Assembly: GCA_965261595.1 (NCBI GenBank)
Contig: CBDHDG010000007.1
Location: forward strand, 576,001 to 640,000
Reading direction: 5' to 3'
DNA from: a bacterium
Lineage (GTDB): Bacteria > UBA8248 > JACPRG01 > G963555815
DNA: 64,000 nucleotides
Shown here: one piece after another, positions 1 through 64,000 of the stretch
Layout: every line of letters starts with the position of its first letter
Numbering within the stretch: position 1 is the stretch's first letter
Translations under genes and position numbers: made by a program
The notes under the pieces: generated by a model
Databases searched by the model: none
What the model saw: only the letters and a program-made list of their open reading frames with translations
What the model was told of the DNA's origin: nothing

Positions 1-363
1 GAGTGCGGGGCCTGCACGGTCCACATGGACGGCCTGCCCGTCTGCTCGTGCTCGATCCTCGCCGTGGACGCCGACCGAAAGAGCGTGACGACCATCGAGG
101 GCCTCGTTCAGGACGGCAAGCTTCACCCGCTTCAGGAGACCTTCGTGAAATACGGGGCCATCCAGTGCGGCTACTGCACGCCCGGCCAGATCATGTGCGG
201 CGTGGCCCTGCTGAACGAAAACCCCAGCCCCACCGACGCCGAAGTCCGCCTGTGGATGTGCGGCAACCTGTGCCGCTGCACCGGATACCAGAAAATCCGA
301 GAGGCCATCCACGAGGCCGGCAAGACCCTCTCGGGGGGAGGGGGGGGGAGCGAATCGGCATGA
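1..363 (+). CDS. (2Fe-2S)-binding small subunit of a xanthine dehydrogenase-family Mo-hydroxylase (5' partial)
   Basis: Frame from position 1 reads ECGACTVHMDG...IQCGYCTPGQ...GNLCRCTGY; stop overlaps the next ATG (ATGA at 360-363). Confidence 0.93.
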   Translation, partial: ECGACTVHMDGLPVCSCSILAVDADRKSVTTIEGLVQDGKLHPLQETFVKYGAIQCGYCTPGQIMCGVALLNENPSPTDAEVRLWMCGNLCRCTGYQKIREAIHEAGKTLSGGGGGSESA

Positions 364-2687
364 GCGAATTCTCCGTCATCGGCACGCGGGCCTCCAACAT
401 CGAGGCCGCCGAAAAGTCGCGGGGCGGCGGGCGGTACGTCTCGGACCAGATCCTCCCCGGCATGCTCTGGGGAAAGATCCTCCACAGCCCTTTTCCCCAC
501 GCGAAAATCCTAAACATCGACACCTCCCGCGCGGAAGCGCTGCGCGGCGTCCGGGCGGTCGTCACCGCGGCGGACACCCTCAAGAGAACCTACGGCGCCA
601 TCCAGCCCGACGAACCCATCCTGGCGGTGGACAAGGTCCGGTTCGCGGGAGATGAAGTCGCGGCCGTGGCCGCGGCCGACCCCGACACGGCGGAAGAGGC
701 CCTGGAGCTCATCCAGGTCGAGTACGACCCCCTGCCCACATACGGAAACATGGAAGAAGCCCTGGCGGCCGGCGGGGCCGGGGGGGAGGGGGGCGAGCCC
801 ATCCACGAGGACAAACCCGACAACATCGCCTACAACCTGAACCTCACCCGGGGGGACGTGGACGCGGCCATGGCCGCGGCGGACGTGATCATCGAAAACG
901 AGGTCCGCACCTCCCTGGTTCACCAGGCCTACATGGAGCCCATCGCGGCCGTGGCCGATTGGGCGCCGGGCGGCAGGCTCACCCTTCACGCCTCGGTTCA
1001 GAACCCCGGGATGGTCCGCTTCGTCTACGGGCCGGCCTTGGGCATCGACCCGGCCGACATCCGGATCATCCAGTCTTTCATCGGCGGCGCCTTCGGCTCC
1101 AAGTTCGAGCACAGCGTCCACCTCATCGCCGCCCTCCTCTCCCGCAAGACGGGCAAGCCCGTCCGCCTCGTCTATACGCGGGAAGAAGAGTTCCTGGCCG
1201 CGCGCCCCCGCCTGCCCATGAACCTTTCCGTGCGCCTGTGCGGGATGAAGGACGGGACGATCACGGCCAAGGCCATGGACTTCATCGCCGACAACGGGGC
1301 CTACAGCGATTACGGCGTCGCCATCGCCGGGACCACCGCCTACCGGATGGACCAGTGCTACCGCGTCCCGAACCTCCGCTCCAACCTCCGGCTGGTCTAC
1401 ACCAACCGCGCCCCGACCGGGGCCTACCGGGGATTCGGCAACCCGCAGGGAAACCTGGCCCTGGACACCTCGATCGACATGTTCGCCGAGGAGATCGGCC
1501 TGGACCCGGCCGAGGTGAGGCTGAAGAACATCGTCCGGACGGGCGACGTCACCTCCTTCGGATGGAAGATGAACAGCGCCGGGGGGGCCGAATGCATCGA
1601 GAAGTCCGTCGAGGCGTCGGGCTGGGCGGAAAAGCGGAAGCGGTTCGCCGGGCAGACCGGAACGAAGAAACGCGGCATCGGGATCTCGGCCTGCATCCAC
1701 GTCTCCGGCAACCGGGGGATCTTCAAAGAGTTCGACGGCTCCTCGGCCATCCTCAGGCTCTCGGAAAACGGCAAGCTTCTCGTCATCTCCGGCGAGGTGG
1801 ACTACGGCCAGGGCAGCCGGACGGTCATGGCCCAGGTGGCGGCCGAGGTCATGGGCATGCCGCTGGAGGACGTGTCGGTCTCCAATGTAGATACGGACGT
1901 GACGCCGCTCTGTCTCGGCGCGTTCGCGACGCGGACGACGACGGTCGCGGGCCTCGCGGTCATCGACGCGGCCTCCAAAGTCAGGAAGGATCTCCTGGAA
2001 ATCGCCGCGGAGCTTCTCGAGGCGTCCCCTGAGGATCTCGATATCCGGGACGGCCGGGTGTTCGTCCGCTCGGCCCCGGACCGGACCCGGTCCGTCCGGG
2101 AAGTCGCCCACCACGCCGTTTTCATGAAGAACGCCGGCAACCCCATCGTCCAAAAGGGCGAGTACAACGCCGACAAGGCGGGGGTCGAGTATCCCGATCC
2201 CGTCACGAAGCACGGGAACCTGTCCACGGCGTATCCCTTCGCGGCCCACGTCGCCGAGGTCGAGGTGGACGAGGAGACCGGCACGGTTCACGTCGTCGGC
2301 TTCTGGGGGGCGCACGACGTCGGACGGGTCATCAATCATCTGATGGCGGAAGGCCAGGTCGAAGGCGGGTTCGCCCAGGGGATGGGTTACGCCCTCATGG
2401 AAGACCTCCGGTACTCGGACGGGATCGTCGAGAACCCCAACTTCTACGACTACCGCATCCCGACCCAGTTGGATGTGCCCGATCGCATCGAGTCCCTCTG
2501 GGTGGAAACCAACGACCCGCTTGGCCCCTTCGGCGCGAAGGGGATCGGCGAACCGAGCCTGGTGCCCGTGGCGGCGGCCATCACGAACGCGATCCACAAC
2601 GCCGTCGGCATCCGCATCCACGATATGCCCTTCTCCCCCGAGAAGGTCCTCGCGGCCTTGGAGGCGCAAGCCTCGAACGGCGGGTAG
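360..2687 (+). CDS. Xanthine dehydrogenase-family molybdopterin-binding large subunit
   Basis: Motifs HQAYMEP, GGAFGSK, AYRGFG, GQG, GAKGIGE (catalytic Glu); no CODH AYxCSFR loop. Confidence 0.93.
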   Translation: MSEFSVIGTRASNIEAAEKSRGGGRYVSDQILPGMLWGKILHSPFPHAKILNIDTSRAEALRGVRAVVTAADTLKRTYGAIQPDEPILAVDKVRFAGDEVAAVAAADPDTAEEALELIQVEYDPLPTYGNMEEALAAGGAGGEGGEPIHEDKPDNIAYNLNLTRGDVDAAMAAADVIIENEVRTSLVHQAYMEPIAAVADWAPGGRLTLHASVQNPGMVRFVYGPALGIDPADIRIIQSFIGGAFGSKFEHSVHLIAALLSRKTGKPVRLVYTREEEFLAARPRLPMNLSVRLCGMKDGTITAKAMDFIADNGAYSDYGVAIAGTTAYRMDQCYRVPNLRSNLRLVYTNRAPTGAYRGFGNPQGNLALDTSIDMFAEEIGLDPAEVRLKNIVRTGDVTSFGWKMNSAGGAECIEKSVEASGWAEKRKRFAGQTGTKKRGIGISACIHVSGNRGIFKEFDGSSAILRLSENGKLLVISGEVDYGQGSRTVMAQVAAEVMGMPLEDVSVSNVDTDVTPLCLGAFATRTTTVAGLAVIDAASKVRKDLLEIAAELLEASPEDLDIRDGRVFVRSAPDRTRSVREVAHHAVFMKNAGNPIVQKGEYNADKAGVEYPDPVTKHGNLSTAYPFAAHVAEVEVDEETGTVHVVGFWGAHDVGRVINHLMAEGQVEGGFAQGMGYALMEDLRYSDGIVENPNFYDYRIPTQLDVPDRIESLWVETNDPLGPFGAKGIGEPSLVPVAAAITNAIHNAVGIRIHDMPFSPEKVLAALEAQASNGG

Positions 2688-2821
2688 AATCAAGACCGCG
2701 GGGGGTGCTTTTTGAAAGGTGCCCCCCCGCTTCCCTCCCAAGGGTTGGGAACCCCCCCCGCAAAACTTTCATTTCGCGAAAAGGGGCGGCGCTTTTAGCG
2801 CCGCCCCTTTTCGCAAGAAGC
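2541..2821 (+). repeat. Direct repeat copy 1 (3' end of Mo-hydroxylase large subunit gene plus downstream hairpins)
   Basis: Aligns with 4898-5157 with a few substitutions and a ~21-bp indel. Confidence 0.92.
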
Positions 2822-2929
2822 CGATTGACCGGTCCGGGCGTAGTGCCCATGGGTTGAAAAATCCGTGGGCGACCCGCCACTGCGGGTAAACAGGAACTTT
2901 CCTTCGTAGCGACTGTCTACCTCGTTAAG

Positions 2930-3249
2930 GGTGAATTGCTTTGGGCTGCCATGGTTGCCCGGTTCGGACCATGGCATTGACGTTCCGCTACACTCCGCCG
3001 AACAAGGCGACCGGTGTGATCCCTGCGCAAGCGGAGTTCACACAAGGGCAATGACGAAGCCTCCAAACCTGCTGGAAAAGCTCGTTTACCCACAGGGATG
3101 GCATGATTTTCCAATGGCGATACCACTCAGGCCAGGCTTTCTTGTACACCAAACCTTGTTGACAGGTCTGGTGGTGAGGGGTCTAATCGACGTAACCAGC
3201 AACAATTGGTGGGTGCGGGCTCGCCCGAATTTGAAACGGGAAATTCCGG
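2930..3249 (+). mobile_element. IS1380-family right-end remnant
   Basis: 3030-3200 is homologous to the reverse complement of 14700-14870; ends in AAACGGGAAATTCCGG, similar to the IS1380 IRR CATCTGGGAAATCCCGG at 14642-14658; left boundary approximate. Confidence 0.7.
3159..3187 (+). promoter_or_regulatory. Outward-facing sigma70-like promoter in IS1380 right end
   Basis: TTGACA-N17-TCTAAT; the same boxes and spacing recur at 14708-14736 on the minus strand. Confidence 0.65.
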
Positions 3250-3377
3250 ATCATTGCGTTTTCGCTTCGAACGTTCGGGTCATGCCATGGAGTGACCTTG
3301 CTGTCGGATGGGGTTTGGGAAACCCTCCATGGGTCAAGCGCCCGGCTTCCCGAAGGACCGACAAGGCCTATTCGAAA

Positions 3378-4898
3378 TGACTTCGAATTCTGTGGATGAT
3401 CCAGACTTCGGCCCTTCCGAGAAATTAAAAGTCCTCCTTGTGGAAGACGAAGAGTACGCCGGGAGGTTCATCCCTTGGTCATCCTGGACTGGGTTCTGCC
3501 CGGGATGAGCGGTGTGGAATTGTGCCGCCACATGCGTGAAGAACCATACGGCGAAACCAGTGTCATTTTGATGGTCACCGTCCGCAATCATCCCGATGAG
3601 CTTCAGGAAATCCTCGAGGCGGGGGCCGACGATTACCTGTCCAAGCCGGTCAATCTCGGCCTGTTGGACGTCCGGCTCACCATTGCCGAACGGGGGGTGA
3701 AGAACCATGCCTTGCGGAAACAAGTGGAAAAGGAAAGGAGGCATCTGGAGGCGCAGATCCAGCACACCCAAAAACTGGACGGTCTGGGTGTCTTGGCCGG
3801 AGGCATCGCGCACGACTTCAACAACCTGCTCACGAGCATCGTCGCCTATGCGGGTATGGCCAGGATGGAATTGCCTTCGGATTCACCCGTCCGGCCGAAC
3901 ATCGAGCAGATCGAAACCGCGGGTCAGCGCGCCGCTGAGCTCACCAATCAACTGTTGACCTATTCGGGGAAGAGACAGTCCGTCAAGGAGCCGCTCGATC
4001 TTTCCCACCTCATCGATGAAATGGGGCATCTTCTGAAAACCGTCATCTCCAAGGGCGCCGTCCTCGAATATCACTTCCGCGACGATCTTCCCGCAATCAA
4101 AGGGGACAGCTCACAGGTTTGCCAGGTGGTCATGAGCCTGATCACCAACGCCTCCGAAGCCCTCGGGGAAAAGAACGGCATCATCCGAATAAGCTCCGGG
4201 ATCCTGGAGGCTGATCGTCCTATCTCTCCGAAATCCTTCTCGGTGAGGACTTGCCCGATGGTCGTTACGTATTCCTGGAGGTCTCCGACACCGGGGTCGG
4301 GATGGATGAGGAGATCAAATCGAGGATCTTCGATCCCTTCTTCACGACAAAATCCACAGGACACGGGTTGGGTCTGGCCACACTGTTCGGAATTATCCGT
4401 GGGCACCAAGGGGCCATTGAGGTTCAAAGCGAGCCCGGCCGCGGCACCTCGTTCAAGGTGCTGTTCCCCTGCATGGAGGCGCCCGGAACCGTCCGCGCCG
4501 AAACTTCCAGCAAGGTCCAGGACTGGCGGGGAAGCGGCGCCATCCTCGTCATTGACGACGAGGAAGGGGTGCGTGCGGTCCTCAAGATAATGCTGGAAAA
4601 ATTCGGATTCACTACCCTGACCGCGAGTGACGGACCGGAGGGCGTAGAGATTTTCCGGAGGCACGTGGACGAGATCAGAGCGGTCGTCCTCGATTTGACC
4701 ATGCCGCACATGAACGGCGAAGCGGTATTCAAGGAAATCCGCCGCATCCACCCCCAAGCGTGCGTGCTCCTATCCAGCGGCTACACCGAAGAGGACACCT
4801 CCAAACGATTCGCCGGAGACAGCCCGGCCGGCTTCATCCAGAAACCCTACGGACCCATGACCCTCATCAAAATGTTGCGAGAGGTATTCCAAGAGTAG
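3378..4898 (+). pseudogene. Hybrid REC-histidine kinase-REC protein, disrupted
   Basis: REC (VLLVEDE / VILDWVLP...KP) with internal deletion and frameshift ~3470; H-box AHDFNNLL; frameshift ~4218; G-boxes DTGVG, FFTTK, GHGLGL; C-terminal REC. Confidence 0.85.
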
Positions 4899-5157
4899 GG
4901 ATCGGCGAGCCGAGCCAGGCGCCCGTGGCGGCGGCCATCACGAACGCGAGCCACAACGCCGTCGGCATCCGCATCCACGATATGCCCTTCTCCCCCGAGA
5001 AGGTCCTCGCGGCCTTGGAGGCGCAAGCCTCGAACGGCGGGTAGAATCAAGACCGCGGGGGGCGCTTTTTGAAAGGCGCCCCCCCGCTCCCCCCCGCAAA
5101 ACTTTTGTTTGGCGAAAAGGGGCGGCGCTTTTAGCGCCGCCCCTTTTCGCAAGAAGC
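4898..5157 (+). repeat. Direct repeat copy 2 of 2541-2821
   Basis: Encodes GIGEPS...AVGIRIHDMPFSPEKVLAALEAQASNGG* with no upstream gene body. Confidence 0.92.
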
Positions 5158-5371
5158 AATTGTGTCATTTCTAGGCGCGGACGGGAAATCCAGGCCATCG
5201 GCGATGACGCCCGCTTCTGTAGGTCAATCACCCTATTTTCCGGATCTCAAAAGTAATGACCCATTGATTTTATTGCGATTCCGCCTTTGGGTTTGAATCG
5301 TACTTTTACATTGTTTAACCGCTCCTGGACCGCCCCTGGGTTATTGGACACTCGGGTGAGGGTATTCGACC

Positions 5372-6289
5372 TCATGCGGCCTCCGCAACTTGAGCGAGTT
5401 TTTCCTGCCTTGCCTGGGCCGGCGTTCGGTAGCCGTAGCCCTCGAGAATCCAATGATGGTTGTACAGGTTCTTGAACTCAAGCAGCGCCCACCGCAGTTC
5501 CTCTACGGTGGCGAAAGAGCGCACCCACAGGAGATTCTCCTTCAAGATGCGGATAAACCACTCACAGTAGCCATTTCCCTCGGGCGCCCGCACGAAGCTG
5601 GGCGAACTGGTCATGCCCAGGTAGGCGATCTCCCGCTGAAAGTCATCGGACAGATAGGCGGGGCCGTGGTCGTGACGAACTTTAAGCCCCTCGGCGACGT
5701 CCGCCTCCAAGCCGGCGAAGCGCTCGGCGACCCCCTGCCGGATCGGCTCCAGGGCCTCGAAGCGGTTGCCGCTCTTGGCCGCATGGATCCCCACGCAGTC
5801 CACCGAGCAGTGATCCACCGCCACGAACACCGAGGCCATCCCCTCCTCGGTGGTCACCGTCGTCGTCATGTCCGTGCCCCACATTCGGTCGGGCCGCTCG
5901 GTGCGGATGGTCCCGTTGTGGGCCTTGGGACCTCGGGGTTTGCCCACCCGGTGGGGGGCCTGAAGCCCCGCCTCCCGCATCAGGCGACGCACCCGCTCCT
6001 TGCTGGTGCGGATGCCCGCGAAGCGCAGCCTCGCCCACACCTTGCGGTAGCCCTCGCCATGGAAGGGAGAGTCCTCCAGGACCTGCCGGATGTGGCCGAG
6101 GAGTTCCGCATCGGTGCACGGGCCCACAGGGCCGCGCTTATTGGGCGTGGGGCGTTCATGAACGGGGACCGCCTCTCGCCGCCGTTGCGCGTAGACCGTG
6201 GAGCGCGCCAAGCCCCAAAGGGCGCACACCCGCTTCAGGCCGTAGGCTCTGCCCGTGGAGGTGAAGCGGGCCTGACTCATCGCCTCCAC
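5372..6289 (-). CDS. IS3-family transposase OrfB
   Basis: WGTDMT, DHCS, RHDHG, NGYCEWF DDE core; identical protein to 9733-10650. Confidence 0.92.
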   Translation of the reverse strand: MEAMSQARFTSTGRAYGLKRVCALWGLARSTVYAQRRREAVPVHERPTPNKRGPVGPCTDAELLGHIRQVLEDSPFHGEGYRKVWARLRFAGIRTSKERVRRLMREAGLQAPHRVGKPRGPKAHNGTIRTERPDRMWGTDMTTTVTTEEGMASVFVAVDHCSVDCVGIHAAKSGNRFEALEPIRQGVAERFAGLEADVAEGLKVRHDHGPAYLSDDFQREIAYLGMTSSPSFVRAPEGNGYCEWFIRILKENLLWVRSFATVEELRWALLEFKNLYNHHWILEGYGYRTPAQARQEKLAQVAEAA

Positions 6290-6691
6290 CTCCTGCCGGC
6301 TAAAGGGCGGCCGGCCTCCAGGCGGTCGATCTTCTCCCGCAGGACCTCGCCCTCCATCGTGAGTTCGCCCACCTTGGCCTTGAGCCGGGCGTTCTCCTCG
6401 TCCCGCTCATCCGCCGGGCGGGCTTTGAGCGCCGCCTCGCCCGCGCGAAGGAACGCCTCGCGCCAGGCGGAAAGCCGAGCCGCTGTCGTGCCCAACTCGC
6501 GGCAGAGCGTCTCCAGGCTCTCGCCCCGCAAAAGACGCAGGACCGCCTCCCGCTTGCGCCTGGCAGGAGAACCGACCCCGCTCACTGCGATGCCCTGGGG
6601 CCTTGGCTCCGTTCGCCCTGCGGGCGCCCTCCGCCAAAGCCCCCTCTTGCTTTTGTTCGTTCATCGCGACACCCCTTTCTCCATGAATCAT
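6277..6691 (-). pseudogene. IS3-family OrfA, frameshifted
   Basis: Same as 9332-9745 but with an extra base (gcttgcgcctggc vs gcttgcgctggc). Confidence 0.8.
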
Positions 6692-6989
6692 GGATCAATC
6701 GAGTGTCCAACAAAACCCTAGAGCGGGGGACTCCACCCTCCGGAAAAGACATCGCCGCACCGTTCCCTGTCCCAATCCAAACAATTTTTCATTCCAGCGG
6801 GTGCAATCCATTTATCGAAATTAATACGAAATCAATCTCCCGGCAACCCTTTTTTCGATCCGAGTGGAAGAGCGGGACCTCCTAATCGGCAAACCAATGC
6901 CGGGCGGGGACCCTCCACCTCCGCGGAATGCAGGCTTGGACCCACCTGGAGTTGACCCGGTTTGGTTGACACCATATTTATTTGGGAAT

Positions 6990-7090
6990 TAAGTATGGTG
7001 TCCCCTTAATTTCCCTCCCCTTAATTTCCCCGAATCTAGGGACACCATACTTATTTCTCAAAAGTGAAGAATCCAGTATGGTGTCCCTGG
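6990..7090. repeat. REP-like inverted repeat cluster
   Basis: AAGTATGGTGTCCC ... GGGACACCATACTT inverted pair plus a third GTATGGTGTCCC at ~7076. Confidence 0.6.
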
Positions 7091-7140
7091 AATCCTTCCG
7101 GGTGACCTGGGGCCGGACGCTGTTTAAGTAAGGAAGGCCG

Positions 7141-7461
7141 GTGGCGAACGAAGAGCATCTCGCCATGCTCAAAGAAGGCATTGGCGTCTGGCTTGAATGG
7201 CGGCAAAATCACCCTGACATCAGGCCGGACCTCAACGGGGCGGACCTCGGATGGGAGAACCTCGGCTGGACGGACCTCCGAGGGGCGGACCTCGGCGACG
7301 AGAACCTCCAGGAGGCCAACCTCGAAGGGGCCTTCCTCCAGGGGGCCAACCTCCGCGGGGCCGACTTGAGGAATGTTGAAGGACTCACCAAAGAGCAAAT
7401 CGAGTCGGCGGACATAGACGACGAAACCAAACTCCCGGACGGGCTCAGACCGTCCGAATGA
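7141..7461 (+). CDS. Pentapeptide repeat protein
   Basis: A(D/N)Lxx repeats, N-terminal EEHL...GIGVWLEWR, C-terminal LTKEQIESA...TKLP. Confidence 0.85.
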   Translation: MANEEHLAMLKEGIGVWLEWRQNHPDIRPDLNGADLGWENLGWTDLRGADLGDENLQEANLEGAFLQGANLRGADLRNVEGLTKEQIESADIDDETKLPDGLRPSE

Positions 7462-7606
7462 TCCACCCCGTGATTCCGAACCGACCTCAGTCTGAGTGAG
7501 AAGGGTATGTTTGAGATCGGCAAGACCTGCAAGGTCAACGTCAAGTCCGGCCGGGCCGATGGGCCGGGTGATCTCGAGTTGCACGAGGTTTGAGTGAGGA
7601 GGGCCA

Positions 7607-7942
7607 GTGGTGAACGAAGAGCATCTCGTCAAGCTCACAGAAGGCGTTAACGTCTGGAATGAATGGCGGAAGAATTCCCCTGACATCAGGCCGGACCTCA
7701 GGGGGGCGAAGCTAAAGGGTGTCAACCTCAGGGGGGCGGAGCTAAAGGGTGTCAACCTCCAAGGGGCCCAACTCCAAGAGGCCAACTTCCGGTGGGGCCA
7801 ACTCCAGGGGGCCAACCTCTGTGGGGCCAACCTCCAGGGGGCCGACTTGAGGGATGTTGAAGGACTCACCAAAGGGCAAATCGAGTCGGCGCGCATAGAC
7901 GACAAAACCAAACTCCCGGACGGGCTCAGACCGTCCGAATGA
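7607..7942 (+). CDS. Pentapeptide repeat protein (tandem paralog)
   Basis: Same architecture as 7141-7461 with a near-identical C-terminus. Confidence 0.85.
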   Translation: MVNEEHLVKLTEGVNVWNEWRKNSPDIRPDLRGAKLKGVNLRGAELKGVNLQGAQLQEANFRWGQLQGANLCGANLQGADLRDVEGLTKGQIESARIDDKTKLPDGLRPSE

Positions 7943-8036
7943 TCCGAACGGTGATTCCGAACTATTGAAGATGGCATAAATTTTGTCCTACTCGGAGCGG
8001 TTCAACGAATAGTCCGGAGGATTCGCCGACACTTAT

Positions 8037-8174
8037 GGGGCGGGTACGGAGCCCCGCCCCTACGCGCGATTGTACAATGGACATGTAGGGGCTGGGCGCG
8101 AGTCGGTTGACTCCTGTACCGGCCCTTTCACGCGATCCGCAGATAGGTCATTGATAATACAGGGATCAATAGCC
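8037..8174. repeat. GTAG-type REP/REPIN-like element
   Basis: GGGGCGGGTACGGAGCCCCGCCCCTAC...GTAGGGGCTGGG; ~125 bp shared with 25987-26109. Confidence 0.75.
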
Positions 8175-8206
8175 TCCGTTTGAGTGAGAAGGGTTTTGGC
8201 TCGGCC

Positions 8207-9052
8207 CTACAAGACGCTTCGCAGGTATTCCCTGAACGGCCCCGCCAGCTCCGGACGGCTCAGGGCGACCCGGGTGATCGCCTTGAGGTAGCCGAGGGGC
8301 TTGCCCACGTCCAGCCGTTCGTCCCGGGAGATCTTCGCCGCCACCCGGCCCCGCGCGGCGAGACGGTTGATGGCGCGGGGCTGGACGACTTCCGGGTCCG
8401 GCGTGTCGTCCCAGCAGGCGCGGATGGCCGGGAAAATCTCCCGCGTGAACAGATACCGCCCCAGGACGCCGTACCGGCTCGGGGCGTTATCGCGGCCCGG
8501 CTTCTCGACGATTCTCCGGATGCGCGCCGGGTCCTTCCGGAAATCCCCCTCGACCAGCGCCAGGTGGTCCAACTCCGATTCCTCGCACCGAAAGAGCGAA
8601 AGGACCGTCTTTCCGGTCTTCTTGTGGGCTTGGATCAGGGTCCGGGTCAACGGTGTGCGGGAAAGGACCACGTCGTCCGGGTGCGCCGCGACGAAGGGCT
8701 CTTTTCCAACGAACGACTCGCAGCAAAGAAGGGCGTCCGCCGTCCCGAGCATTTCCTTTTGCCGGACAAACGTGATCGACGCCTCGGGCGGCTCGATCTT
8801 CGCCAGCAGGTCCTTCCGCCGCTTCGCCTTGAGGGAGGCCTCCAGCTCGATCTCCCGGTCGAAGTAATCCTCCAGGGCCTTCTTGCGCCGGTTGGTGACG
8901 ATCAGGATCTCCCGGACGCCGGACCGAATGAATTCCTCCACGATCAACTGAATGGCGGGCGTATCCACCAGCGGCAGCAGCTCTTTCGGGACTGTTTTCG
9001 TGACCGGAAGGAGCCGGGTTCCGTATCCCGCGGCCAGAATCACGCCCTTCAT
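8207..9052 (-). CDS. galU: UTP--glucose-1-phosphate uridylyltransferase family nucleotidyltransferase
   Basis: ILAAGYGTRLLPVTKTVPKELLP, VRQKEMLGTADA, VEKP. Confidence 0.85.
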   Translation of the reverse strand: MKGVILAAGYGTRLLPVTKTVPKELLPLVDTPAIQLIVEEFIRSGVREILIVTNRRKKALEDYFDREIELEASLKAKRRKDLLAKIEPPEASITFVRQKEMLGTADALLCCESFVGKEPFVAAHPDDVVLSRTPLTRTLIQAHKKTGKTVLSLFRCEESELDHLALVEGDFRKDPARIRRIVEKPGRDNAPSRYGVLGRYLFTREIFPAIRACWDDTPDPEVVQPRAINRLAARGRVAAKISRDERLDVGKPLGYLKAITRVALSRPELAGPFREYLRSVL

Positions 9053-9331
9053 GGAAAAACTCCGATTGGAGAAGATTCACGCCCGGACCGGGCGGTCCAT
9101 CACCGGCGGCGTCCGGCTTCAGTTCCATTCTGGACTCTACACCACGCACTCTGTTATTCCAAGATGAGCGGCCACGGAGGGGGGAACCTGGATTTCTCAC
9201 AAGTAAGGACGGTTCAGCGGTTTTCATTCGAGAAATTCTTTGAAGATCAACCGATTGGCGGAGAGATGGAAACCGAGGCGAGTGTAACACCCTCCCCCGC
9301 TCTAGGGTTTTGTTGGACACTCGATTGATCC

Positions 9332-9745
9332 ATGATTCATGGAGAAAGGGGTGTCGTGATGAACGAACAAAAGCAAGAGGGGGCTTTGGCGGAGGGCGCC
9401 CGTAGGGCGAACGGAGCCAAGGCCCCAGGGCATCGCAGTGAGCGGGGTCGGTTCTCCTGCCAGCGCAAGCGGGAGGCGGTCCTGCGTCTTTTGCGGGGCG
9501 AGAGCCTGGAGACGCTCTGCCGCGAGTTGGGCACGACAGCGGCTCGGCTTTCCGCCTGGCGCGAGGCGTTCCTTCGCGGGGGCGAGGCGGCGCTCAAAGC
9601 CCGCCCGGCGGATGAGCGGGACGAGGAGAACGCCCGGCTAAAGGCCAAGGTGGGCGAACTCACGATGGAGGGCGAGGTCCTGCGGGAGAAGATCGACCGC
9701 CTGGAGGCCGGCCGCCCTTTAGCCGGCAGGAGGTGGAGGCGATGA
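9332..9745 (+). CDS. IS3-family transposase OrfA
   Basis: HTH (KREAVLRLLRGESLETLCRELG) and leucine-zipper-like C-terminus; true start may be 9359. Confidence 0.88.
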   Translation: MIHGERGVVMNEQKQEGALAEGARRANGAKAPGHRSERGRFSCQRKREAVLRLLRGESLETLCRELGTTAARLSAWREAFLRGGEAALKARPADERDEENARLKAKVGELTMEGEVLREKIDRLEAGRPLAGRRWRR

Positions 9746-10650
9746 GTCAGGCCCGCTTCACCTCCACGGGCAGAGCCTACGGCCTGAAGCGGGTGTGCGC
9801 CCTTTGGGGCTTGGCGCGCTCCACGGTCTACGCGCAACGGCGGCGAGAGGCGGTCCCCGTTCATGAACGCCCCACGCCCAATAAGCGCGGCCCTGTGGGC
9901 CCGTGCACCGATGCGGAACTCCTCGGCCACATCCGGCAGGTCCTGGAGGACTCTCCCTTCCATGGCGAGGGCTACCGCAAGGTGTGGGCGAGGCTGCGCT
10001 TCGCGGGCATCCGCACCAGCAAGGAGCGGGTGCGTCGCCTGATGCGGGAGGCGGGGCTTCAGGCCCCCCACCGGGTGGGCAAACCCCGAGGTCCCAAGGC
10101 CCACAACGGGACCATCCGCACCGAGCGGCCCGACCGAATGTGGGGCACGGACATGACGACGACGGTGACCACCGAGGAGGGGATGGCCTCGGTGTTCGTG
10201 GCGGTGGATCACTGCTCGGTGGACTGCGTGGGGATCCATGCGGCCAAGAGCGGCAACCGCTTCGAGGCCCTGGAGCCGATCCGGCAGGGGGTCGCCGAGC
10301 GCTTCGCCGGCTTGGAGGCGGACGTCGCCGAGGGGCTTAAAGTTCGTCACGACCACGGCCCCGCCTATCTGTCCGATGACTTTCAGCGGGAGATCGCCTA
10401 CCTGGGCATGACCAGTTCGCCCAGCTTCGTGCGGGCGCCCGAGGGAAATGGCTACTGTGAGTGGTTTATCCGCATCTTGAAGGAGAATCTCCTGTGGGTG
10501 CGCTCTTTCGCCACCGTAGAGGAACTGCGGTGGGCGCTGCTTGAGTTCAAGAACCTGTACAACCATCATTGGATTCTCGAGGGCTACGGCTACCGAACGC
10601 CGGCCCAGGCAAGGCAGGAAAAACTCGCTCAAGTTGCGGAGGCCGCATGA
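9733..10650 (+). CDS. IS3-family transposase OrfB
   Basis: DDE integrase core; overlaps the OrfA stop. Confidence 0.92.
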   Translation: MEAMSQARFTSTGRAYGLKRVCALWGLARSTVYAQRRREAVPVHERPTPNKRGPVGPCTDAELLGHIRQVLEDSPFHGEGYRKVWARLRFAGIRTSKERVRRLMREAGLQAPHRVGKPRGPKAHNGTIRTERPDRMWGTDMTTTVTTEEGMASVFVAVDHCSVDCVGIHAAKSGNRFEALEPIRQGVAERFAGLEADVAEGLKVRHDHGPAYLSDDFQREIAYLGMTSSPSFVRAPEGNGYCEWFIRILKENLLWVRSFATVEELRWALLEFKNLYNHHWILEGYGYRTPAQARQEKLAQVAEAA

Positions 10651-10711
10651 GGTCGAATACCCTCACCCGAGTGTCCAATAACCCAGGGGCGGTCCAACCC
10701 TGTCCTTGAGA

Positions 10712-10794
10712 GGGGCGGGTACAGAGCCCCGCCCCTACATCGGTTTTGATGGTAGGGGCTCTGAAATGTAGGGGCGGGGCTCTGTATCCGCCCC
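10712..10794. repeat. GTAG-type REP pair
   Basis: GGGGCGGGTACAGAGCCCCGCCCCTAC and inverted GTAGGGGCGGGGCTCTGTATCCGCCCC. Confidence 0.75.
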
Positions 10795-10907
10795 GATGCG
10801 TTGGCCAACAATCCACTGGCCGATCATACACGGGCCTGTAACAGAATCGTTGTGAGATATTCAGGCGAGGGCCGCGCCCGGAGAAGGTGGGAGGGAGATC
10901 GCCAAGC

Positions 10908-11714
10908 ATGACTGGAAAGACGAAGCGGCTCGCCGGCCGGTCGGCCATCGTGACGGGGGCCGGAAGGGGGATCGGCCGCGTCCTGGCTTCGACGCTGGCC
11001 GATGAGGGCGCCCGCGTGGCCGTGTCCGGCAGGAACATCGAAAACCTGGAAGCCGTCGCGGCCGAGATCCGCTCGGCGGGCGGCGAGGCCGCCGCCATCG
11101 CGTGCGACGTGACCCGCCGGGACCAGGCCGAACGCCTCGCGGAAAAAACCCTGGAAACTTACGGAGGCATCGACCTCCTCGTCAACAACGCGGGAATCCC
11201 GAGCCCGGTGGGCCTGCTCGTGGACGTGGAGGAGGCCGATTGGGAGGCCGTCATGGAGACCAACGTCAAAGGCGTGTTCCTCGTAACCCATGCGGTCCTG
11301 CCCACCATGATGGAAAAGAAGTCGGGGCACATCGTCACGGTCTCATCCATGGCCGGGACGCGCCAAAGCCGGAACGCGGCGACCATCCCCTACAGCGTCT
11401 CCAAGTGGGCGGTCGAAGGCTTCACGCACACCATGGCGATGCAGATGAAGGATTACGGGATTCGCTTCAACAACATCATCCCCGGTCCCACGATGAACGA
11501 TTTCCAGAAGGGCCGCTCCACGGTCGAGCGCCTCCTGAGCTTTCCGGGAGGGATGCGGCGGAACGAGTGGGTCGCGGATTCTTTCCGCTGCCTGGTCTGC
11601 GAATCGGGAGCCCTCACCGGCGGCCACGTCTCCGCCCCGGAATGGGACGCCGAGAACGGCATCGAGCGGGAACCGATCTCCGAAGCGAAAATCCGCGCGT
11701 TTTTGGAGGGTTGA
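10908..11714 (+). CDS. SDR family NAD(P)-dependent oxidoreductase
   Basis: TGAGRGIG, NNAG, YSVSK (YxxxK). Confidence 0.93.
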   Translation: MTGKTKRLAGRSAIVTGAGRGIGRVLASTLADEGARVAVSGRNIENLEAVAAEIRSAGGEAAAIACDVTRRDQAERLAEKTLETYGGIDLLVNNAGIPSPVGLLVDVEEADWEAVMETNVKGVFLVTHAVLPTMMEKKSGHIVTVSSMAGTRQSRNAATIPYSVSKWAVEGFTHTMAMQMKDYGIRFNNIIPGPTMNDFQKGRSTVERLLSFPGGMRRNEWVADSFRCLVCESGALTGGHVSAPEWDAENGIEREPISEAKIRAFLEG

Positions 11715-11728
11715 ATTCAACCTCACAA

Positions 11729-12069
11729 TCCCAGGGGTTGGGAACCCCCGTCGAAAACTTTCATTTCTGCGAAAGAGGGCGGCCCTTTGGGCCGCCCTCT
11801 TTCGCAGAACATCAGAATGGACGAGGATAGAGCGCTCTTTAATTATAGGAACCGCTCTTAGCCCGGTTGGTTTTTCGTTCCGTCCCATTCCCCTTGCTAC
11901 TCTGTCTGAAATTCAGTCACCTCGTATGCGTACGAGATCACCGAATAGCCGCGCCTAGGAGACGTGCGATGTTCAATTTCACCTCCAAGCGCGGGAAAGG
12001 CCGGGCAAAGCCCGGCCGCAAAAAGTTTTCGTGAGGGGTCTGGGGGGACAGTTTTCAAAATGTCCCCCC
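11729..12069. repeat. Modular GC-rich hairpin repeats between convergent genes
   Basis: AAAGAGGGCGGCCC-TTT-GGGCCGCCCTCTTT, GGCCGGGC-AAA-GCCCGGCC, GGGGGACAGTTTTCAAAATGTCCCCC; related copies near 2700, 5055, 30057, 35879, 46186, 59671. Confidence 0.75.
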
Positions 12070-13069
12070 AGTCTAATCAGCTTCTGGAGTATTTGTAAGA
12101 AAACTTAACTGACCAGCCCGCGCCGCTTGAGCTCATCGACGGCTTCATCCATCCGGTCGGCCGATTCGGCGTCCAGGGACCATTGGATCAACTCGCGCAT
12201 CCCGTCCTCGAAGCTGACCTTCGGCTCGAACCCCAGCGTCTCGCGCGCCCGCGTGATGTCGGCGAAACAGTGCCGCACGTCCCCTTTTCGGAAAGTCCGG
12301 GTGACCTCAGGGGCGATGCCCGCTTCGAGCAGCTCGCCCAGGGTCTCGGCGATGGCGGCGATGCCCCGGGGATCGCCCGTGCCGATGTTGAAGCTGGAAG
12401 GGCCGTCCAGGTCCCGCTCCAAGGCCAGCATGTTCGCCTGAACCACATCGTGGACGGAAACAAAGTCGCGCGTCTGGAGGCCGTCCTCGTAAACGATAAG
12501 AGGATGTCCGTTCTTCAGGCGGCTCAGGAAAATGGCGGCGACGCTCGTATAGGGGTTGCTCAAGGACTGGCGCGGACCGTAGGCGTTGAAGTAGCGAAGC
12601 CCGACGGCCTGAATGTCGTAAGTCGAACCGAAATTCAGGACGAGGTCCTCCTGGACCCCCTTGGTGATGGCATAGACGGAGTTCGGATGATAGGCCGCCG
12701 TCTCGTCCGTGGGGACCGGGGTCAAAGCGGACCCGCACGCGGGACAGAAGAGCTCCCACTCCAGCCGGGCCATCTGCTCCGAGGTCCGCAGCGGGGGACG
12801 GACCACGCCGTGGGTCTCGCACCGGTAGCACCCCTCGCCGTAGCTGCTCATGGACGCGGCCACGATGAGCTTTTGGACGCGGTGATCTTCGTTGGCCAGA
12901 ATGTCCAGAAGGTTCGCAGTCCCGCCGATATTCACGTCCACGTAATGCTTGATCTCATATTGACCCGCATTTCCCATATGGATGATAATTTTTAACGCCC
13001 CGAAGGCCGTTTTCTCGTGTAAAATCAAGGTGTTGGCCTCTCCCTGCCATCATCTTGCGAGGGGACCCG

Positions 13070-14418
13070 ATGGGTGAAGCGAAAAAGAGGCCGTTGAGGC
13101 TCCAATTCGACGGTCGGCTCAGGCTGGAGTTTCACGGAGCAAAGGTTACGAGTAACGCCGGTTTGCTTGCCTATCGTGAACTGGATGAGGTGTTGGGGCT
13201 GACGAAGGCGGCCGATGGGTTTCTGTCCGATTCACGGACGGGCGGGAACACCCGGCACAGCCTCACCGCTTTGGTGCGCCAGTCGGTCTACAGCCGCCTG
13301 GCAGGATATAAAGACACCAATGATGCCGAGCGGCTCTGTGTCGATCCCGCCATGCGTCAGGTGGTTGGGGGGCGAGCGAAGTATCACACCGCTGCCTCCA
13401 CCAGCCAGATGAGCCGATTCGAGACGCAGACCCTCACCCGGCCCCTTAACCCCTCAAGGCGCTGAGCGGTCTGCCCGGTGTGTTGGTGGATCGTGTCCGC
13501 AAACGCAAGCCGATTCGCAAGCTGATCCTGGACATGGACAGTTCGGTCAGCCCGACCCACGGTGAGCAGGAAGGCTCTTCCTACAACGGCCACTTCGGCT
13601 GCACCTGCTATCACCCACTGTTTTGCTTCAACCAGTTTGGCGATCTGGAGCGGGCGCTGTTGCGCAACGGCAAGGTCCACAGCGCTGATGACTGGTGGTC
13701 TGTATTGGAGCCGGTGGTAGCTCGCTACCGGGATGCGAAGGTCTGTCGGTTTTTTCGAGGCGACGCGGCATTTGCCAAGCCGGAGGTGTACCGATACCTT
13801 GAGGCGGAGGGCTACTCCTATGCGATTCGGCTTCCGGCCAACGCCATCTTGTACAGGGACATCGAATGCCTTCTGACCCGGCCGGTTGGCCGACCGCCCA
13901 AAAGGCCCATTATCTTCTACCACAGCGTCTCCTATCAGGCGGCTAGTTGGGAGAAGCCTCGCCGGGTGGTGGTGGCGGTCGAGTGGCACCAGGGCGAGTT
14001 GTTTCCAAGAGTCAGCTTCATCGTGACCAACCTGCACTGGCGGGAAGAGAACGTCGTGAGGTTCTACAACCAGCGTGGGACGGCGGAGCAGTGGATCAAG
14101 GAGGGCAAGTACGCCCTGAACTGGACGCGCCTGTCCTGCCACGGCTTTGAAGAGAACCAGGTCCGCTTGCAACTATTTGCCTTGGCGTACAACCTGGCAA
14201 ACTTCCTGCGGCGGCTGGCGTTGCCCAGAGCGGTGAAGCACTGGTCGCTGACGACGTTACGCGAGAAGCTGATTAAGATTGGGGCCAAGGTGGTCACCCA
14301 CGCCCGGTACACCACCTTCCAGATGGCCGAGGTGGCCGTGCCGCGTCAACTGTTCAGGGCAATCCTTGAACGAATTCGACGGTTGTGGTTACCGCCTCCC
14401 GTACCAGATACCGGATGA
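13070..14418 (+). pseudogene. IS1380-family transposase, frameshifted
   Basis: LRLEFHGAKVTSNAGLL, ILDMDSS, FRGDAAF, RGTAEQWIKEGK; frameshift ~13450; IRR ends at 14658. Confidence 0.9.
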
Positions 14419-14659
14419 CGGAGCAGATGGCCCGGAAGCTTAGTGACGTGGTGGAGACGGGGGATCAGTCTGCGCCGAACTCCCCTGAGTGTGCCGGTAG
14501 AGCTGGGTTTTCAAGGGATTGCGGCTTTAGGACGGCCGTTGCCCCTCGATTGAGCAGAGGGTTCTGCAAAGAGACCCTGAATCTGTAGTAAAATGGGGTA
14601 CTTTGATGACACAGGAGGACCGCAGGATGGCTAAGAGTGGTCATCTGGGAAATCCCGGT

Positions 14660-15267
14660 TTAAATCAAGACAACTCTTGTATTGACCACCCGTTGCTCTT
14701 TAACTCAATTAGAGCCCTCTTTACCGGGGCTGTCAACACCATTTCGGGCGCCTGAAACCCTGATCGGAGCGGTATCCGCCATTGGAAAACCATGTCAGCG
14801 CCGGCGTGTAAACGGGCTTGACCACCAGGTTTGGAGTCTTCGTCATTTTGCCCTTGTGTGGACTCCGCTTAGGGTCGCTAGACAGGCACCGGGCATCATC
14901 GCTTGATTCTCTCCAAGATAAGGGCAAATGTCTTCCTGGATACACCGACCTCGGCCAACTGGAAGGTGATGTGGCGGGCGTACCGCACGAGCCGGCCGCC
15001 CATTTTGAGGAGCTTAAGCTGAAGGCCGCGTAACGACCAGTGCTTGATCCCTCTCGGCAGGCCAGCAATCCCGCATCCGAAGTCATTCTGGTTCCGTGAA
15101 ACTCAAGCCTCAGCCGACGCTCAAAACGGACCTTCAACGCCCACTTTTTCGCTTCACCCATTGGATTACCCCGCGAGAGGATGGCTCGGGGAGGCTCATG
15201 CATTGATTTTACTCCAGAAAATGTCCTCCGGTCCGACAAAAGTTATGATCCATATGGGATATCTGGG
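14660..15267 (-). mobile_element. Internally deleted IS1380 derivative (copy B)
   Basis: MGEAKKWALKVRFERRLRLEFHGTRMTSDAGLL fused to 3' fragment LKLLKMGGRLVRYARHITFQLAEV. Confidence 0.82.
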
Positions 15268-15651
15268 ATTGAGACTGTCCGACCCCCACGGCGGCCGCCT
15301 TATGAAAGACCGCCTCGATCCCCCCCCCCGGAGGGCTTGCGCCAGGGCGTCCCGGTCGCGGATGTCGCCCCGGATGAACTCCGCCTCGGCGTTCAGGTAA
15401 TCGGGCGGCCCCCCGGACGTGTGGACCTGTTCGGTCAGGTTGTCGAAAATCCGGACCTTGTGCCCGCGGCGAACCAGCTCATCGACGATGAAAGAGCCGA
15501 TGAACCCCGCGCCGCCAGTGACCAGGATGTGCATGTCCCTATTCCTAACATGAATGCCGAATGAAGGGCGCGTGAAACCGGCCAAGAGTATAAAGAAACC
15601 GCCAAGCGGTCGGTAAGCGGGCCGTTCGCTCAAGGGAGAATCCGGCCGGCC

Positions 15652-16302
15652 TTACGGCTTCAGGAGCTTCCGCAGCTTTCGCTCCACCTCATCGGACTCG
15701 CCCGGATCGCCCGATCCGGCAGACATCTTTCGCTGAATCCATCGCGACAGGACCGACAAGACGTCCCCGCTTTTCTTCTTCCGAACCTCTCGCAGCTCTT
15801 TCGTGAGGCGATTGTCCAGGACGCCGTGCTGTTTTGTGGGAAACACCGAGGCGAGCGTCTGGGTCGCGACATCGAAGAAGGGCGCAAGCACGGAATCTTT
15901 GAGGAGCCCGCCTTGGGCGGTGGATTTGGACAAGATGGGAATCAAGAGCAGGAGGACGGAAACGAGAACCACGCCCTTGCCGAATCCGAAAACAGCGCCC
16001 AGGGATCGGTTGACGAAGGAAAGCTTCACTTTCTTGGCCGCCGCGTGGACCATCCGGCCCAAGGCCCCGACCAACAAACAGATCGTCACGAACACGGCGA
16101 TAAAGCTGATGATCCCCGCCAGCCGCTCGTCCGTGACCGCCCATTCGAGGTAGGGGGCGCCGTAACCGTAGGTCCGGCTCGCCGCCAGGTAGCCCGTAAT
16201 GAGGGCCAGAAATGAGAAAACCTCCCGGACCGCACCCCGGACAAAACTGCGGAGCACGGCGAGACCGACAATCGCGATTATGCAGTAGTCCAGCCAAGTC
16301 AT
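15652..16302 (-). CDS. cvpA: CvpA family (colicin V production) membrane protein
   Basis: MTWLDY...RGAVREVFS...NRSLGAVFGFGKG...DSVLAP. Confidence 0.85.
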   Translation of the reverse strand: MTWLDYCIIAIVGLAVLRSFVRGAVREVFSFLALITGYLAASRTYGYGAPYLEWAVTDERLAGIISFIAVFVTICLLVGALGRMVHAAAKKVKLSFVNRSLGAVFGFGKGVVLVSVLLLLIPILSKSTAQGGLLKDSVLAPFFDVATQTLASVFPTKQHGVLDNRLTKELREVRKKKSGDVLSVLSRWIQRKMSAGSGDPGESDEVERKLRKLLKP

Positions 16303-16335
16303 GCTTGAGTCACCCGGACGAACCCCGCTCGATCA

Positions 16336-17325
16336 TCAGATTCCGAAAGCGGTGATTCGATCACTTCCCGAATTTTTGGACTGGTACATGGCCTCGTCCG
16401 CCAGGCTGACCATCTGCCGCGCGTCGAATTCCGGTTTGAATTCCACCAGCCCGATGCCCAGCGTCGCTTCGCCCTCGTCCCGAAGAGCGTCCAGGATGCG
16501 CCGGACGATAGATTCGGCCTGCTTCAGACCCGCTTCCGGCAGGATGATGGTGAATTCATCGCCGCCGTAGCGAAACCCTTTATCCACATTGCTTCGAATT
16601 TTCTCTTTGATGAGGCCCCCGATGCGCCGGAGAATCCCGTCCCCGGCCAGATGGCCGTGGCGGTCGTTGAATGACTTGAAGCCGTCCGTGTCGAAGAGCA
16701 CCATGGAGAGCGGGTGATTTTGGCGCCGCGCCCGATCAATCTCGGATCCGAGAACGGTGAAGAAGTGGCGGTGGTTGTAGAGGCCCGTCACGTTATCCGT
16801 GATGGAGAGCTCTTCGAGGGTCCGGTTTTTCTCTTCGAGCTCCGCCGTGACTTCCTTGACCCGTTGCTCCAACTCCCGGTAGAAGCTGTCCTCCCTGCGC
16901 CTCACCTGTTGCTCCAACTCCCGGTAGAAGCTGTCCTCCCTGCGCCTCACCTGTTGCTCGCGAATGGACAGCGCGGCGGCCGCGAACAACTGGTCCGCAT
17001 TGAACGGCTTCAGCAGAAAGTAGTTGACCCGGCCTTCACGAAAGGCCTTGATGATCTGTTCCTGGGAGTCGTCGCCGGTGAACACGATGGACGCGACGTA
17101 GGGGTCCTCCGTGTTGATCCGGCGAAGAAGCTCGATGCCGTCAATGCCCTGCATCATGAGATCCGCAAGGACGATGTCGAACCGCTCCCGTTCAAAGATG
17201 TCGAGGGCCTCTTCGCTGCTCGTGGCCATGACGGTTTCATAACCGTCCATCTCGAGCATCTCACGGATAAGGAGGGCTTCCTCTTCCTCATCATCCACGA
17301 TCAACGCCCTGGCCGCATCTTCCAT
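16336..17325 (-). CDS. Response regulator diguanylate cyclase (REC-GGDEF)
   Basis: LIVDD, VLADLMM, KPF; TDNVTGLYNHR, DTDGFKSFND, RYGGDEF; start uncertain. Confidence 0.92.
   Translation of the reverse strand: MEDAARALIVDDEEEEALLIREMLEMDGYETVMATSSEEALDIFERERFDIVLADLMMQGIDGIELLRRINTEDPYVASIVFTGDDSQEQIIKAFREGRVNYFLLKPFNADQLFAAAALSIREQQVRRREDSFYRELEQQVRRREDSFYRELEQRVKEVTAELEEKNRTLEELSITDNVTGLYNHRHFFTVLGSEIDRARRQNHPLSMVLFDTDGFKSFNDRHGHLAGDGILRRIGGLIKEKIRSNVDKGFRYGGDEFTIILPEAGLKQAESIVRRILDALRDEGEATLGIGLVEFKPEFDARQMVSLADEAMYQSKNSGSDRITAFGI
16863..16959. repeat. Exact 45-bp in-frame tandem duplication
   Basis: Period-45 repeat encoding QQVRRREDSFYRELE twice. Confidence 0.95.
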
Positions 17326-17417
17326 TTCGGGTTTGCGTCCCTGGTTTTCTTGTGTGAGTAAAATCGAATCCGAATGAGAATTCATATCACTCCACTTACC
17401 ACACGAGATTCCGCCGT

Positions 17418-17903
17418 TCAACCGGATTCGGGGCTGTCCCGATCCTCGGAACCGAATAAGACCCACATCACAAGGGCGTCTTCTTTGTTATCCGGGTAAT
17501 ACCCCTTGCGGGTCGCGGCGGCGGCGAAACCGAATTTCGAGTAGAGCCCCGTTGCGGCTTCATTGGAGACCCGAACCTCCAGGGTTGCGCTGCAAGCGCC
17601 CTGAAACTTTGCCCGCTTAATGAGAGACAGCAAAAGTTGTTCCCCAACACCGCGACGCCGGTGATCGTTCCGGATGGCGAAGTTGGTGATGTGAGCCTCG
17701 TCTACAATCAACAAATAACAAGCATAGCCCGCCACCGCTCCCGGTTTGTCTTCCGGCTCGGCGACCAGGAGGTGCGAGATTCCCGGAAAATTGAGCTCGC
17801 TCCGGAAGTTTGCAGCGCTCCAGGGAACCGGAAAGGCTTCGACCTCGATGGCCAGAACGGCGTCGAGGTCCGCTTCCCGCATTTCACGTATCCGGACGGG
17901 CAT
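17418..17903 (-). CDS. rimI: Ribosomal protein S18 alanine N-acetyltransferase
   Basis: FPVPWS, DEAHITNFAI, RRRGVG, TLEVRVSN, RKGYYPDNKEDALVM; start uncertain. Confidence 0.9.
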   Translation of the reverse strand: MPVRIREMREADLDAVLAIEVEAFPVPWSAANFRSELNFPGISHLLVAEPEDKPGAVAGYACYLLIVDEAHITNFAIRNDHRRRGVGEQLLLSLIKRAKFQGACSATLEVRVSNEAATGLYSKFGFAAAATRKGYYPDNKEDALVMWVLFGSEDRDSPESG

Positions 17904-18124
17904 TTTCGGCCTGTTGGATGACATCGCGGACATTTTTCCGGGTTTCCGGGGTTCGTCGCCCCGGGGCTCGCAAAGGACTCCGGGACCCGCAAAGTTCCAT
18001 TGCTCCGCGACCGACACCCGGATACATTCTATATAGATCATGGTCACGCAATTGCAGTGATCATTGACCCAATGGTATAGTGAAATAGAGATGCCGGTTT
18101 TCCAGGAATTTCCGAGGATTCAGG

Positions 18125-18940
18125 ATGTTTGAAGAGAGTTGGGTTGTCATTCGGGGCGCCGGGGACTTGGCAACGGGCGTGATTCACCGTCTTGTCCGCT
18201 CCGGATTTCCCGTCATCGCGACCGACATTCCTTCTCCCACCGTCATTCGCCGGACCGTGGCCTTTGCCGAGGCCGTTCCCGAAGGCGAATGCACCGTCGA
18301 GGGAATCACGGCCCGCCGGGTGGACGACCTGGAAGAAGCGATGCGCGTCGGCCGGGAGGGGATCGTCTCCGTCCTGGTGGACCCAGGGGCCCAGATCGTG
18401 GAACGGTTGAATCCTTTCGCCGTCGTGGACGCGATCCTGGCCAAGCGGAACATCGGCACCCGCCGGGGAATCGCCGATGTCGTGATCGGCCTGGGGCCGG
18501 GTTTCACCGCGGGCGAAGACGTGGACGCCGTCATCGAGACCAACCGGGGCCACGATCTCGCCCGGGTCATCCTGGAAGGCTCGGCCGAGCCCAACACCGG
18601 CGTGCCGGGCAACGTGGGGGGGAAAAGCGCGGAACGGGTCCTGCGGGCTCCTTGCGCGGGCGTCTTTCAATCCCTCCGGGAGATCGCCGATCCGGTCCGG
18701 TCCGGTGAGACGGTGGCCGAAGTCGAAGGCCAACCGGTCGTGACGGAGATCGACGGGATTCTGCGGGGGCTGCTCCGGGACGGGTTGCCGGTGACCGAAG
18801 GATTCAAAGTGGCCGACGTGGACCCCCGGTGCCGCCGGGAGCACTGTTTCACCATCTCGGATAAGGCCCGGGCGATCGGGGGAGGCGTCCTGGAAGCCCT
18901 GCTCATGCGCCTCTCGATGCAAAATCGCGTCGCCGACTGA
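18125..18940 (+). CDS. yqeB: Selenium-dependent molybdenum hydroxylase system protein YqeB
   Basis: IRGAGDLATG, IRRTVAF, DAILAKRN, GLGPGF, ETNRGH, ISDKARAIGGGVLEA. Confidence 0.9.
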   Translation: MFEESWVVIRGAGDLATGVIHRLVRSGFPVIATDIPSPTVIRRTVAFAEAVPEGECTVEGITARRVDDLEEAMRVGREGIVSVLVDPGAQIVERLNPFAVVDAILAKRNIGTRRGIADVVIGLGPGFTAGEDVDAVIETNRGHDLARVILEGSAEPNTGVPGNVGGKSAERVLRAPCAGVFQSLREIADPVRSGETVAEVEGQPVVTEIDGILRGLLRDGLPVTEGFKVADVDPRCRREHCFTISDKARAIGGGVLEALLMRLSMQNRVAD

Positions 18941-18956
18941 TTTTCAGCCCTTCCGA

Positions 18957-19865
18957 ATGACACGCCCAGATCGGGATCACCCAAAACACGCCTTTCGCCT
19001 CGGCTCGATGGAGCTGCCCGTCCGGGAGGACGGCGCGAGCGCCTTCGTCCCCCCAGCCCAGTTCTACATCCCGGCCGACGGCGCGCTGGAAAAGGTCATG
19101 TGGGCGGTGTCCCAAAGCCTCCCCGTCCTCCTCATCGGTGAAACCGGCGTCGGTAAAACCCTCGCCATCCGCCACCTGGCCCACGAGACCAACAACGGTT
19201 TTCGCCGCGTCAACCTGAACGGGATGACGACCGTGGACGAGTTTGTCGGCAAGCTGATGATCAACGATTCCGGCACGTACTGGTCGAACGGGGTCTTGGT
19301 CCAAGCCATGGAGGCCGGTGACTGGCTCCTCATCGACGAGGTCAACGCCTGTCTGCCGGAAATCGCCTTTTGCCTCCATTCGCTGCTGGACGACGACCGG
19401 ATGATCGTCCTGACGGAATATGACGGGCGGATCATCCGGCCCCATCCGGACTTCCGGCTCTTCGCCACCATGAACCCGTCCGAGGAGCGGAAATACGGCG
19501 GGACCAAACCCCTCAACGAGGCCTTCCTGGACCGTTTTCCCATGACCCTGCGGATAACCTACCTCCCGGAGGATGCCGAGGTCGAAGCGGTCCGGGTCCA
19601 GAGCGGCAACCCCGACGAGGACGCGGTGCGGAAGATGGTCCGGTGCGCGGCGGATTTGCGGGCCGCCATCTCCGAGGAAAAGCTCTTCGGGTCGTGCAGC
19701 ACGCGCCGGGTGATCGACTGGGCCCGCATGGCCCGGCGGTTCGGCCCGCTCGAGGCCGCGCGGCACACGCTGATCAGCAAGGCGCCCGCCTTCGACGCAC
19801 GGGTGATCCAGGACGTCGTCGAGAACTACTTCGGCCCGCCGGACGCGCGGGATCAACCCGAGTAG
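18957..19865 (+). CDS. MoxR-type AAA+ ATPase (CbbQ/NirQ/NorQ-like)
   Basis: Walker A GETGVGKT, Walker B LLIDE, ATMNP, LNEAFLDRF, STRR. Confidence 0.9.
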   Translation: MTRPDRDHPKHAFRLGSMELPVREDGASAFVPPAQFYIPADGALEKVMWAVSQSLPVLLIGETGVGKTLAIRHLAHETNNGFRRVNLNGMTTVDEFVGKLMINDSGTYWSNGVLVQAMEAGDWLLIDEVNACLPEIAFCLHSLLDDDRMIVLTEYDGRIIRPHPDFRLFATMNPSEERKYGGTKPLNEAFLDRFPMTLRITYLPEDAEVEAVRVQSGNPDEDAVRKMVRCAADLRAAISEEKLFGSCSTRRVIDWARMARRFGPLEAARHTLISKAPAFDARVIQDVVENYFGPPDARDQPE

Positions 19866-19876
19866 GGAGCGAACCG

Positions 19877-21601
19877 GTGGCGGCCGTCCGGCATTCTCAA
19901 CCCCCTCCAAAACCGAAATCGGATGTTTCCTCCGCCGACGCCGACGCGTTCCGCCGGCTCCGGTGGGAGCGTCTCGCGCAAATCGCCTCTCAAGACTTCA
20001 AGGTGAAGCTGGACTTCGGACCCGGGCACGGGACCGACGGGTCACGGGTCAGCATCCAAAAAGAGGCCAACGCCCTCGCCGAGCGGGGAGAGACCCTCCA
20101 CGAATCGGCCCACCTCTTCGCGGGCAGCGCGCGCGGAAGCCGGCGGGCCGCCGGCCTGTCGGCGGGCCGCCCCGCCGCCGAAGCCCTGGCGATCCACCTG
20201 ATCTGGCACGCGCTCGAAGACGCGCGCGCGGAAAACATCTTCCTCGATCGCTACCCCGGCGCGGACGCCTTTCTGGAGGTGCGCGCGGATAACGATTCCC
20301 GAAGAGACGCCGAGCTGGGAGCGCTCCATCTCCTGGTCCGTCTGGCGTGGGGGATGTACCGCGCCGGGAGAGGGAAGGGGGCCGGCGGCCTGGATGAAGA
20401 CACCCGCCTGGCCCTCGGGATCGTCGGCCCCCTGGTGGAGCGGGCGGCCGCCTGTGAAAACCCGGAGGAGGTCGCCGACACCGCACTGGAAATCTTCCGA
20501 CGTTGCGCGTCTTTCTTCGAGTTGTCCGAACAAGCGCTTTCCGCCCGGGGCGAGCCCCCCGCCACCTCCGGCGCCGAGGACGGCGCGGAAGTCCGATTCG
20601 AAGACGGGGCCGCGGAATATTCCGAAGAGGATGAGGTGGATGGGGAGATGCTCCTCGGCATGGCGCCGGAGGAGCTGGCGAACCTGAGCTTCACGGGTAG
20701 TCCCCGGCTGGACGGGGATTCCCGGCCGAAGGAGATCCATCCCGACGCCCTGGCCCCGGACGAGCGGACCATCGTCCTGCCGCCCGGGGGGCGATTGGAC
20801 GAGTACCAGGACATCCTCTCGGAGGCCGGCAGCCAGGTCCGCGTCATGGTCCAGAGGCTCCAGCGGGTGATTCGCGAGCGGCAGCACGTCCGGTACGCCG
20901 GGGCCTACCGATCGGGGAAGCTGAACCTGGCGAAACTCTGGAAGCAGCGGACCGGAGATTACCGGCTGTTCCAACGGAAGGTCGAGCCGGACCACCTGGA
21001 CGTGGCCTTCTCGCTCCTGGTGGATGAGAGCGGCAGCATGAACCGAAAGAAGAAATTCCTCGTGGCCCGCCGGGCGTCCGTCCTCTGCGCCGAGGCCCTG
21101 GACGGAATCTCGGTCCCCTTCGAAATCATCGGATACTCGACCGAGGCCTCCGAGGCCGTGATGGCCCACAACTGCGGCCACGTCCCGGTGTTCCAATATC
21201 GCCACATCCGACACAGCCGTCTCCAGCACCGGCTCTACAAGACGTTCGACGATTCATTCCGGGCCGTGAGGACACGGCTCGTCCACATCGCGCCCCGGTT
21301 CAACAACTGGGACGAAGAGCACTTGGCGTTCGCCGCGCGCCGCATGGCGGGACGGCCGGAAAACGCCAAGGTCATCATCATCATCTCGGACGGCCAACCC
21401 AACGGGAGCGCGCACAAACTGATCGAGGAGGTGGGGGAGCTGGACCGGCGCGGTTACCGAATCATCGCCGTGGGGATCGAAGACGATTACGTCCGGGAGA
21501 TCTATCCGAACCACGTGGTGGTCGAGGACATGGCTCAGCTCGCGGCGGAGCTGATCGCCCTCCTGGAGCGGGAGCTTCTGGGCCGGCGGGGGCGGAGGTG
21601 A
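19877..21601 (+). CDS. VWA-domain partner protein (NorD/CbbO/CobT-like)
   Basis: N-terminal LHESAH and LEDARAE, acidic linker, MIDAS DESGS, ISDGQP; GTG start inferred. Confidence 0.85.
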   Translation: MAAVRHSQPPPKPKSDVSSADADAFRRLRWERLAQIASQDFKVKLDFGPGHGTDGSRVSIQKEANALAERGETLHESAHLFAGSARGSRRAAGLSAGRPAAEALAIHLIWHALEDARAENIFLDRYPGADAFLEVRADNDSRRDAELGALHLLVRLAWGMYRAGRGKGAGGLDEDTRLALGIVGPLVERAAACENPEEVADTALEIFRRCASFFELSEQALSARGEPPATSGAEDGAEVRFEDGAAEYSEEDEVDGEMLLGMAPEELANLSFTGSPRLDGDSRPKEIHPDALAPDERTIVLPPGGRLDEYQDILSEAGSQVRVMVQRLQRVIRERQHVRYAGAYRSGKLNLAKLWKQRTGDYRLFQRKVEPDHLDVAFSLLVDESGSMNRKKKFLVARRASVLCAEALDGISVPFEIIGYSTEASEAVMAHNCGHVPVFQYRHIRHSRLQHRLYKTFDDSFRAVRTRLVHIAPRFNNWDEEHLAFAARRMAGRPENAKVIIIISDGQPNGSAHKLIEEVGELDRRGYRIIAVGIEDDYVREIYPNHVVVEDMAQLAAELIALLERELLGRRGRR

Positions 21602-21700
21602 GGCCGGCGGCGATGCATGCCCCGCGGCGGCCGGATGACCGCCCCGCCCCCAGCAATCCGATTGTGAAGCGGGGCCTCAAACGTTACGGAGTGACGCACG

Positions 21701-22825
21701 ATGATCCGGTCTGAAAGCGAGCTTCAAGAAAGCAATACGACACTCATCCTCAGCGAGCGGGACGTTCAAAGCCTCTTCGAGGGGATGACCGAGGCGGAGG
21801 TTGTCGCCGGGGCCACCGATTGGATAGAGCGGGCCTTCATCGAGCAGGCCGGCGGAGACCTCCGGCTTCACCGCCGGGTGCACGTGGATTACCCGGAAGG
21901 CCGGGGTTACGAGGACGGATCGGTCATTCGCATCCTCCCCTGCATCCTCCCCGGCCTGGGCGTCGCCGCCTTCCGGGCCTACCCGGACCACCACGGCGGC
22001 CGGGTGCTCGACCCATCGAGGAAAGCGGAGGACATCGATTACCGGATGGGGTCGGAGCTTCTCGTCGTGTACGACTACGACAATGGGATGAAGCTGGTCG
22101 CCATCATGAGTCATTATCTCCTGATGAACGCCCGGACGGCCGCGCCCACGGCGCTTTCGGTCCGCCATCTGGCCCGGGAGGATTCGCGCGTCTTCGGCTT
22201 CTTCGGCGCCGGCCGGCACGCGAGCGCGCAGATCAAATCCGTCCTGAACGAGCGGCCCGGGATTGAAGAGGTCCGGCTGTGCGGCCGGACGCCCGCCCGG
22301 CGCGACGCCCTGGCCGAGCGGCTTGCCGGGGGGGGGGAGGGGAAGGTCTCCCAGAAGATCGTCCCCGTGGATCGCCCGGAGGACGCGGTGAAGGGGTGCG
22401 ACATCGTCGTCACATGCACAAACGCCGGGAAGCCGGTCTTCGACGGGGAATGGATCGAGCCGGGAACCCACGTGACGCAGGTGGCGCGCGGCGAGATTGA
22501 CGCGACGACCGTCCGGCGCTCCCGGGTCTTCGCCGTCTGGAAAGACCAGATCCTTCACGATATTCCCCCCATGCAGCCGTTTGGAGACATGGTCGCGTCG
22601 GGCGAGCTGAAAGATGAGGACGTCTCCGAGCTCTCCGACGTCATCGCGGGCAAGGACCCCGGCCGCCGAAGCGGGGACGAAATCACCCTCTGCCCCACGC
22701 AGGGCATGGGCCTGTGGGACGCGGCGGTGGGGAAATGGGCCTACGGGCTGGCGGTCGAAAAGGGGGTCGGACAACCGTTCGTTTTCCGCAACGACCTGAC
22801 ATCCGGCCCCGGCGAATCCGTGTGA
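21701..22825 (+). CDS. Ornithine cyclodeaminase / mu-crystallin family protein
   Basis: RTAA, FGAGRHA, DIVVTCT, PGTHV, GRRSGDEIT, GMGLWDAA. Confidence 0.88.
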   Translation: MIRSESELQESNTTLILSERDVQSLFEGMTEAEVVAGATDWIERAFIEQAGGDLRLHRRVHVDYPEGRGYEDGSVIRILPCILPGLGVAAFRAYPDHHGGRVLDPSRKAEDIDYRMGSELLVVYDYDNGMKLVAIMSHYLLMNARTAAPTALSVRHLAREDSRVFGFFGAGRHASAQIKSVLNERPGIEEVRLCGRTPARRDALAERLAGGGEGKVSQKIVPVDRPEDAVKGCDIVVTCTNAGKPVFDGEWIEPGTHVTQVARGEIDATTVRRSRVFAVWKDQILHDIPPMQPFGDMVASGELKDEDVSELSDVIAGKDPGRRSGDEITLCPTQGMGLWDAAVGKWAYGLAVEKGVGQPFVFRNDLTSGPGESV

Positions 22826-22879
22826 TGCTGAAATGTGAGACCTGACCCCGCGCCGTGACCCGATAAGGAGGACTGGACC

Positions 22880-23173
22880 ATGTACGCACGCATGGTCATT
22901 TTCAATTTGGGGCCGGGGATGCGCACGATGGCGCAGACCCTGACCGAGGGAGCGAATGTTCTCTACAATGCACAAAAGGGATTCAAAGATATGACCTACT
23001 TCGGTGACGAAGGTGCGGGCGAATATGGGTCCTTCAGCATATGGGAGTCGAAGGAGGATGCCGAGGCCGCCGCCCGCGCCGTGAATCCGAAGATCGAGGA
23101 GGCCATGATCGGCGTCAGCCTGGGGCCTCCCAGGTTCCGGTTGTTTGAAGTGTTCAAGCCAAACGCGCCATAA
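22880..23173 (+). CDS. Small dimeric alpha+beta barrel (ABM-like) protein
   Basis: RBS AAGGAGG; MYARM...QKGFK...SIWESKEDAEA...FEV pattern. Confidence 0.65.
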   Translation: MYARMVIFNLGPGMRTMAQTLTEGANVLYNAQKGFKDMTYFGDEGAGEYGSFSIWESKEDAEAAARAVNPKIEEAMIGVSLGPPRFRLFEVFKPNAP

Positions 23174-23283
23174 AGCGGAGGGGGGAGAAAAGACTCCCGA
23201 CCCTTTTTCTCCCCCCTCCCTCCTCCCCTCCCCCCCGGTTGACCCTTGCCCGGAATGACAATCTTTGCCCCGCGGATACCGCG

Positions 23284-23313
23284 TTGACAAATTTCGGCCC
23301 CGCCGGATAGGCT
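23284..23313 (+). promoter_or_regulatory. Putative sigma70 promoter
   Basis: TTGACA-N18-TAGGCT upstream of 23481. Confidence 0.4.
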
Positions 23314-23480
23314 GAACGCCTTACACGCGGAAGCGGAATCGTCGCAGCTGTACGTCCTGCGCCGGAAAACATCCGCTCCGCCGTATTCAGCGGGATATTC
23401 CGATTCATTCTCAGCCACCCGATGGGCCCGGATCGCGGCGGAGAGGCGGCCGGGCACCGGGGGGAAAAGGAGGGGGTTCC

Positions 23481-25827
23481 ATGTCCACGGATTCAGTGAC
23501 CGGCGATTCCTCCACCCAAATCATCCGGACGATGTGCCGCAATTGTCACGGCGCGTGCGGGGTCTTTGTAACGGTCAAAGACGGCAAAGCCATCGACATC
23601 AAGGGCGACCCCGATTGTCCGAACAACCTGGGATATCTCTGCACCAAGGGCCGCTACTCGATCTCTTACTCCAACAGTCCCGACCGCATCACCCATCCCA
23701 TGAAACGCGTGGGTCCCCGGGGCTCGGGGGAGTGGGAGCGGGTCTCCTGGGAGGAGGCCTTGGACCTCTTGGAGAAGAAATGCAAGGACGCCATCCGGGA
23801 CTACGGCCCCGAGTACATCGGAAAGGCCTGCGGGACGGGCCGGGAGTGGAACAACTTCGGGAGCCGCTTCTTCAATTCCCTGGGAGCGGTCCTCAACGTG
23901 GGCCGCTCGCCCCTTTGCTACTTCCCCCGCGTGGCCGTCGCCAAGAGCACCCTCGGCGCCAAGATCCCCGTCGCCGACTACTACGGCTGGGGCGGGGAGT
24001 ATCCCAAGTGCGTCATGATGTGGGGAAACGATCCCCTCACCAACGCCGACGGGATGATCAGCAACCGACTGACGCCGACCATAAAGGGCGGGGCCCGGAT
24101 CATCCTCATCGATCCCCTCGAAACCCATTGGGCGAGACGGAACGACTGCTGCTGGCTCCAGATCCGCCCCGTGACGGACGGCGCCCTGGGCCTCGGCATG
24201 TTGAACGTCATCCTGACCGAGGGCCTTTACGACCGCCCCTTCGTCGAGCGCTGGACGAACGCCCCCTTCCTGGTCCGGGAGGACACGGGCGACCTCCTGA
24301 ACGCGGGCGAGGAGAAAGGGGAGGGGGGGGAGCCGAGATATCTCGTTTGGGACGCTGAAACCGGCGGCCCCTGTGCGCCGGATGACTCAAAGCGTCCGGC
24401 GCTTATGGGAACCTACCAGGTGGACGGGGTCTCGTGCGCCCCGCCTGGGACATCCTGCTTGAGCGGGTCCGGGAGTATCCCCCCGAGCGCGTCGCCGAAA
24501 TCTGCTGGGTTCCGGCCGAGAATATTGTCGAGGCCGCGCGCATCTTCGCCACAACCAAGCCGGCCGTCATCCAGTGGGGCAACGCCCTGGACGTCCAGGG
24601 GGTGAACAACTCTCAGACGATGCAGGCGGCCATTCTTCTCATGACCGTGACAGGCACAACCTGGACGTTCCGGGCGGGATGGCCATCTGGGAGCACGGCC
24701 CGTTCGTGGACCCCTTCGGCCCCGAGCACGAGCGGCCGGACCTGCTGCCCGAGAAATCCCGCGCGATGCTGGCCGATTACGGCGCGCGGGAGTTCCCCAT
24801 CCTCGGCATCACCCACGGCTCGCTGGTCAATAACGCCATCGTCGCGGACGAGCTGCCGGTCCAGGTGGTTTCATCATCGGGCACAACTTCCTCCTGACAG
24901 CCGAGGACACCGAGACGTGCCGCCAAGTCATGCACAAGATCCCCTTCTCGGTGACCTTCGACCTGTTCATGACGCCCACGGCCGCGCTGTCCGACCTGTT
25001 CCTGCCGGTGACGACGTGGCTTGAGCGCGACCAGCTCACGGCGCCCTACACCCGCTTCGGCCAGTTCGCGCGCTGCAAGGCGGTCGAGCCGCCCGGCGAG
25101 TGCCGCGACGACGAGGACATCCTCCTGGAGATGGCCCACCGCATGGGTCTCCACGAGGCCTTCCCTTGGAAGACTGTGGAGGAGTATTTCGACTGGCGGC
25201 TGGCCCGAACCCTTCCAGGATCTCAAGCGAGAGGGGCAGTACATCCACCCCCAGACCTACCGCAAACACGAGGGGGACCACTTCCGTAAGGGCGGCGGCT
25301 TCGCGACGCGGACGGGACGGGTCGAGGTGTTCCAGACGACCTTCAAAAAGCACGGCCACGACCCCTTCCCCTTCTACGTCGAGCCGGAAGAGGAGTCGCC
25401 GCACAACGCCGCGCTGTCCGAAGCGTATCCCTTCATCTCGACGACGCGGCGGACCGCCCACTTCTTCCATTCCGGGCACCACCAGGCGCCCGAGCTCCGG
25501 CGGCGCAATCCCGACCCCCTGGTGGAGATGAACCGCAAGGCGGCCGAGGACCTGGGCATCGGCGACGGCGACTGGGTCTGGATCGAAACCCCGAAGGGCC
25601 GCATCCGGCAGAAGGCCAAGCTGCTGGACGGGATCCACCCCCGGGTGATCTGCAACCAGCACGCCTGGTGGTACCCCGAGCGCGAGGGACCCGAGTACGG
25701 ACTCCGGGAGAGCAACCTGAACATGATCACCCGGAACGACCGGGGCCAAGGCTTCGATCCCATCTACGGCGGATCCCAGCTCCGGGGCTTTCTCTGCAAG
25801 GTCTACCGGGCGGAAGAGGCCCCCTGA
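23481..25827 (+). pseudogene. Mo/W-bisPGD oxidoreductase (DMSO reductase family) with four frame breaks
   Basis: CRNCHGAC...C 4Fe-4S motif, WERVSWEEALD, FMTPTAALSDLFLP, FFHSGH, GIGDGDWV; breaks near 24438, 24656, 24868, 25210; no Tat signal. Confidence 0.85.
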
Positions 25828-25847
25828 GGGGCGGGGGAGCCGTTTGG

Positions 25848-25992
25848 ATGGATCGCGCCGAACCGCCGGCAAAGGACGCTCGGGTTCATCAAGCTGGTCG
25901 GGATCGAGGGCTTCGAGAATCACCACCCCTTCCAGCTCTCGGGCGGGATGCGGCAGCGGGCTTCTATTTTCCGGGCCTTGATCCACGCCCCG
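25848..25992 (+). pseudogene. Fragment of a nitrate/sulfonate-type ABC ATPase
   Basis: Reads FIKLVGIEGFENHHPFQLSGGMRQRASIFRALIHAP, then cut by a REP element. Confidence 0.75.
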
Positions 25993-26109
25993 CCCTTACA
26001 CACGATTCCGCGATAGACATGTAGGGGCCGGGCGCGAGTCGTTGACTCCTGTACCGGCCCTTCCATGCGATCCGCGGATAGGTCATTGATAATATAGGGA
26101 TCAATAGCC
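25987..26109. repeat. GTAG-type REP/REPIN-like element
   Basis: Similar to 8051-8174. Confidence 0.75.
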
Positions 26110-26245
26110 GCCGGCTGAGGGGACGGAATGATTAAGGGCTTTCTTTTTTTCTTTCAGTGAGCCATGCGGGTTCACCCGGACGTTGCGTCCGGCGCGGGGG
26201 CCGGATAAGATACCCGACCCGTCGGATTCACGGAGAAAGATCAAG

Positions 26246-27112
26246 ATGGCGCTTCCTCCCTTCACACTGCACGACCCGGAATCGGCCCTCGACGCCTGCC
26301 GGATGCTCGGCGATTACGGCGACGACGGCGCGGCCATCGCGGGCGGCACGGCTGTGCTGATCCTGATGAAGAGCGGGCTCTACCGGCCGGCCCACCTGGT
26401 GAATCTCAAGGCCCTCGACACGCTCTCCGAAATCCGGTTCGATCCCCGAGCGGGCCTTCACCTGGGCGCGCTGGCGACGCATCGCGCCGTGGAGCGCGAT
26501 CCGGCCGTCCGGGAGCATTACCCTATCCTTTCGAGCACGTACGCCCGCGTGGCCAACGTCCGGGTGAGGAACAGCGCCACGGTCGGCGGCAACCTGGCCC
26601 ACGGCGATTTCCGGATCGATCCCCCGGCCCCCCTCATCGCCCTCGGCGCGAAGATCCACCTGATGGGGACCGGCGGAGAACGCGAGCTTCCCCTGGAGGA
26701 TTTCTTCACCGGCTTCTACGAGACGGCGAAAGCGGAGGGAGAGATCGTGACCGCCGTGACCGTGCCGCCCCCGCCGGCCGGCCTGGCCGGGACGTACCTG
26801 AAATACGTCGGAAACGCCGCGGCCGACTGGCCGACGCTGGGGACGGCGGTGATGCTCCGGACCACGAAGGGGGCGTGCGAAGACCTCCGGGTCGTCTTGA
26901 CCTCCGTGGCGGAAACGCCCGTTAAGGTCGCCGGCCTGGAAGAGCTGGCCTTCGGCCAAGCGTTGACCGAGGACCGGATCGAACAAATCGCCGAGGCCGC
27001 CGCCGCGCAGACCGACCCCATCGAAGACCACCGGGGGTCGGCCTGGTACAAGCGCGAGATGGTGAAGGTCCACGTGAGGCGGGGGATCGAGGCGCTGCTG
27101 GCGTCGAAGTAA
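26246..27112 (+). CDS. FAD-binding medium subunit, xanthine dehydrogenase/CoxM family
   Basis: IAGGT, VRNSATVGGNL, DHRGSAWYKREM. Confidence 0.92.
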   Translation: MALPPFTLHDPESALDACRMLGDYGDDGAAIAGGTAVLILMKSGLYRPAHLVNLKALDTLSEIRFDPRAGLHLGALATHRAVERDPAVREHYPILSSTYARVANVRVRNSATVGGNLAHGDFRIDPPAPLIALGAKIHLMGTGGERELPLEDFFTGFYETAKAEGEIVTAVTVPPPPAGLAGTYLKYVGNAAADWPTLGTAVMLRTTKGACEDLRVVLTSVAETPVKVAGLEELAFGQALTEDRIEQIAEAAAAQTDPIEDHRGSAWYKREMVKVHVRRGIEALLASK

Positions 27113-27231
27113 CGCCCTCCTCGGCCGGGCAGGATGCCCGGCCTACCGGTCGGTGGCTAGGGTCTTCAAACAGGTGAGGCGGGCATCTTGCCCGCCATCC
27201 CTTTGGCGACGATTTAGAGGATCCGAAAACG

Positions 27232-29580
27232 ATGGCCCAGGCAATCGTCGGACAATCCATCCCGCGGATCGACGGTCTCCCCAAGGTGACGGGCAACGCG
27301 CGATACATCGCGGACCTCTCCCTTCCGGGCATGCTCCACGCGGCCGTGATGCGGAGCCCGCACCCCCACGCCTTGTTGAAGAGGATCGACGCCGGCGAGG
27401 CCCGAAAAGTCCCCGGCGTGAAAGCCGTCCTCACCGGCCCGGACATCCTGAAGATGGAGGGGATCGACCCCTTCTACGGCCCGGCCTACAAAGACCAGCC
27501 CATCCTGGCCGTCGAGCGCGTCCGTCACGTGGGCGAGGCGGTCGCCGCCGTCGCCGCGGACACCCGCGAGGCGGCGGAGGAGGCCCTTTCGCTGGTCCGG
27601 GTCGAATACGAGCCGATTCCCGCCGTCCACACGGTGTTGGACGCCGTCCGGCCCGACGCCCCCCTCGTCCACGAGAACATCGTGCCGGCCAACACCTTCG
27701 CCGACCTGTCCAACCTGAAGGGCGGAAAGTCCAACATCAACTTTCATTTCAAGCTGCGCAAGGGCGACGCCGAGAAGGCCCTGAAGGAGGCCGCCGTCGT
27801 CTTCGAGGACGATTTCATCTCCCCCCCGGCCTCCCACGCCCACCTGGAGCCCCACGGGGTCCTCGCCCGGTGGGACGCGAACGGCAAGCTCACCCTCTGG
27901 TCGGGAACGCAGAGCCCCTCGCTGGTCCGCATCGACTTGGCGGGGATCTACGGCGTTCCCCTCAACCGGGTCCGGGTCATCGTGCCCTACCTCGGCGGCG
28001 CCTACGGCGGAAAGCTCTACGATAAGCTCGAGCCCATCACGACCCTCCTGGCCAAGGTGACCATGAGACCCGTGCGGTGGATCCTGAACCGGGAAGAGGT
28101 CTTCGTGACCACCTCCAAGCATGGAGCGGTCTGCCGGATGCGAACGGGGGTTTCCACGGAAGGCAGGATCTCCGTCCGGAAGGTCGCCGTGTACTACGAC
28201 ACCGGGGCCTACGCGGAGGTCGGACCCCGCATCGCCTACAAGACCGGGTTCACGGCGGCGGGACCCTACCGGATCCCCAACGTCTGGATCGACTCCTACT
28301 GCGTTTACACCCACAAGACCCCCGCCGGTCCGTTCCGCGGCTTCGGCGTCCCCCAGGTGGCCTTCGCCTACGAGACCCACATGGAGAAGGTGGCCCACCA
28401 CCTGGGACGCGACCCGGTCGAGCTCAGACTGGAGTACGCCTACGAAGAGGGGGACTTCTTCGCCTCGGGAACAAAGCTCCACAGCCTGGGCCACAAGGAT
28501 TCGCTCATAAAATGCGCCGAGGCCATCGGCTGGACGCCCGGCCCCCGAAAACCCCCCTCATCGCTCCCCGCCCGGGGAAAGCGGCGCGGCAAGGGGTGCG
28601 CCCTCGGCCTCAAGTCCGTCCTCACGCCCTCCACGTCCGGGGCGATCCTGGAAATGGGAAGCGACGGAAGCCTGAACGTCCTCACCTCCGCTGTCGAGAT
28701 GGGGCAAGGCTCGGACACGATCTTCTGCCAGATCGCCGCCGAGGAGATGTGCGTGCCGTTCGAGAAGGTGGGCATCGTCGGGCCGGACACCGACATCACC
28801 CCCTACGACACCCTGACCGCGGGGAGCCGGTCCACGTTCCACGTCGGCCGGGCGATCCAACTGGCCGCCACCGACTTGAAGCGGCAGTTCATCGAGATCG
28901 GCGCCGAGGCGCTGGAGGTGAGCGAAGAGCAGATCGAGTTTCACGACGGCGGAGTCCGGGTCGTGGGCATGCCGAAACGCAATCTCACGCAGGGGGATAT
29001 CTTCACCCGGCGGTTCAAGGGCGCGAAGGGAACAACGCTCGTCGGACAGGGGGTCTGCCAGACCTCCGTCGCGCCCACCGACAAGGAAACCGGCCAGTCG
29101 GAGAACATGACGGCGTTCTGGTTCGGCGGGGCCTCCGCCGCGGAGGTCGAGGTGGACTGCGAGACGGGGACGGTTCAGGTGCTGAAGTTCGCCGGGGGCG
29201 CGGACGTGGGGAAGGCCATCCACCCCGCGCACTGCGACCAGCAGGTCGTCGGGGCCGCCATTACGACGCTGGGGTTGACGCTGTTCGAGTCGATGCGCTT
29301 CGAGCAGGGGCAGCTCACCAACGCCTCCTTCCTCGAATACATCCTCCAGGCGTTCGGCGACGTCCCCCGGGACCTCACTTCCCACATCCTGGAAACCCCC
29401 CACCGCGACGGCCCCTACGGCGCGAAGGGCGTCGGCGAGACGGGCACGATGTCGGCCATCCCGGCCGTGACCGCCGCCATTTTCGACGCGACGGGCGTCT
29501 GGATCCACGAAATCCCCATCACGCCGGAAAGCGTCCTGCGGGCGCTGCGCGGACACAACGGAGGCGGCGAGCGTCCATGA
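27232..29580 (+). CDS. Xanthine dehydrogenase-family molybdopterin-binding large subunit
   Basis: HAHLEPH, GGAYGGK, PFRGFG, EMGQG, GSRST, GAKGVGE. Confidence 0.93.
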   Translation: MAQAIVGQSIPRIDGLPKVTGNARYIADLSLPGMLHAAVMRSPHPHALLKRIDAGEARKVPGVKAVLTGPDILKMEGIDPFYGPAYKDQPILAVERVRHVGEAVAAVAADTREAAEEALSLVRVEYEPIPAVHTVLDAVRPDAPLVHENIVPANTFADLSNLKGGKSNINFHFKLRKGDAEKALKEAAVVFEDDFISPPASHAHLEPHGVLARWDANGKLTLWSGTQSPSLVRIDLAGIYGVPLNRVRVIVPYLGGAYGGKLYDKLEPITTLLAKVTMRPVRWILNREEVFVTTSKHGAVCRMRTGVSTEGRISVRKVAVYYDTGAYAEVGPRIAYKTGFTAAGPYRIPNVWIDSYCVYTHKTPAGPFRGFGVPQVAFAYETHMEKVAHHLGRDPVELRLEYAYEEGDFFASGTKLHSLGHKDSLIKCAEAIGWTPGPRKPPSSLPARGKRRGKGCALGLKSVLTPSTSGAILEMGSDGSLNVLTSAVEMGQGSDTIFCQIAAEEMCVPFEKVGIVGPDTDITPYDTLTAGSRSTFHVGRAIQLAATDLKRQFIEIGAEALEVSEEQIEFHDGGVRVVGMPKRNLTQGDIFTRRFKGAKGTTLVGQGVCQTSVAPTDKETGQSENMTAFWFGGASAAEVEVDCETGTVQVLKFAGGADVGKAIHPAHCDQQVVGAAITTLGLTLFESMRFEQGQLTNASFLEYILQAFGDVPRDLTSHILETPHRDGPYGAKGVGETGTMSAIPAVTAAIFDATGVWIHEIPITPESVLRALRGHNGGGERP

Positions 29581-30044
29581 GAACCATCGAGCTGACGGTC
29601 AACGGCGCGCGCGAGACCCTCCAGGTCGAAGACCAGGCCCTGCTGCTGGACGTCCTGCGGGATAAGCTGTTTCTCACGGGAACGAAAGAGGGCTGCTCTG
29701 TGGGGGCCTGCGGGACGTGCACGGTCCTCATCGACGGGGGGCCCGTGAGCTCCTGCCTCACCCTGGCGGCGCAGCTCCGCCCGGACCAGGAAGTCACGAC
29801 CATCGAGGGCCTGCCCAAAGACGGCAAGCTGGACCCGGTGCAGGAGGCGTTCCTCGAAGAGGCGGCCTTCCAATGCGCCTTCTGCACGCCCGGGATGATC
29901 CTGGCGGTGAAGGCCATGCTCTCGGAAATCCCGAACCCCTCGGAAGAAGAGACTCGCGAGTATCTCCTCGGCAACTACTGCCGCTGCGGCGCGCACAAGG
30001 AAATCCTCAAAGCCGTCCAATCAGCGGCGGGAAAAACCACATAA
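29577..30044 (+). CDS. (2Fe-2S)-binding small subunit
   Basis: GTKEGCSVGACGTCTV, FQCAFCTPG, GNYCRC; ATGA overlap. Confidence 0.93.
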   Translation: MRTIELTVNGARETLQVEDQALLLDVLRDKLFLTGTKEGCSVGACGTCTVLIDGGPVSSCLTLAAQLRPDQEVTTIEGLPKDGKLDPVQEAFLEEAAFQCAFCTPGMILAVKAMLSEIPNPSEEETREYLLGNYCRCGAHKEILKAVQSAAGKTT

Positions 30045-30056
30045 CAGAAAAAATCT

Positions 30057-30338
30057 TGGGGGACATTTTGAAAACGGTCCCCCAAACCCCCCGAGGACTT
30101 TCATTTCGCGAAAGAGGGCGGCCCTTACGGGCCGCCCTCTTTCGCAAGGTCAATGGTCGAGTGCGTTGGCTAACAGGCTTGCGTCGCGCCTGTCGACTTA
30201 ATCGATCCGGGTTCTTTGGCCGCGCCCAGCAGATGAACTGAAACCCCCTTACTTTCAAGCGCGGGAAGGGCCGGGCCTTCGGCCCGGCCGCAGAAAGTTT
30301 TCGAGGGGGTCTGGGGGACAGTTTTCAAAATGTCCCCC
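30057..30338. repeat. Modular hairpin repeats between convergent genes
   Basis: Two inverted GGGGGACA-TTTT(G/C)AAAA-GTCCCCC units plus GC stems, same family as 11729-12069. Confidence 0.75.
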
Positions 30339-30350
30339 AGAAAGAGGTTT

Positions 30351-31091
30351 TCAGCTCTTGAGATTCTTCTCCAGAAATCCGAGTGTTCGTTCCAAAGAGA
30401 GCTTTGACGCGGCCTCGTGGTAGGAGCCTTCGCGGTGGTCGTTGAAGAACCCGTGGCCCGCGCCTTCGTAGACAAACACCTCGCTCGTCTTTCCGGCGTC
30501 GTCGAGGGCCTTTCGAATCGTGTCCACCTGATCCAGCGGAATGGCGTGATCCGTCTCGCCGAAATGGCACATCACGGGGCACTGGATGTCCGCCGTCATC
30601 GAGACCGGGGCCGGCGGCGTGCTCTCGTTCAGGTCGTCGCTGACGATTCCGCCGCCGTAATAGACCACACAGGCGGCGAGGTCGGGCATCTTCGTGGCGG
30701 CCAGGTAGGACATCCGCCCGCCCATGCAGTAGCCGAGGACCCCGACCTTGTCGCCGTTCACCTCGCTCAGGCCCTTCAGGTGATCCACGCCCGCCCGCAT
30801 GTCCGCCACCACACCCGCGTCCGTCAGCCGGGATTTTTTATCGCGTGCGACATCGAACTCGGTGTAGGGCGTATGGGGCTCCGTCTCGCGGTGGAAAAGC
30901 TCGACGGATATCACCGCGTAGCCCTGGTCGGCGTACCGGCGGCAGACGTCCTGGATGTGGCCGTTGACGCCGAAAATCTCCTCGATGAGCAGCAGGCCGG
31001 GGTGCGGTCCGGGTCCTTCCGGAAGGACCAGGTGCGCGGGGACCTGGGCGCCGCCTGAGGGGATGTGAATGTCTTGCGCGTTGGACGCCAT
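30351..31091 (-). CDS. Dienelactone hydrolase family protein
   Basis: EEIFGVN, GYCMGG nucleophile, FGETD, GAGHGF. Confidence 0.92.
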   Translation of the reverse strand: MASNAQDIHIPSGGAQVPAHLVLPEGPGPHPGLLLIEEIFGVNGHIQDVCRRYADQGYAVISVELFHRETEPHTPYTEFDVARDKKSRLTDAGVVADMRAGVDHLKGLSEVNGDKVGVLGYCMGGRMSYLAATKMPDLAACVVYYGGGIVSDDLNESTPPAPVSMTADIQCPVMCHFGETDHAIPLDQVDTIRKALDDAGKTSEVFVYEGAGHGFFNDHREGSYHEAASKLSLERTLGFLEKNLKS

Positions 31092-31165
31092 CTTTTCGCC
31101 TCCGGATTCCGTGAGATTGGGAAACGCGGCCTCATTGGACCCATTGCACTCATTGAATTGGGCCG

Positions 31166-32079
31166 TCAGGGTTCGTTCAGCCGCACATCACGCATGAACA
31201 GAATTTCCGGCTCGCGCGGAAGGATTTTTCGGCTCACGAGCAGAACGCCTTTGTTCAGAATCTTAACACAGAACGACCGCTTCGCGAGGCTCGAGAATTC
31301 CTCCGGCAGCGCCACGTCATAATGCATCGGAATCACCAGGCTCGGGCCGATTCGGCGGATCAGGCGAATGGTGTCCGGGTGTTGCAAAGTCCACCTGCCG
31401 TCGATGGAAATGAAGAGGATGTCGATCCGGCCGAGCTTCGCCAGGGTCTCCTTCTCCAGGGGGTGATTCAGGTTGCCCAGGTGGGCGGCGCAGAGTCCCG
31501 CGGCTTCGATGACGAAGATGGAGTTGGTGTTCGTGTGGAATCCGCCCGCCTCGATGAAGTTCGTGGGAACGTTGAAGACGCGCGCGTCCTTCACCCTCAC
31601 GTTCACCTTGGTGATCCCCCGCGAGGGGTTCCCAACCCCTGGGAGGGGTTCCACCCGCGCAGGACCAGGGGGAAGTCGGCGGACTCGGCGCTGTGCGTGT
31701 CATGCGGGTTGCTCATCGTCACGGCGTCGGGCCGGACCGGCGGAAGGTTCCGGGCGTTGTAATCGGTGAAGATCGAAGCCCCGCCCGGCGTTTCGATCAG
31801 GAAGCTCGAATGGCCGCTGAAGGTGATTCGCAAATGACCCGCTGGAACCTGCGATGACCGGGCGGACACCCGCTGAATCCAGAGGCTTGGGTCCAACCGG
31901 CTGCCTTCGGCGACATCCAGGACGCAGGCCCCCCCTGCGGACTCCGCGATGAGAATCAGGGGGAAAACGGCGCAGAACCCGGTCCACCGTTTCAGAACTC
32001 GTTTGAACCCTTCGGGCGATCGCATAACCCGCCACAAGCTCTCCGGCCACCGGCTGCCTTTCGGATTGAGATCATTCAC
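31166..32079 (-). pseudogene. MBL-fold metallo-hydrolase paralog 1, frameshifted by a 20-bp insertion
   Basis: GHSSFLIETPGG, MSNPHDTHS, AHLGNL, IPMHY; insertion at 31625-31644. Confidence 0.82.
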
Positions 32080-32896
32080 CGGCCGGCGCCCCCGCAACGA
32101 TCATAAACATGATCTCCGTCTTATTCGGTAAATCTTTCCGGTTGAGCATCATATGATTTCCGTTGAAGATTTTGAGCGGAAACAGATCCTTCGCGAGGGC
32201 CGCGAAGGCGTTGGGGCCCGTCGTGTCGAAATGCATGGGGATGACCAGCGGCGGGCGGACCTGCTGAATCACCTTGATGGCGTCCGGAGGGCTCAGCGCG
32301 CCGATCGTGCCGATGGGGATGAAAAGGACATCGATGCGGCCGAGTCTATCGAGGGTTTCTTGACCGAGCAGGTGATTCAGGTTGCCCAGGTGGGCGACGC
32401 ACAATCCCGCGACCTCAATCACAAAGATGGAATTGATGTAGTATTTTTGGCCGTCGATATCGGTCGGATTCGTCGGGATGTTGAAAATCCGGGCGTCTTT
32501 GAGCCGGAAATCCACCTTGGCCTTCCCCCCTTTCGGATTCCAGCCGAGGAAGACCTTGACGCCGCCCGAGTCCAGGCCCCGAACGCTGTGGGTCGGATGC
32601 GGGTTGCTCATGGTCACGATGTCGGGCAGGGCCGGTGGAAGATTCCGGGCGTTGTAGTCCGTGAAGAGGGTGGCACCGCCGGGTGTCTCGAAGAAAAAGC
32701 TGGAGTGTCCGGCGAATATCACCCGCAAATAGCCCGACGGGACGGCGGGAAGTCCGTGAGCGGAAACGCGCACGATCCCCGGACCGGCGGACGGCGTTTC
32801 GCCCTTCACCATGTTGAGCACGCATGCCCCCCAGGCGGACCCGGCCGACAGGATCAGCGGCAGGGCGGCCATGAAATGAAACGACCGTCTTACCAT
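32072..32896 (-). CDS. MBL-fold metallo-hydrolase paralog 2 (signal peptide)
   Basis: GHSSFFFETPGG, MSNPHPTHS, AHLGNL, IPMHF. Confidence 0.85.
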   Translation of the reverse strand: MVRRSFHFMAALPLILSAGSAWGACVLNMVKGETPSAGPGIVRVSAHGLPAVPSGYLRVIFAGHSSFFFETPGGATLFTDYNARNLPPALPDIVTMSNPHPTHSVRGLDSGGVKVFLGWNPKGGKAKVDFRLKDARIFNIPTNPTDIDGQKYYINSIFVIEVAGLCVAHLGNLNHLLGQETLDRLGRIDVLFIPIGTIGALSPPDAIKVIQQVRPPLVIPMHFDTTGPNAFAALAKDLFPLKIFNGNHMMLNRKDLPNKTEIMFMIVAGAPAGE

Positions 32897-32968
32897 CTCC
32901 GCACAAGCTTCAAGGAATCGGGGCAAAGCCGCGTCTCCTTAAAAAGGCCATCAGGACCCCCCTCTGTG

Positions 32969-33787
32969 TCACCGCCCCCGCAGGAACACGACCTCCGTAC
33001 GGCGCGGGAGGGTCTTGCGGCTGACGAGCAGGTGGTCCTTGTCATGGACCTTCACCGGAAACATTTGTCCCGCGAGGGCGCCGAAAACACTCGGGCCCAT
33101 GAAATCGTACTGCATTGGAATCACGATGGCGGGACCGATCTGCCGGATAAGCCGGAGGGCGTCGGCGTGATTGAGCGTCCAGGAGCCGTCGGCGGATATG
33201 AAGAGGACATCGATCCGTCCGAGGGCCCGGAGGGTCTTCTTGTCGAGGAGGTGTCTGAGATTGCCCAGGTGGGCGACGCACAGCCCGGCCGCCTCCACGA
33301 CGAAAATGGAATTGCCGTTCGTCCGGACGCCGCCGAAGTCGCTGAAGTTCGTCGCGACGTTGAAGACCTTCGCGTCCTTGATCCTCACGTCCACACGGGC
33401 GACGCCCCCTTTGGGGTCCCAGCCGCGCAAGGGATGGGTGACGGCCGGGTCGATGGCGCCCGAGCTGTGCAGGTGGTGGGCGTTGCTCATCGTCGCCGCG
33501 TCGGGTGTCCAGGCGGGCGGAGCCTGGTCGTTGTAATCCGTGACGATCGAGGCGCCCCCCGGCGTCTCGACCAGAAAGCTGGAATGGCCGAGGTAGGTGA
33601 CGCGAAGATGACCCGGCGGGACCGGCGCGGGTCTGTGCGAGGAAACCCTCTGAATCCACGGAACGCGCTCGGCCACGTTCAGGACGCATGCCCCCAAAGC
33701 ACCCTTGGGGATGAGGGCGAACACAACCGCGGCCCCGACAAAGGCCAAACACCTGAGGAAAGATCCCCGCGACTCGATGTCCCGCAT
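32969..33787 (-). CDS. MBL-fold metallo-hydrolase paralog 3 (signal peptide)
   Basis: GHSSFLVETPGG, MSNAHHLHS, AHLGNL, IPMQY. Confidence 0.85.
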   Translation of the reverse strand: MRDIESRGSFLRCLAFVGAAVVFALIPKGALGACVLNVAERVPWIQRVSSHRPAPVPPGHLRVTYLGHSSFLVETPGGASIVTDYNDQAPPAWTPDAATMSNAHHLHSSGAIDPAVTHPLRGWDPKGGVARVDVRIKDAKVFNVATNFSDFGGVRTNGNSIFVVEAAGLCVAHLGNLRHLLDKKTLRALGRIDVLFISADGSWTLNHADALRLIRQIGPAIVIPMQYDFMGPSVFGALAGQMFPVKVHDKDHLLVSRKTLPRRTEVVFLRGR

Positions 33788-34043
33788 CCTTCCGTTTTTT
33801 ATCAGGTGGGTCGGGCATCCCGCCCGACCCTTGCCGGGCAGGATGCCCGGCCTACCCCGCGCTCGGCGAATGGGTGGACCCGCTATCGGACATCGCTCCT
33901 CTGCCATCCCTTGCGTCCAATGGTTGGTGAGAAATGCAGGCCAAAGTCTCCGCGCGGCGCCGTTGATGTAGAAGCGGCGCCGGGGTCAGTGTTCCCTTTT
34001 AAATTAACACGGTCCATTATCAGATAAATTCCTAAAATGCAGT

Positions 34044-34072
34044 TTGACAGCGGGTCGCACGGCAAGTATCAT
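34044..34072 (+). promoter_or_regulatory. Putative sigma70 promoter
   Basis: TTGACA-N17-TATCAT upstream of the XRE regulator. Confidence 0.6.
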
Positions 34073-34122
34073 CCCATGATATAAAATTCCACTCCCAAGA
34101 ATCCTCTCGGACTGGGAAGGCC

Positions 34123-34692
34123 ATGGAAGGTACAGTCTCTATCGAGGAAACGGTGGGGACGCGGATACGCGATCTCCGCAAAGCCCGGCGTTTCACGCTC
34201 GAACAACTGGCCGAGCGCGCAGGCATTTCGAAGAGCGTCCTGTCGAAGATCGAGAACGGCAAGGTGAGCTCGCCCATCTCGACTTACACCCGGATCTCCT
34301 CGGCCCTGAACGTATCCCTGTCGGACATGTTCAGCGAAGAGAACGGCGAGGACCCCTCCCTCGTCCGGAAGGGAGACCGAAAACCGCTCTCCCATACTGA
34401 CACGCAGTTCGGCTACACCTATTACTCGCTCTCGCCCAGCCGGCTGGGCAGACGGATGGCCCCCTTCCTGTTGATCTACCCCCATGACCTGCCTGAAATT
34501 CCCACCGCTCATCATTCGGGCGAGGAGTTTTTGTTCATCCTGAAGGGGGACCTGGAATTCGTGTACGAGGAGAAGACGCTGATTCTCTCGGAGGGGGACA
34601 GCCTTTACATCGACGCCCAGACGCTTCACAGCGCTCGGGCGCTCGGCGGCCGGGAGTGTGAAGTCCTCGTCATCGGAACCTCGAACCCCTGA
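34123..34692 (+). CDS. XRE-family HTH/cupin transcriptional regulator
   Basis: TLEQLAERAGISKSVLSKIENG; cupin HSGEEF...GDSLY...H. Confidence 0.92.
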   Translation: MEGTVSIEETVGTRIRDLRKARRFTLEQLAERAGISKSVLSKIENGKVSSPISTYTRISSALNVSLSDMFSEENGEDPSLVRKGDRKPLSHTDTQFGYTYYSLSPSRLGRRMAPFLLIYPHDLPEIPTAHHSGEEFLFILKGDLEFVYEEKTLILSEGDSLYIDAQTLHSARALGGRECEVLVIGTSNP

Positions 34693-34709
34693 CCGAAACG
34701 GGAGGAAAG

Positions 34710-35867
34710 ATGGCGCTCGACTATCACCGATTCCCGAAGGCGGAGTACGAAAGCCGGTGGGGGAACGCCCAAAGGCGGATGGCCGAGGCCGGCCTCGACG
34801 CCCTCCTCATCACCGAGAGGGCCAACTACGTTTACTTCTGCGGCGGCAACCCGGACTTCTCCTTCTCCCGGCCGACGACCTTCATCCTTCCCGAGTCGGG
34901 GGCGCCGGTTTGCGTCGTTCAGCAATTCTTCCGGGACCTGACCGCCCGGAGCGCCTACGTGGACGACGTTCGGGTGTACGACACGCTGGGCGGCGCGCCC
35001 ATCGGGATGATCGCCGGGGCGTTGAAGGACCTCGGGGCGGCCGCGGGGAAGGTCGGCTGCGAGTTGGGCTACGAACAGCGTCTCGGCGTCTCGGCGGAGG
35101 ATTTCCAGGCCCTCGGAAAGGCCCTGCCGGGCGCGACGCTGACCGACGGCTCGGGGGTGATCTGGGGCTGCCGGATGGTGAAATCACCCGCCGAGGCCGC
35201 GCGTCTGCGCGAAGCCGGGCGCATCACGGGCGAGGTCTACGAGGCCCTGTTCCCGACCGTCCGCCCCGGCATGACCGAGACCGAGATCGTCGATCGGTTC
35301 CTCCGGATGCACATGAGCCGCGGGGGCGGCTCGCCCTGGTTCCTCATCAACTCCGGTCCCGAAAACTACGACATCCCCTGTGGGGGGCCGGCCGGACGGA
35401 CGCTCCAGGCCGGTGACGTTCTCTGGATGGACGGAGGATGCTGCGTGGGGGATTACTGGTCGGACTACACGCGGATGCTCTTCCTGGGCGAGCCCACGGA
35501 CGATCAGCGCAAGGTCTACGACCTCATCACCGGCGTCACGCGAAAGACGGTCGAGGCCGTGCGGCCCGGCGTCCGGTGCTCCGACCTCCAGGCGCTGAAC
35601 GACCGGCTGTTCGAGGAGGCGGGATACGACTACAACGAGATCAACTTCGCCGGCGGACGGATCGGCCACGGCTTGGGGACGATGATCACCGAACCGCCCC
35701 ATGTCGCGGCCTATGACGACACGGTCCTGGAGCCCGGAATGGCCATCACCATCGAGCCCGGCTGGATGCGGGACGATGGCTGCTTCCACGTCGAGGACAA
35801 TGTCCTCGTCATCGAGGATGGGTGCGAGATCCTGAGCCGGTGCCCGCGTGATTTGTGGGTGGTTTGA
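34710..35867 (+). CDS. M24 (Xaa-Pro peptidase/creatinase) family protein
   Basis: RMVKSPAE, D..SDYTR, GHGLG, TIEPG, HVEDNV. Confidence 0.9.
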   Translation: MALDYHRFPKAEYESRWGNAQRRMAEAGLDALLITERANYVYFCGGNPDFSFSRPTTFILPESGAPVCVVQQFFRDLTARSAYVDDVRVYDTLGGAPIGMIAGALKDLGAAAGKVGCELGYEQRLGVSAEDFQALGKALPGATLTDGSGVIWGCRMVKSPAEAARLREAGRITGEVYEALFPTVRPGMTETEIVDRFLRMHMSRGGGSPWFLINSGPENYDIPCGGPAGRTLQAGDVLWMDGGCCVGDYWSDYTRMLFLGEPTDDQRKVYDLITGVTRKTVEAVRPGVRCSDLQALNDRLFEEAGYDYNEINFAGGRIGHGLGTMITEPPHVAAYDDTVLEPGMAITIEPGWMRDDGCFHVEDNVLVIEDGCEILSRCPRDLWVV

Positions 35868-35878
35868 GCGAGGCGCCA

Positions 35879-36015
35879 GGGGGGGGACATTTTGAAAACT
35901 GTCCCCCCCCCTGGACCCCCCCTCTCGAAAACGTTCGGCGGCCAAGCTGTAAGCTTGGCCTTACCCGCGCTTGGAGGGACGATTCCACTTCGCGCGTTTG
36001 TTTGGCGCGGCCAAA
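35879..36015. repeat. Modular hairpin repeat
   Basis: GGGGGACATTTTGAAAACTGTCCCCC, GGCCAAGCT-GTA-AGCTTGGCC, CCCGCGCTTGG. Confidence 0.7.
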
Positions 36016-36265
36016 AAACCTGCCTGCGTCAGACAAATGGAGGTTGGGCTCCAACCTGCGGGCCGGTTAGCCCTTCGCTCGGAAGAGAATTGGCCGCCTT
36101 CCAAAGACAAGCGGGAATGCGGACATTCGGTGGCGGCTTACCGCAATCGCCCACTTAACTTTTTAAGACAAATCGGAGGGCCGTGCGCCAGAGAAGTTAT
36201 CATGAGCAAAACCCCTCCACCCGTAGCTTGGCCGGCACGCAAGTGCCCAGGACTTGGAGTGCGTT

Positions 36266-38038
36266 ATGCCTAATTTAGCGGACATTGTGGACGAGGTTAT
36301 CCGGACAGACGTATTGATTGCGGGAACCGAAGGGGCCGGCGCCCGGGCGGCGATCTCGGCCCACGACGCGGGGGCCTCGGTCACCTGCGTGACCAAGGGA
36401 TTCGTCGGCAAAAGCGGCGCCACCCTCACGGCCGACGCCGACATCGACGTAGACAGCCGGACGTGCATCAAGCTCTTCAACCTGCCCGGCCATCCCGACG
36501 ACAGCGTTCAGACCTTCTTTGAGGACATGGTCCACGAGGGGGACTGGATCAACAACCAACGCCTCGTCGAGGTTCACGCCGAAGAGGCCGGACCGCGAAT
36601 CAAGGACCTGGTCGACTGGGGCATCCGCATCGAGCGCCTGACCCACGCGCCGGGCCACCGGTACCCGCGCGGCATCTGGATCGAAGGCCCCGAGTTCGCC
36701 CGGGTCCTCACCCAGGAAATCAAGAAACGGCCCGGCATCCAGCTCGTCGAGACCTTCATGCTCACCGACATCCTAACGAGCGGCGGCCGGTGCGTCGGGG
36801 CCATCGGGCTAGATTACCGCCGCGGCAAGATCATCGCTTTCGAGGCTTCGGCGGTGATCCTGTGCACGGGCGGGGCCATGCGGATGTACCGGTACACCAC
36901 CGCGCCGGAAGAGCTGACGGGGGACGGCCTGGCCGCCGCCTACCGGGCGGGGGCGGAGCTTCAGGACATGGAGTTCCCCATGTTCCTGCCTTACATCCTC
37001 ATCAAGCCCGACGCCGTCAACAGCATCGATTTCCCCTACCTGCTGGCGCACTTCCTCGACGCCAAAGCCCTGAACCGCGCGGGCCAGGAGTACATGATCA
37101 AGTGGGACCGGCTGCGCATGACGAAGAGCACGCGGGACGTCAACGCCATCGCCCAAATGATGGAGGTCCTCGAAGGACGCGGAAGCCCCAACGACGGGAC
37201 CTATCTCTCGCTCAAGCATATTCCCCGAAACATCCTGGAGCGAGGCTCGCAGTGGCTGCCGAAGATGATCGCGAAGTGGCGCTACGGGGCCTTCAAGATG
37301 AAGGAGTTCCTGCCCGACCTTTCCCAGGACGCCATCGAGTGCGCCCCGGCTTGCCACTTCTGGAACGGGGGGATCAAGATCACCGAGGACTGCGAGACCA
37401 ACCTCCCCGGTCTCTACGCGGCGGGAGAAGGGACCGCCGGCACGCACGGGAGCAACCGGGTGTCGGGCAACGCCCTGACGATGACCCAGGTCCTCGGGCC
37501 CAGGGCCGGTGAAGCGACGGCCAAATTCGTGAAAGAGCACGGCCGCGCGGAAGTGGACGCCGAACAGGCCGCGGTGTTCGCCGAGAAAATCCGGGCGCCG
37601 CTGAACCGCAAGTCCGGCGCGAGCCCCATCGAGATCCGCAAGGAGACCCGCCGGCTCTCTCACCTCTACCTGAACGCCGTGCGGGACGGGGACAATCTCA
37701 AGAGCACCCTCGAGAGGGTCGAGGAGCTGCAGAAACAGGAAAAAACCGTCCGCACCAAAAACCCGGACCTGCGACAATACAACATGGAGTGGATCGAGGC
37801 CCTCCAGACGGAGAACCTCCTGACCGTCATGGAGATGGTCGGCAAGGCGAGCCTGATGCGCGAGGAGAGCCGGGGCGCCATGTTCCGGCGGGACTTCAAT
37901 GACACCGACGGCGTGAACTGGTTGAAGAACATCATCGTCTATCAGGAAGGCGAGCAGATGAATTTCCGGACGGAGCCCGTCGTCGTCACAACGATGGAGC
38001 TGCCGCGCAAGGTGTACAAATACTGGGACGCGGAGTGA
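36266..38038 (+). CDS. SdhA/FrdA/NadB-family flavoprotein
   Basis: LCTGG, TGDG, RDV, CHFWNGG, GLYAAGE, HGSNRVSGN, REESRGA. Confidence 0.88.
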   Translation: MPNLADIVDEVIRTDVLIAGTEGAGARAAISAHDAGASVTCVTKGFVGKSGATLTADADIDVDSRTCIKLFNLPGHPDDSVQTFFEDMVHEGDWINNQRLVEVHAEEAGPRIKDLVDWGIRIERLTHAPGHRYPRGIWIEGPEFARVLTQEIKKRPGIQLVETFMLTDILTSGGRCVGAIGLDYRRGKIIAFEASAVILCTGGAMRMYRYTTAPEELTGDGLAAAYRAGAELQDMEFPMFLPYILIKPDAVNSIDFPYLLAHFLDAKALNRAGQEYMIKWDRLRMTKSTRDVNAIAQMMEVLEGRGSPNDGTYLSLKHIPRNILERGSQWLPKMIAKWRYGAFKMKEFLPDLSQDAIECAPACHFWNGGIKITEDCETNLPGLYAAGEGTAGTHGSNRVSGNALTMTQVLGPRAGEATAKFVKEHGRAEVDAEQAAVFAEKIRAPLNRKSGASPIEIRKETRRLSHLYLNAVRDGDNLKSTLERVEELQKQEKTVRTKNPDLRQYNMEWIEALQTENLLTVMEMVGKASLMREESRGAMFRRDFNDTDGVNWLKNIIVYQEGEQMNFRTEPVVVTTMELPRKVYKYWDAE

Positions 38039-38045
38039 GGAGACC

Positions 38046-38414
38046 ATGGCGAAGACTTACACGGTGAAACTCGAGCGGTATAATCCGGATGCCGATAAGG
38101 AACCCTACTACGACGACTTCCAGGTGCCCATCGAGGAAGGCTGGAGCCTCCTCAACGTCCTGGCCTACATCTACGAGGAGCTGGATCCCTCGGTTTGTTA
38201 TTACGGCTCCTGCCGGGTCGGCAAGTGCGTCGCCTGCCACGTCAAGGTCAACGGAAAAACCCGCCTGGCCTGCACCGAAATCGCGGGACGGGAGGACATG
38301 ACCATCGAGCCCCTGCCCAGCGTCCGGGACACCTTCATCCGGGACGTGGTGCTCGACTGGTCCCAGGTCCGCCCCGCCGGCAGAACCGGGATGAGCGACG
38401 ACGAGGTGGATTAG
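38046..38414 (+). CDS. Stand-alone 2Fe-2S protein resembling the SdhB N-terminal domain
   Basis: RYNP, SCRVGKCVAC-x11-C, IEPLP; no 4Fe-4S/3Fe-4S domain. Confidence 0.85.
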   Translation: MAKTYTVKLERYNPDADKEPYYDDFQVPIEEGWSLLNVLAYIYEELDPSVCYYGSCRVGKCVACHVKVNGKTRLACTEIAGREDMTIEPLPSVRDTFIRDVVLDWSQVRPAGRTGMSDDEVD

Positions 38415-38449
38415 GCCTGCCCGGTTTCACGGAAACGGGAGCACAAAGG

Positions 38450-39448
38450 ATGGCGCGGACCTCCGCACCAATAAACGAAATCGCCGTCTGGCCGGCGTTG
38501 GCGCAATTCTGGCATCCGGTGGCCTACGCCCATGAGGTGACCGACAAGCCGGTCCCTCTTACGCTCCTCGGAGAGGAGATCATTGTCTGCCGGCTGGGGA
38601 AAGAAGTCCAAGCCTTCGCCGACCTGTGCGTCCACCGGGGAACCCCCCTCTCCTTGGGGTGGATCGAGGGGGAGGAGATCATCTGCGCCTACCACGGCTG
38701 GTCCTACAACCGCGAGGGCGAATGCACCCGAATTCCCTCGATTCCCCCGGAGCACCCCATCCCCAAAAGGGCCTGCCTGACCCGCTATCCGGCCCGCGAG
38801 CGATACGGCATCGTTTGGGTCTGCCTGTCCGATGAGCCCCGCGCGCCCGTCCCCGAATACCCGGCCTATGAAGACCCGAACTACCACATCGTTATCCGCG
38901 ACAGGGGTCTCTGGAAGTGCGGTGCGGCGCGGGGAATCGAGAACTTCATCGATCTCGGACATTTTTCCTGGGTTCATGAAGACATCCTGGGAACCCGGGA
39001 CCTCCCGCTGACGCCCGAGATGCACATTGAACGGCACGGCGAGGAGCTTCGCTTCCACTGCGATTGCCTGCCGGACCGGATTCATCCGGTGGCCCACCGG
39101 CGGAACTACAGGCTGGCCCGCCCCTTTTCGATTTACAACTGGAAGGAGCAGGAGGGGGCCGATCGTCAGGAGGTGCTCGTCTTTCTCTGCACGCCGCACA
39201 CCGAGAAGGAGTGCACCTGGTTCTTCCTGATCGCCCGGAACTATGACCCCGACGCGGACAAGGGAGAGGGCGAGGGGCAGGAGAACCTCTACAAGCTCAT
39301 CCTCGAACAGGACCAGGCCATCGTCGAGCGTCAGCGGCCCGAGGCCCTTCCGCTGGACCTGCGGGAGGAGCTCCACGTGAAGGGGCCGGACGCCATCGCC
39401 CTCGAATACAGGAGGTTTCTCGCCGAGCTCGGCGTGGATGTGGCTTAG
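38450..39448 (+). CDS. Rieske non-heme iron oxygenase alpha subunit (VanA/NdmA-like)
   Basis: CVHRG...CAYHGW; ENFIDLGHFSWVH; EQD. Confidence 0.9.
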   Translation: MARTSAPINEIAVWPALAQFWHPVAYAHEVTDKPVPLTLLGEEIIVCRLGKEVQAFADLCVHRGTPLSLGWIEGEEIICAYHGWSYNREGECTRIPSIPPEHPIPKRACLTRYPARERYGIVWVCLSDEPRAPVPEYPAYEDPNYHIVIRDRGLWKCGAARGIENFIDLGHFSWVHEDILGTRDLPLTPEMHIERHGEELRFHCDCLPDRIHPVAHRRNYRLARPFSIYNWKEQEGADRQEVLVFLCTPHTEKECTWFFLIARNYDPDADKGEGEGQENLYKLILEQDQAIVERQRPEALPLDLREELHVKGPDAIALEYRRFLAELGVDVA

Positions 39449-39661
39449 TCTTCGGAAATGGCCGGCCCGCGTCCTCTTGTTCGGACCGGCCTGCTTCATT
39501 CAGTATGGGTGAAATCCAACAGGGCCGACCGCGCGGCCTTGCGGTTGCCCCGGCTTCCCGAAAGCGGACGGGCCTGATTCTCTCCGGCTTCCATCGCGCG
39601 TCGGGAGACGCCGCTTGATCATGAGCGGCGCTCCGCACCTTCAGCAGCCTGTGAGAATCCG

Positions 39662-40536
39662 ATGAGTCTCCTGTTCATCGCCGAAATCCTCGCCTTGGTC
39701 ACGGCTGTCCTCTTCGCCACGGGGGATTTTGTCGGGCGGCTCGCCATCCGGCACGCGCCGCCGTACATGGGGGGCTCATGTCGGCGGCCGTGGGGTGCGT
39801 CGTGTTCGGCGCCGCATGGCTGGCGATCCCTTCGACCGTCCCGCTCAACCTGCCGGGTGTGGTGTGGTTCTTTTTTGCGGGACTGATTCACCCCGCGTTC
39901 GGATTCATTATCCTGTTGAAGGCGTTCGAGAAGGCCGGGGTCGGCCGCTCGGCCGCAATCCTGGGGACCGGCCCGTTTTTCAGTGTGGCCATCGCCATCC
40001 TCTTCCTCGGCGAGCAGCCGACCTGGTTTGTGCTCGGCGGCACGCTGTTGATTGTCCTGGGGGTTGTCTGCGTCAGTCTGGAGGAAGGAACGGAAGGCCC
40101 CGTCAAGTGGAAGAGCTTGGGCTACCCGTTCTTAACGGCGTTCTTGTTCGGCCTCGCGCCCGTACTCAGGAAGTCGGGTTTGAATCACATCCCCTCCCCG
40201 ATGGTCGGCATGGCCATTTCCTCCTTGTCCGGAACGGTTTGTCTGCTGGCCTGCGCGGGGTTTTTCCCGGCCGGGCGGCGGTTCAACGGCAACCGAAGAG
40301 GGATCGGGCTCTATACCATCTCCGGAGCCCTCTTCGCCCTGGGTGTTTATACGTATTTCTCGGCCCTCGAAAAGGGGGATGTTTCGATCGTTGTGCCTCT
40401 CCTTTTCACGCATACGCTGATGCTGCTCGTCCTGGTTCACTTTTTCCTTCGGCAATTTGAACGGCTCGCGCCGCGGCTCGCGGGCGGCGCGGTCTTGATC
40501 GTCTGCGGAGCGGTGGTCATCACAACGCTCGGGTAG
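39662..40536 (+). CDS. DMT/EamA family transporter (frameshift in G-run ~39770)
   Basis: Multi-TM paralog of 40613-41494; one G missing in a homopolymer, probably an error. Confidence 0.8.
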
Positions 40537-40612
40537 GGCGCGCACATCCGCCTCCCCCCTCGCCCGGGCGCCCGGAAGGCGGAGAGGCCGGTTTTCGGAG
40601 ACTGGACATTCC

Positions 40613-41494
40613 ATGATGAGCTTCTTGGATCTCGCGCAAACCCTGGCGGTTATCGTGGCGATCATATTCGCCGTCGGAGACATCCTCGGCCGGCTTGCCG
40701 TCCGTCATTCCACGCCCTACACGGGAGCACTGTTGGGCACGCTCGCCGGACTGGTTTTATTTGCCCTGATCGCCCTGGGATCCGGGTCCTGGGTGGCCGT
40801 CAACCTCGCGGGGATCTCCTGGTTCGTTGTGGCGGGGGTGTTCTATCCCGGTTTCGGCTACATCGCGATTTTCAAGGCCTTCGAGCGTGTGGGCGTCGCG
40901 CGGACGGCGGCGGTCCTGGGCATGTCGCCGATGATCAGCGTCGGCATCGCCATCCTGTTCCTGGGGGAGCGGCCGGGATTCTTCGTGCTTTGCGGGACGG
41001 TCCTGATTGTTCTGGGGGTCGTGAGCATCAGCCTGGAAAAGGTTGACGGGGAGGGGAGGATGTCCTTCAGGAAACTGCTCTGGCCCATCCTGACGGCCGT
41101 CTGCTTCGGCGTCACCCCCATCCTCAGGAAAACCGGTCTCCACTATCTTCCTTCCCCGGTGATGGGTATGTTGTTCTCCTCGATCGGCGGCATGTTTGTC
41201 CTCCTGGCCTGCATCGGGCTTATTCCCCGCGCGCAACGATTCAGCCGCCATCGCCTGGGCGGGGTTCAATTTATCCTCACGGGCCTCATTTACGCCCTGG
41301 CGGTCTATCTCTACTTCGTGGCCCTGAGCAAAGGGCCGGTTTCGCTCGTGGCGCCGCTCGTTTTGACTTATCCCCTCTTCGTGCTAATCATGATGGCCTT
41401 GGCGTTCAGAAAACTGGAGCGGATCACGCCGCGTCTGATCGTGGGGGCGCTTTTGACCGTTGCCGGGGCGGGGGTGATTACCGGCCTTGGCTAG
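40613..41494 (+). CDS. DMT/EamA family transporter
   Basis: About 10 TM segments, FLGE motif, two EamA repeats. Confidence 0.88.
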   Translation: MMSFLDLAQTLAVIVAIIFAVGDILGRLAVRHSTPYTGALLGTLAGLVLFALIALGSGSWVAVNLAGISWFVVAGVFYPGFGYIAIFKAFERVGVARTAAVLGMSPMISVGIAILFLGERPGFFVLCGTVLIVLGVVSISLEKVDGEGRMSFRKLLWPILTAVCFGVTPILRKTGLHYLPSPVMGMLFSSIGGMFVLLACIGLIPRAQRFSRHRLGGVQFILTGLIYALAVYLYFVALSKGPVSLVAPLVLTYPLFVLIMMALAFRKLERITPRLIVGALLTVAGAGVITGLG

Positions 41495-41770
41495 CGGAGT
41501 CAATGGTTCCGCGGGACCACGCCCGAATCAAGACTGCCTACAAGGGGAAATCTCCGCCGGGGTGGTATAAGATGACGGAGCCATCCAGCGTGATTCTGGA
41601 CACAAAACCTCTTTGAAGCGGCATCACCCATGCATGACGCCATCCTCAGATCGGTATTGATTTTCTCTTTTCGATGAGCGATGGAAACGAACATCAAAGA
41701 GGGAAATCCGATATCTCCCAAGTGAATTCCGGGGGTTTTCCATACCCTCCGCAAGGGGAAAAGGAGTGTC

Positions 41771-42454
41771 GTGACTTTGGCCACTTTGCAACCTTTGCAG
41801 AAAAAGCTGCTTTCAGAAAACGTGGTGGGGGCCATCCGGACCGCCATCTTGAACCGGGATTTGGAGATGGGCCAACGGCTGGTGGAGACCGAGCTGGCCG
41901 AGCAGTTGCGCGTCAGCCGCGGCCCCATCCGGGAGGCCCTTCGCCTTCTGGCGGCCGAGGGCCTGGTGCTCATCAACGCCCATCGGGGGACCTTCGTCCT
42001 CAAGCCCACGGAAGTGGACGTGGAAGAGATCTACAGCCTGCGCGAAACCCTGGAGGTCCTGGCGATTCAGCGGGTCGTGCGGCTGGCCTCCGATGAGGAG
42101 GTCGACTCGCTCGGCGCCATCGGAGAACGATTCAATGTCGTTGCGCCGGGAAAAAATGTCAGCCAGCTTGTCGAGCTGGACATGGAGTTCCACGGCCGGC
42201 TGTTCCATCTCGCCCGGCATCGGCGGGTTCTGAATAACTGGTCCGCTCTCCAGTCGCAGGTCCGTCTGTGCATCGCCGCCAGTATGGATCAGCATGAGAA
42301 ACGTCCGATCTCGTTCCTCGGACAGGACCATGCGGTGATCGTTCAGGCCGTCCGGGACCGCGACGCCGAGACCGCCGGCCGCCTGCTGGGCCAGCACATC
42401 CAAAAGGGGGCCGAATTCGTCCGGAGGGCGATGCAATCCGTCTCGAAGTCGTAG
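41771..42454 (+). CDS. GntR/FCD family transcriptional regulator
   Basis: GQRLVETELAEQLRVSRGPIREAL; DMEFH. Confidence 0.92.
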   Translation: MTLATLQPLQKKLLSENVVGAIRTAILNRDLEMGQRLVETELAEQLRVSRGPIREALRLLAAEGLVLINAHRGTFVLKPTEVDVEEIYSLRETLEVLAIQRVVRLASDEEVDSLGAIGERFNVVAPGKNVSQLVELDMEFHGRLFHLARHRRVLNNWSALQSQVRLCIAASMDQHEKRPISFLGQDHAVIVQAVRDRDAETAGRLLGQHIQKGAEFVRRAMQSVSKS

Positions 42455-42557
42455 GGACCCCCGGGTCTTCTCCGCGCGGGCATTCCGATGCCGCCGGTCG
42501 ATTGGGCCGGAAGAAAGAGATTCGAGGTTCAAAGCAAGACAAAGGGAGTGAGTTGCC

Positions 42558-43451
42558 ATGCTGAGCGCGGAAACACTTCGGGGCGTTTATTCAGCCATCG
42601 TGACGTCCTTCCAAGGGGATGAGACGCTCGACGAGGGGGCGCTCCGCAAGCAGACAGAGTACGTCATCGAGAACGGCGTCCACGCCATCATGTCCACGGG
42701 CGGGACGGGCGAGTTCCCCCACATGACCCGGGAAGAGAGAAAAGCGGCCAATGCCGTCATCACGGACCAGGCGGCCGGCCGGATCCCGATCATCGCCGGA
42801 ACGGCGGGATGCAGCACGCGGGAAGCCGTCTTTCTGTCCCAGGACGCCCAGGATGCGGGCGCGGCGGCCGTCATCCTCACCCCGACCTACTACTTCAAGA
42901 TTCCCGAGGAGGGGCTGAAGCGGCACTTCTTCGACGTGGCCGAAGCCCTGGACATTCCGGTCGTGATTTACAACAATCCGCTTTACACGGGCAATCCCAT
43001 GTCGCCGTCTCTCATGGCGGAAATCATGGAGCACCGGAACATCATCGGCGGAAAGCTGAGTCAGGACGACATGGGGCAGCTTGTCGAGACCCTCCGGATC
43101 ACCCGCGGCCGGGTGTCCGTGAACACCGGGATCGACAGCCAGTTCTACCCGGCCCTCTGCGTAGGCTCGCGGGGGATATTCTCCACGGCCTCCTGTGTCA
43201 TCCCCCGGCAGATGGCGGACATCTACGACCACTTCCTCGCGGGCCGTCACGAAGAAGCCCGCGAGCTCCACATGAAGGTCCAGGTCCTCAACCGCTTCCT
43301 CGAGTACGACCCCGGATACGTCGCGCCCGCCAAGGAAGCGCTGGCCATGCTGGGCATCCCCTGCGGCGCCGCCCGCAAACCGTTGCCGCCCCTCACGGAC
43401 GAGCAGCGCGCGGGCGTGAAAGCCGCCCTGCAAGCGCTGGGCATGCTCTGA
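42558..43451 (+). CDS. Dihydrodipicolinate synthase (DapA/NAL) family aldolase
   Basis: GGTGE, PTYY, YNNP, Schiff-base K in GGKLS. Confidence 0.9.
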   Translation: MLSAETLRGVYSAIVTSFQGDETLDEGALRKQTEYVIENGVHAIMSTGGTGEFPHMTREERKAANAVITDQAAGRIPIIAGTAGCSTREAVFLSQDAQDAGAAAVILTPTYYFKIPEEGLKRHFFDVAEALDIPVVIYNNPLYTGNPMSPSLMAEIMEHRNIIGGKLSQDDMGQLVETLRITRGRVSVNTGIDSQFYPALCVGSRGIFSTASCVIPRQMADIYDHFLAGRHEEARELHMKVQVLNRFLEYDPGYVAPAKEALAMLGIPCGAARKPLPPLTDEQRAGVKAALQALGML

Positions 43452-43505
43452 GACCCGAATCGACTCTCCCCGGTCCGAGAAGAGACCGGCGGGGGAACGC
43501 GCCCG

Positions 43506-44729
43506 GTGAGTCCTAAGCTTCCGCCGATCGATCCGGATTACACCGTCGGACTCCTGACCGATTTGGTCCGGATCAACAGCGTCAACCCGATGACCTCCCA
43601 GGGGGCCGCGGCTTCGGATGGCCCGGGACCGCCCGGAGAATCCCGGATCGCGGCCCGGTTGGCCGAGGCCATGATGGACCTCGGGGCCGAAGTCGAGATC
43701 ACGCCCGCCGATGAGGCGGGAGAGGAGGCCGACCGGCGGCCGAACGTCATGGGCCGTTGGCCGGGAGAGGGGCGGGGGGCGCGGCCCGGTCCGGAGATCG
43801 TTCTCTGCTCTCACCTGGACACCGTCGGGGTGGCGGGCATGGAGGCCCCCTTCGATCCCGCCGTCCGGGACGGTCGGGTCTTCGGCCGGGGGTCCCTCGA
43901 CGCCAAGGGCCAGTTGGTGATGTTCCTGGCCGCCCTCCACGCCGCGCGGAAGATGGAGGAGCCGCTTCCAGCGAACGTGACGATCGCCGCCGTCAGCGAC
44001 GAGGAAGACCAGAGCGTCGGGGCGCGAAGCATTTTAAAAACGCTTCAGGGGGATTTTTGCATCATCGGGGAGCCGACCGGTCTGGACCTGGTCCTGGCGC
44101 ATAAAGGCTTCTGCTGGATCGAGATCGAGACGTTCGGCAGGGCGGTCCACGGCAGCGTTCCCGAACAGGGAATAGACGCCATCGCCAAGATGGCCGAGGT
44201 CATCCGGGCCGTCGAGGGATTGAAACCGTCTTTGAGGGAGCGCGTCCATCCGCTGCTCGATCACCCCATGATCCACATGGGCGTCATCGAGGGGGGCTCG
44301 GGCGTCAGCACGGTCCCCGACCATTGCCGCCTGACCCTGGAGGTGAGGATGTGTTTGCGGGAGGAGGCCGAGGGAATTTTCGCGGAAATTCGTGATATCC
44401 TGCGTCGCCTCTCGGGGGTCGACCCGGACCTGAAGGCCGAGGCCCGGCTGGGCGTCGTCCGCCAACCCATGGAAATCGATCCGGATCATCCCCTGGTGTC
44501 GGGACTCGCCGCCGCCGTGGAGGCCGCGCTCGGCAAGCCGCCCGCCAGAAACGTCATGGGGGCGTGGACGGACGCCGGGTATTTCGCGGAGAAGATCCCC
44601 ACCGTGGTCTTCGGACCGGGCGACCTGGGCCTCGCCCACTCCAAGGAAGAATTCGTCCCCATCGAAGAGATCGTCCGGGGTGCCGCCGCCGTTCTGCGGT
44701 TATTGACTTCTCCTCCCACAATGGAATGA
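43506..44729 (+). CDS. M20 family (ArgE/DapE-like) metallohydrolase
   Basis: SHLDTV, GRGSLDAKG, DEE, GEPT, AHSKEE. Confidence 0.9.
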   Translation: MSPKLPPIDPDYTVGLLTDLVRINSVNPMTSQGAAASDGPGPPGESRIAARLAEAMMDLGAEVEITPADEAGEEADRRPNVMGRWPGEGRGARPGPEIVLCSHLDTVGVAGMEAPFDPAVRDGRVFGRGSLDAKGQLVMFLAALHAARKMEEPLPANVTIAAVSDEEDQSVGARSILKTLQGDFCIIGEPTGLDLVLAHKGFCWIEIETFGRAVHGSVPEQGIDAIAKMAEVIRAVEGLKPSLRERVHPLLDHPMIHMGVIEGGSGVSTVPDHCRLTLEVRMCLREEAEGIFAEIRDILRRLSGVDPDLKAEARLGVVRQPMEIDPDHPLVSGLAAAVEAALGKPPARNVMGAWTDAGYFAEKIPTVVFGPGDLGLAHSKEEFVPIEEIVRGAAAVLRLLTSPPTME

Positions 44730-44736
44730 ACCGGAA

Positions 44737-45870
44737 ATGAGCGAAACGAAAAGTCCCGTCGGCGAAATCCTGCGCAGAGGCATGGAGTCCCTTTCCCCGC
44801 TGGCGCCGATTGCCGACGCGGCGGAGGTGAAGCGAAGGTCCGGCCGGGAGGTGGCCCGCATCGGGACCAACGAGAACCCGATGGCCCCATCCCCGGCGGC
44901 CGTCGCGGCGGCCGGGCGGGCGCTCCAGGAGCCCAACCGCTATCCCGACCCGATGAGCCGAGAGCTTCGGGAGGCCATCGGAGCTCATCACGGCCTGACG
45001 GCCGGGCACGTCTTCGTGGGCAACGGGGGCGATGAGGTCATTTCGGTCTTTTCCCGCGCCCTCCTCAACGAAGAGGACGAGGTCCTCATCCCCTGGCCGG
45101 CCTTCTCGACGTATGTGGTCACCGCCCAGGTGGCGGGGGCGCAAGTGATCCTCAGTCCGCTGAAGGACCACGCCATCGACGTGGACGACGTCCTGTCCCG
45201 AATCACGGACCGGACGAAGCTCCTTTATCTCTGCAATCCCAACAACCCGACCGCGACGATGCTGGCCCCGGAGGACTTCGAGCGGATCGCCGCGGCCGTT
45301 CCCGCGCGCGCCGTCGTCATTTCCGATGAGGCCTACCGGGATTTTGTGGAGGACGAGGTCCCCTATGCCGACACCGTGGGCCGGCTCCGGAGGGGGGACG
45401 CCCCGCATCTGCTGATCGTCAAGACCTTCTCCAAGGTCTACGCGCTGGCGGGGTTGCGCGTGGGCTACCTCCTGGGCGATCCCGAGGTGATCGCCCACCT
45501 GTTCCGCGCCAAGGAGTTCTTCAACGTCAACCGGGTCGCCCAGGCGGCGGCCCAAGCGGCGCTGGAGGATGAGGAACACTATCAAAAGAGCCGCGCGTTC
45601 ATCATCGGGGAGCGCAGATACATCGAAGCCGAGATCAGAGAGCGGGGTCTTCGATACGTCCCGTCGCAGACCAATTTCATTCTGATCGAGATCGGCGGAC
45701 AGGATGAGGCCGACGCGGTGTTCGAAAGGCTCCTGGACCGGGGGATCCTGGCCCGCGCCGGAAAGGGATTCGGGGCGCCCGGAACGGTCCGTATCTCAAT
45801 CGGAACGCGCGAGGAGAACGAGCGGGTCCTGGCGGTGTTGATTGAAGGCCACACATCACGAGGGCCTTGA
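44737..45870 (+). CDS. hisC: Histidinol-phosphate aminotransferase family
   Basis: NENP, RYPDP, GNGGDE, CNPNNPT, DEAY, TFSKVYALAGLRVGY. Confidence 0.85.
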   Translation: MSETKSPVGEILRRGMESLSPLAPIADAAEVKRRSGREVARIGTNENPMAPSPAAVAAAGRALQEPNRYPDPMSRELREAIGAHHGLTAGHVFVGNGGDEVISVFSRALLNEEDEVLIPWPAFSTYVVTAQVAGAQVILSPLKDHAIDVDDVLSRITDRTKLLYLCNPNNPTATMLAPEDFERIAAAVPARAVVISDEAYRDFVEDEVPYADTVGRLRRGDAPHLLIVKTFSKVYALAGLRVGYLLGDPEVIAHLFRAKEFFNVNRVAQAAAQAALEDEEHYQKSRAFIIGERRYIEAEIRERGLRYVPSQTNFILIEIGGQDEADAVFERLLDRGILARAGKGFGAPGTVRISIGTREENERVLAVLIEGHTSRGP

Positions 45871-46185
45871 TGCGGGGGGGGCGCTTGCGTGCCGACCAAA
45901 CTGGGCGCTTGCGCGCCGGCCAAGCTGCGGATGGAGGGGTTGTGCTTATTACAATCTCCTCTGGCGCACGGTTGTCCGGTTCGTCTCAAAAGGTAAGCGC
46001 ACGAGTGCGGAAATCCAGACACCGAGTGGCCGCCCCAACGTCATTAGGCGATAGTGTGCTTTGCACACTATCGCAAAAACTGACGCTTTGGCCGGATGCT
46101 GCGGCTGCCCTAGGCAGACGGGCATCCGGCCAAAGACACAAGCCATCAAGGGCCACAGCCGACCGGTACAGCCAATCCAACACCC

Positions 46186-46272
46186 GCCCCGGTAAGGCTA
46201 AAGCCAGAGGCTTGGCCGCCGAAAGTTTTTCGGGGGGGTCCAGGGGGGGCGGTTTTTCAAAAAAGCCCCCCC
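46186..46272. repeat. Modular hairpin repeat
   Basis: GGTAAGGCTAAAGCC-AGA-GGCTTGGCC...GGGGGGTCCAGGGGGGGCGGTTTTTCAAAAAAGCCCCC. Confidence 0.65.
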
Positions 46273-46294
46273 TGGGAGGTGGACGGGAGAAGGT

Positions 46295-47689
46295 ATGAAC
46301 GCGACACCGCCTGATCCGCTCAAAGGGTATCGGGGACGCGCCCTGGAGGCGTTGAAGTCCTTCGGCGTGCGAGTGTGGAGCGAGGTCGAAGCCGAGACCA
46401 AGCGCGGGAAGTTTCACGGGATCATCCTGCCCCGCGCCGAACAGGCCGACGATCGGCACATCGTCCTGAAGCTCCCCACCGGATACAACGTCGGCGTCTC
46501 GGCCGAAAGCCTCCTGGACCTGCGGGAGGTCGGTTACCGGGAAGCCCACTACCAGATCCCCGAGAAAGAGTTCCCGACCGACCCGTCGAAGCCCGACGTG
46601 ACGCTCCTCGGGACGGGCGGGACGATCGCCAGCCGGCTGGACTACCGGACCGGGGCCGTCATCCCGGCCTTCTCGCCGGGGGAGCTCTACGGAGCCGTTC
46701 CGGAGCTGGCCGACATCTGCAACCTCAAGACCATCAAGCTGTACGGCGTATTCAGCGAGAACATCAGGCCCGAGCACTGGATCGGGACGGCGCGCGCCAT
46801 CGAGCGGGAGATCACACACGGGGTGGACGGGATCGTCGTCGGACACGGCACCGACACGATGCACTACACGGCGGCGGCCCTGACCTTCATGGTCCAGGAC
46901 CCGCCGGTCCCCATCGTCCTGGTCGGCTCGCAGAGATCGAGCGACCGGCCGAGCTCGGACGCGGCCCTCAACCTCATTCACGCCACCCACGCCGCCGCCC
47001 GGGGAAAGATCGCGGAGGTCATGGTCTGTATGTTCGGCCCCACCAGCGACGCCTACGCCCTGCTCCACCGGGGGGTCCGGGTCCGGAAGATGCACAGCAG
47101 CTACCGCTCGACCTTCCGGACACTCGGCGACACGCCCCTGGCCAAAATCGAGCGTGACGTCCTGACGTCCATCAAGACCGACTGGCGGCCGAGGAGGGAG
47201 GACCGGAAGGTCCGCGTCGAGACCCGGTTCGAGGAGCGGGTCGCCATCCTCTACTACTACCCCAACATGCATCCCGACGTGCTCGAGGCCTTCATCGACA
47301 ATGGATACAAGGGCATCGTCATCGCCGGCACGGGGTTGGGACACGTCAATAAGCCCCTTTACCCCGCCTTGGAGAAGGCCCGGGACGCGGGAATCCCGGT
47401 GTTCATGACCGTCCAGACCCTTTGGGGATACACACAGATGTACGTCTACGACTCGGGGCGCGACATCCTGGAGCGGGGGGTGATCCCGCTCGGCAACATG
47501 CTCCCCGAAGTGGCCTACGTGAAGCTCGGCTGGGCGCTCGGCCAAACGGACGACCCGGAGGAAGTGAAACGAATCATGCTCACCCCGGTTTCGGACGAGA
47601 TCACCGACCGGGAGCCCCCCAACGGCTACGTCATCCTCCAGGGCGGCCTCCCCGAGGTGGACGAGTTCCTCGGCCGGTATTGGAAATAG
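46295..47689 (+). CDS. gatD: Glu-tRNA(Gln) amidotransferase subunit D
   Basis: N-terminal GatD domain (HIVLKLPTGYNVG) plus asparaginase core GTGGTIASRLDYRTGAV, HGTDT, GSQRSSDRPSSDA, RKMHSS. Confidence 0.92.
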   Translation: MNATPPDPLKGYRGRALEALKSFGVRVWSEVEAETKRGKFHGIILPRAEQADDRHIVLKLPTGYNVGVSAESLLDLREVGYREAHYQIPEKEFPTDPSKPDVTLLGTGGTIASRLDYRTGAVIPAFSPGELYGAVPELADICNLKTIKLYGVFSENIRPEHWIGTARAIEREITHGVDGIVVGHGTDTMHYTAAALTFMVQDPPVPIVLVGSQRSSDRPSSDAALNLIHATHAAARGKIAEVMVCMFGPTSDAYALLHRGVRVRKMHSSYRSTFRTLGDTPLAKIERDVLTSIKTDWRPRREDRKVRVETRFEERVAILYYYPNMHPDVLEAFIDNGYKGIVIAGTGLGHVNKPLYPALEKARDAGIPVFMTVQTLWGYTQMYVYDSGRDILERGVIPLGNMLPEVAYVKLGWALGQTDDPEEVKRIMLTPVSDEITDREPPNGYVILQGGLPEVDEFLGRYWK

Positions 47690-47774
47690 CGGCCTGCGCG
47701 CTGACTCGTCTCGACGATTGTGTTAGTAAAAAGCGGATTTCAATGGAAAATGACTTGCTGAACCATTCGTCCGA

Positions 47775-47859
47775 GGGGCTGGTACGGCGCCCGGCCCCTA
47801 CATTCTGGTAGCGTAGAATCCTTCCACAGATGTAGGGGAGGGGCTCCGCACCCTCCCCC
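47775..47859. repeat. GTAG-type REP pair between gatD and gatE
   Basis: GGGGCTGGTACGGCGCCCGGCCCCTAC and GTAGGGGAGGGGCTCCGCACCCTCCCC. Confidence 0.65.
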
Positions 47860-47882
47860 ATCACTTCCGCACTGACTGTCGT

Positions 47883-49842
47883 TCAGGTGGTCGGGTCAGC
47901 CGGCCGCGCGGCCTCCCACCGTTCTTCGAGCATGGCCCGAATCTCCCGTCCCTCCCTCCGGCCCCGCACCCGCTTCATCACGAATCCCATGAGGTAAGCG
48001 ACGCGGTTCTCATCGGCGGGGTTGTGCATGGGGGCCTTCCCACGTGAGGCAATGACCTCATCGATGGTCTCCCGCATCTCCTCGTCCGTCAGGGGAGACA
48101 AACCCGCGCCGTTCAGCGCCGCGTCCACTGTCAGACCGGGAGAGCTGGCCAGCCTTTCCAGAAGGCGCGGGATCGCCTCCCGGCCGAACCGGCCGTCTCG
48201 GTAGGCCCGGAAGAGGTCCACCCATTGCTCATCGCCGCAGGTTGTCAGGTCGGCCCCGCCCCCTGCCCCTTCCCCTCTTCCCCCGGCCGCCAGGGCCTTC
48301 CAATCGTGGACCAGCGTGATCCCCGCGAGGAGAGGCGGGACGCCCGTCTCCTCCATGATCCGGTCCAACAGGTTCCCCCGCGTCGAGAAGGCGAGGGCCT
48401 CGATGACGTCCGGCGGCAGCCCCCAGGCCCGGTAGCGGGCCTCCCGCTCCCAGGGCGGCTTCGATCCGGGCGATTCGCTCTTCCTCGACGGGAATCAGCG
48501 GAAGGTCCGTATCGGGATACATCCGGTCCGGTCCGGGAAGGACCCGCTCGAAATCGGTCGTGCCGTCTTTCAGCGCCTGGCGCGTTTCCATTGGGATTCC
48601 CACGGCCGCCTCCCGGCAGCGGGTCTCGATCTCCCGGACGGCCGTTTTGACATCTTCCTCCGGCCCCCAGACGATCAGGAGGGCGTCGGCTGAATCGGCC
48701 CCCGTGACTTCGGCCGCCGCATCCCAGGCGCCGAGGCTCAGCCGCTCCGGATGGCGCGGGTCGGAGGCCTCCCGGCAGAACAGGACAGGCGGCTGGTCGA
48801 GGCAGGCGATGACCCGGACCCGTCCCGCCACGTCCCGCAGGAAGGGCACGCTCTCGCCGCCGGGACCCTCCTGAAGGGACCGGTCGAGGATGCCCGCAAA
48901 GCGCGGAACCCGAACGGCCCACACCGCCCGACCCGCCGCGCGGGCCTTTCGCAGGATGGGATGATCCAATGAGGCGGCCGGCGCCGGGGCGGCGCGGGCG
49001 GAAATGTCCTCGGCCCCGATGCCGCGGCGTTTCAGCTCCTCGCGGATCTCCAGGAGCCCCTTCTGGCGGAGGGCCTCGTTGTGGGTCAGCGGCACGAAGG
49101 CCCTTACCCGCGGGACGCCCTTGATCTCGATCCGGGGCGCTCCGTCGATGCTCACGTTCACGTCCTGGCGGACCGAGCCGATTCCCCGCCGGACCTTTCC
49201 CGTCGAGCGGAGGATTTGCCCGATGCGCCACCCCACCTCGGCCACCTCCCCGGGGGTCCGCATCTCCGGATAGGTGACCACCTCGAACAGGGGCATGCCC
49301 AGCCGGTCCGTGCGGAACGTGATCCGGTGACCCTCGTCCCTCACCTCTCGGCAGGAGTCCTCCTCGATGCTCACCTGAACCACCGGAACCGTGCGGTCCG
49401 CCAGGGGGATTTCTCCTTCCACGCCGATGATGGCGGTTCGCTGAAAGCCGGTCGGAATGCTCCCGTCCAGGTACTGTTTCCGGGTGATGTGAATTTCCCC
49501 CACGATGCTGGAGCGGAACAGCAACGCCATCTCCAGGACGATATCGATCGTCTCGGGGTCCGGCGGAAACGGGGGCGTGTCGTCCATCTCATAGGTGCAA
49601 ACCGTGTCGTTGCGGACCTGATAGACAACCTCCTTGCGGGTCTTGAACTCCATGAGGGCGGTGCCGTCGTATTCGCCCAGCTCCGACAGGGTCGGCCGCA
49701 TGTGGCGAAGGAGCTCGGCGTCGTAACGCGGCGAATACCGGCCCGCCGGGCATCGGCAGAAAAGCTTCCGATCCGTCAGGAGTTGATAATGGACTTCGAG
49801 GCCCGAGCGAAAACCCAGGGCCTGATAATCGAGCTTCCGCAC
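47883..49842 (-). CDS. gatE: Glu-tRNA(Gln) amidotransferase subunit E (one frame break ~48455)
   Basis: DYQALGFRSGLEVHYQL, KLFCRCP, DGSIPTGFQRT, DRLGMPL, RRGIGSVRQDVNVSI, insertion domain, RVLPGPDRMYPDTDLP, C-terminal LMGFVMKRVRGR. Confidence 0.88.
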
Positions 49843-50094
49843 CGCATCGTTCCGAATAGAGGGAAATTCGAAAGGGAGAGATGTCTCGTTACGCGCCGAT
49901 TCTAATCCATCCCGGCGCCCGGCTCAAACCCGGGCTTCGGCGGCCGGGCCGGGTTTTCACCCCGCGGCGAACCGCGTGACTCCGGGGACATTCACGATTA
50001 TATTGAAGGTTTCGCAACACGTCCCGGACCGTCCGCGCACCAAGAGCCGCGGCGGTCGCCCAATCAGCTCCAATCCATTGGCAAGGGGAGAAAC

Positions 50095-51042
50095 ATGCAG
50101 CTTCTGACCTACAAAACGGACGGCGGGGAGAAAGTGGGTCTTCATGTTCAGGGAACGGTGTATGACATTCAGGCTTGTCTGGAGGAGGCGGGGGCGGACC
50201 TGGGCGCGTCTGTTCCTGGAGCCCTTCCGGACCTGAAGGGAATGATCGGCGCGTGGGACCGGTGGGAAGGCCCGCTCCGCGCGCTGGAAGAGAAATTGGA
50301 CGACTTCCGGGATCGGATTGCCGATTCCGCCCGACAACCGGTGCATAAGATCCCTTTCCTTCCGCCGATTCCCCGGCCCGGAAAGAACCCGGTCATGCTC
50401 GGCCGCAACTATCAGGCTCACGCCGACGAGGGCGCCCGGGTCTATGGCCCGGAGATCGGCTCCTCCGTCATCGAGCACCCCATCTATTTCACCAAGGCGG
50501 CCACCAGCCTCATCGGACACCGGGAGGGCGTCATCCACCACGCCGTCACGAATGAGCTGGACTACGAGGTGGAGCTGGCCGTTGTCATGGGCCGCGGCGG
50601 GCGGGCGATTCCGCCCGAGAAGGTCTTCGACCATGTTTTCGGCTATACGGTCTGCAACGATATCTCGGCCCGGGACCTCCAGCACAGACACAACCAGTGG
50701 TTTCTCGGAAAGTCCCTGGACGCCTCCTTCCCCATCGGTCCCTGGATTGTGACGAAAGACGAGATCCCCAATCCGCATTCACTGAACGTCGCCTGCCGCG
50801 TCAACGGGGAGACCCGCCAGGACGCCAACACTTCGGATTTTATTTTCGACATCCCGACCTGCGTATCCGTCTTTTCGCAGGGCGTCTCCTTCGAGGCCGG
50901 AGACATCCTCGCGACGGGGACGCCCGAGGGTTGCGGATTCGGGCTGGACCCTCCCCGGTTTCTGAAACCCGGAGATGTCGTGGAGTGCGAAGTCGAAGGG
51001 GTGGGTTGCCTCGTGAATCCGGTGGTCGCCCCGCCCGCGTAG
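50095..51042 (+). CDS. Fumarylacetoacetate hydrolase family protein
   Basis: GRNY, DYEVELAVV, NDISARD, GKSLD, ATGTPEG. Confidence 0.93.
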   Translation: MQLLTYKTDGGEKVGLHVQGTVYDIQACLEEAGADLGASVPGALPDLKGMIGAWDRWEGPLRALEEKLDDFRDRIADSARQPVHKIPFLPPIPRPGKNPVMLGRNYQAHADEGARVYGPEIGSSVIEHPIYFTKAATSLIGHREGVIHHAVTNELDYEVELAVVMGRGGRAIPPEKVFDHVFGYTVCNDISARDLQHRHNQWFLGKSLDASFPIGPWIVTKDEIPNPHSLNVACRVNGETRQDANTSDFIFDIPTCVSVFSQGVSFEAGDILATGTPEGCGFGLDPPRFLKPGDVVECEVEGVGCLVNPVVAPPA

Positions 51043-51095
51043 ACCCCCGGCTCCGCTCGCGGGCGCCCCGAAGTGGAGGAAGCCGGATGGCGGAC

Positions 51096-51138
51096 AAAAA
51101 AACCGGAGCGGCCAGCCAGGCCGCTCCGGTTTTTTTTT
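51096..51138. terminator. Bidirectional intrinsic terminator
   Basis: A7-CCGGAGCGGCC-loop-GGCCGCTCCGG-T9 between convergent genes. Confidence 0.85.
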
Positions 51139-51160
51139 ATGAGGCAGACTTACACGTGGT

Positions 51161-52618
51161 TTAGAAGAACCACTGAAGCTTCCAAATCGCCTGCCAGGAG
51201 TTGTCGTTGTTGTTGACCGCCCGGTTGGTTCCACCAGCCACCTGGAGGTCATTCGCCACCGGCGTCCGCAGCTCGCCGTAGTCGCCGGCGATCAGGTAAT
51301 CAAATCCACCGGTCACCGAAACGCCCTTGTAAAGCGTCCAGGTCGCGCTGAAATCGAGTTCCGTGTCGATGTAACGATTACTCTTGAAAGGCGTGGTCCC
51401 CGTCGCCGTCAGGTCCGGACGGGAGTGCGCCGATTAGATGGCCCCGACCGTTCCCTGAACGAGAAGGCTTTTCAGCACCCGGTAGGAACCGTCAAAGGAC
51501 ACCACCGAGACGCCGTTGCCACGCGAGTACCGGCCACCCGTTCCGCCGGTGTTCCCGCCGATGTTCCGCGCGCCGACCGTCAAGGTGTCGTTGTACTTAT
51601 CGCCGAACCAGAGGTCCGTCGGGCCCTTGGAACGCGCGTCGCACCCGCTCTCCCCGGTGATCGGCGAGCAGCCGACCGCGAAGAACTGGTCCTCATTGCT
51701 ATCGTTCTGGTTGGTGTCGCCCGAGGACATCACATAGTTCACCGACAGGTTCGCGGCGCCCAGCGTCACACCACCCTGCAGCCAGAGCACATAGGCGCTG
51801 ACGTCGATGTCGGCCGTGGCGTCCGTGGCGACGCGATCGATTTCGCCGCTCTGGTACACGAAGTCGGCCTTCCCGCTGAAGTTCTTGTAGCGGGCCGAAC
51901 CCGAAATCGCCGGATACCACGACGTGATCTTCTCGGACCGCGTGGCCGTCCGGTTTTGCTCGTGGAACACCACGTACGGCATGATCCGAACGCCCTTCAT
52001 GGGCGAGAACGGCAGCTTGCCGATGTAGACGTCGTCGTCATCGGCGAAGTCCAGACCGAGCGTGCCCGAGGAGGTCTCGTCCCGCTTGTAGACCTCGAAC
52101 CGGGGCTTGAAAATGCCGACCGTTCCAAAGAGCTGGATGCCGAACTCACGCAGGTTGGGCAGACGGCCCACCAGCCCGCGGGGCAGGAAGACGTTGTCGC
52201 GGCCAAACTTGATGAACCAGGGACCCGGCACCATGGGGAGCTTCACCTGGAGGTTGTACACGACGACATCCACATCGGTCCGGCCCGCGATTGCCAGGAA
52301 TCCCGTCCCGAAGTTTACGCCGTCGTCACCGCCAATCTGGTTAAAGTTCCCGATGTCCAACTGGAAGAACATCCGGGCCTTGTCTCCCATCGTCGAGACG
52401 ATGTAGGGACGGAAGACATGATCGTAGTACCGCCACTCATCCCGGCCGAGATCGCCGGGAGCGCCCTTGACCGTATCCAACCGGTCCTGGTTGTTGGAGG
52501 CGATGCCGCGAAAGCGGAACCAACCGCCGAACTTGAAATCCACCTGTGCCGTTGCGGGGACGACGAGCGCCACCATCAACGCAAAGGCAATCAATCCTAA
52601 GGAAATTTTCCGGGTCAT
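51161..52618 (-). pseudogene. Outer-membrane beta-barrel (porin-like) with an in-frame TAA at 51434-51436
   Basis: Signal peptide (ATA/QVDF), amphipathic beta pattern; frame continues past the stop to ...WQAIWKLQWFF* with terminal Phe. Confidence 0.8.
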
Positions 52619-53029
52619 ACGGGACCTCCCTCTTGATGTCTGGATTTCATACTCCCCGAACCAACTCTCCCGATGAACAGATGTTTCCCCTTTTACCTCC
52701 CTCCCTTTGAGAAGGCGGGATTTATCGAAACCCCGCCGTTGGATGAAACGTTCCCCTTGAGCCTTCAACCGATGATGAGGAAGCAGAGGGCCGAGAACCC
52801 AGCCTCGAACCGTTGGAAGCGGTTGCCGTGGTTGGGGTGATTCCGGTCCCTTTTCCGGTGGTTCCACAGAAAGCCGGGTCTCGGCTTCTCCTCTGCCTTG
52901 GACCTTCTCCAATTTAACCTACGAAGGGATTCATAAAATCCCTCGATCTCCAAGGTCGTTCTTCAAATTGTCTACACCGCAGCCTTTCGCCTTCCGATGA
53001 GAGCGCAAATTACCACCTCCAATTATCAA

Positions 53030-53045
53030 AGCAAGAGCGATGCCA
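53030..53045 (-). promoter_or_regulatory. Sigma-54 (-24/-12) promoter facing the porin gene
   Basis: Minus strand TGGCATCGCTCTTGCT (GG-N10-GC); AT-rich IHF-like site at ~53072-53084. Confidence 0.8.
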
Positions 53046-53241
53046 AACTCATCGGATGGGAGGAAGTATATTTAATCTATTGAAATATAAGGATTTATTA
53101 TCCCATCTCGGAATACCCTTCAGGGTGCGGCTTTTCAACGATGTTGCAATAATCACCCGCCAAAAATCGAATGTTTCCGGGTCTGCTCAGGGATTTCCGG
53201 GGATTTGTCAAAAAACGTTTGATTCACCACATGTCGCACAA

Positions 53242-54219
53242 TCAATCATCCCCTGGCTTTTTGTATCGCTCCAATCTTCGGTAAAGCGTGCTCCGGTCAA
53301 TCCCGAGAATGGAAGCGGCCAACCTCTTGTTTCCCCCTGTCTCCCGGAGGACCAGGAGAACGTGCGCGCGCTCAACCTCCTCCAGGTTTGAGAGGTCCCG
53401 CAGACCGCCCGGCCTTTCCAGCCCGTGCGGACCGCCGCGGTGGGCTTTTCCCGCCGAACGGATCTCCTCCGGCAAATCCTGAATGCGCATGACGGGGTCA
53501 TCGCCGAGGACAAGCGCCCGCTCGATGACGTGCTCGAGCTCTCGGACATTGCCCGGCCAGGAATATGGGATCAGCGCCGACATCACCTCGGGATCCGCCT
53601 CGGCCACCTTCGTCTCTCGCAAGGATTCATACTTGCGAAGGAAATGGCTCACCATCATCGGGACGTCTTCGGTTCGCCGCCTCAGCGGCGGCAACTCGAG
53701 CGTGACGGTGTTCAGCCGAAAGTAGAGGTCCTGCCGGAAGGCCCCCCGCCGGACTTCTTCTTCCAGGTTCCGATTGCAGGCGGTGATGATCCTGACGTCC
53801 ACCCGCATGTGCCGGGTCCCGCCGACGCGACGGATCTCCTGATTTTGCAGCACGCCCAAAAGCTTGGCCTGCGACGCCGGCGATGTGTCCGCGACTTCGT
53901 CCAGAAACAGGGTTCCCCCGTCGGCCGCCTCGAAGAGGCCGGGTTTCGTAGAATCCGCGCCCGTAAAAGCGCCCCTTTCGTGGCCGAACAATTCGCTCTC
54001 AAGCAGCGATTCGGGGAGGGCGCTGCAATTGACGATCAGAAACGGCAAATCGCGCCTCGGGCTCATCCGGTGAATCTCTCTCGCGACCAGCTCCTTGCCG
54101 GTCCCGCTTTCCCCGGACAGGAGAACGGTGGAAGGGGTTCGCGCCACCTTCCGGACCAACCTTTTGATCTCGACCATGGCGGGATGGCGGCCAAGAATTT
54201 CAGATGGGCCGCCAGACAT
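53242..54219 (-). CDS. Sigma-54 enhancer-binding protein (AAA+ plus Fis-type HTH, no N-terminal input domain)
   Basis: [34 protein letters not shown]-terminal HTH; start uncertain. Confidence 0.9.
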
Positions 54220-54857
54220 AGCGCCTCCGTCCGTGGATCCCAACGGGTAGAGAGTCCTCGATTCCGGCTTCAACAGCGGATTCAATAATCCAACCCTTCC
54301 CGCGGAACGGGTCCGGGAAAAAGAAAAGCATCCGGGTCCTGATCCATTTACATGAGCATGGCGGTACTATGACTACGGCACGAACATCCTCCGCAAAGAA
54401 CTCTCTTGCGGGACACCCGTCATTCATAAGAACCAGCCCGGGTCGAAAAAATTTCTTCTTTTCGTTCAATGGCGCGGATGAAGATTGCAATGGGAAAGGT
54501 GAGTCCTGTTCGGAGCCGAAGTCCCGGACAGTGGGAGGGAATCGCGTCCTGAGGCGGGTTCCCGCTCCCGAAAGTCGGGTCGCCGGGGGACGGCCTTCCC
54601 GCGAAATCCGAAGCCCCGAATTCGCGTTCCGACCAAATGGAGCGTTCAAGCAAGTGGATTCAACCTGATTCTTACACCGTCCGAGCATATATTTTTAAAA
54701 TCATTTTGAGATTTCTTCTTTATTTATCCGATGGTTATAGATAATTTGTTAAATTAAAAGTTGATGTTTTTCGAATCGGTGGATACTATTCATGTTGTTC
54801 GACACGAGAAATGAGATGTTCCTGACAGCCCTTCGTCAATTGGGACGATGAGCACCT

Positions 54858-55376
54858 ATGGAAAATACGCGGACCCGAATGATCGAAGGAAAGGCCTCGC
54901 CGTTCCTCAAGGCCGGACGGGAATTCCTGTTCTGTTTGCTGGCCATGTCTTTGCTCTTCTCGGGCGGATGCGCCTTACTTCTCGCCGGAGGCGCGACCAG
55001 CACGCTCAAGGGATTGGAGTATTCGGTTGAAAATATCCCCGATAAAAGTTTTACTACGAGTATGTCGACGCTGAAGCTCGCTTCTGTCCAGGCGCTGGAT
55101 GAGATGGCTCTTCAACCTGAAACGCCCGTTCCGACAAAAACGGGCTTCCGCATCTTGGCAGCCACTCCCAAACTTGATATACAAGTTGATCTTGAGCGAG
55201 TCATGGACCGTGTCTCGCGAATCAGCGTGAACGTAAAGAAGGGATTTTTCCGGAAGGATCGCGCGACCGCGGCGGAGATCATCCGAAGAACGGGCGCCGT
55301 GATCGAGCAACAGGTTGCGAAGGTTGAAACGAAAACCGGAAAATATTCAAGTCCCCTGATCCTCATGGTGCCGTAG
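54858..55376 (+). CDS. Lipoprotein, DUF3568-like
   Basis: Lipobox SGGC; ...RISVNVKKGFFRKDRATAAEII. Confidence 0.65.
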   Translation: MENTRTRMIEGKASPFLKAGREFLFCLLAMSLLFSGGCALLLAGGATSTLKGLEYSVENIPDKSFTTSMSTLKLASVQALDEMALQPETPVPTKTGFRILAATPKLDIQVDLERVMDRVSRISVNVKKGFFRKDRATAAEIIRRTGAVIEQQVAKVETKTGKYSSPLILMVP

Positions 55377-55384
55377 CGGCCAGG

Positions 55385-55834
55385 ATGAAACCCATCCACA
55401 ACAGTCAAAGAGAACGTCCAAACCCTCTCGGGCTCCGCGGGCCGGTTGTGCTCCTGTCCGTTTTCCTCCTGTCCGTCTCCCCGCTTTCCGGGTGCGGCGG
55501 CGGGGCCGCGGGGGGGGCGAGGGACGCGGGTGTGGAATACACCTTCATCGGCGTCGCCTACAGAACGGTCCATGCGGACCTGACGGCCGTGAAACGGGCG
55601 GCCGTCCGGGCCCTCAAGCAGCTGGACATGAATCCGAGCGGGGCCGTCAACACCGATCGCGGGGCCAAGGTCCTCGCGGCGACATCTTCTCTGAACATCA
55701 AGGTGGAGATGGAGCGGATCACCTCCCGGGCGACGAAGATTTACGTGGACGCCAAGGCGCGCGTCCTGAGGGAAAAGGCTACGGGCGCGGAAATCCTGCG
55801 CCGGATGCTTGAGAATCTGGGCATCAGGAATTGA
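55385..55834 (+). CDS. Lipoprotein, DUF3568-like (paralog)
   Basis: Lipobox LSGC; EYT...KIYVDAK...EKATGAEIL similar to the upstream gene. Confidence 0.65.
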   Translation: MKPIHNSQRERPNPLGLRGPVVLLSVFLLSVSPLSGCGGGAAGGARDAGVEYTFIGVAYRTVHADLTAVKRAAVRALKQLDMNPSGAVNTDRGAKVLAATSSLNIKVEMERITSRATKIYVDAKARVLREKATGAEILRRMLENLGIRN

Positions 55835-56788
55835 CACCCTCCATGGCGTTCCCGCTCCCCGAAATACAGGGGGGGCCGAGTGTCCCGAAATCCACCGGGG
55901 GCGCCCGAAACGGCCCGGGGCGGCGAAGCCTTCGGCCCTCCTTGGGTTTTCTCCTTTTCCTGCTGGCGCTTATTCTCCAATCTTCCGGCTGCACGCTGAA
56001 GCGGATCGCCGTCCTCTCCGCGGCGGAAATTGTCGAGGACGCCTTCGCGGCGTTCAACGAGGAGGAAGACCTTGTCATCGCGGAATCCGCCGCCGCTTCG
56101 AATTTGAAACTCCTGGAGGGCCTGCTGAAATCGGAACCGAATCACCGCGGGCTCCTCCTGCTGGCCGCCAGGGGATTCGGATGCCTTCGCCTTCGTGGAG
56201 GAAAAGGCCCCCGGCCGCGCCCGAAGGCTTTACATCCGGGGACGGAACTACGGGCTGCGGCTCCTGCGGCTTTACGGCTTCTCTCCGCCCGCCCACCTGG
56301 ACGACTTCCGCCGGGCGGTCCGAAAGCTCGGGCCCAGGGAGCTGCCGGCGCTTTTTTGGACGGCGTACAATTGGGCCAACTGGATCAACCTGAACCAGAC
56401 CTCGCCCCGGGCGCTGGCCGATCTGCCGCGCGTGGTGGCCATGATGGAGCGCGTGGCGGCCGTGGACGAAACATACTTCTACGGCGGCGCCCACGTTTTT
56501 CTTGGCTCCTATTTCGGAGGCAGACCCAAGATCGCCGGCGGGGACGTCGCCGCCGCCAAACGGCACCTCGACCGCGCGTTGGCGCTTTCCGGCGGAAAGT
56601 TTTTGCCCACTTGGGTGTTTTATGCCCGCTATTACGCGGTCCCCGCCCAGAAGAAGGACATTTACGTGAAGCTGTTGAAGAAGGTGACGGGGGCGCCCGC
56701 CGGGATCCTGCTCTCCGAGCGCCTCGCCAATATCGTCGCCCGCGGGCGGGCCGAGCGCATGCTCGGCGAAGTGGATGAGTACTTCTAA
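55831..56788 (+). CDS. TRAP-associated TPR lipoprotein TatT (frame break ~56180)
   Basis: Lipobox SSGC; EEEDL...NLKLLEGLL..P; LFWTA, DETYFYGGAH, GGD..AK.H; directly upstream of dctP. Confidence 0.78.
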
Positions 56789-57876
56789 TGAACGAACGGA
56801 TGAGATCTTCCCGGCGCCCCCTCCGACCGGCCGGGCCGGCGGTTTTCCTGGGCCTGGCGTTTTCTTTGGCGGCCGTTCTCGGTCTCTTCCACCCGGAGAA
56901 CGCCCCGGCGGCCCGAGAGCATCGGATCAAGTTCGCCACCCTCGCCCCGGAGGGATCGACGTGGATGAACGTCATGCGCGATTTTGCGCGGGCCGTCAAG
57001 GAAAAGACGAACGGAGAAGTCCGCTTCCGGATCTATCCGGGCGGCGTTCAGGGCGACGAAAAGGACGTGGTGCGGAAGATCCGCATCGGACAGCTTCACA
57101 GCGCCGGCTTCACGGGCGTGGGCCTGGGGCAGATCCTTCCCCAGGTCCGGGTACTCGAGCTGCCCTTCCTCTTCTTCCGGGACGCGGAGGTGGACTTCGT
57201 CCATGAACGGATCGACGCCCGGCTGGCTCGGGCCTTCGAGGAGAAGGGGTTTGTCCTCCTCGGCTGGGCGGAGGTGGGGCTTGTGCACATCTTCTCGAAA
57301 AAGCCTGTCCGGACCAAGAGCGATTTGACGGGCCTCAAGCCCTGGGCCTGGGAGGGAGACCCCTTGGCCAAGGCCTACTTCGAGGCCCTCCAGGTGACGC
57401 CGATCTCGTTGTCGGTCATCGACGTTCTGACCTCGCTTCAGACGGGCCTCATCGACACCGTCTACGCCTCGCCGCTCGGCGCCATCGCCCTTCAGTGGTT
57501 CACCAAAGTGAAGTACATGACGGCCCTGCCAATCTCCAACGCCACGGGCGCCATCGTGGTCTCGAAGAAAACCTTCGACCGCCTCACCCCGGACCAACAG
57601 CGGGTCCTGAAAACCGAGGGCAAGCGCCACTTCGATCTCCTGATCCGTCTCAGCCGCGAAGACAACCGAAAATCCATTCAAGAGATCCGCAAAGAGGGCG
57701 TCGAAGTCCTCCCTCTGCCTCCCGCCGACGACCTCCAGGAGTTTATCGACGTCGGCCGCACCACGTGGGAGCGCCTGAGCGGAAGGCTTTACCCGCCGGA
57801 CCTGCTGGCCGAGGTGCTGGACGCGTTGAAAGAATACCGCAAGACCCACCCCCTGCCCGGCGGAGGAGAGAATTGA
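56788..57876 (+). CDS. dctP: TRAP transporter substrate-binding protein DctP (TatP type)
   Basis: KFATLAPEGSTW, YPGGVQGDE, LQTGLID. Confidence 0.9.
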   Translation: MNERMRSSRRPLRPAGPAVFLGLAFSLAAVLGLFHPENAPAAREHRIKFATLAPEGSTWMNVMRDFARAVKEKTNGEVRFRIYPGGVQGDEKDVVRKIRIGQLHSAGFTGVGLGQILPQVRVLELPFLFFRDAEVDFVHERIDARLARAFEEKGFVLLGWAEVGLVHIFSKKPVRTKSDLTGLKPWAWEGDPLAKAYFEALQVTPISLSVIDVLTSLQTGLIDTVYASPLGAIALQWFTKVKYMTALPISNATGAIVVSKKTFDRLTPDQQRVLKTEGKRHFDLLIRLSREDNRKSIQEIRKEGVEVLPLPPADDLQEFIDVGRTTWERLSGRLYPPDLLAEVLDALKEYRKTHPLPGGGEN

Positions 57877-57877
57877 C

Positions 57878-58378
57878 GTGAAGGTCCTTCGGGCCTTCGA
57901 CCGGGGGCTGGCGCGGGCGGAGGGATTTGCGATCGTCGTGTTTCTCGGCGCCATGGTCGGCGTCTCCTTCCTCCAGGTCATTCTAAGAAACTTCTTCCAC
58001 ACCGGCCTGGAAGGGGCGGACACGCTTCTCCGGCACGGGGTTCTCTGGATCGCCCTGCTGGGCGCCTCCCTGGCGACGCGGCAGGCCCGCCATATCCGAA
58101 TCGACATCATTCCCAGGCTGATTCCCGCCGCGCATCAAGCGTGGATCGAACGGATCACCGGCCTCGCCGCCTTCGCGGTTTCGATCTCGCTGGCCGGGGC
58201 GGGCTGGACCCTCGTCCGGCTCGAGCGGGAGGCCCGGACGGTCCTCGCCCTGGGAATTCCCACCTGGGTCGCTCAAGTCATCATCCCTTTGGGCTTCCTG
58301 CTGATTGCGTTTCGGCTGGGACTGATGACGCTTGAAAAGTTTCGGCCGCCCAAGACCGAAGGGGATGAGACTCCGTGA
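57878..58378 (+). CDS. dctQ: TRAP transporter small permease
   Basis: 4 TM; QVILRN, LWIALLGA, HIRID. Confidence 0.9.
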   Translation: MKVLRAFDRGLARAEGFAIVVFLGAMVGVSFLQVILRNFFHTGLEGADTLLRHGVLWIALLGASLATRQARHIRIDIIPRLIPAAHQAWIERITGLAAFAVSISLAGAGWTLVRLEREARTVLALGIPTWVAQVIIPLGFLLIAFRLGLMTLEKFRPPKTEGDETP

Positions 58379-59658
58379 TCCTGGCCGCGTCGATCGCCCT
58401 GATCCTCCTGGCCGTTCTCGGGATGCCGTTGTTCGTGGTGATCGGCGGGGCCGCCTTGTTGGGTTTTTATTCCGCCGAAGTCAACGTGGCCGCCATGATG
58501 GTGGATTTTTACCGGATGGCCAGCGCCCCGACCCTGCTGGCCATCCCCCTGTTCACCTTCGCGGGGTACCTGCTGGCGGAAAGCCGCGCGCCCCAGCGGC
58601 TGTTGGCGGTTTCCCGGGCCCTGCTCGGATGGATGCCGGGCGGCGTGGCTCTGGTGACGTTGATCACGTGCGCCGGGTTCACGGCGTTCACCGGGGCCTC
58701 CGGGGCGACGATCGTGGCCCTGGGCGGGTTGTTGTTTCCCATGCTCCAGCAGGAGGGGTTTTCGGAAAGGTTCTCCCTGGGACTGCTGACGACCTCGGGC
58801 AGTCTGGGTCTGTTGTTCGCCCCGAGCCTGCCGCTGATCCTGTACGGCTTGGTGGCCCAGACCCGCGTGGATCATCTCTTTCTGGCGGGATTTTTTCCGG
58901 GACTCCTGATCATCGCGGTTCTGTCCCTTGCCTGCATGCGCGCCGGAAGGGGCTTCGGCCTGAAAGCGGGCAGGCATCCGTTCTCTCTCGCGGAAGCGGG
59001 CCGGGCGATTCAGGGCGCCGCCTGGGAGCTTCCGCTCATCCCCATCATCCTGGTTGGAATATACGGCGGGTTTTTCACGGCGACGGAGGCGGCCGCCGTT
59101 TCGGCGTTCTACCTTCTGGTCGTCGAGGTGTTCATTTACCGGGATCTGGGGCTGAGGCGGGATCTGCCGAGGATCATGCGCGAGAGCATGATCCTGGTGG
59201 GGGGCATCCTGGTCATCCTGGGCGCCGCGTTGGGGTTTACGAGCTTCCTCATCGATGAGGAAGTCCCCATGCGTCTGCTCGCCGTCGCCCGGGAGACGAT
59301 CCACAGCCGGATTGTGTTTCTGATCGCGCTGAACCTGTTTCTGCTTGTCGTGGGGATGATGATGGACATTTTCTCGGCCATCATCGTGGTGGTTCCCCTA
59401 ATTACGCCCATCGCGCGGGAGTTCGGCATCGACCCGGTCCACCTGGGGATCATCTTTCTGACAAACCTGGAAATCGGGTACGCGACACCGCCGGTGGGGC
59501 TGAACCTGTTCATCGCCAGTTACTGATTCGAGAGGCCGGTCACCGAGCTTTACCGGGCGTCGCTCCCGTTTCTCGGCCTCCTGCTGATTGCGCTCATCAT
59601 CATCACCTATTGGCCCGGTCTGAGTCTTTTTCTGGTGGATTGGGTGACCGGCCGGTAA
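58375..59658 (+). CDS. dctM: TRAP transporter large permease with an in-frame TGA at 59524-59526
   Basis: LAIPLF, TATEAA, GIDPVHLG, TPPVGLNLF; frame continues FERPVTELYRASLPF...TYWPGLSL to TAA 59656-59658. Confidence 0.88.
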
Positions 59659-59767
59659 GGGCAATCCGGCGGGAGGCGCTTTTTGAAAGGCCCCCCCTAA
59701 AAACCAACGGGTTTGTTAGGATAGTGGGAAGGTCGTGTCTTTGAATGGTCCTTTCCGGTGAGGGTTG

Positions 59768-60730
59768 ATGGGCGCCAAGATTCTCAAGCGGTTCACGCAC
59801 ATGGTCGGCGTCCTCGTGATCCTCTCCGTCGTCGTGTACTACATGCTGGGCCTCATGCCCGGCGACCCGGTCGACCTGCTCATCACCTCGCGGCCCAACA
59901 TCACCTCCGAGGACATCGCAAACCTCCGCAGGCTGTACGGCCTGGATCAGCCCATCTATGTCCGCTACCTGAAATGGGTCCGGCAGGTCCTCTCGGGGGA
60001 CCTCGGGTTTTCGCGCACGTACAAGCGCCCCACCGGCGAGATCCTCTTCAGCCGAATCGGGAACACCTTTTGGCTGATGGGGACGGCCTTTCTGATCAGC
60101 CTGGTGGTCGCCATTCCCCTGGGGATATTCTCCGCGTTGCGCCAGTATTCGGTCTTCGATTACGTGGTGAACTTGGGGGCCTTCGCGGGGATCTCGATCC
60201 CCGCCTTCTGGCTAGGTCTTCTGGCCATCATCCTGTTCGCCGAGATCCTGGGCTGGTTTCCGCCCGGGGGGATCCGGACGTACGGCCGCAGCTCGGCGGG
60301 TGATCTCCTCTGGCACCTGACCCTGCCCGCCGCCGTCCTCAGCATTCAGACCGTCGGCCGGTGGACGCGCTACATGCGGAACAGCCTGTTCGACGTCCTG
60401 CGGGCGGACTACATCCGCACGGCCCGGGCCAAGGGCCTGGGGGAGAGCGCCATCATCGGACGGCACGCGCTGAAGAACGCCGCTCTGCCCATGATCACCA
60501 TCCTGGCCCTGTCCATCCCGGAACTGTTCAGCGGGGCGCTCATCACCGAAACGATCTTCGCCTGGCCGGGGATGGGGCGGCTGCTCTACGACTCGGTGAT
60601 CGGCTCCGATTACTACGTCGCGATGATCTCGTTCATGTGTCTGGCGGCGCTGACGCTGTTGTTCAACATGCTCGCCGACTTCGCCTATGGCTTGGTGGAC
60701 CCGCGCCTGCGGCGGGAATCCATCGCCTGA
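59768..60730 (+). CDS. ABC peptide/nickel transporter permease (DppB/OppB-like)
   Basis: PGDPV, YGLDQP, GDLG, DYIRTARAKGL, TETIFAWPGMG. Confidence 0.92.
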   Translation: MGAKILKRFTHMVGVLVILSVVVYYMLGLMPGDPVDLLITSRPNITSEDIANLRRLYGLDQPIYVRYLKWVRQVLSGDLGFSRTYKRPTGEILFSRIGNTFWLMGTAFLISLVVAIPLGIFSALRQYSVFDYVVNLGAFAGISIPAFWLGLLAIILFAEILGWFPPGGIRTYGRSSAGDLLWHLTLPAAVLSIQTVGRWTRYMRNSLFDVLRADYIRTARAKGLGESAIIGRHALKNAALPMITILALSIPELFSGALITETIFAWPGMGRLLYDSVIGSDYYVAMISFMCLAALTLLFNMLADFAYGLVDPRLRRESIA

Positions 60731-60817
60731 GGATTCGCCGTTTCCAAGGGGGCCTCCCTCCTCTCCCCCCCCCGGGCGATCAGCGACGAAAAGGGGCCCG
60801 CGGGCTCCGGAGAAGAA

Positions 60818-61738
60818 ATGGCTTCCGGGATTTCACAACTCGCCGATTCCGCCACGACGACCCGGTCGGTCTGGCGGGACTTCCGAAGCCACCGCCTGGC
60901 GCTCGCCAGCGCGGCGGTCCTGGGCGTCCTCGTGCTCCTGGCGATTGGCGCGCCGCTGATCTCGGCCCATGTGACGGGGCACGCCTATGACACGACCGAC
61001 CTGACGAACCTCTACGCGAAGCCCTCGATGCGTTACTGGTTCGGCGCGGACGAGCTCGGCCGGGACGTCTTCACCCGCATCCTGTACGGCGGACGGATCT
61101 CGCTCGCCTTCGGGATGCTCGCCGCCTTGGCGTCGGCGGTCCTCGGCGTCGTGATCGGCGGGGCGGCGGGCTTTCACGGCGGGTGGATCGACAACCTCCT
61201 GATGCGTTTCACGGACTCCCTGCTTTCGCTCCCCATTTTGCCGCTGATGATCATCCTGTCGGCCGTCGATCTGGAAAAGGTGCTGGGCATGCCGCCGGGG
61301 GACTACCTGAGCATCCTGCGGCTCATCGCCATCATCGTGTTTTTCAACTGGATGATCATGGCGCGGCTGGTCCGGACGTCGGTCCTGCGGCAGAAGCAGT
61401 GCGAGTTCGTCGAGGCGAGCCGGGCGATGGGGGCGGGGGACCTGAGACTGCTCCTGCTCCACATCCTGCCCAACTGCATCGCCCCCATCATCGTGACGGC
61501 CACGCTCTCGGTCGGCAACATCATCCTCTACGAGTCCGTCCTGAGCTTTCTGGGTCTCGGCATCGTCCCGCCCACGCCGTCCTGGGGGAACATGCTGAAC
61601 AACGCCCAGGAGTACCTGCGATCGGCCCCCTGGCTGGCGATCTATCCCGGCTGCTTCATCCTCCTGACCGTCATGGCGTTCAACTTCCTCGGCGACGGCC
61701 TGCGCGACGCCTTTGATCCGCATGGGCCGAAGGGTTGA
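60818..61738 (+). CDS. ABC peptide/nickel transporter permease (DppC/OppC-like)
   Basis: FGADELGRD, EFVEASRAMGA, LSFLGLG, PSWGNML, GDGLRDAFDP. Confidence 0.92.
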   Translation: MASGISQLADSATTTRSVWRDFRSHRLALASAAVLGVLVLLAIGAPLISAHVTGHAYDTTDLTNLYAKPSMRYWFGADELGRDVFTRILYGGRISLAFGMLAALASAVLGVVIGGAAGFHGGWIDNLLMRFTDSLLSLPILPLMIILSAVDLEKVLGMPPGDYLSILRLIAIIVFFNWMIMARLVRTSVLRQKQCEFVEASRAMGAGDLRLLLLHILPNCIAPIIVTATLSVGNIILYESVLSFLGLGIVPPTPSWGNMLNNAQEYLRSAPWLAIYPGCFILLTVMAFNFLGDGLRDAFDPHGPKG

Positions 61739-61842
61739 AAGCCGAACCCTATCATCTCCATGCTCAGTGGCCCTTTAATTTGGTGGGGTTTTATTTGACG
61801 TGGGAGGAGCTTAGACGATATAAGTGACTAGCAGGGACCGGG

Positions 61843-61867
61843 TTTGTTTACGTCAGACGTAAACAAA
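61843..61867. promoter_or_regulatory. Perfect palindromic operator upstream of the higB-like gene
   Basis: TTTGTTTACGTC-A-GACGTAAACAAA. Confidence 0.65.
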
Positions 61868-62034
61868 ATCACCGGAGGCCAAGCACCTTGGAAATAGCCT
61901 TCAATGACAAGAGATTCGGAAATGAGTATAACGATTTCAATAGGTTAAGAAGACGTCACGGCGACCGAAGAGCTAGATTAATCCGTGATTATGCCCTTGA
62001 CACATAGTGCCACAAGGGGTAGTATCTGGGAATT

Positions 62035-62646
62035 ATGCGAAAGCATGTTCTTGTTGTGCTTGGACTTATCGCTGTTTTTAGTGCAGGAAAGGCTGCTGAA
62101 ATGACGTGGCCTGATATAGCAGCACATATCTGGTGGAAGATTGCGTTCGCTACTAGCGCCATCATGGTTATTGTCAGCTACCCCAAAATAGTTTTTGCAC
62201 CGGTCACCATTCCTTTGAATTGGATTAGAAAAAGGTTTCACTCAATTCCAGAAGCAGACCAACAAATTAAGCCAGTAAAGCGCATATATACAGCACGAAC
62301 AGTGGATGAAATGTTTGCGGCAATCAAAAACATGACGGATATTGAAGTCGAACGATTCGCCCAGCCACACATAGGAAAGTGGATTAGGGTTCAAAGCGTT
62401 ATCCGAAATATGCAAAGCGACGATAACTTTTTTTATGTCATGCTTGGAAAGTCGTTAGATCCAATGCCGTATCTCCGTTTTACAAGGGAGAAATGGGGCT
62501 CGTCTCTTGAGACTATGACTCAGGGAGATCGTCTCGCTACCGAAGGGAAAATTACGGGACTAGATCACCTAACGCTGGATATGGATTCTTGTGCGATTGT
62601 AGGGCTGAGAGAGAAAGACGATGTATTACGTCCCATTAAGCGGTAA
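62035..62646 (+). CDS. Hypothetical membrane-anchored passenger protein (possible OB-fold C-terminus)
   Basis: 203-aa ORF inside the IRs, AT-rich, two N-terminal hydrophobic segments. Confidence 0.6.
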   Translation: MRKHVLVVLGLIAVFSAGKAAEMTWPDIAAHIWWKIAFATSAIMVIVSYPKIVFAPVTIPLNWIRKRFHSIPEADQQIKPVKRIYTARTVDEMFAAIKNMTDIEVERFAQPHIGKWIRVQSVIRNMQSDDNFFYVMLGKSLDPMPYLRFTREKWGSSLETMTQGDRLATEGKITGLDHLTLDMDSCAIVGLREKDDVLRPIKR

Positions 62647-63523
62647 GCCTCTTGTATTCCAGCGGATCGGTGTTCATGATTCGCTTGAGGGTGTCCATGA
62701 ATATGTGGGGGTTGTCGCGGTTGTTGTGTCGCCATTCGAGTTCTTCAAGGTAACGGTCCATATGCTTGACGCTCATCTTGTGGAAGGTTCCGATAATGGA
62801 CCGCTTGAACAGGGACCACACGCCCTCGATGCTGTTGGTGTGAACATCTCCAATCACCCATTCTTCCTCGGAATGGTTAACCGTTTCATGGCGTGTGTCA
62901 TGATCCTCGACACCGATATAGGACTTCAACTCGTCCGTATAGATTGCCTCGGCTTCGTCCTTGACTGTGCGCTGGATGAAGTCATGAAGGGTCTTGCGCC
63001 GAATGTTCGGAATGCGCTGGACGCGGAGCTTCCCACCGCGCTGGATGGCTCCAGCGATCCACTGCTTGTTCCCCCTGTATCCATGCCCCTTGCCCTTCTT
63101 CTTGCCGCCGATCAGGGTTTCATCCACCTCGACAACGCCCACCAGCGTAGGACCTTCAAGGGGGTCATTTCCCATTGCCTCACGAATGCGGTGGCAAAGG
63201 TGCCAAGCCGTACGATATGTGGTTCCGAGAGTTTCCTTCAACTGGTTTGCCGATACCCCTTTCTTCGATACGCACATGAGGTAGATCCCCATGAACCACT
63301 TGCGGAAGGGAAGGCGGGAATCGTGCATGATGGTTCCACTCGTCACGGAAAACTGATATCCGCAACCGTGGCATTGGTATTGATTGCGCTTCGGAATTTC
63401 TCCGATGCTCATATCCCCGCACCGAGTACAGGCAACGCCATTGGGCCAGCGAATTTCCTCAATGGCATTGCGGCATTCGTCATCGTTTTTGTACTTGTCC
63501 AGCATGGAAAGGAGGCTTTGCAT
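62636..63523 (-). CDS. IS1595-family (ISXO2-like) transposase
   Basis: RWPNGVACTRC...CHGC Zn ribbon, VEVDET, IYTDE, HTNSIEGVWS, YLEE. Confidence 0.93.
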   Translation of the reverse strand: MQSLLSMLDKYKNDDECRNAIEEIRWPNGVACTRCGDMSIGEIPKRNQYQCHGCGYQFSVTSGTIMHDSRLPFRKWFMGIYLMCVSKKGVSANQLKETLGTTYRTAWHLCHRIREAMGNDPLEGPTLVGVVEVDETLIGGKKKGKGHGYRGNKQWIAGAIQRGGKLRVQRIPNIRRKTLHDFIQRTVKDEAEAIYTDELKSYIGVEDHDTRHETVNHSEEEWVIGDVHTNSIEGVWSLFKRSIIGTFHKMSVKHMDRYLEELEWRHNNRDNPHIFMDTLKRIMNTDPLEYKRLTA

Positions 63524-63680
63524 GGGTCAAGAGGCTCCTAAGAAAAAGGAACGGAAACTTCCCAAAGATGCGCTAAAGCATGACGACATGCACCTGATGA
63601 CGTGCATTTTCGGGGAAGAAGTGATGGCCGAAGTAGACCGTATCGTCAAAGAAAAATCTGATGATTCAGGGGATGAGTAG
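63522..63680 (+). CDS. Possible small hypothetical ORF inside IS1595
   Basis: 52 aa with AAAGGAGG RBS upstream; shares CATG with the transposase start. Confidence 0.4.
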   Translation: MGQEAPKKKERKLPKDALKHDDMHLMTCIFGEEVMAEVDRIVKEKSDDSGDE

Positions 63681-63977
63681 CTCATACCCTATAATATACA
63701 TCTTGTGGCACTATGTGTCAAGGGCATAATCACGGATTAATCAGGCTCCGTCTCGATGACCTAGCCGCCGCAAACAACTTGACTGTCATGCGAACCCTTC
63801 CCTAAGCTCGCTGTCACGAATTGAAAGGCAAATTGAAGGGGGATTTGTCTGTAGATCTTGACCACCCCTATAGGCTCCTCTTCCGACCGGCAGATAACCC
63901 TCCACCGCTGAAGCCGGATGGCGGACTGGACTGGGAGAAGGTCAACCGGATCGAGGTTCTCAGAGTGAAAGACACCC

Positions 63978-64000
63978 ATGGTTAGTTCCTATAAGAACGA
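63978..64000 (+). CDS. Probable start of a HigA-like antitoxin (3' partial)
   Basis: ATG overlaps the toxin stop (MVSSYKN...); assignment from position only. Confidence 0.4.

Follow-up and report, generated by a model that had tools for sequence, protein, structure and literature searches.

Archaeal GatDE acts on a mischarged tRNA, which is bound by GatE; this subunit phosphorylates the side-chain carboxyl group of the acidic amino acid that the tRNA carries. GatD, a glutaminase of the asparaginase type, takes ammonia from Gln or Asn, and GatE, which the ammonia reaches through a tunnel, uses it to form the amide. GatCAB, whose GatB subunit is a paralogue of GatE, also joins a tRNA-dependent kinase/amidase to an ammonia-releasing subunit, and a GatB_N cradle and a YqeY-like tail are common to both enzymes. 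Many archaea carry both amidotransferases and no GlnRS. The accessible parts of PMC2811023, PMC2330236 and PMC9499178 place GatDE only in archaea, and those of PMC2330236 state that archaeal GatDE reads the A1-U72 pair of tRNA(Gln) and leave as a related open question why bacteria likewise without GlnRS encode only GatCAB. No paper discussing bacterial GatDE was found in the literature searched.

The window (the whole stretch of 64,000 nt of bacterial DNA that was analysed) carried the same two subunits as the archaeal enzymes of M. thermautotrophicus (2D6F) and P. abyssi (1ZQ1), with the same domain order: an N-terminal domain and an asparaginase core in GatD, and a cradle, an AspRS-like insertion, a helical domain and a YqeY-like tail in GatE. 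The GatE Mg2+ ligands and the GatD Thr and Thr-Lys-Asp motif stretches were also kept. The locus differed from archaeal GatDE in its bacterial host with a bacterial-type GluRS only and U1-A72 instead of A1-U72 in tRNA(Gln), in the loss of the GMGAMG tail motif, in its co-existence with a GatCAB that would serve both Gln and Asn, and in a frameshifted gatE. It differed from GatCAB in the GatE insertion and in its ammonia donor, the asparaginase GatD and not the amidase GatA. The locus is predicted to encode a two-subunit tRNA-dependent amidotransferase of a bacterial GatDE clade. Judged from its sequence and genomic context, this GatDE is probably a second, accessory tRNA-dependent amidotransferase that can be dispensed with, has been resident for a long time and is at present being lost from the window's genome.

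gatD (46295 to 47689, plus strand) was an intact ORF of 464 aa. In profile searches, its product scored 507.2 bits with TIGR02153 (cut-off 324) and 506.2 bits with NF003217 (cut-off 310), against 389.7 bits with the type I and 160.1 bits with the type II asparaginase model, which separated it from AnsA. The extra N-terminal domain and the asparaginase core described in the sequence-only reading were recovered as the Pfam domains GatD_N (residues 29 to 72), Asparaginase (102 to 289) and Asparaginase_C (315 to 428). The product aligned end to end with 2D6F_A, the GatD of M. thermautotrophicus (438 bits), and its TGGT, HGTDT and RKMH stretches were identical to those of 2D6F_A. These stretches presumably carry the catalytic Thr and the Thr-Lys-Asp residues of GatD. 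A Thr nucleophile and a Thr-Lys-Asp triad are given for GatD in the accessible part of PMC2330236. An ORF of 143 aa over the gatD start (45867 to 46298) is probably not a gene; it had no Pfam family and no counterpart in the same-genus genome G001.

gatE extended over 47883 to 49842 on the minus strand, from a GTG start to a stop codon at 47883 to 47885, and was frameshifted. The 5' part (48452 to 49842, minus strand) encodes the cradle (kinase/amidase) domain and the GatE-type insertion in approximately 465 native residues, and the helical and YqeY-like tail domains belong to the 3' part (47883 to 48451, minus strand), which is in a different frame. The ORF at 48229 to 49842 (minus strand) consisted of the first approximately 465 gatE residues and an out-of-frame, low-complexity tail of approximately 72 residues with its stop at 48229; it scored 354.4 bits with TIGR00134, covering only positions 2 to 444 of this 622-position GatE model, and 414.6 bits with NF003107, below the cut-off of 456. 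The GatE tail was located in another frame, in a stop-to-stop ORF (47883 to 48494) that matched GatB_Yqey (43.1 bits) and positions 508 to 625 of the GatE models, with 508 to 617 matched in the 622-position model; the tail fragment scored 34.8 bits against the tail of 1ZQ1_C. A full-length match to a GatE model in a single frame (cradle, insertion, helical and tail domains) was not obtained for the window's gatE. The earlier identification of a GatE with its insertion was upheld, but the ORF read as GatE was only part of the gene.

The 5' part of the window's GatE scored 276.9 bits against 1ZQ1_C and 273.4 bits against 2D6F_C, and GatB models scored at most 89.8 bits on the window's GatE (cut-offs 315 to 680). 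The insertion is large, because the match to GatB_N, a profile of 277 positions, was spread over residues 14 to 457. The assignment to GatE and not GatB was borne out by the intact GatE of G001 (644 aa), which aligned end to end with the solved GatE proteins (339.6 and 316.6 bits) and scored at most 81.5 bits with GatB. Residues H18, E160 and E187 of GatE aligned with His15, Glu157 and Glu184 of M. thermautotrophicus GatE, which are Mg2+-binding residues of the kinase site according to the accessible part of PMC2330236.

The reading frame of gatE was shifted by the loss of 14 bp between two direct repeats of 9 bp (near 48451; 48451 to 48461, minus strand; position ambiguous by approximately 10 nt). 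In the DNA alignment to G001 (95.4% identical), the window's gatE was without AGCCGCCCTTCCGG, flanked by AGCCGCCCT. Full-length GatE was present in all six related genomes with GatD (model positions 2 to 615/620), and contigs of runs X4, X5 and X7, from three other studies, all carried 14 extra bases after 48451 (3/3) and had 6 to 7 differences from the window in 2351 bases (approximately 99.7% identical). The deletion is probably a very recent, strain-specific slippage event in gatE.

That the missing 14 bases reflect an error of assembly or consensus calling, or a minor variant, and that the organism has a functional, unbroken GatDE as its near-identical relatives do, is decidedly unlikely. 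Such a reading would agree with the intact state of gatD and of all other alleles examined, with gatE fragments free of any lesion besides the 14-bp deletion, and with a deletion allele for which, outside the window, there was only a single contig (depth 4.2) of run X1, a run that may be the window's own source. However, a loss of 14 bp exactly between 9-bp direct repeats is a signature of replication slippage and not a typical base-calling error, and Logan's separate assembly of X1 yielded the identical sequence (without the 14 bases; 0 differences from the window). Runs X2 and X3, from the same sample as X1, contained 1.00 of the sampled window words, versus 0.88 to 0.90 in the runs with the intact allele. 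RNA runs contained 0.05 to 0.08 of the sampled window words.

With a slippage deletion, the catalytic core of GatE would be split from its tRNA-binding tail, which would abolish GatDE activity. Because of this split, the holoenzyme is most likely inactive in the window's genome, with gatD still intact. The loss of the tail need not end all function, because a natural tail-less GatE fused to GatD exists (P0125).

The setting of the pair was bacterial, as judged by the flanking genes, the synteny in two relatives, the complete GatCAB and the bacterial-type tRNAs. The order FAA hydrolase, gatE, gatD, aminotransferase and M20 peptidase was also found in G001, and in G006, with the same flanking genes, gatD was missing and only 174 residues of gatE were left. 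Archaeal contamination or a chimeric join in the metagenome-assembled genome, to which an assembly of seven contigs with an estimated contamination of 5.57% might have pointed, is so improbable as to be negligible: besides the context shared with G001 and G006, single contigs of approximately 8.5 kb from three other studies spanned the gatDE stretch in the same bacterial context, the nearest relatives were all bacterial, and the GC content of gatD and gatE (0.644 to 0.674) was close to that of the window and the contigs (0.62 to 0.64), in agreement with the match to the neighbours reported before. The segment, for which a chimeric origin from an archaeal genome had been considered in the sequence-only reading, was not chimeric.

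The window's own genome had a complete GatCAB (gatA 637.8, gatB 585.2 and gatC 105.7 bits), with gatA-gatB at C6:402149-405010 and gatC at C6:746295-746570. Neither GlnRS nor AsnRS was over cut-off in the profile search of this genome, to which the AsnRS result is confined, and its GluRS was of the bacterial type only. Of the 41 close relatives (self included), 39 had a GatB over cut-off and none a GlnRS. With GlnRS and AsnRS absent, Gln-tRNA and Asn-tRNA would both depend on GatCAB as the core route, and GatDE would be accessory in the class. GatD was over cut-off in 9 of the 51 genomes of the phylum and was absent from most genera. The tRNA(Gln) genes, with CUG and UUG anticodons, both had U1-A72, tRNA(Asn) likewise, and the A1-U72 pair was absent from both tRNA(Gln) genes of the genome.

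The pair had been proposed to give the bacterium its route to Gln-tRNA. The absence of GlnRS was as this proposal would have it, but the complete GatCAB, the presence of GatB in nearly all relatives and the patchy occurrence of GatDE spoke against it. GatDE appears dispensable in the class, with a fresh frameshift here, a large deletion in G006 and absence from most genera, and the loss of gatDE would be tolerated because GatCAB is redundant. The locus contributes a bacterial class with both amidotransferases and no GlnRS, the same combination as in many archaea, to which the question posed in the accessible part of PMC2330236 is related.

Relatives of GatD with 64 to 71% identity, in one clade with the window's protein, were spread over many bacterial phyla and occurred in no fewer than 592 species. 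The taxa of the GatDE clade included Bacteroidota, Ignavibacteria, Calditrichota, Cloacimonadota, Zixibacteria, Acidobacteriota, Planctomycetota and others, with the cultured Marinifilum (M. flexuosum DSM 21950) and Labilibaculum (sp. K2S) among the carriers; the nearest named database proteins carried the labels Candidatus Tectomicrobia and Nitrospinota. The supposition that similar genes might already be annotated proved correct, also for cultured bacteria, as proteins of the bacterial clade had been named GatD by NCBI and JGI. Hundreds of bacterial species have an annotated GatDE, and the literature, rather than the window's locus, is where the gap lies; the pair at this locus is one ordinary member of a very large bacterial GatDE group.

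In the GatD tree, all bacterial rows formed one clade (support 100/100), within which the window's class formed a class-specific clade. The bacterial clade was nested in archaeal rows with FastTree and with both the quick and the careful IQ-TREE, and adjoined a set including a Sigynarchaeota (Asgard) protein (supports 100/96 and 99/99). The archaeal rows, of which only seven representatives were taxon-named and the others were assumed to be archaeal as lying outside the bacterial clade, came together as one group in none of the 200 bootstrap trees. Constraining the archaeal rows to monophyly was 25.68 lnL worse on the careful tree (AU p = 0.232); on the quick IQ-TREE the constrained topology was better (p-AU 0.709), so the quick tree search was poor. 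The trees favour an archaeal origin of bacterial GatDE, and the AU test did not reject the alternative; from the phylogeny, the archaeal nesting held and a transfer was not established.

Any inter-domain event would long predate the lineage, because one bacterial clade spans many phyla. Against the sister species G001, gatD had a dN/dS of 0.123 and the gatE core one of 0.171, which indicates past purifying selection on the pair; together with the matching GC and the class-specific clade, these values supported the description of the genes as old and ameliorated. A transfer specific to this lineage, supplying an archaeal Gln-tRNA route in place of the bacterial one, is very improbable. The nesting of bacteria in archaea and the absence of GlnRS would fit such a transfer, but GatCAB is complete here and near-universal in the class, a separate archaeal group was not rejected, gatE is broken in the window, and the pair falls within one clade of bacterial genes from many phyla, so that a special import into this lineage could not be maintained.

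The convergent orientation of gatD and gatE noted previously was confirmed by the ORFs. It was shared by the window and all six class relatives (6/6), and elsewhere was found only in L063 among the 86 loci examined; 67 of these loci had both genes on the same strand, with gatD immediately after gatE. The pair would have been long resident under purifying selection, with a convergent layout specific to the class, and would be undergoing piecemeal loss.

By analogy with the archaeal enzyme, the substrate of GatDE would be Glu-tRNA(Gln); for bacterial GatDE this remains a prediction. The five GatDE genomes examined from other phyla all had GlnRS and AsnRS and no GatB, whereas the window's class has GatCAB without GlnRS; GatDE in those five genomes is thus not simply a back-up of GatCAB. 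The GXXAXGX tail motif, which the accessible part of PMC2811023, citing Sheppard and Soll 2008, links to the rejection of Asp-tRNA(Asn), was not found at the aligned position of the window's GatE: GMGAMG of both solved GatE proteins aligned with DENRVAY, and the first column of the motif was G in 0 of 60 bacterial GatE.

The loss of this motif would suit a bacterial GatDE that amidates Asp-tRNA(Asn), or both substrates, for tRNA-dependent asparagine synthesis, overlapping with GatCAB in the class. Because U1-A72 is common to tRNA(Gln) and tRNA(Asn) here, both could be read by an enzyme that had adapted to bacterial tRNAs. The five genomes of other phyla, having GlnRS, do not need GatDE for Gln-tRNA. 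Neither AsnA nor AsnB was over cut-off in three of these five genomes, and in one of the five, fragments of asnA that contained stops remained at a distance of a few kb from gatD. Such a role in asparagine synthesis is nevertheless unlikely, as AsnRS was present in all five and both AsnA and AsnB in the other two (cultured Marinifilaceae), and as the GatE insertion, present here, is predicted to clash with ND-AspRS by modelling described in the accessible part of PMC2330236.

More broadly, the lost tail motif and the occurrence of GatDE either with GlnRS and AsnRS without GatCAB or alongside GatCAB tentatively suggest that bacterial GatDE could be a functionally distinct branch that reads U1-A72 and whose substrate is Asp-tRNA(Asn) or both tRNAs, or that works under specific conditions. 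If so, the class, in which natural knock-outs occur beside intact alleles of near-identical strains, would offer a natural test system for what the second amidotransferase contributes.

The spacer between gatD and gatE was 193 nt long (47690 to 47882) and contained an imperfect, REP-like hairpin (47775 to 47858; arms 47775 to 47803 and 47830 to 47858). The 29-nt arms of this inverted repeat were 79% complementary, and its fold was at -48.3 kcal/mol (z = -3.1). The arms were low-copy dispersed repeats (4 and 7 genome copies, self included), and the REP elements first described in the spacer were borne out in part. The hairpin may act as a two-way terminator between gatD and gatE. No relevant leader RNA or T-box was found upstream of gatD or gatE in the Rfam scan of 42000 to 52000, in which the only match was a chance-level snoRNA (E = 0.3). 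A sigma-70-like promoter match, by consensus only, was found at 49899 to 49927 (minus strand; TTGAGC-17-TAGAAT, 9/12 positions), 57 nt upstream of the gatE start; two sigma-70-like sites were found versus 0.4 expected from shuffles.

The gatD gene (46295-47689, + strand) encoded 464 amino acids and matched the NCBIfam GatD equivalog TIGR02153 at 507.2 bits (cut-off 324) and NF003217 at 506.2 bits; the type I asparaginase model scored lower than both (389.7 bits). GatD_N and both Pfam asparaginase domains were present, as the sequence-only reading had proposed in calling this a full GatD with an extra N-terminal domain and an asparaginase core. Alignments covered the whole length of the solved GatD of Methanothermobacter thermautotrophicus (2D6F_A; 438 bits) and Pyrococcus abyssi (1ZQ1_A; 394.5 bits), with identical TGGT, HGTDT and RKMH stretches.

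The ORF previously taken for gatE (48229-49842, - strand) belonged to the GatE family but was only part of the gene. It matched positions 2-444 of 622 of TIGR00134 (354.4 bits), scored below the cut-off with NF003107 (414.6 against 456 bits), and ended in about 72 residues of Gly/Arg/Pro-rich nonsense. The GatE tail (Pfam GatB_Yqey; GatE model positions 508-625) lay in another reading frame, within the stop-to-stop ORF 47883-48494 (- strand), so that gatE spans 47883-49842 (- strand) and is frameshifted. Relative to the gatE of a same-genus genome (G001; 95.4% nucleotide identity), 14 bp, AGCCGCCCTTCCGG, were absent, flanked by two copies of the 9-mer AGCCGCCCT, a pattern typical of slippage deletion. 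Being a multiple of three plus 2, the loss exactly explains the +1 offset between the two frames. The G001 gene was uninterrupted; its 644-aa product aligned over its full length with solved GatE (339.6 bits with 1ZQ1_C, 316.6 bits with 2D6F_C) and only weakly with the paralogue GatB (≤81.5 bits), upholding the GatE assignment over GatB. In the window, H18, E160 and E187 of the N-terminal part aligned with His15, Glu157 and Glu184 of M. thermautotrophicus GatE, described in PMC2330236 as ligands of Mg2+, with loss of both kinase and transamidase activity on mutation. Apart from the lesion, gatE was in good order. An in-frame 18-bp insertion relative to G001, a Gly/Glu/Ala-rich stretch, was also seen in the gatE linker (48258-48275).

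Public contigs of four sequencing runs were aligned to 47600-49950. Runs X4, X5 and X7, which belong to three separate studies, each gave one contig of about 8.5 kb with 6-7 single-base differences, and all three (3/3) had 14 bases inserted behind 48451; 3 of 6 gatE differences were synonymous and 3 were not. No indel was reported in these contigs at the 18-bp linker insertion, which is therefore common to the near-identical strains. The contig of X1, possibly the window's own source, had a depth of 4.2, no differences, and lacked the 14 bases. Sampled window words were recovered at 1.00 in two further runs of the X1 sample (X2 and X3) and at 0.88-0.90 in the other eleven DNA runs. Strains about 99.7% identical to the window therefore carry intact gatE, which dates the break as very recent. 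Either the population of that sample really carries it or, with lower probability, that data set is in error.

Against G001, gatD had a dN/dS of 0.123, the gatE core 0.171 and the gatE tail part 0.478 (the last on small counts); purifying selection has therefore acted on both genes over most of the period since the two species diverged. A match to a sigma-70-like promoter lay 57 nt upstream of the gatE start. The 193-nt spacer between gatE and gatD contained an imperfect inverted repeat of 29 nt, folding at -48.3 kcal/mol (z = -3.1), whose arms had 4 and 7 copies in the genome, self included. The REP elements previously described there are thus a REP-like hairpin, but a low-copy one; it could act as a two-way terminator. 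The flanking genes were ordinary: DHDPS-family, M20 peptidase and class I/II aminotransferase genes lay upstream of gatD, and a gene of the FAA hydrolase family lay on the far side of gatE.

Within the class, GatD exceeded the cut-off in 7 of 41 genomes (self included); the six relatives had an adjoining, convergent, full-length GatE, and only the window's own was broken. Across the phylum, GatD occurred in 9 of 51 genomes examined and 7 of 15 genera, and in none of 23 genomes of the largest genus. G001 was syntenic with the window over the whole of the 7.4-kb contig. A complete chromosome of the same family (G006) had the window's flanking genes in the same order and, between the FAA hydrolase and aminotransferase genes, a 174-residue gatE piece (model positions 60-221; G006:C1:3703996-3704445, L123 9799-10455), with gatD and the rest of gatE deleted. 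Synteny and remnant together place the pair at this locus in the family's ancestor; it was deleted in the G006 lineage and frameshifted in that of the window.

The host genome (6.17 Mb, 7 contigs, 96.7% complete, 5.6% contamination) carried adjoining gatA (637.8 bits) and gatB (585.2 bits) on contig C6, with gatC (105.7 bits) elsewhere on C6. Profile searches of this genome found no AsnRS over the cut-off and no GlnRS, the best match (65 bits) being a GluRS. Both Gln-tRNA and Asn-tRNA must then already come from GatCAB, and the proposal that GatDE gives this bacterium an archaeal route to Gln-tRNA did not stand. In the class, GatB exceeded the cut-off in 39 of 41 genomes (the two misses were 96% and 91% complete), and profile search found GlnRS in 0 of 41. 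In this class GatDE overlaps with GatCAB whichever substrate role it has, in keeping with its patchy distribution and its two independent losses. The GluRS-like gene that gave the sub-threshold GlnRS match (C3:279286-280949) directly adjoined a tRNA-Gln(CUG)/tRNA-Glu(CUC) pair. The host tRNAs were of bacterial type: both tRNA(Gln) genes and tRNA(Asn) had U1-A72, and the tRNA(Glu) and tRNA(Asp) genes examined started with G1. ARAGORN also called several over-long tRNAs of 89-95 nt (e.g. Glu, Ile-tat, Lys and Pro; among them C5:360254-360345, C7:131504-131594 and C6:63141-63235); at least the two Glu calls appear to be spurious hits within coding-like sequence.

Family membership allows a confident assignment of the chemistry: GatE would phosphorylate a mischarged acidic aminoacyl-tRNA, GatD would release ammonia, and GatE would then amidate the aminoacyl-tRNA with it. 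As to substrate, the canonical role as Glu-tRNA(Gln) amidotransferase is a candidate. Equivalog-level scores argue for it, as does the GatE insertion domain, which modelling suggests would clash with ND-AspRS (PMC2330236). The role is left open by the tRNAs, since archaeal GatDE is described in PMC2330236 and PMC9499178 as reading A1-U72, whereas host tRNA(Gln) has U1-A72. It is likewise left open by the tail, in which GMGAMG of both solved archaeal GatE (2D6F, 1ZQ1) aligned with DENRVAY in the window; the first column of this motif was G in 0 of 60 bacterial GatE. Five GatDE genomes of other phyla leave it open too, with GlnRS and AsnRS in 5/5 and GatB in 0/5; three had neither AsnA nor AsnB and two had both.

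A word-indexed protein search (E ≤ 1e-40) returned at least 8000 proteins. The best 120 among these were 70-98% identical; those with a name were annotated as 'GatD' from Tectomicrobia, Nitrospinota, Acidobacteriota, KSB1, Calditrichaeota, Ignavibacteria, Myxococcota, Krumholzibacteriota and others. A one-genome-per-species scan gave at least 597 stretches, at least 592 of them confirmed as GatD relatives; the best 80 of these (64-71% identical) lay in bacterial records of many phyla, including two cultured Bacteroidota, Marinifilum flexuosum DSM 21950 and Labilibaculum sp. K2S. Across 86 loci, gatE directly preceded gatD on the same strand in 67, the order was convergent in 7 (six of the window's class, and L063), no gatE lay within the fetched flank in 8, and 4 had other arrangements. 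The window locus is one ordinary representative of a large bacterial GatDE clade that is already annotated and, in the literature searched, not discussed. Of particular interest are that it coexists with GatCAB, that its two genes are convergent, and that gatE has a recent, probably inactivating deletion while near-identical strains carry intact alleles. P0125 (943 aa, on one 12.8-kb contig) was a natural fusion within this clade, joining an N-terminal GatE cradle (GatB_N, residues 24-304) to a complete GatD (residues 488-935); domain search detected no YqeY tail in it, which suggests the existence of tail-less, fused GatE-GatD forms.

GatD trees of 111 rows (FastTree) and 58 rows (IQ-TREE, quick and careful) were rooted on type I asparaginases of relatives. 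All bacterial GatD fell in one clade (100/100), sister to a four-row set with a Sigynarchaeota protein (100/96) and then to another representative (99/99); named representatives on the outgroup side numbered only 7 (Sigynarchaeota, Thermococcus, Nitrososphaerota, Bathyarchaeia, Desulfurococcaceae and two Thermoplasmatota). Presumed archaeal rows formed one group in 0 of 200 bootstrap trees, but the AU test did not reject that grouping (constrained tree 25.68 lnL lower, p = 0.232; p = 0.709 on the poorer quick tree). The favoured history, though not a demonstrated one, is an ancient transfer from archaea to bacteria with later spread among the latter. The sequence-only reading of an inter-domain transfer agrees with the trees as to archaeal origin, but the AU result falls short of settling it and the clade is common to many bacterial phyla; overall, its observation was real but incomplete and its interpretation partly right. 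The GatD of L069 (CP070751.1, 5.16 Mb, titled 'Thermoplasmata archaeon isolate bin33') lay inside the bacterial clade, adjoining a Planctomycetota sequence. Its genome (G044) had GlnRS (755 bits), AsnRS, two GatE copies and no GatB; an archaeon would not be expected to encode GlnRS, and the archaeal label therefore looks wrong. The search of G044 yielded neither an intact AsnA nor an intact AsnB, and fragments of asnA (asparagine synthetase A) with in-frame stops (C1:3723719-3724218) lay a few kb from gatD, inside the fetched locus. P0292 (606 aa), in the cluster adjoining Sigynarchaeota GatD, was a GatD carrying an archease domain at its C-terminus (Pfam Archease, residues 468-606).
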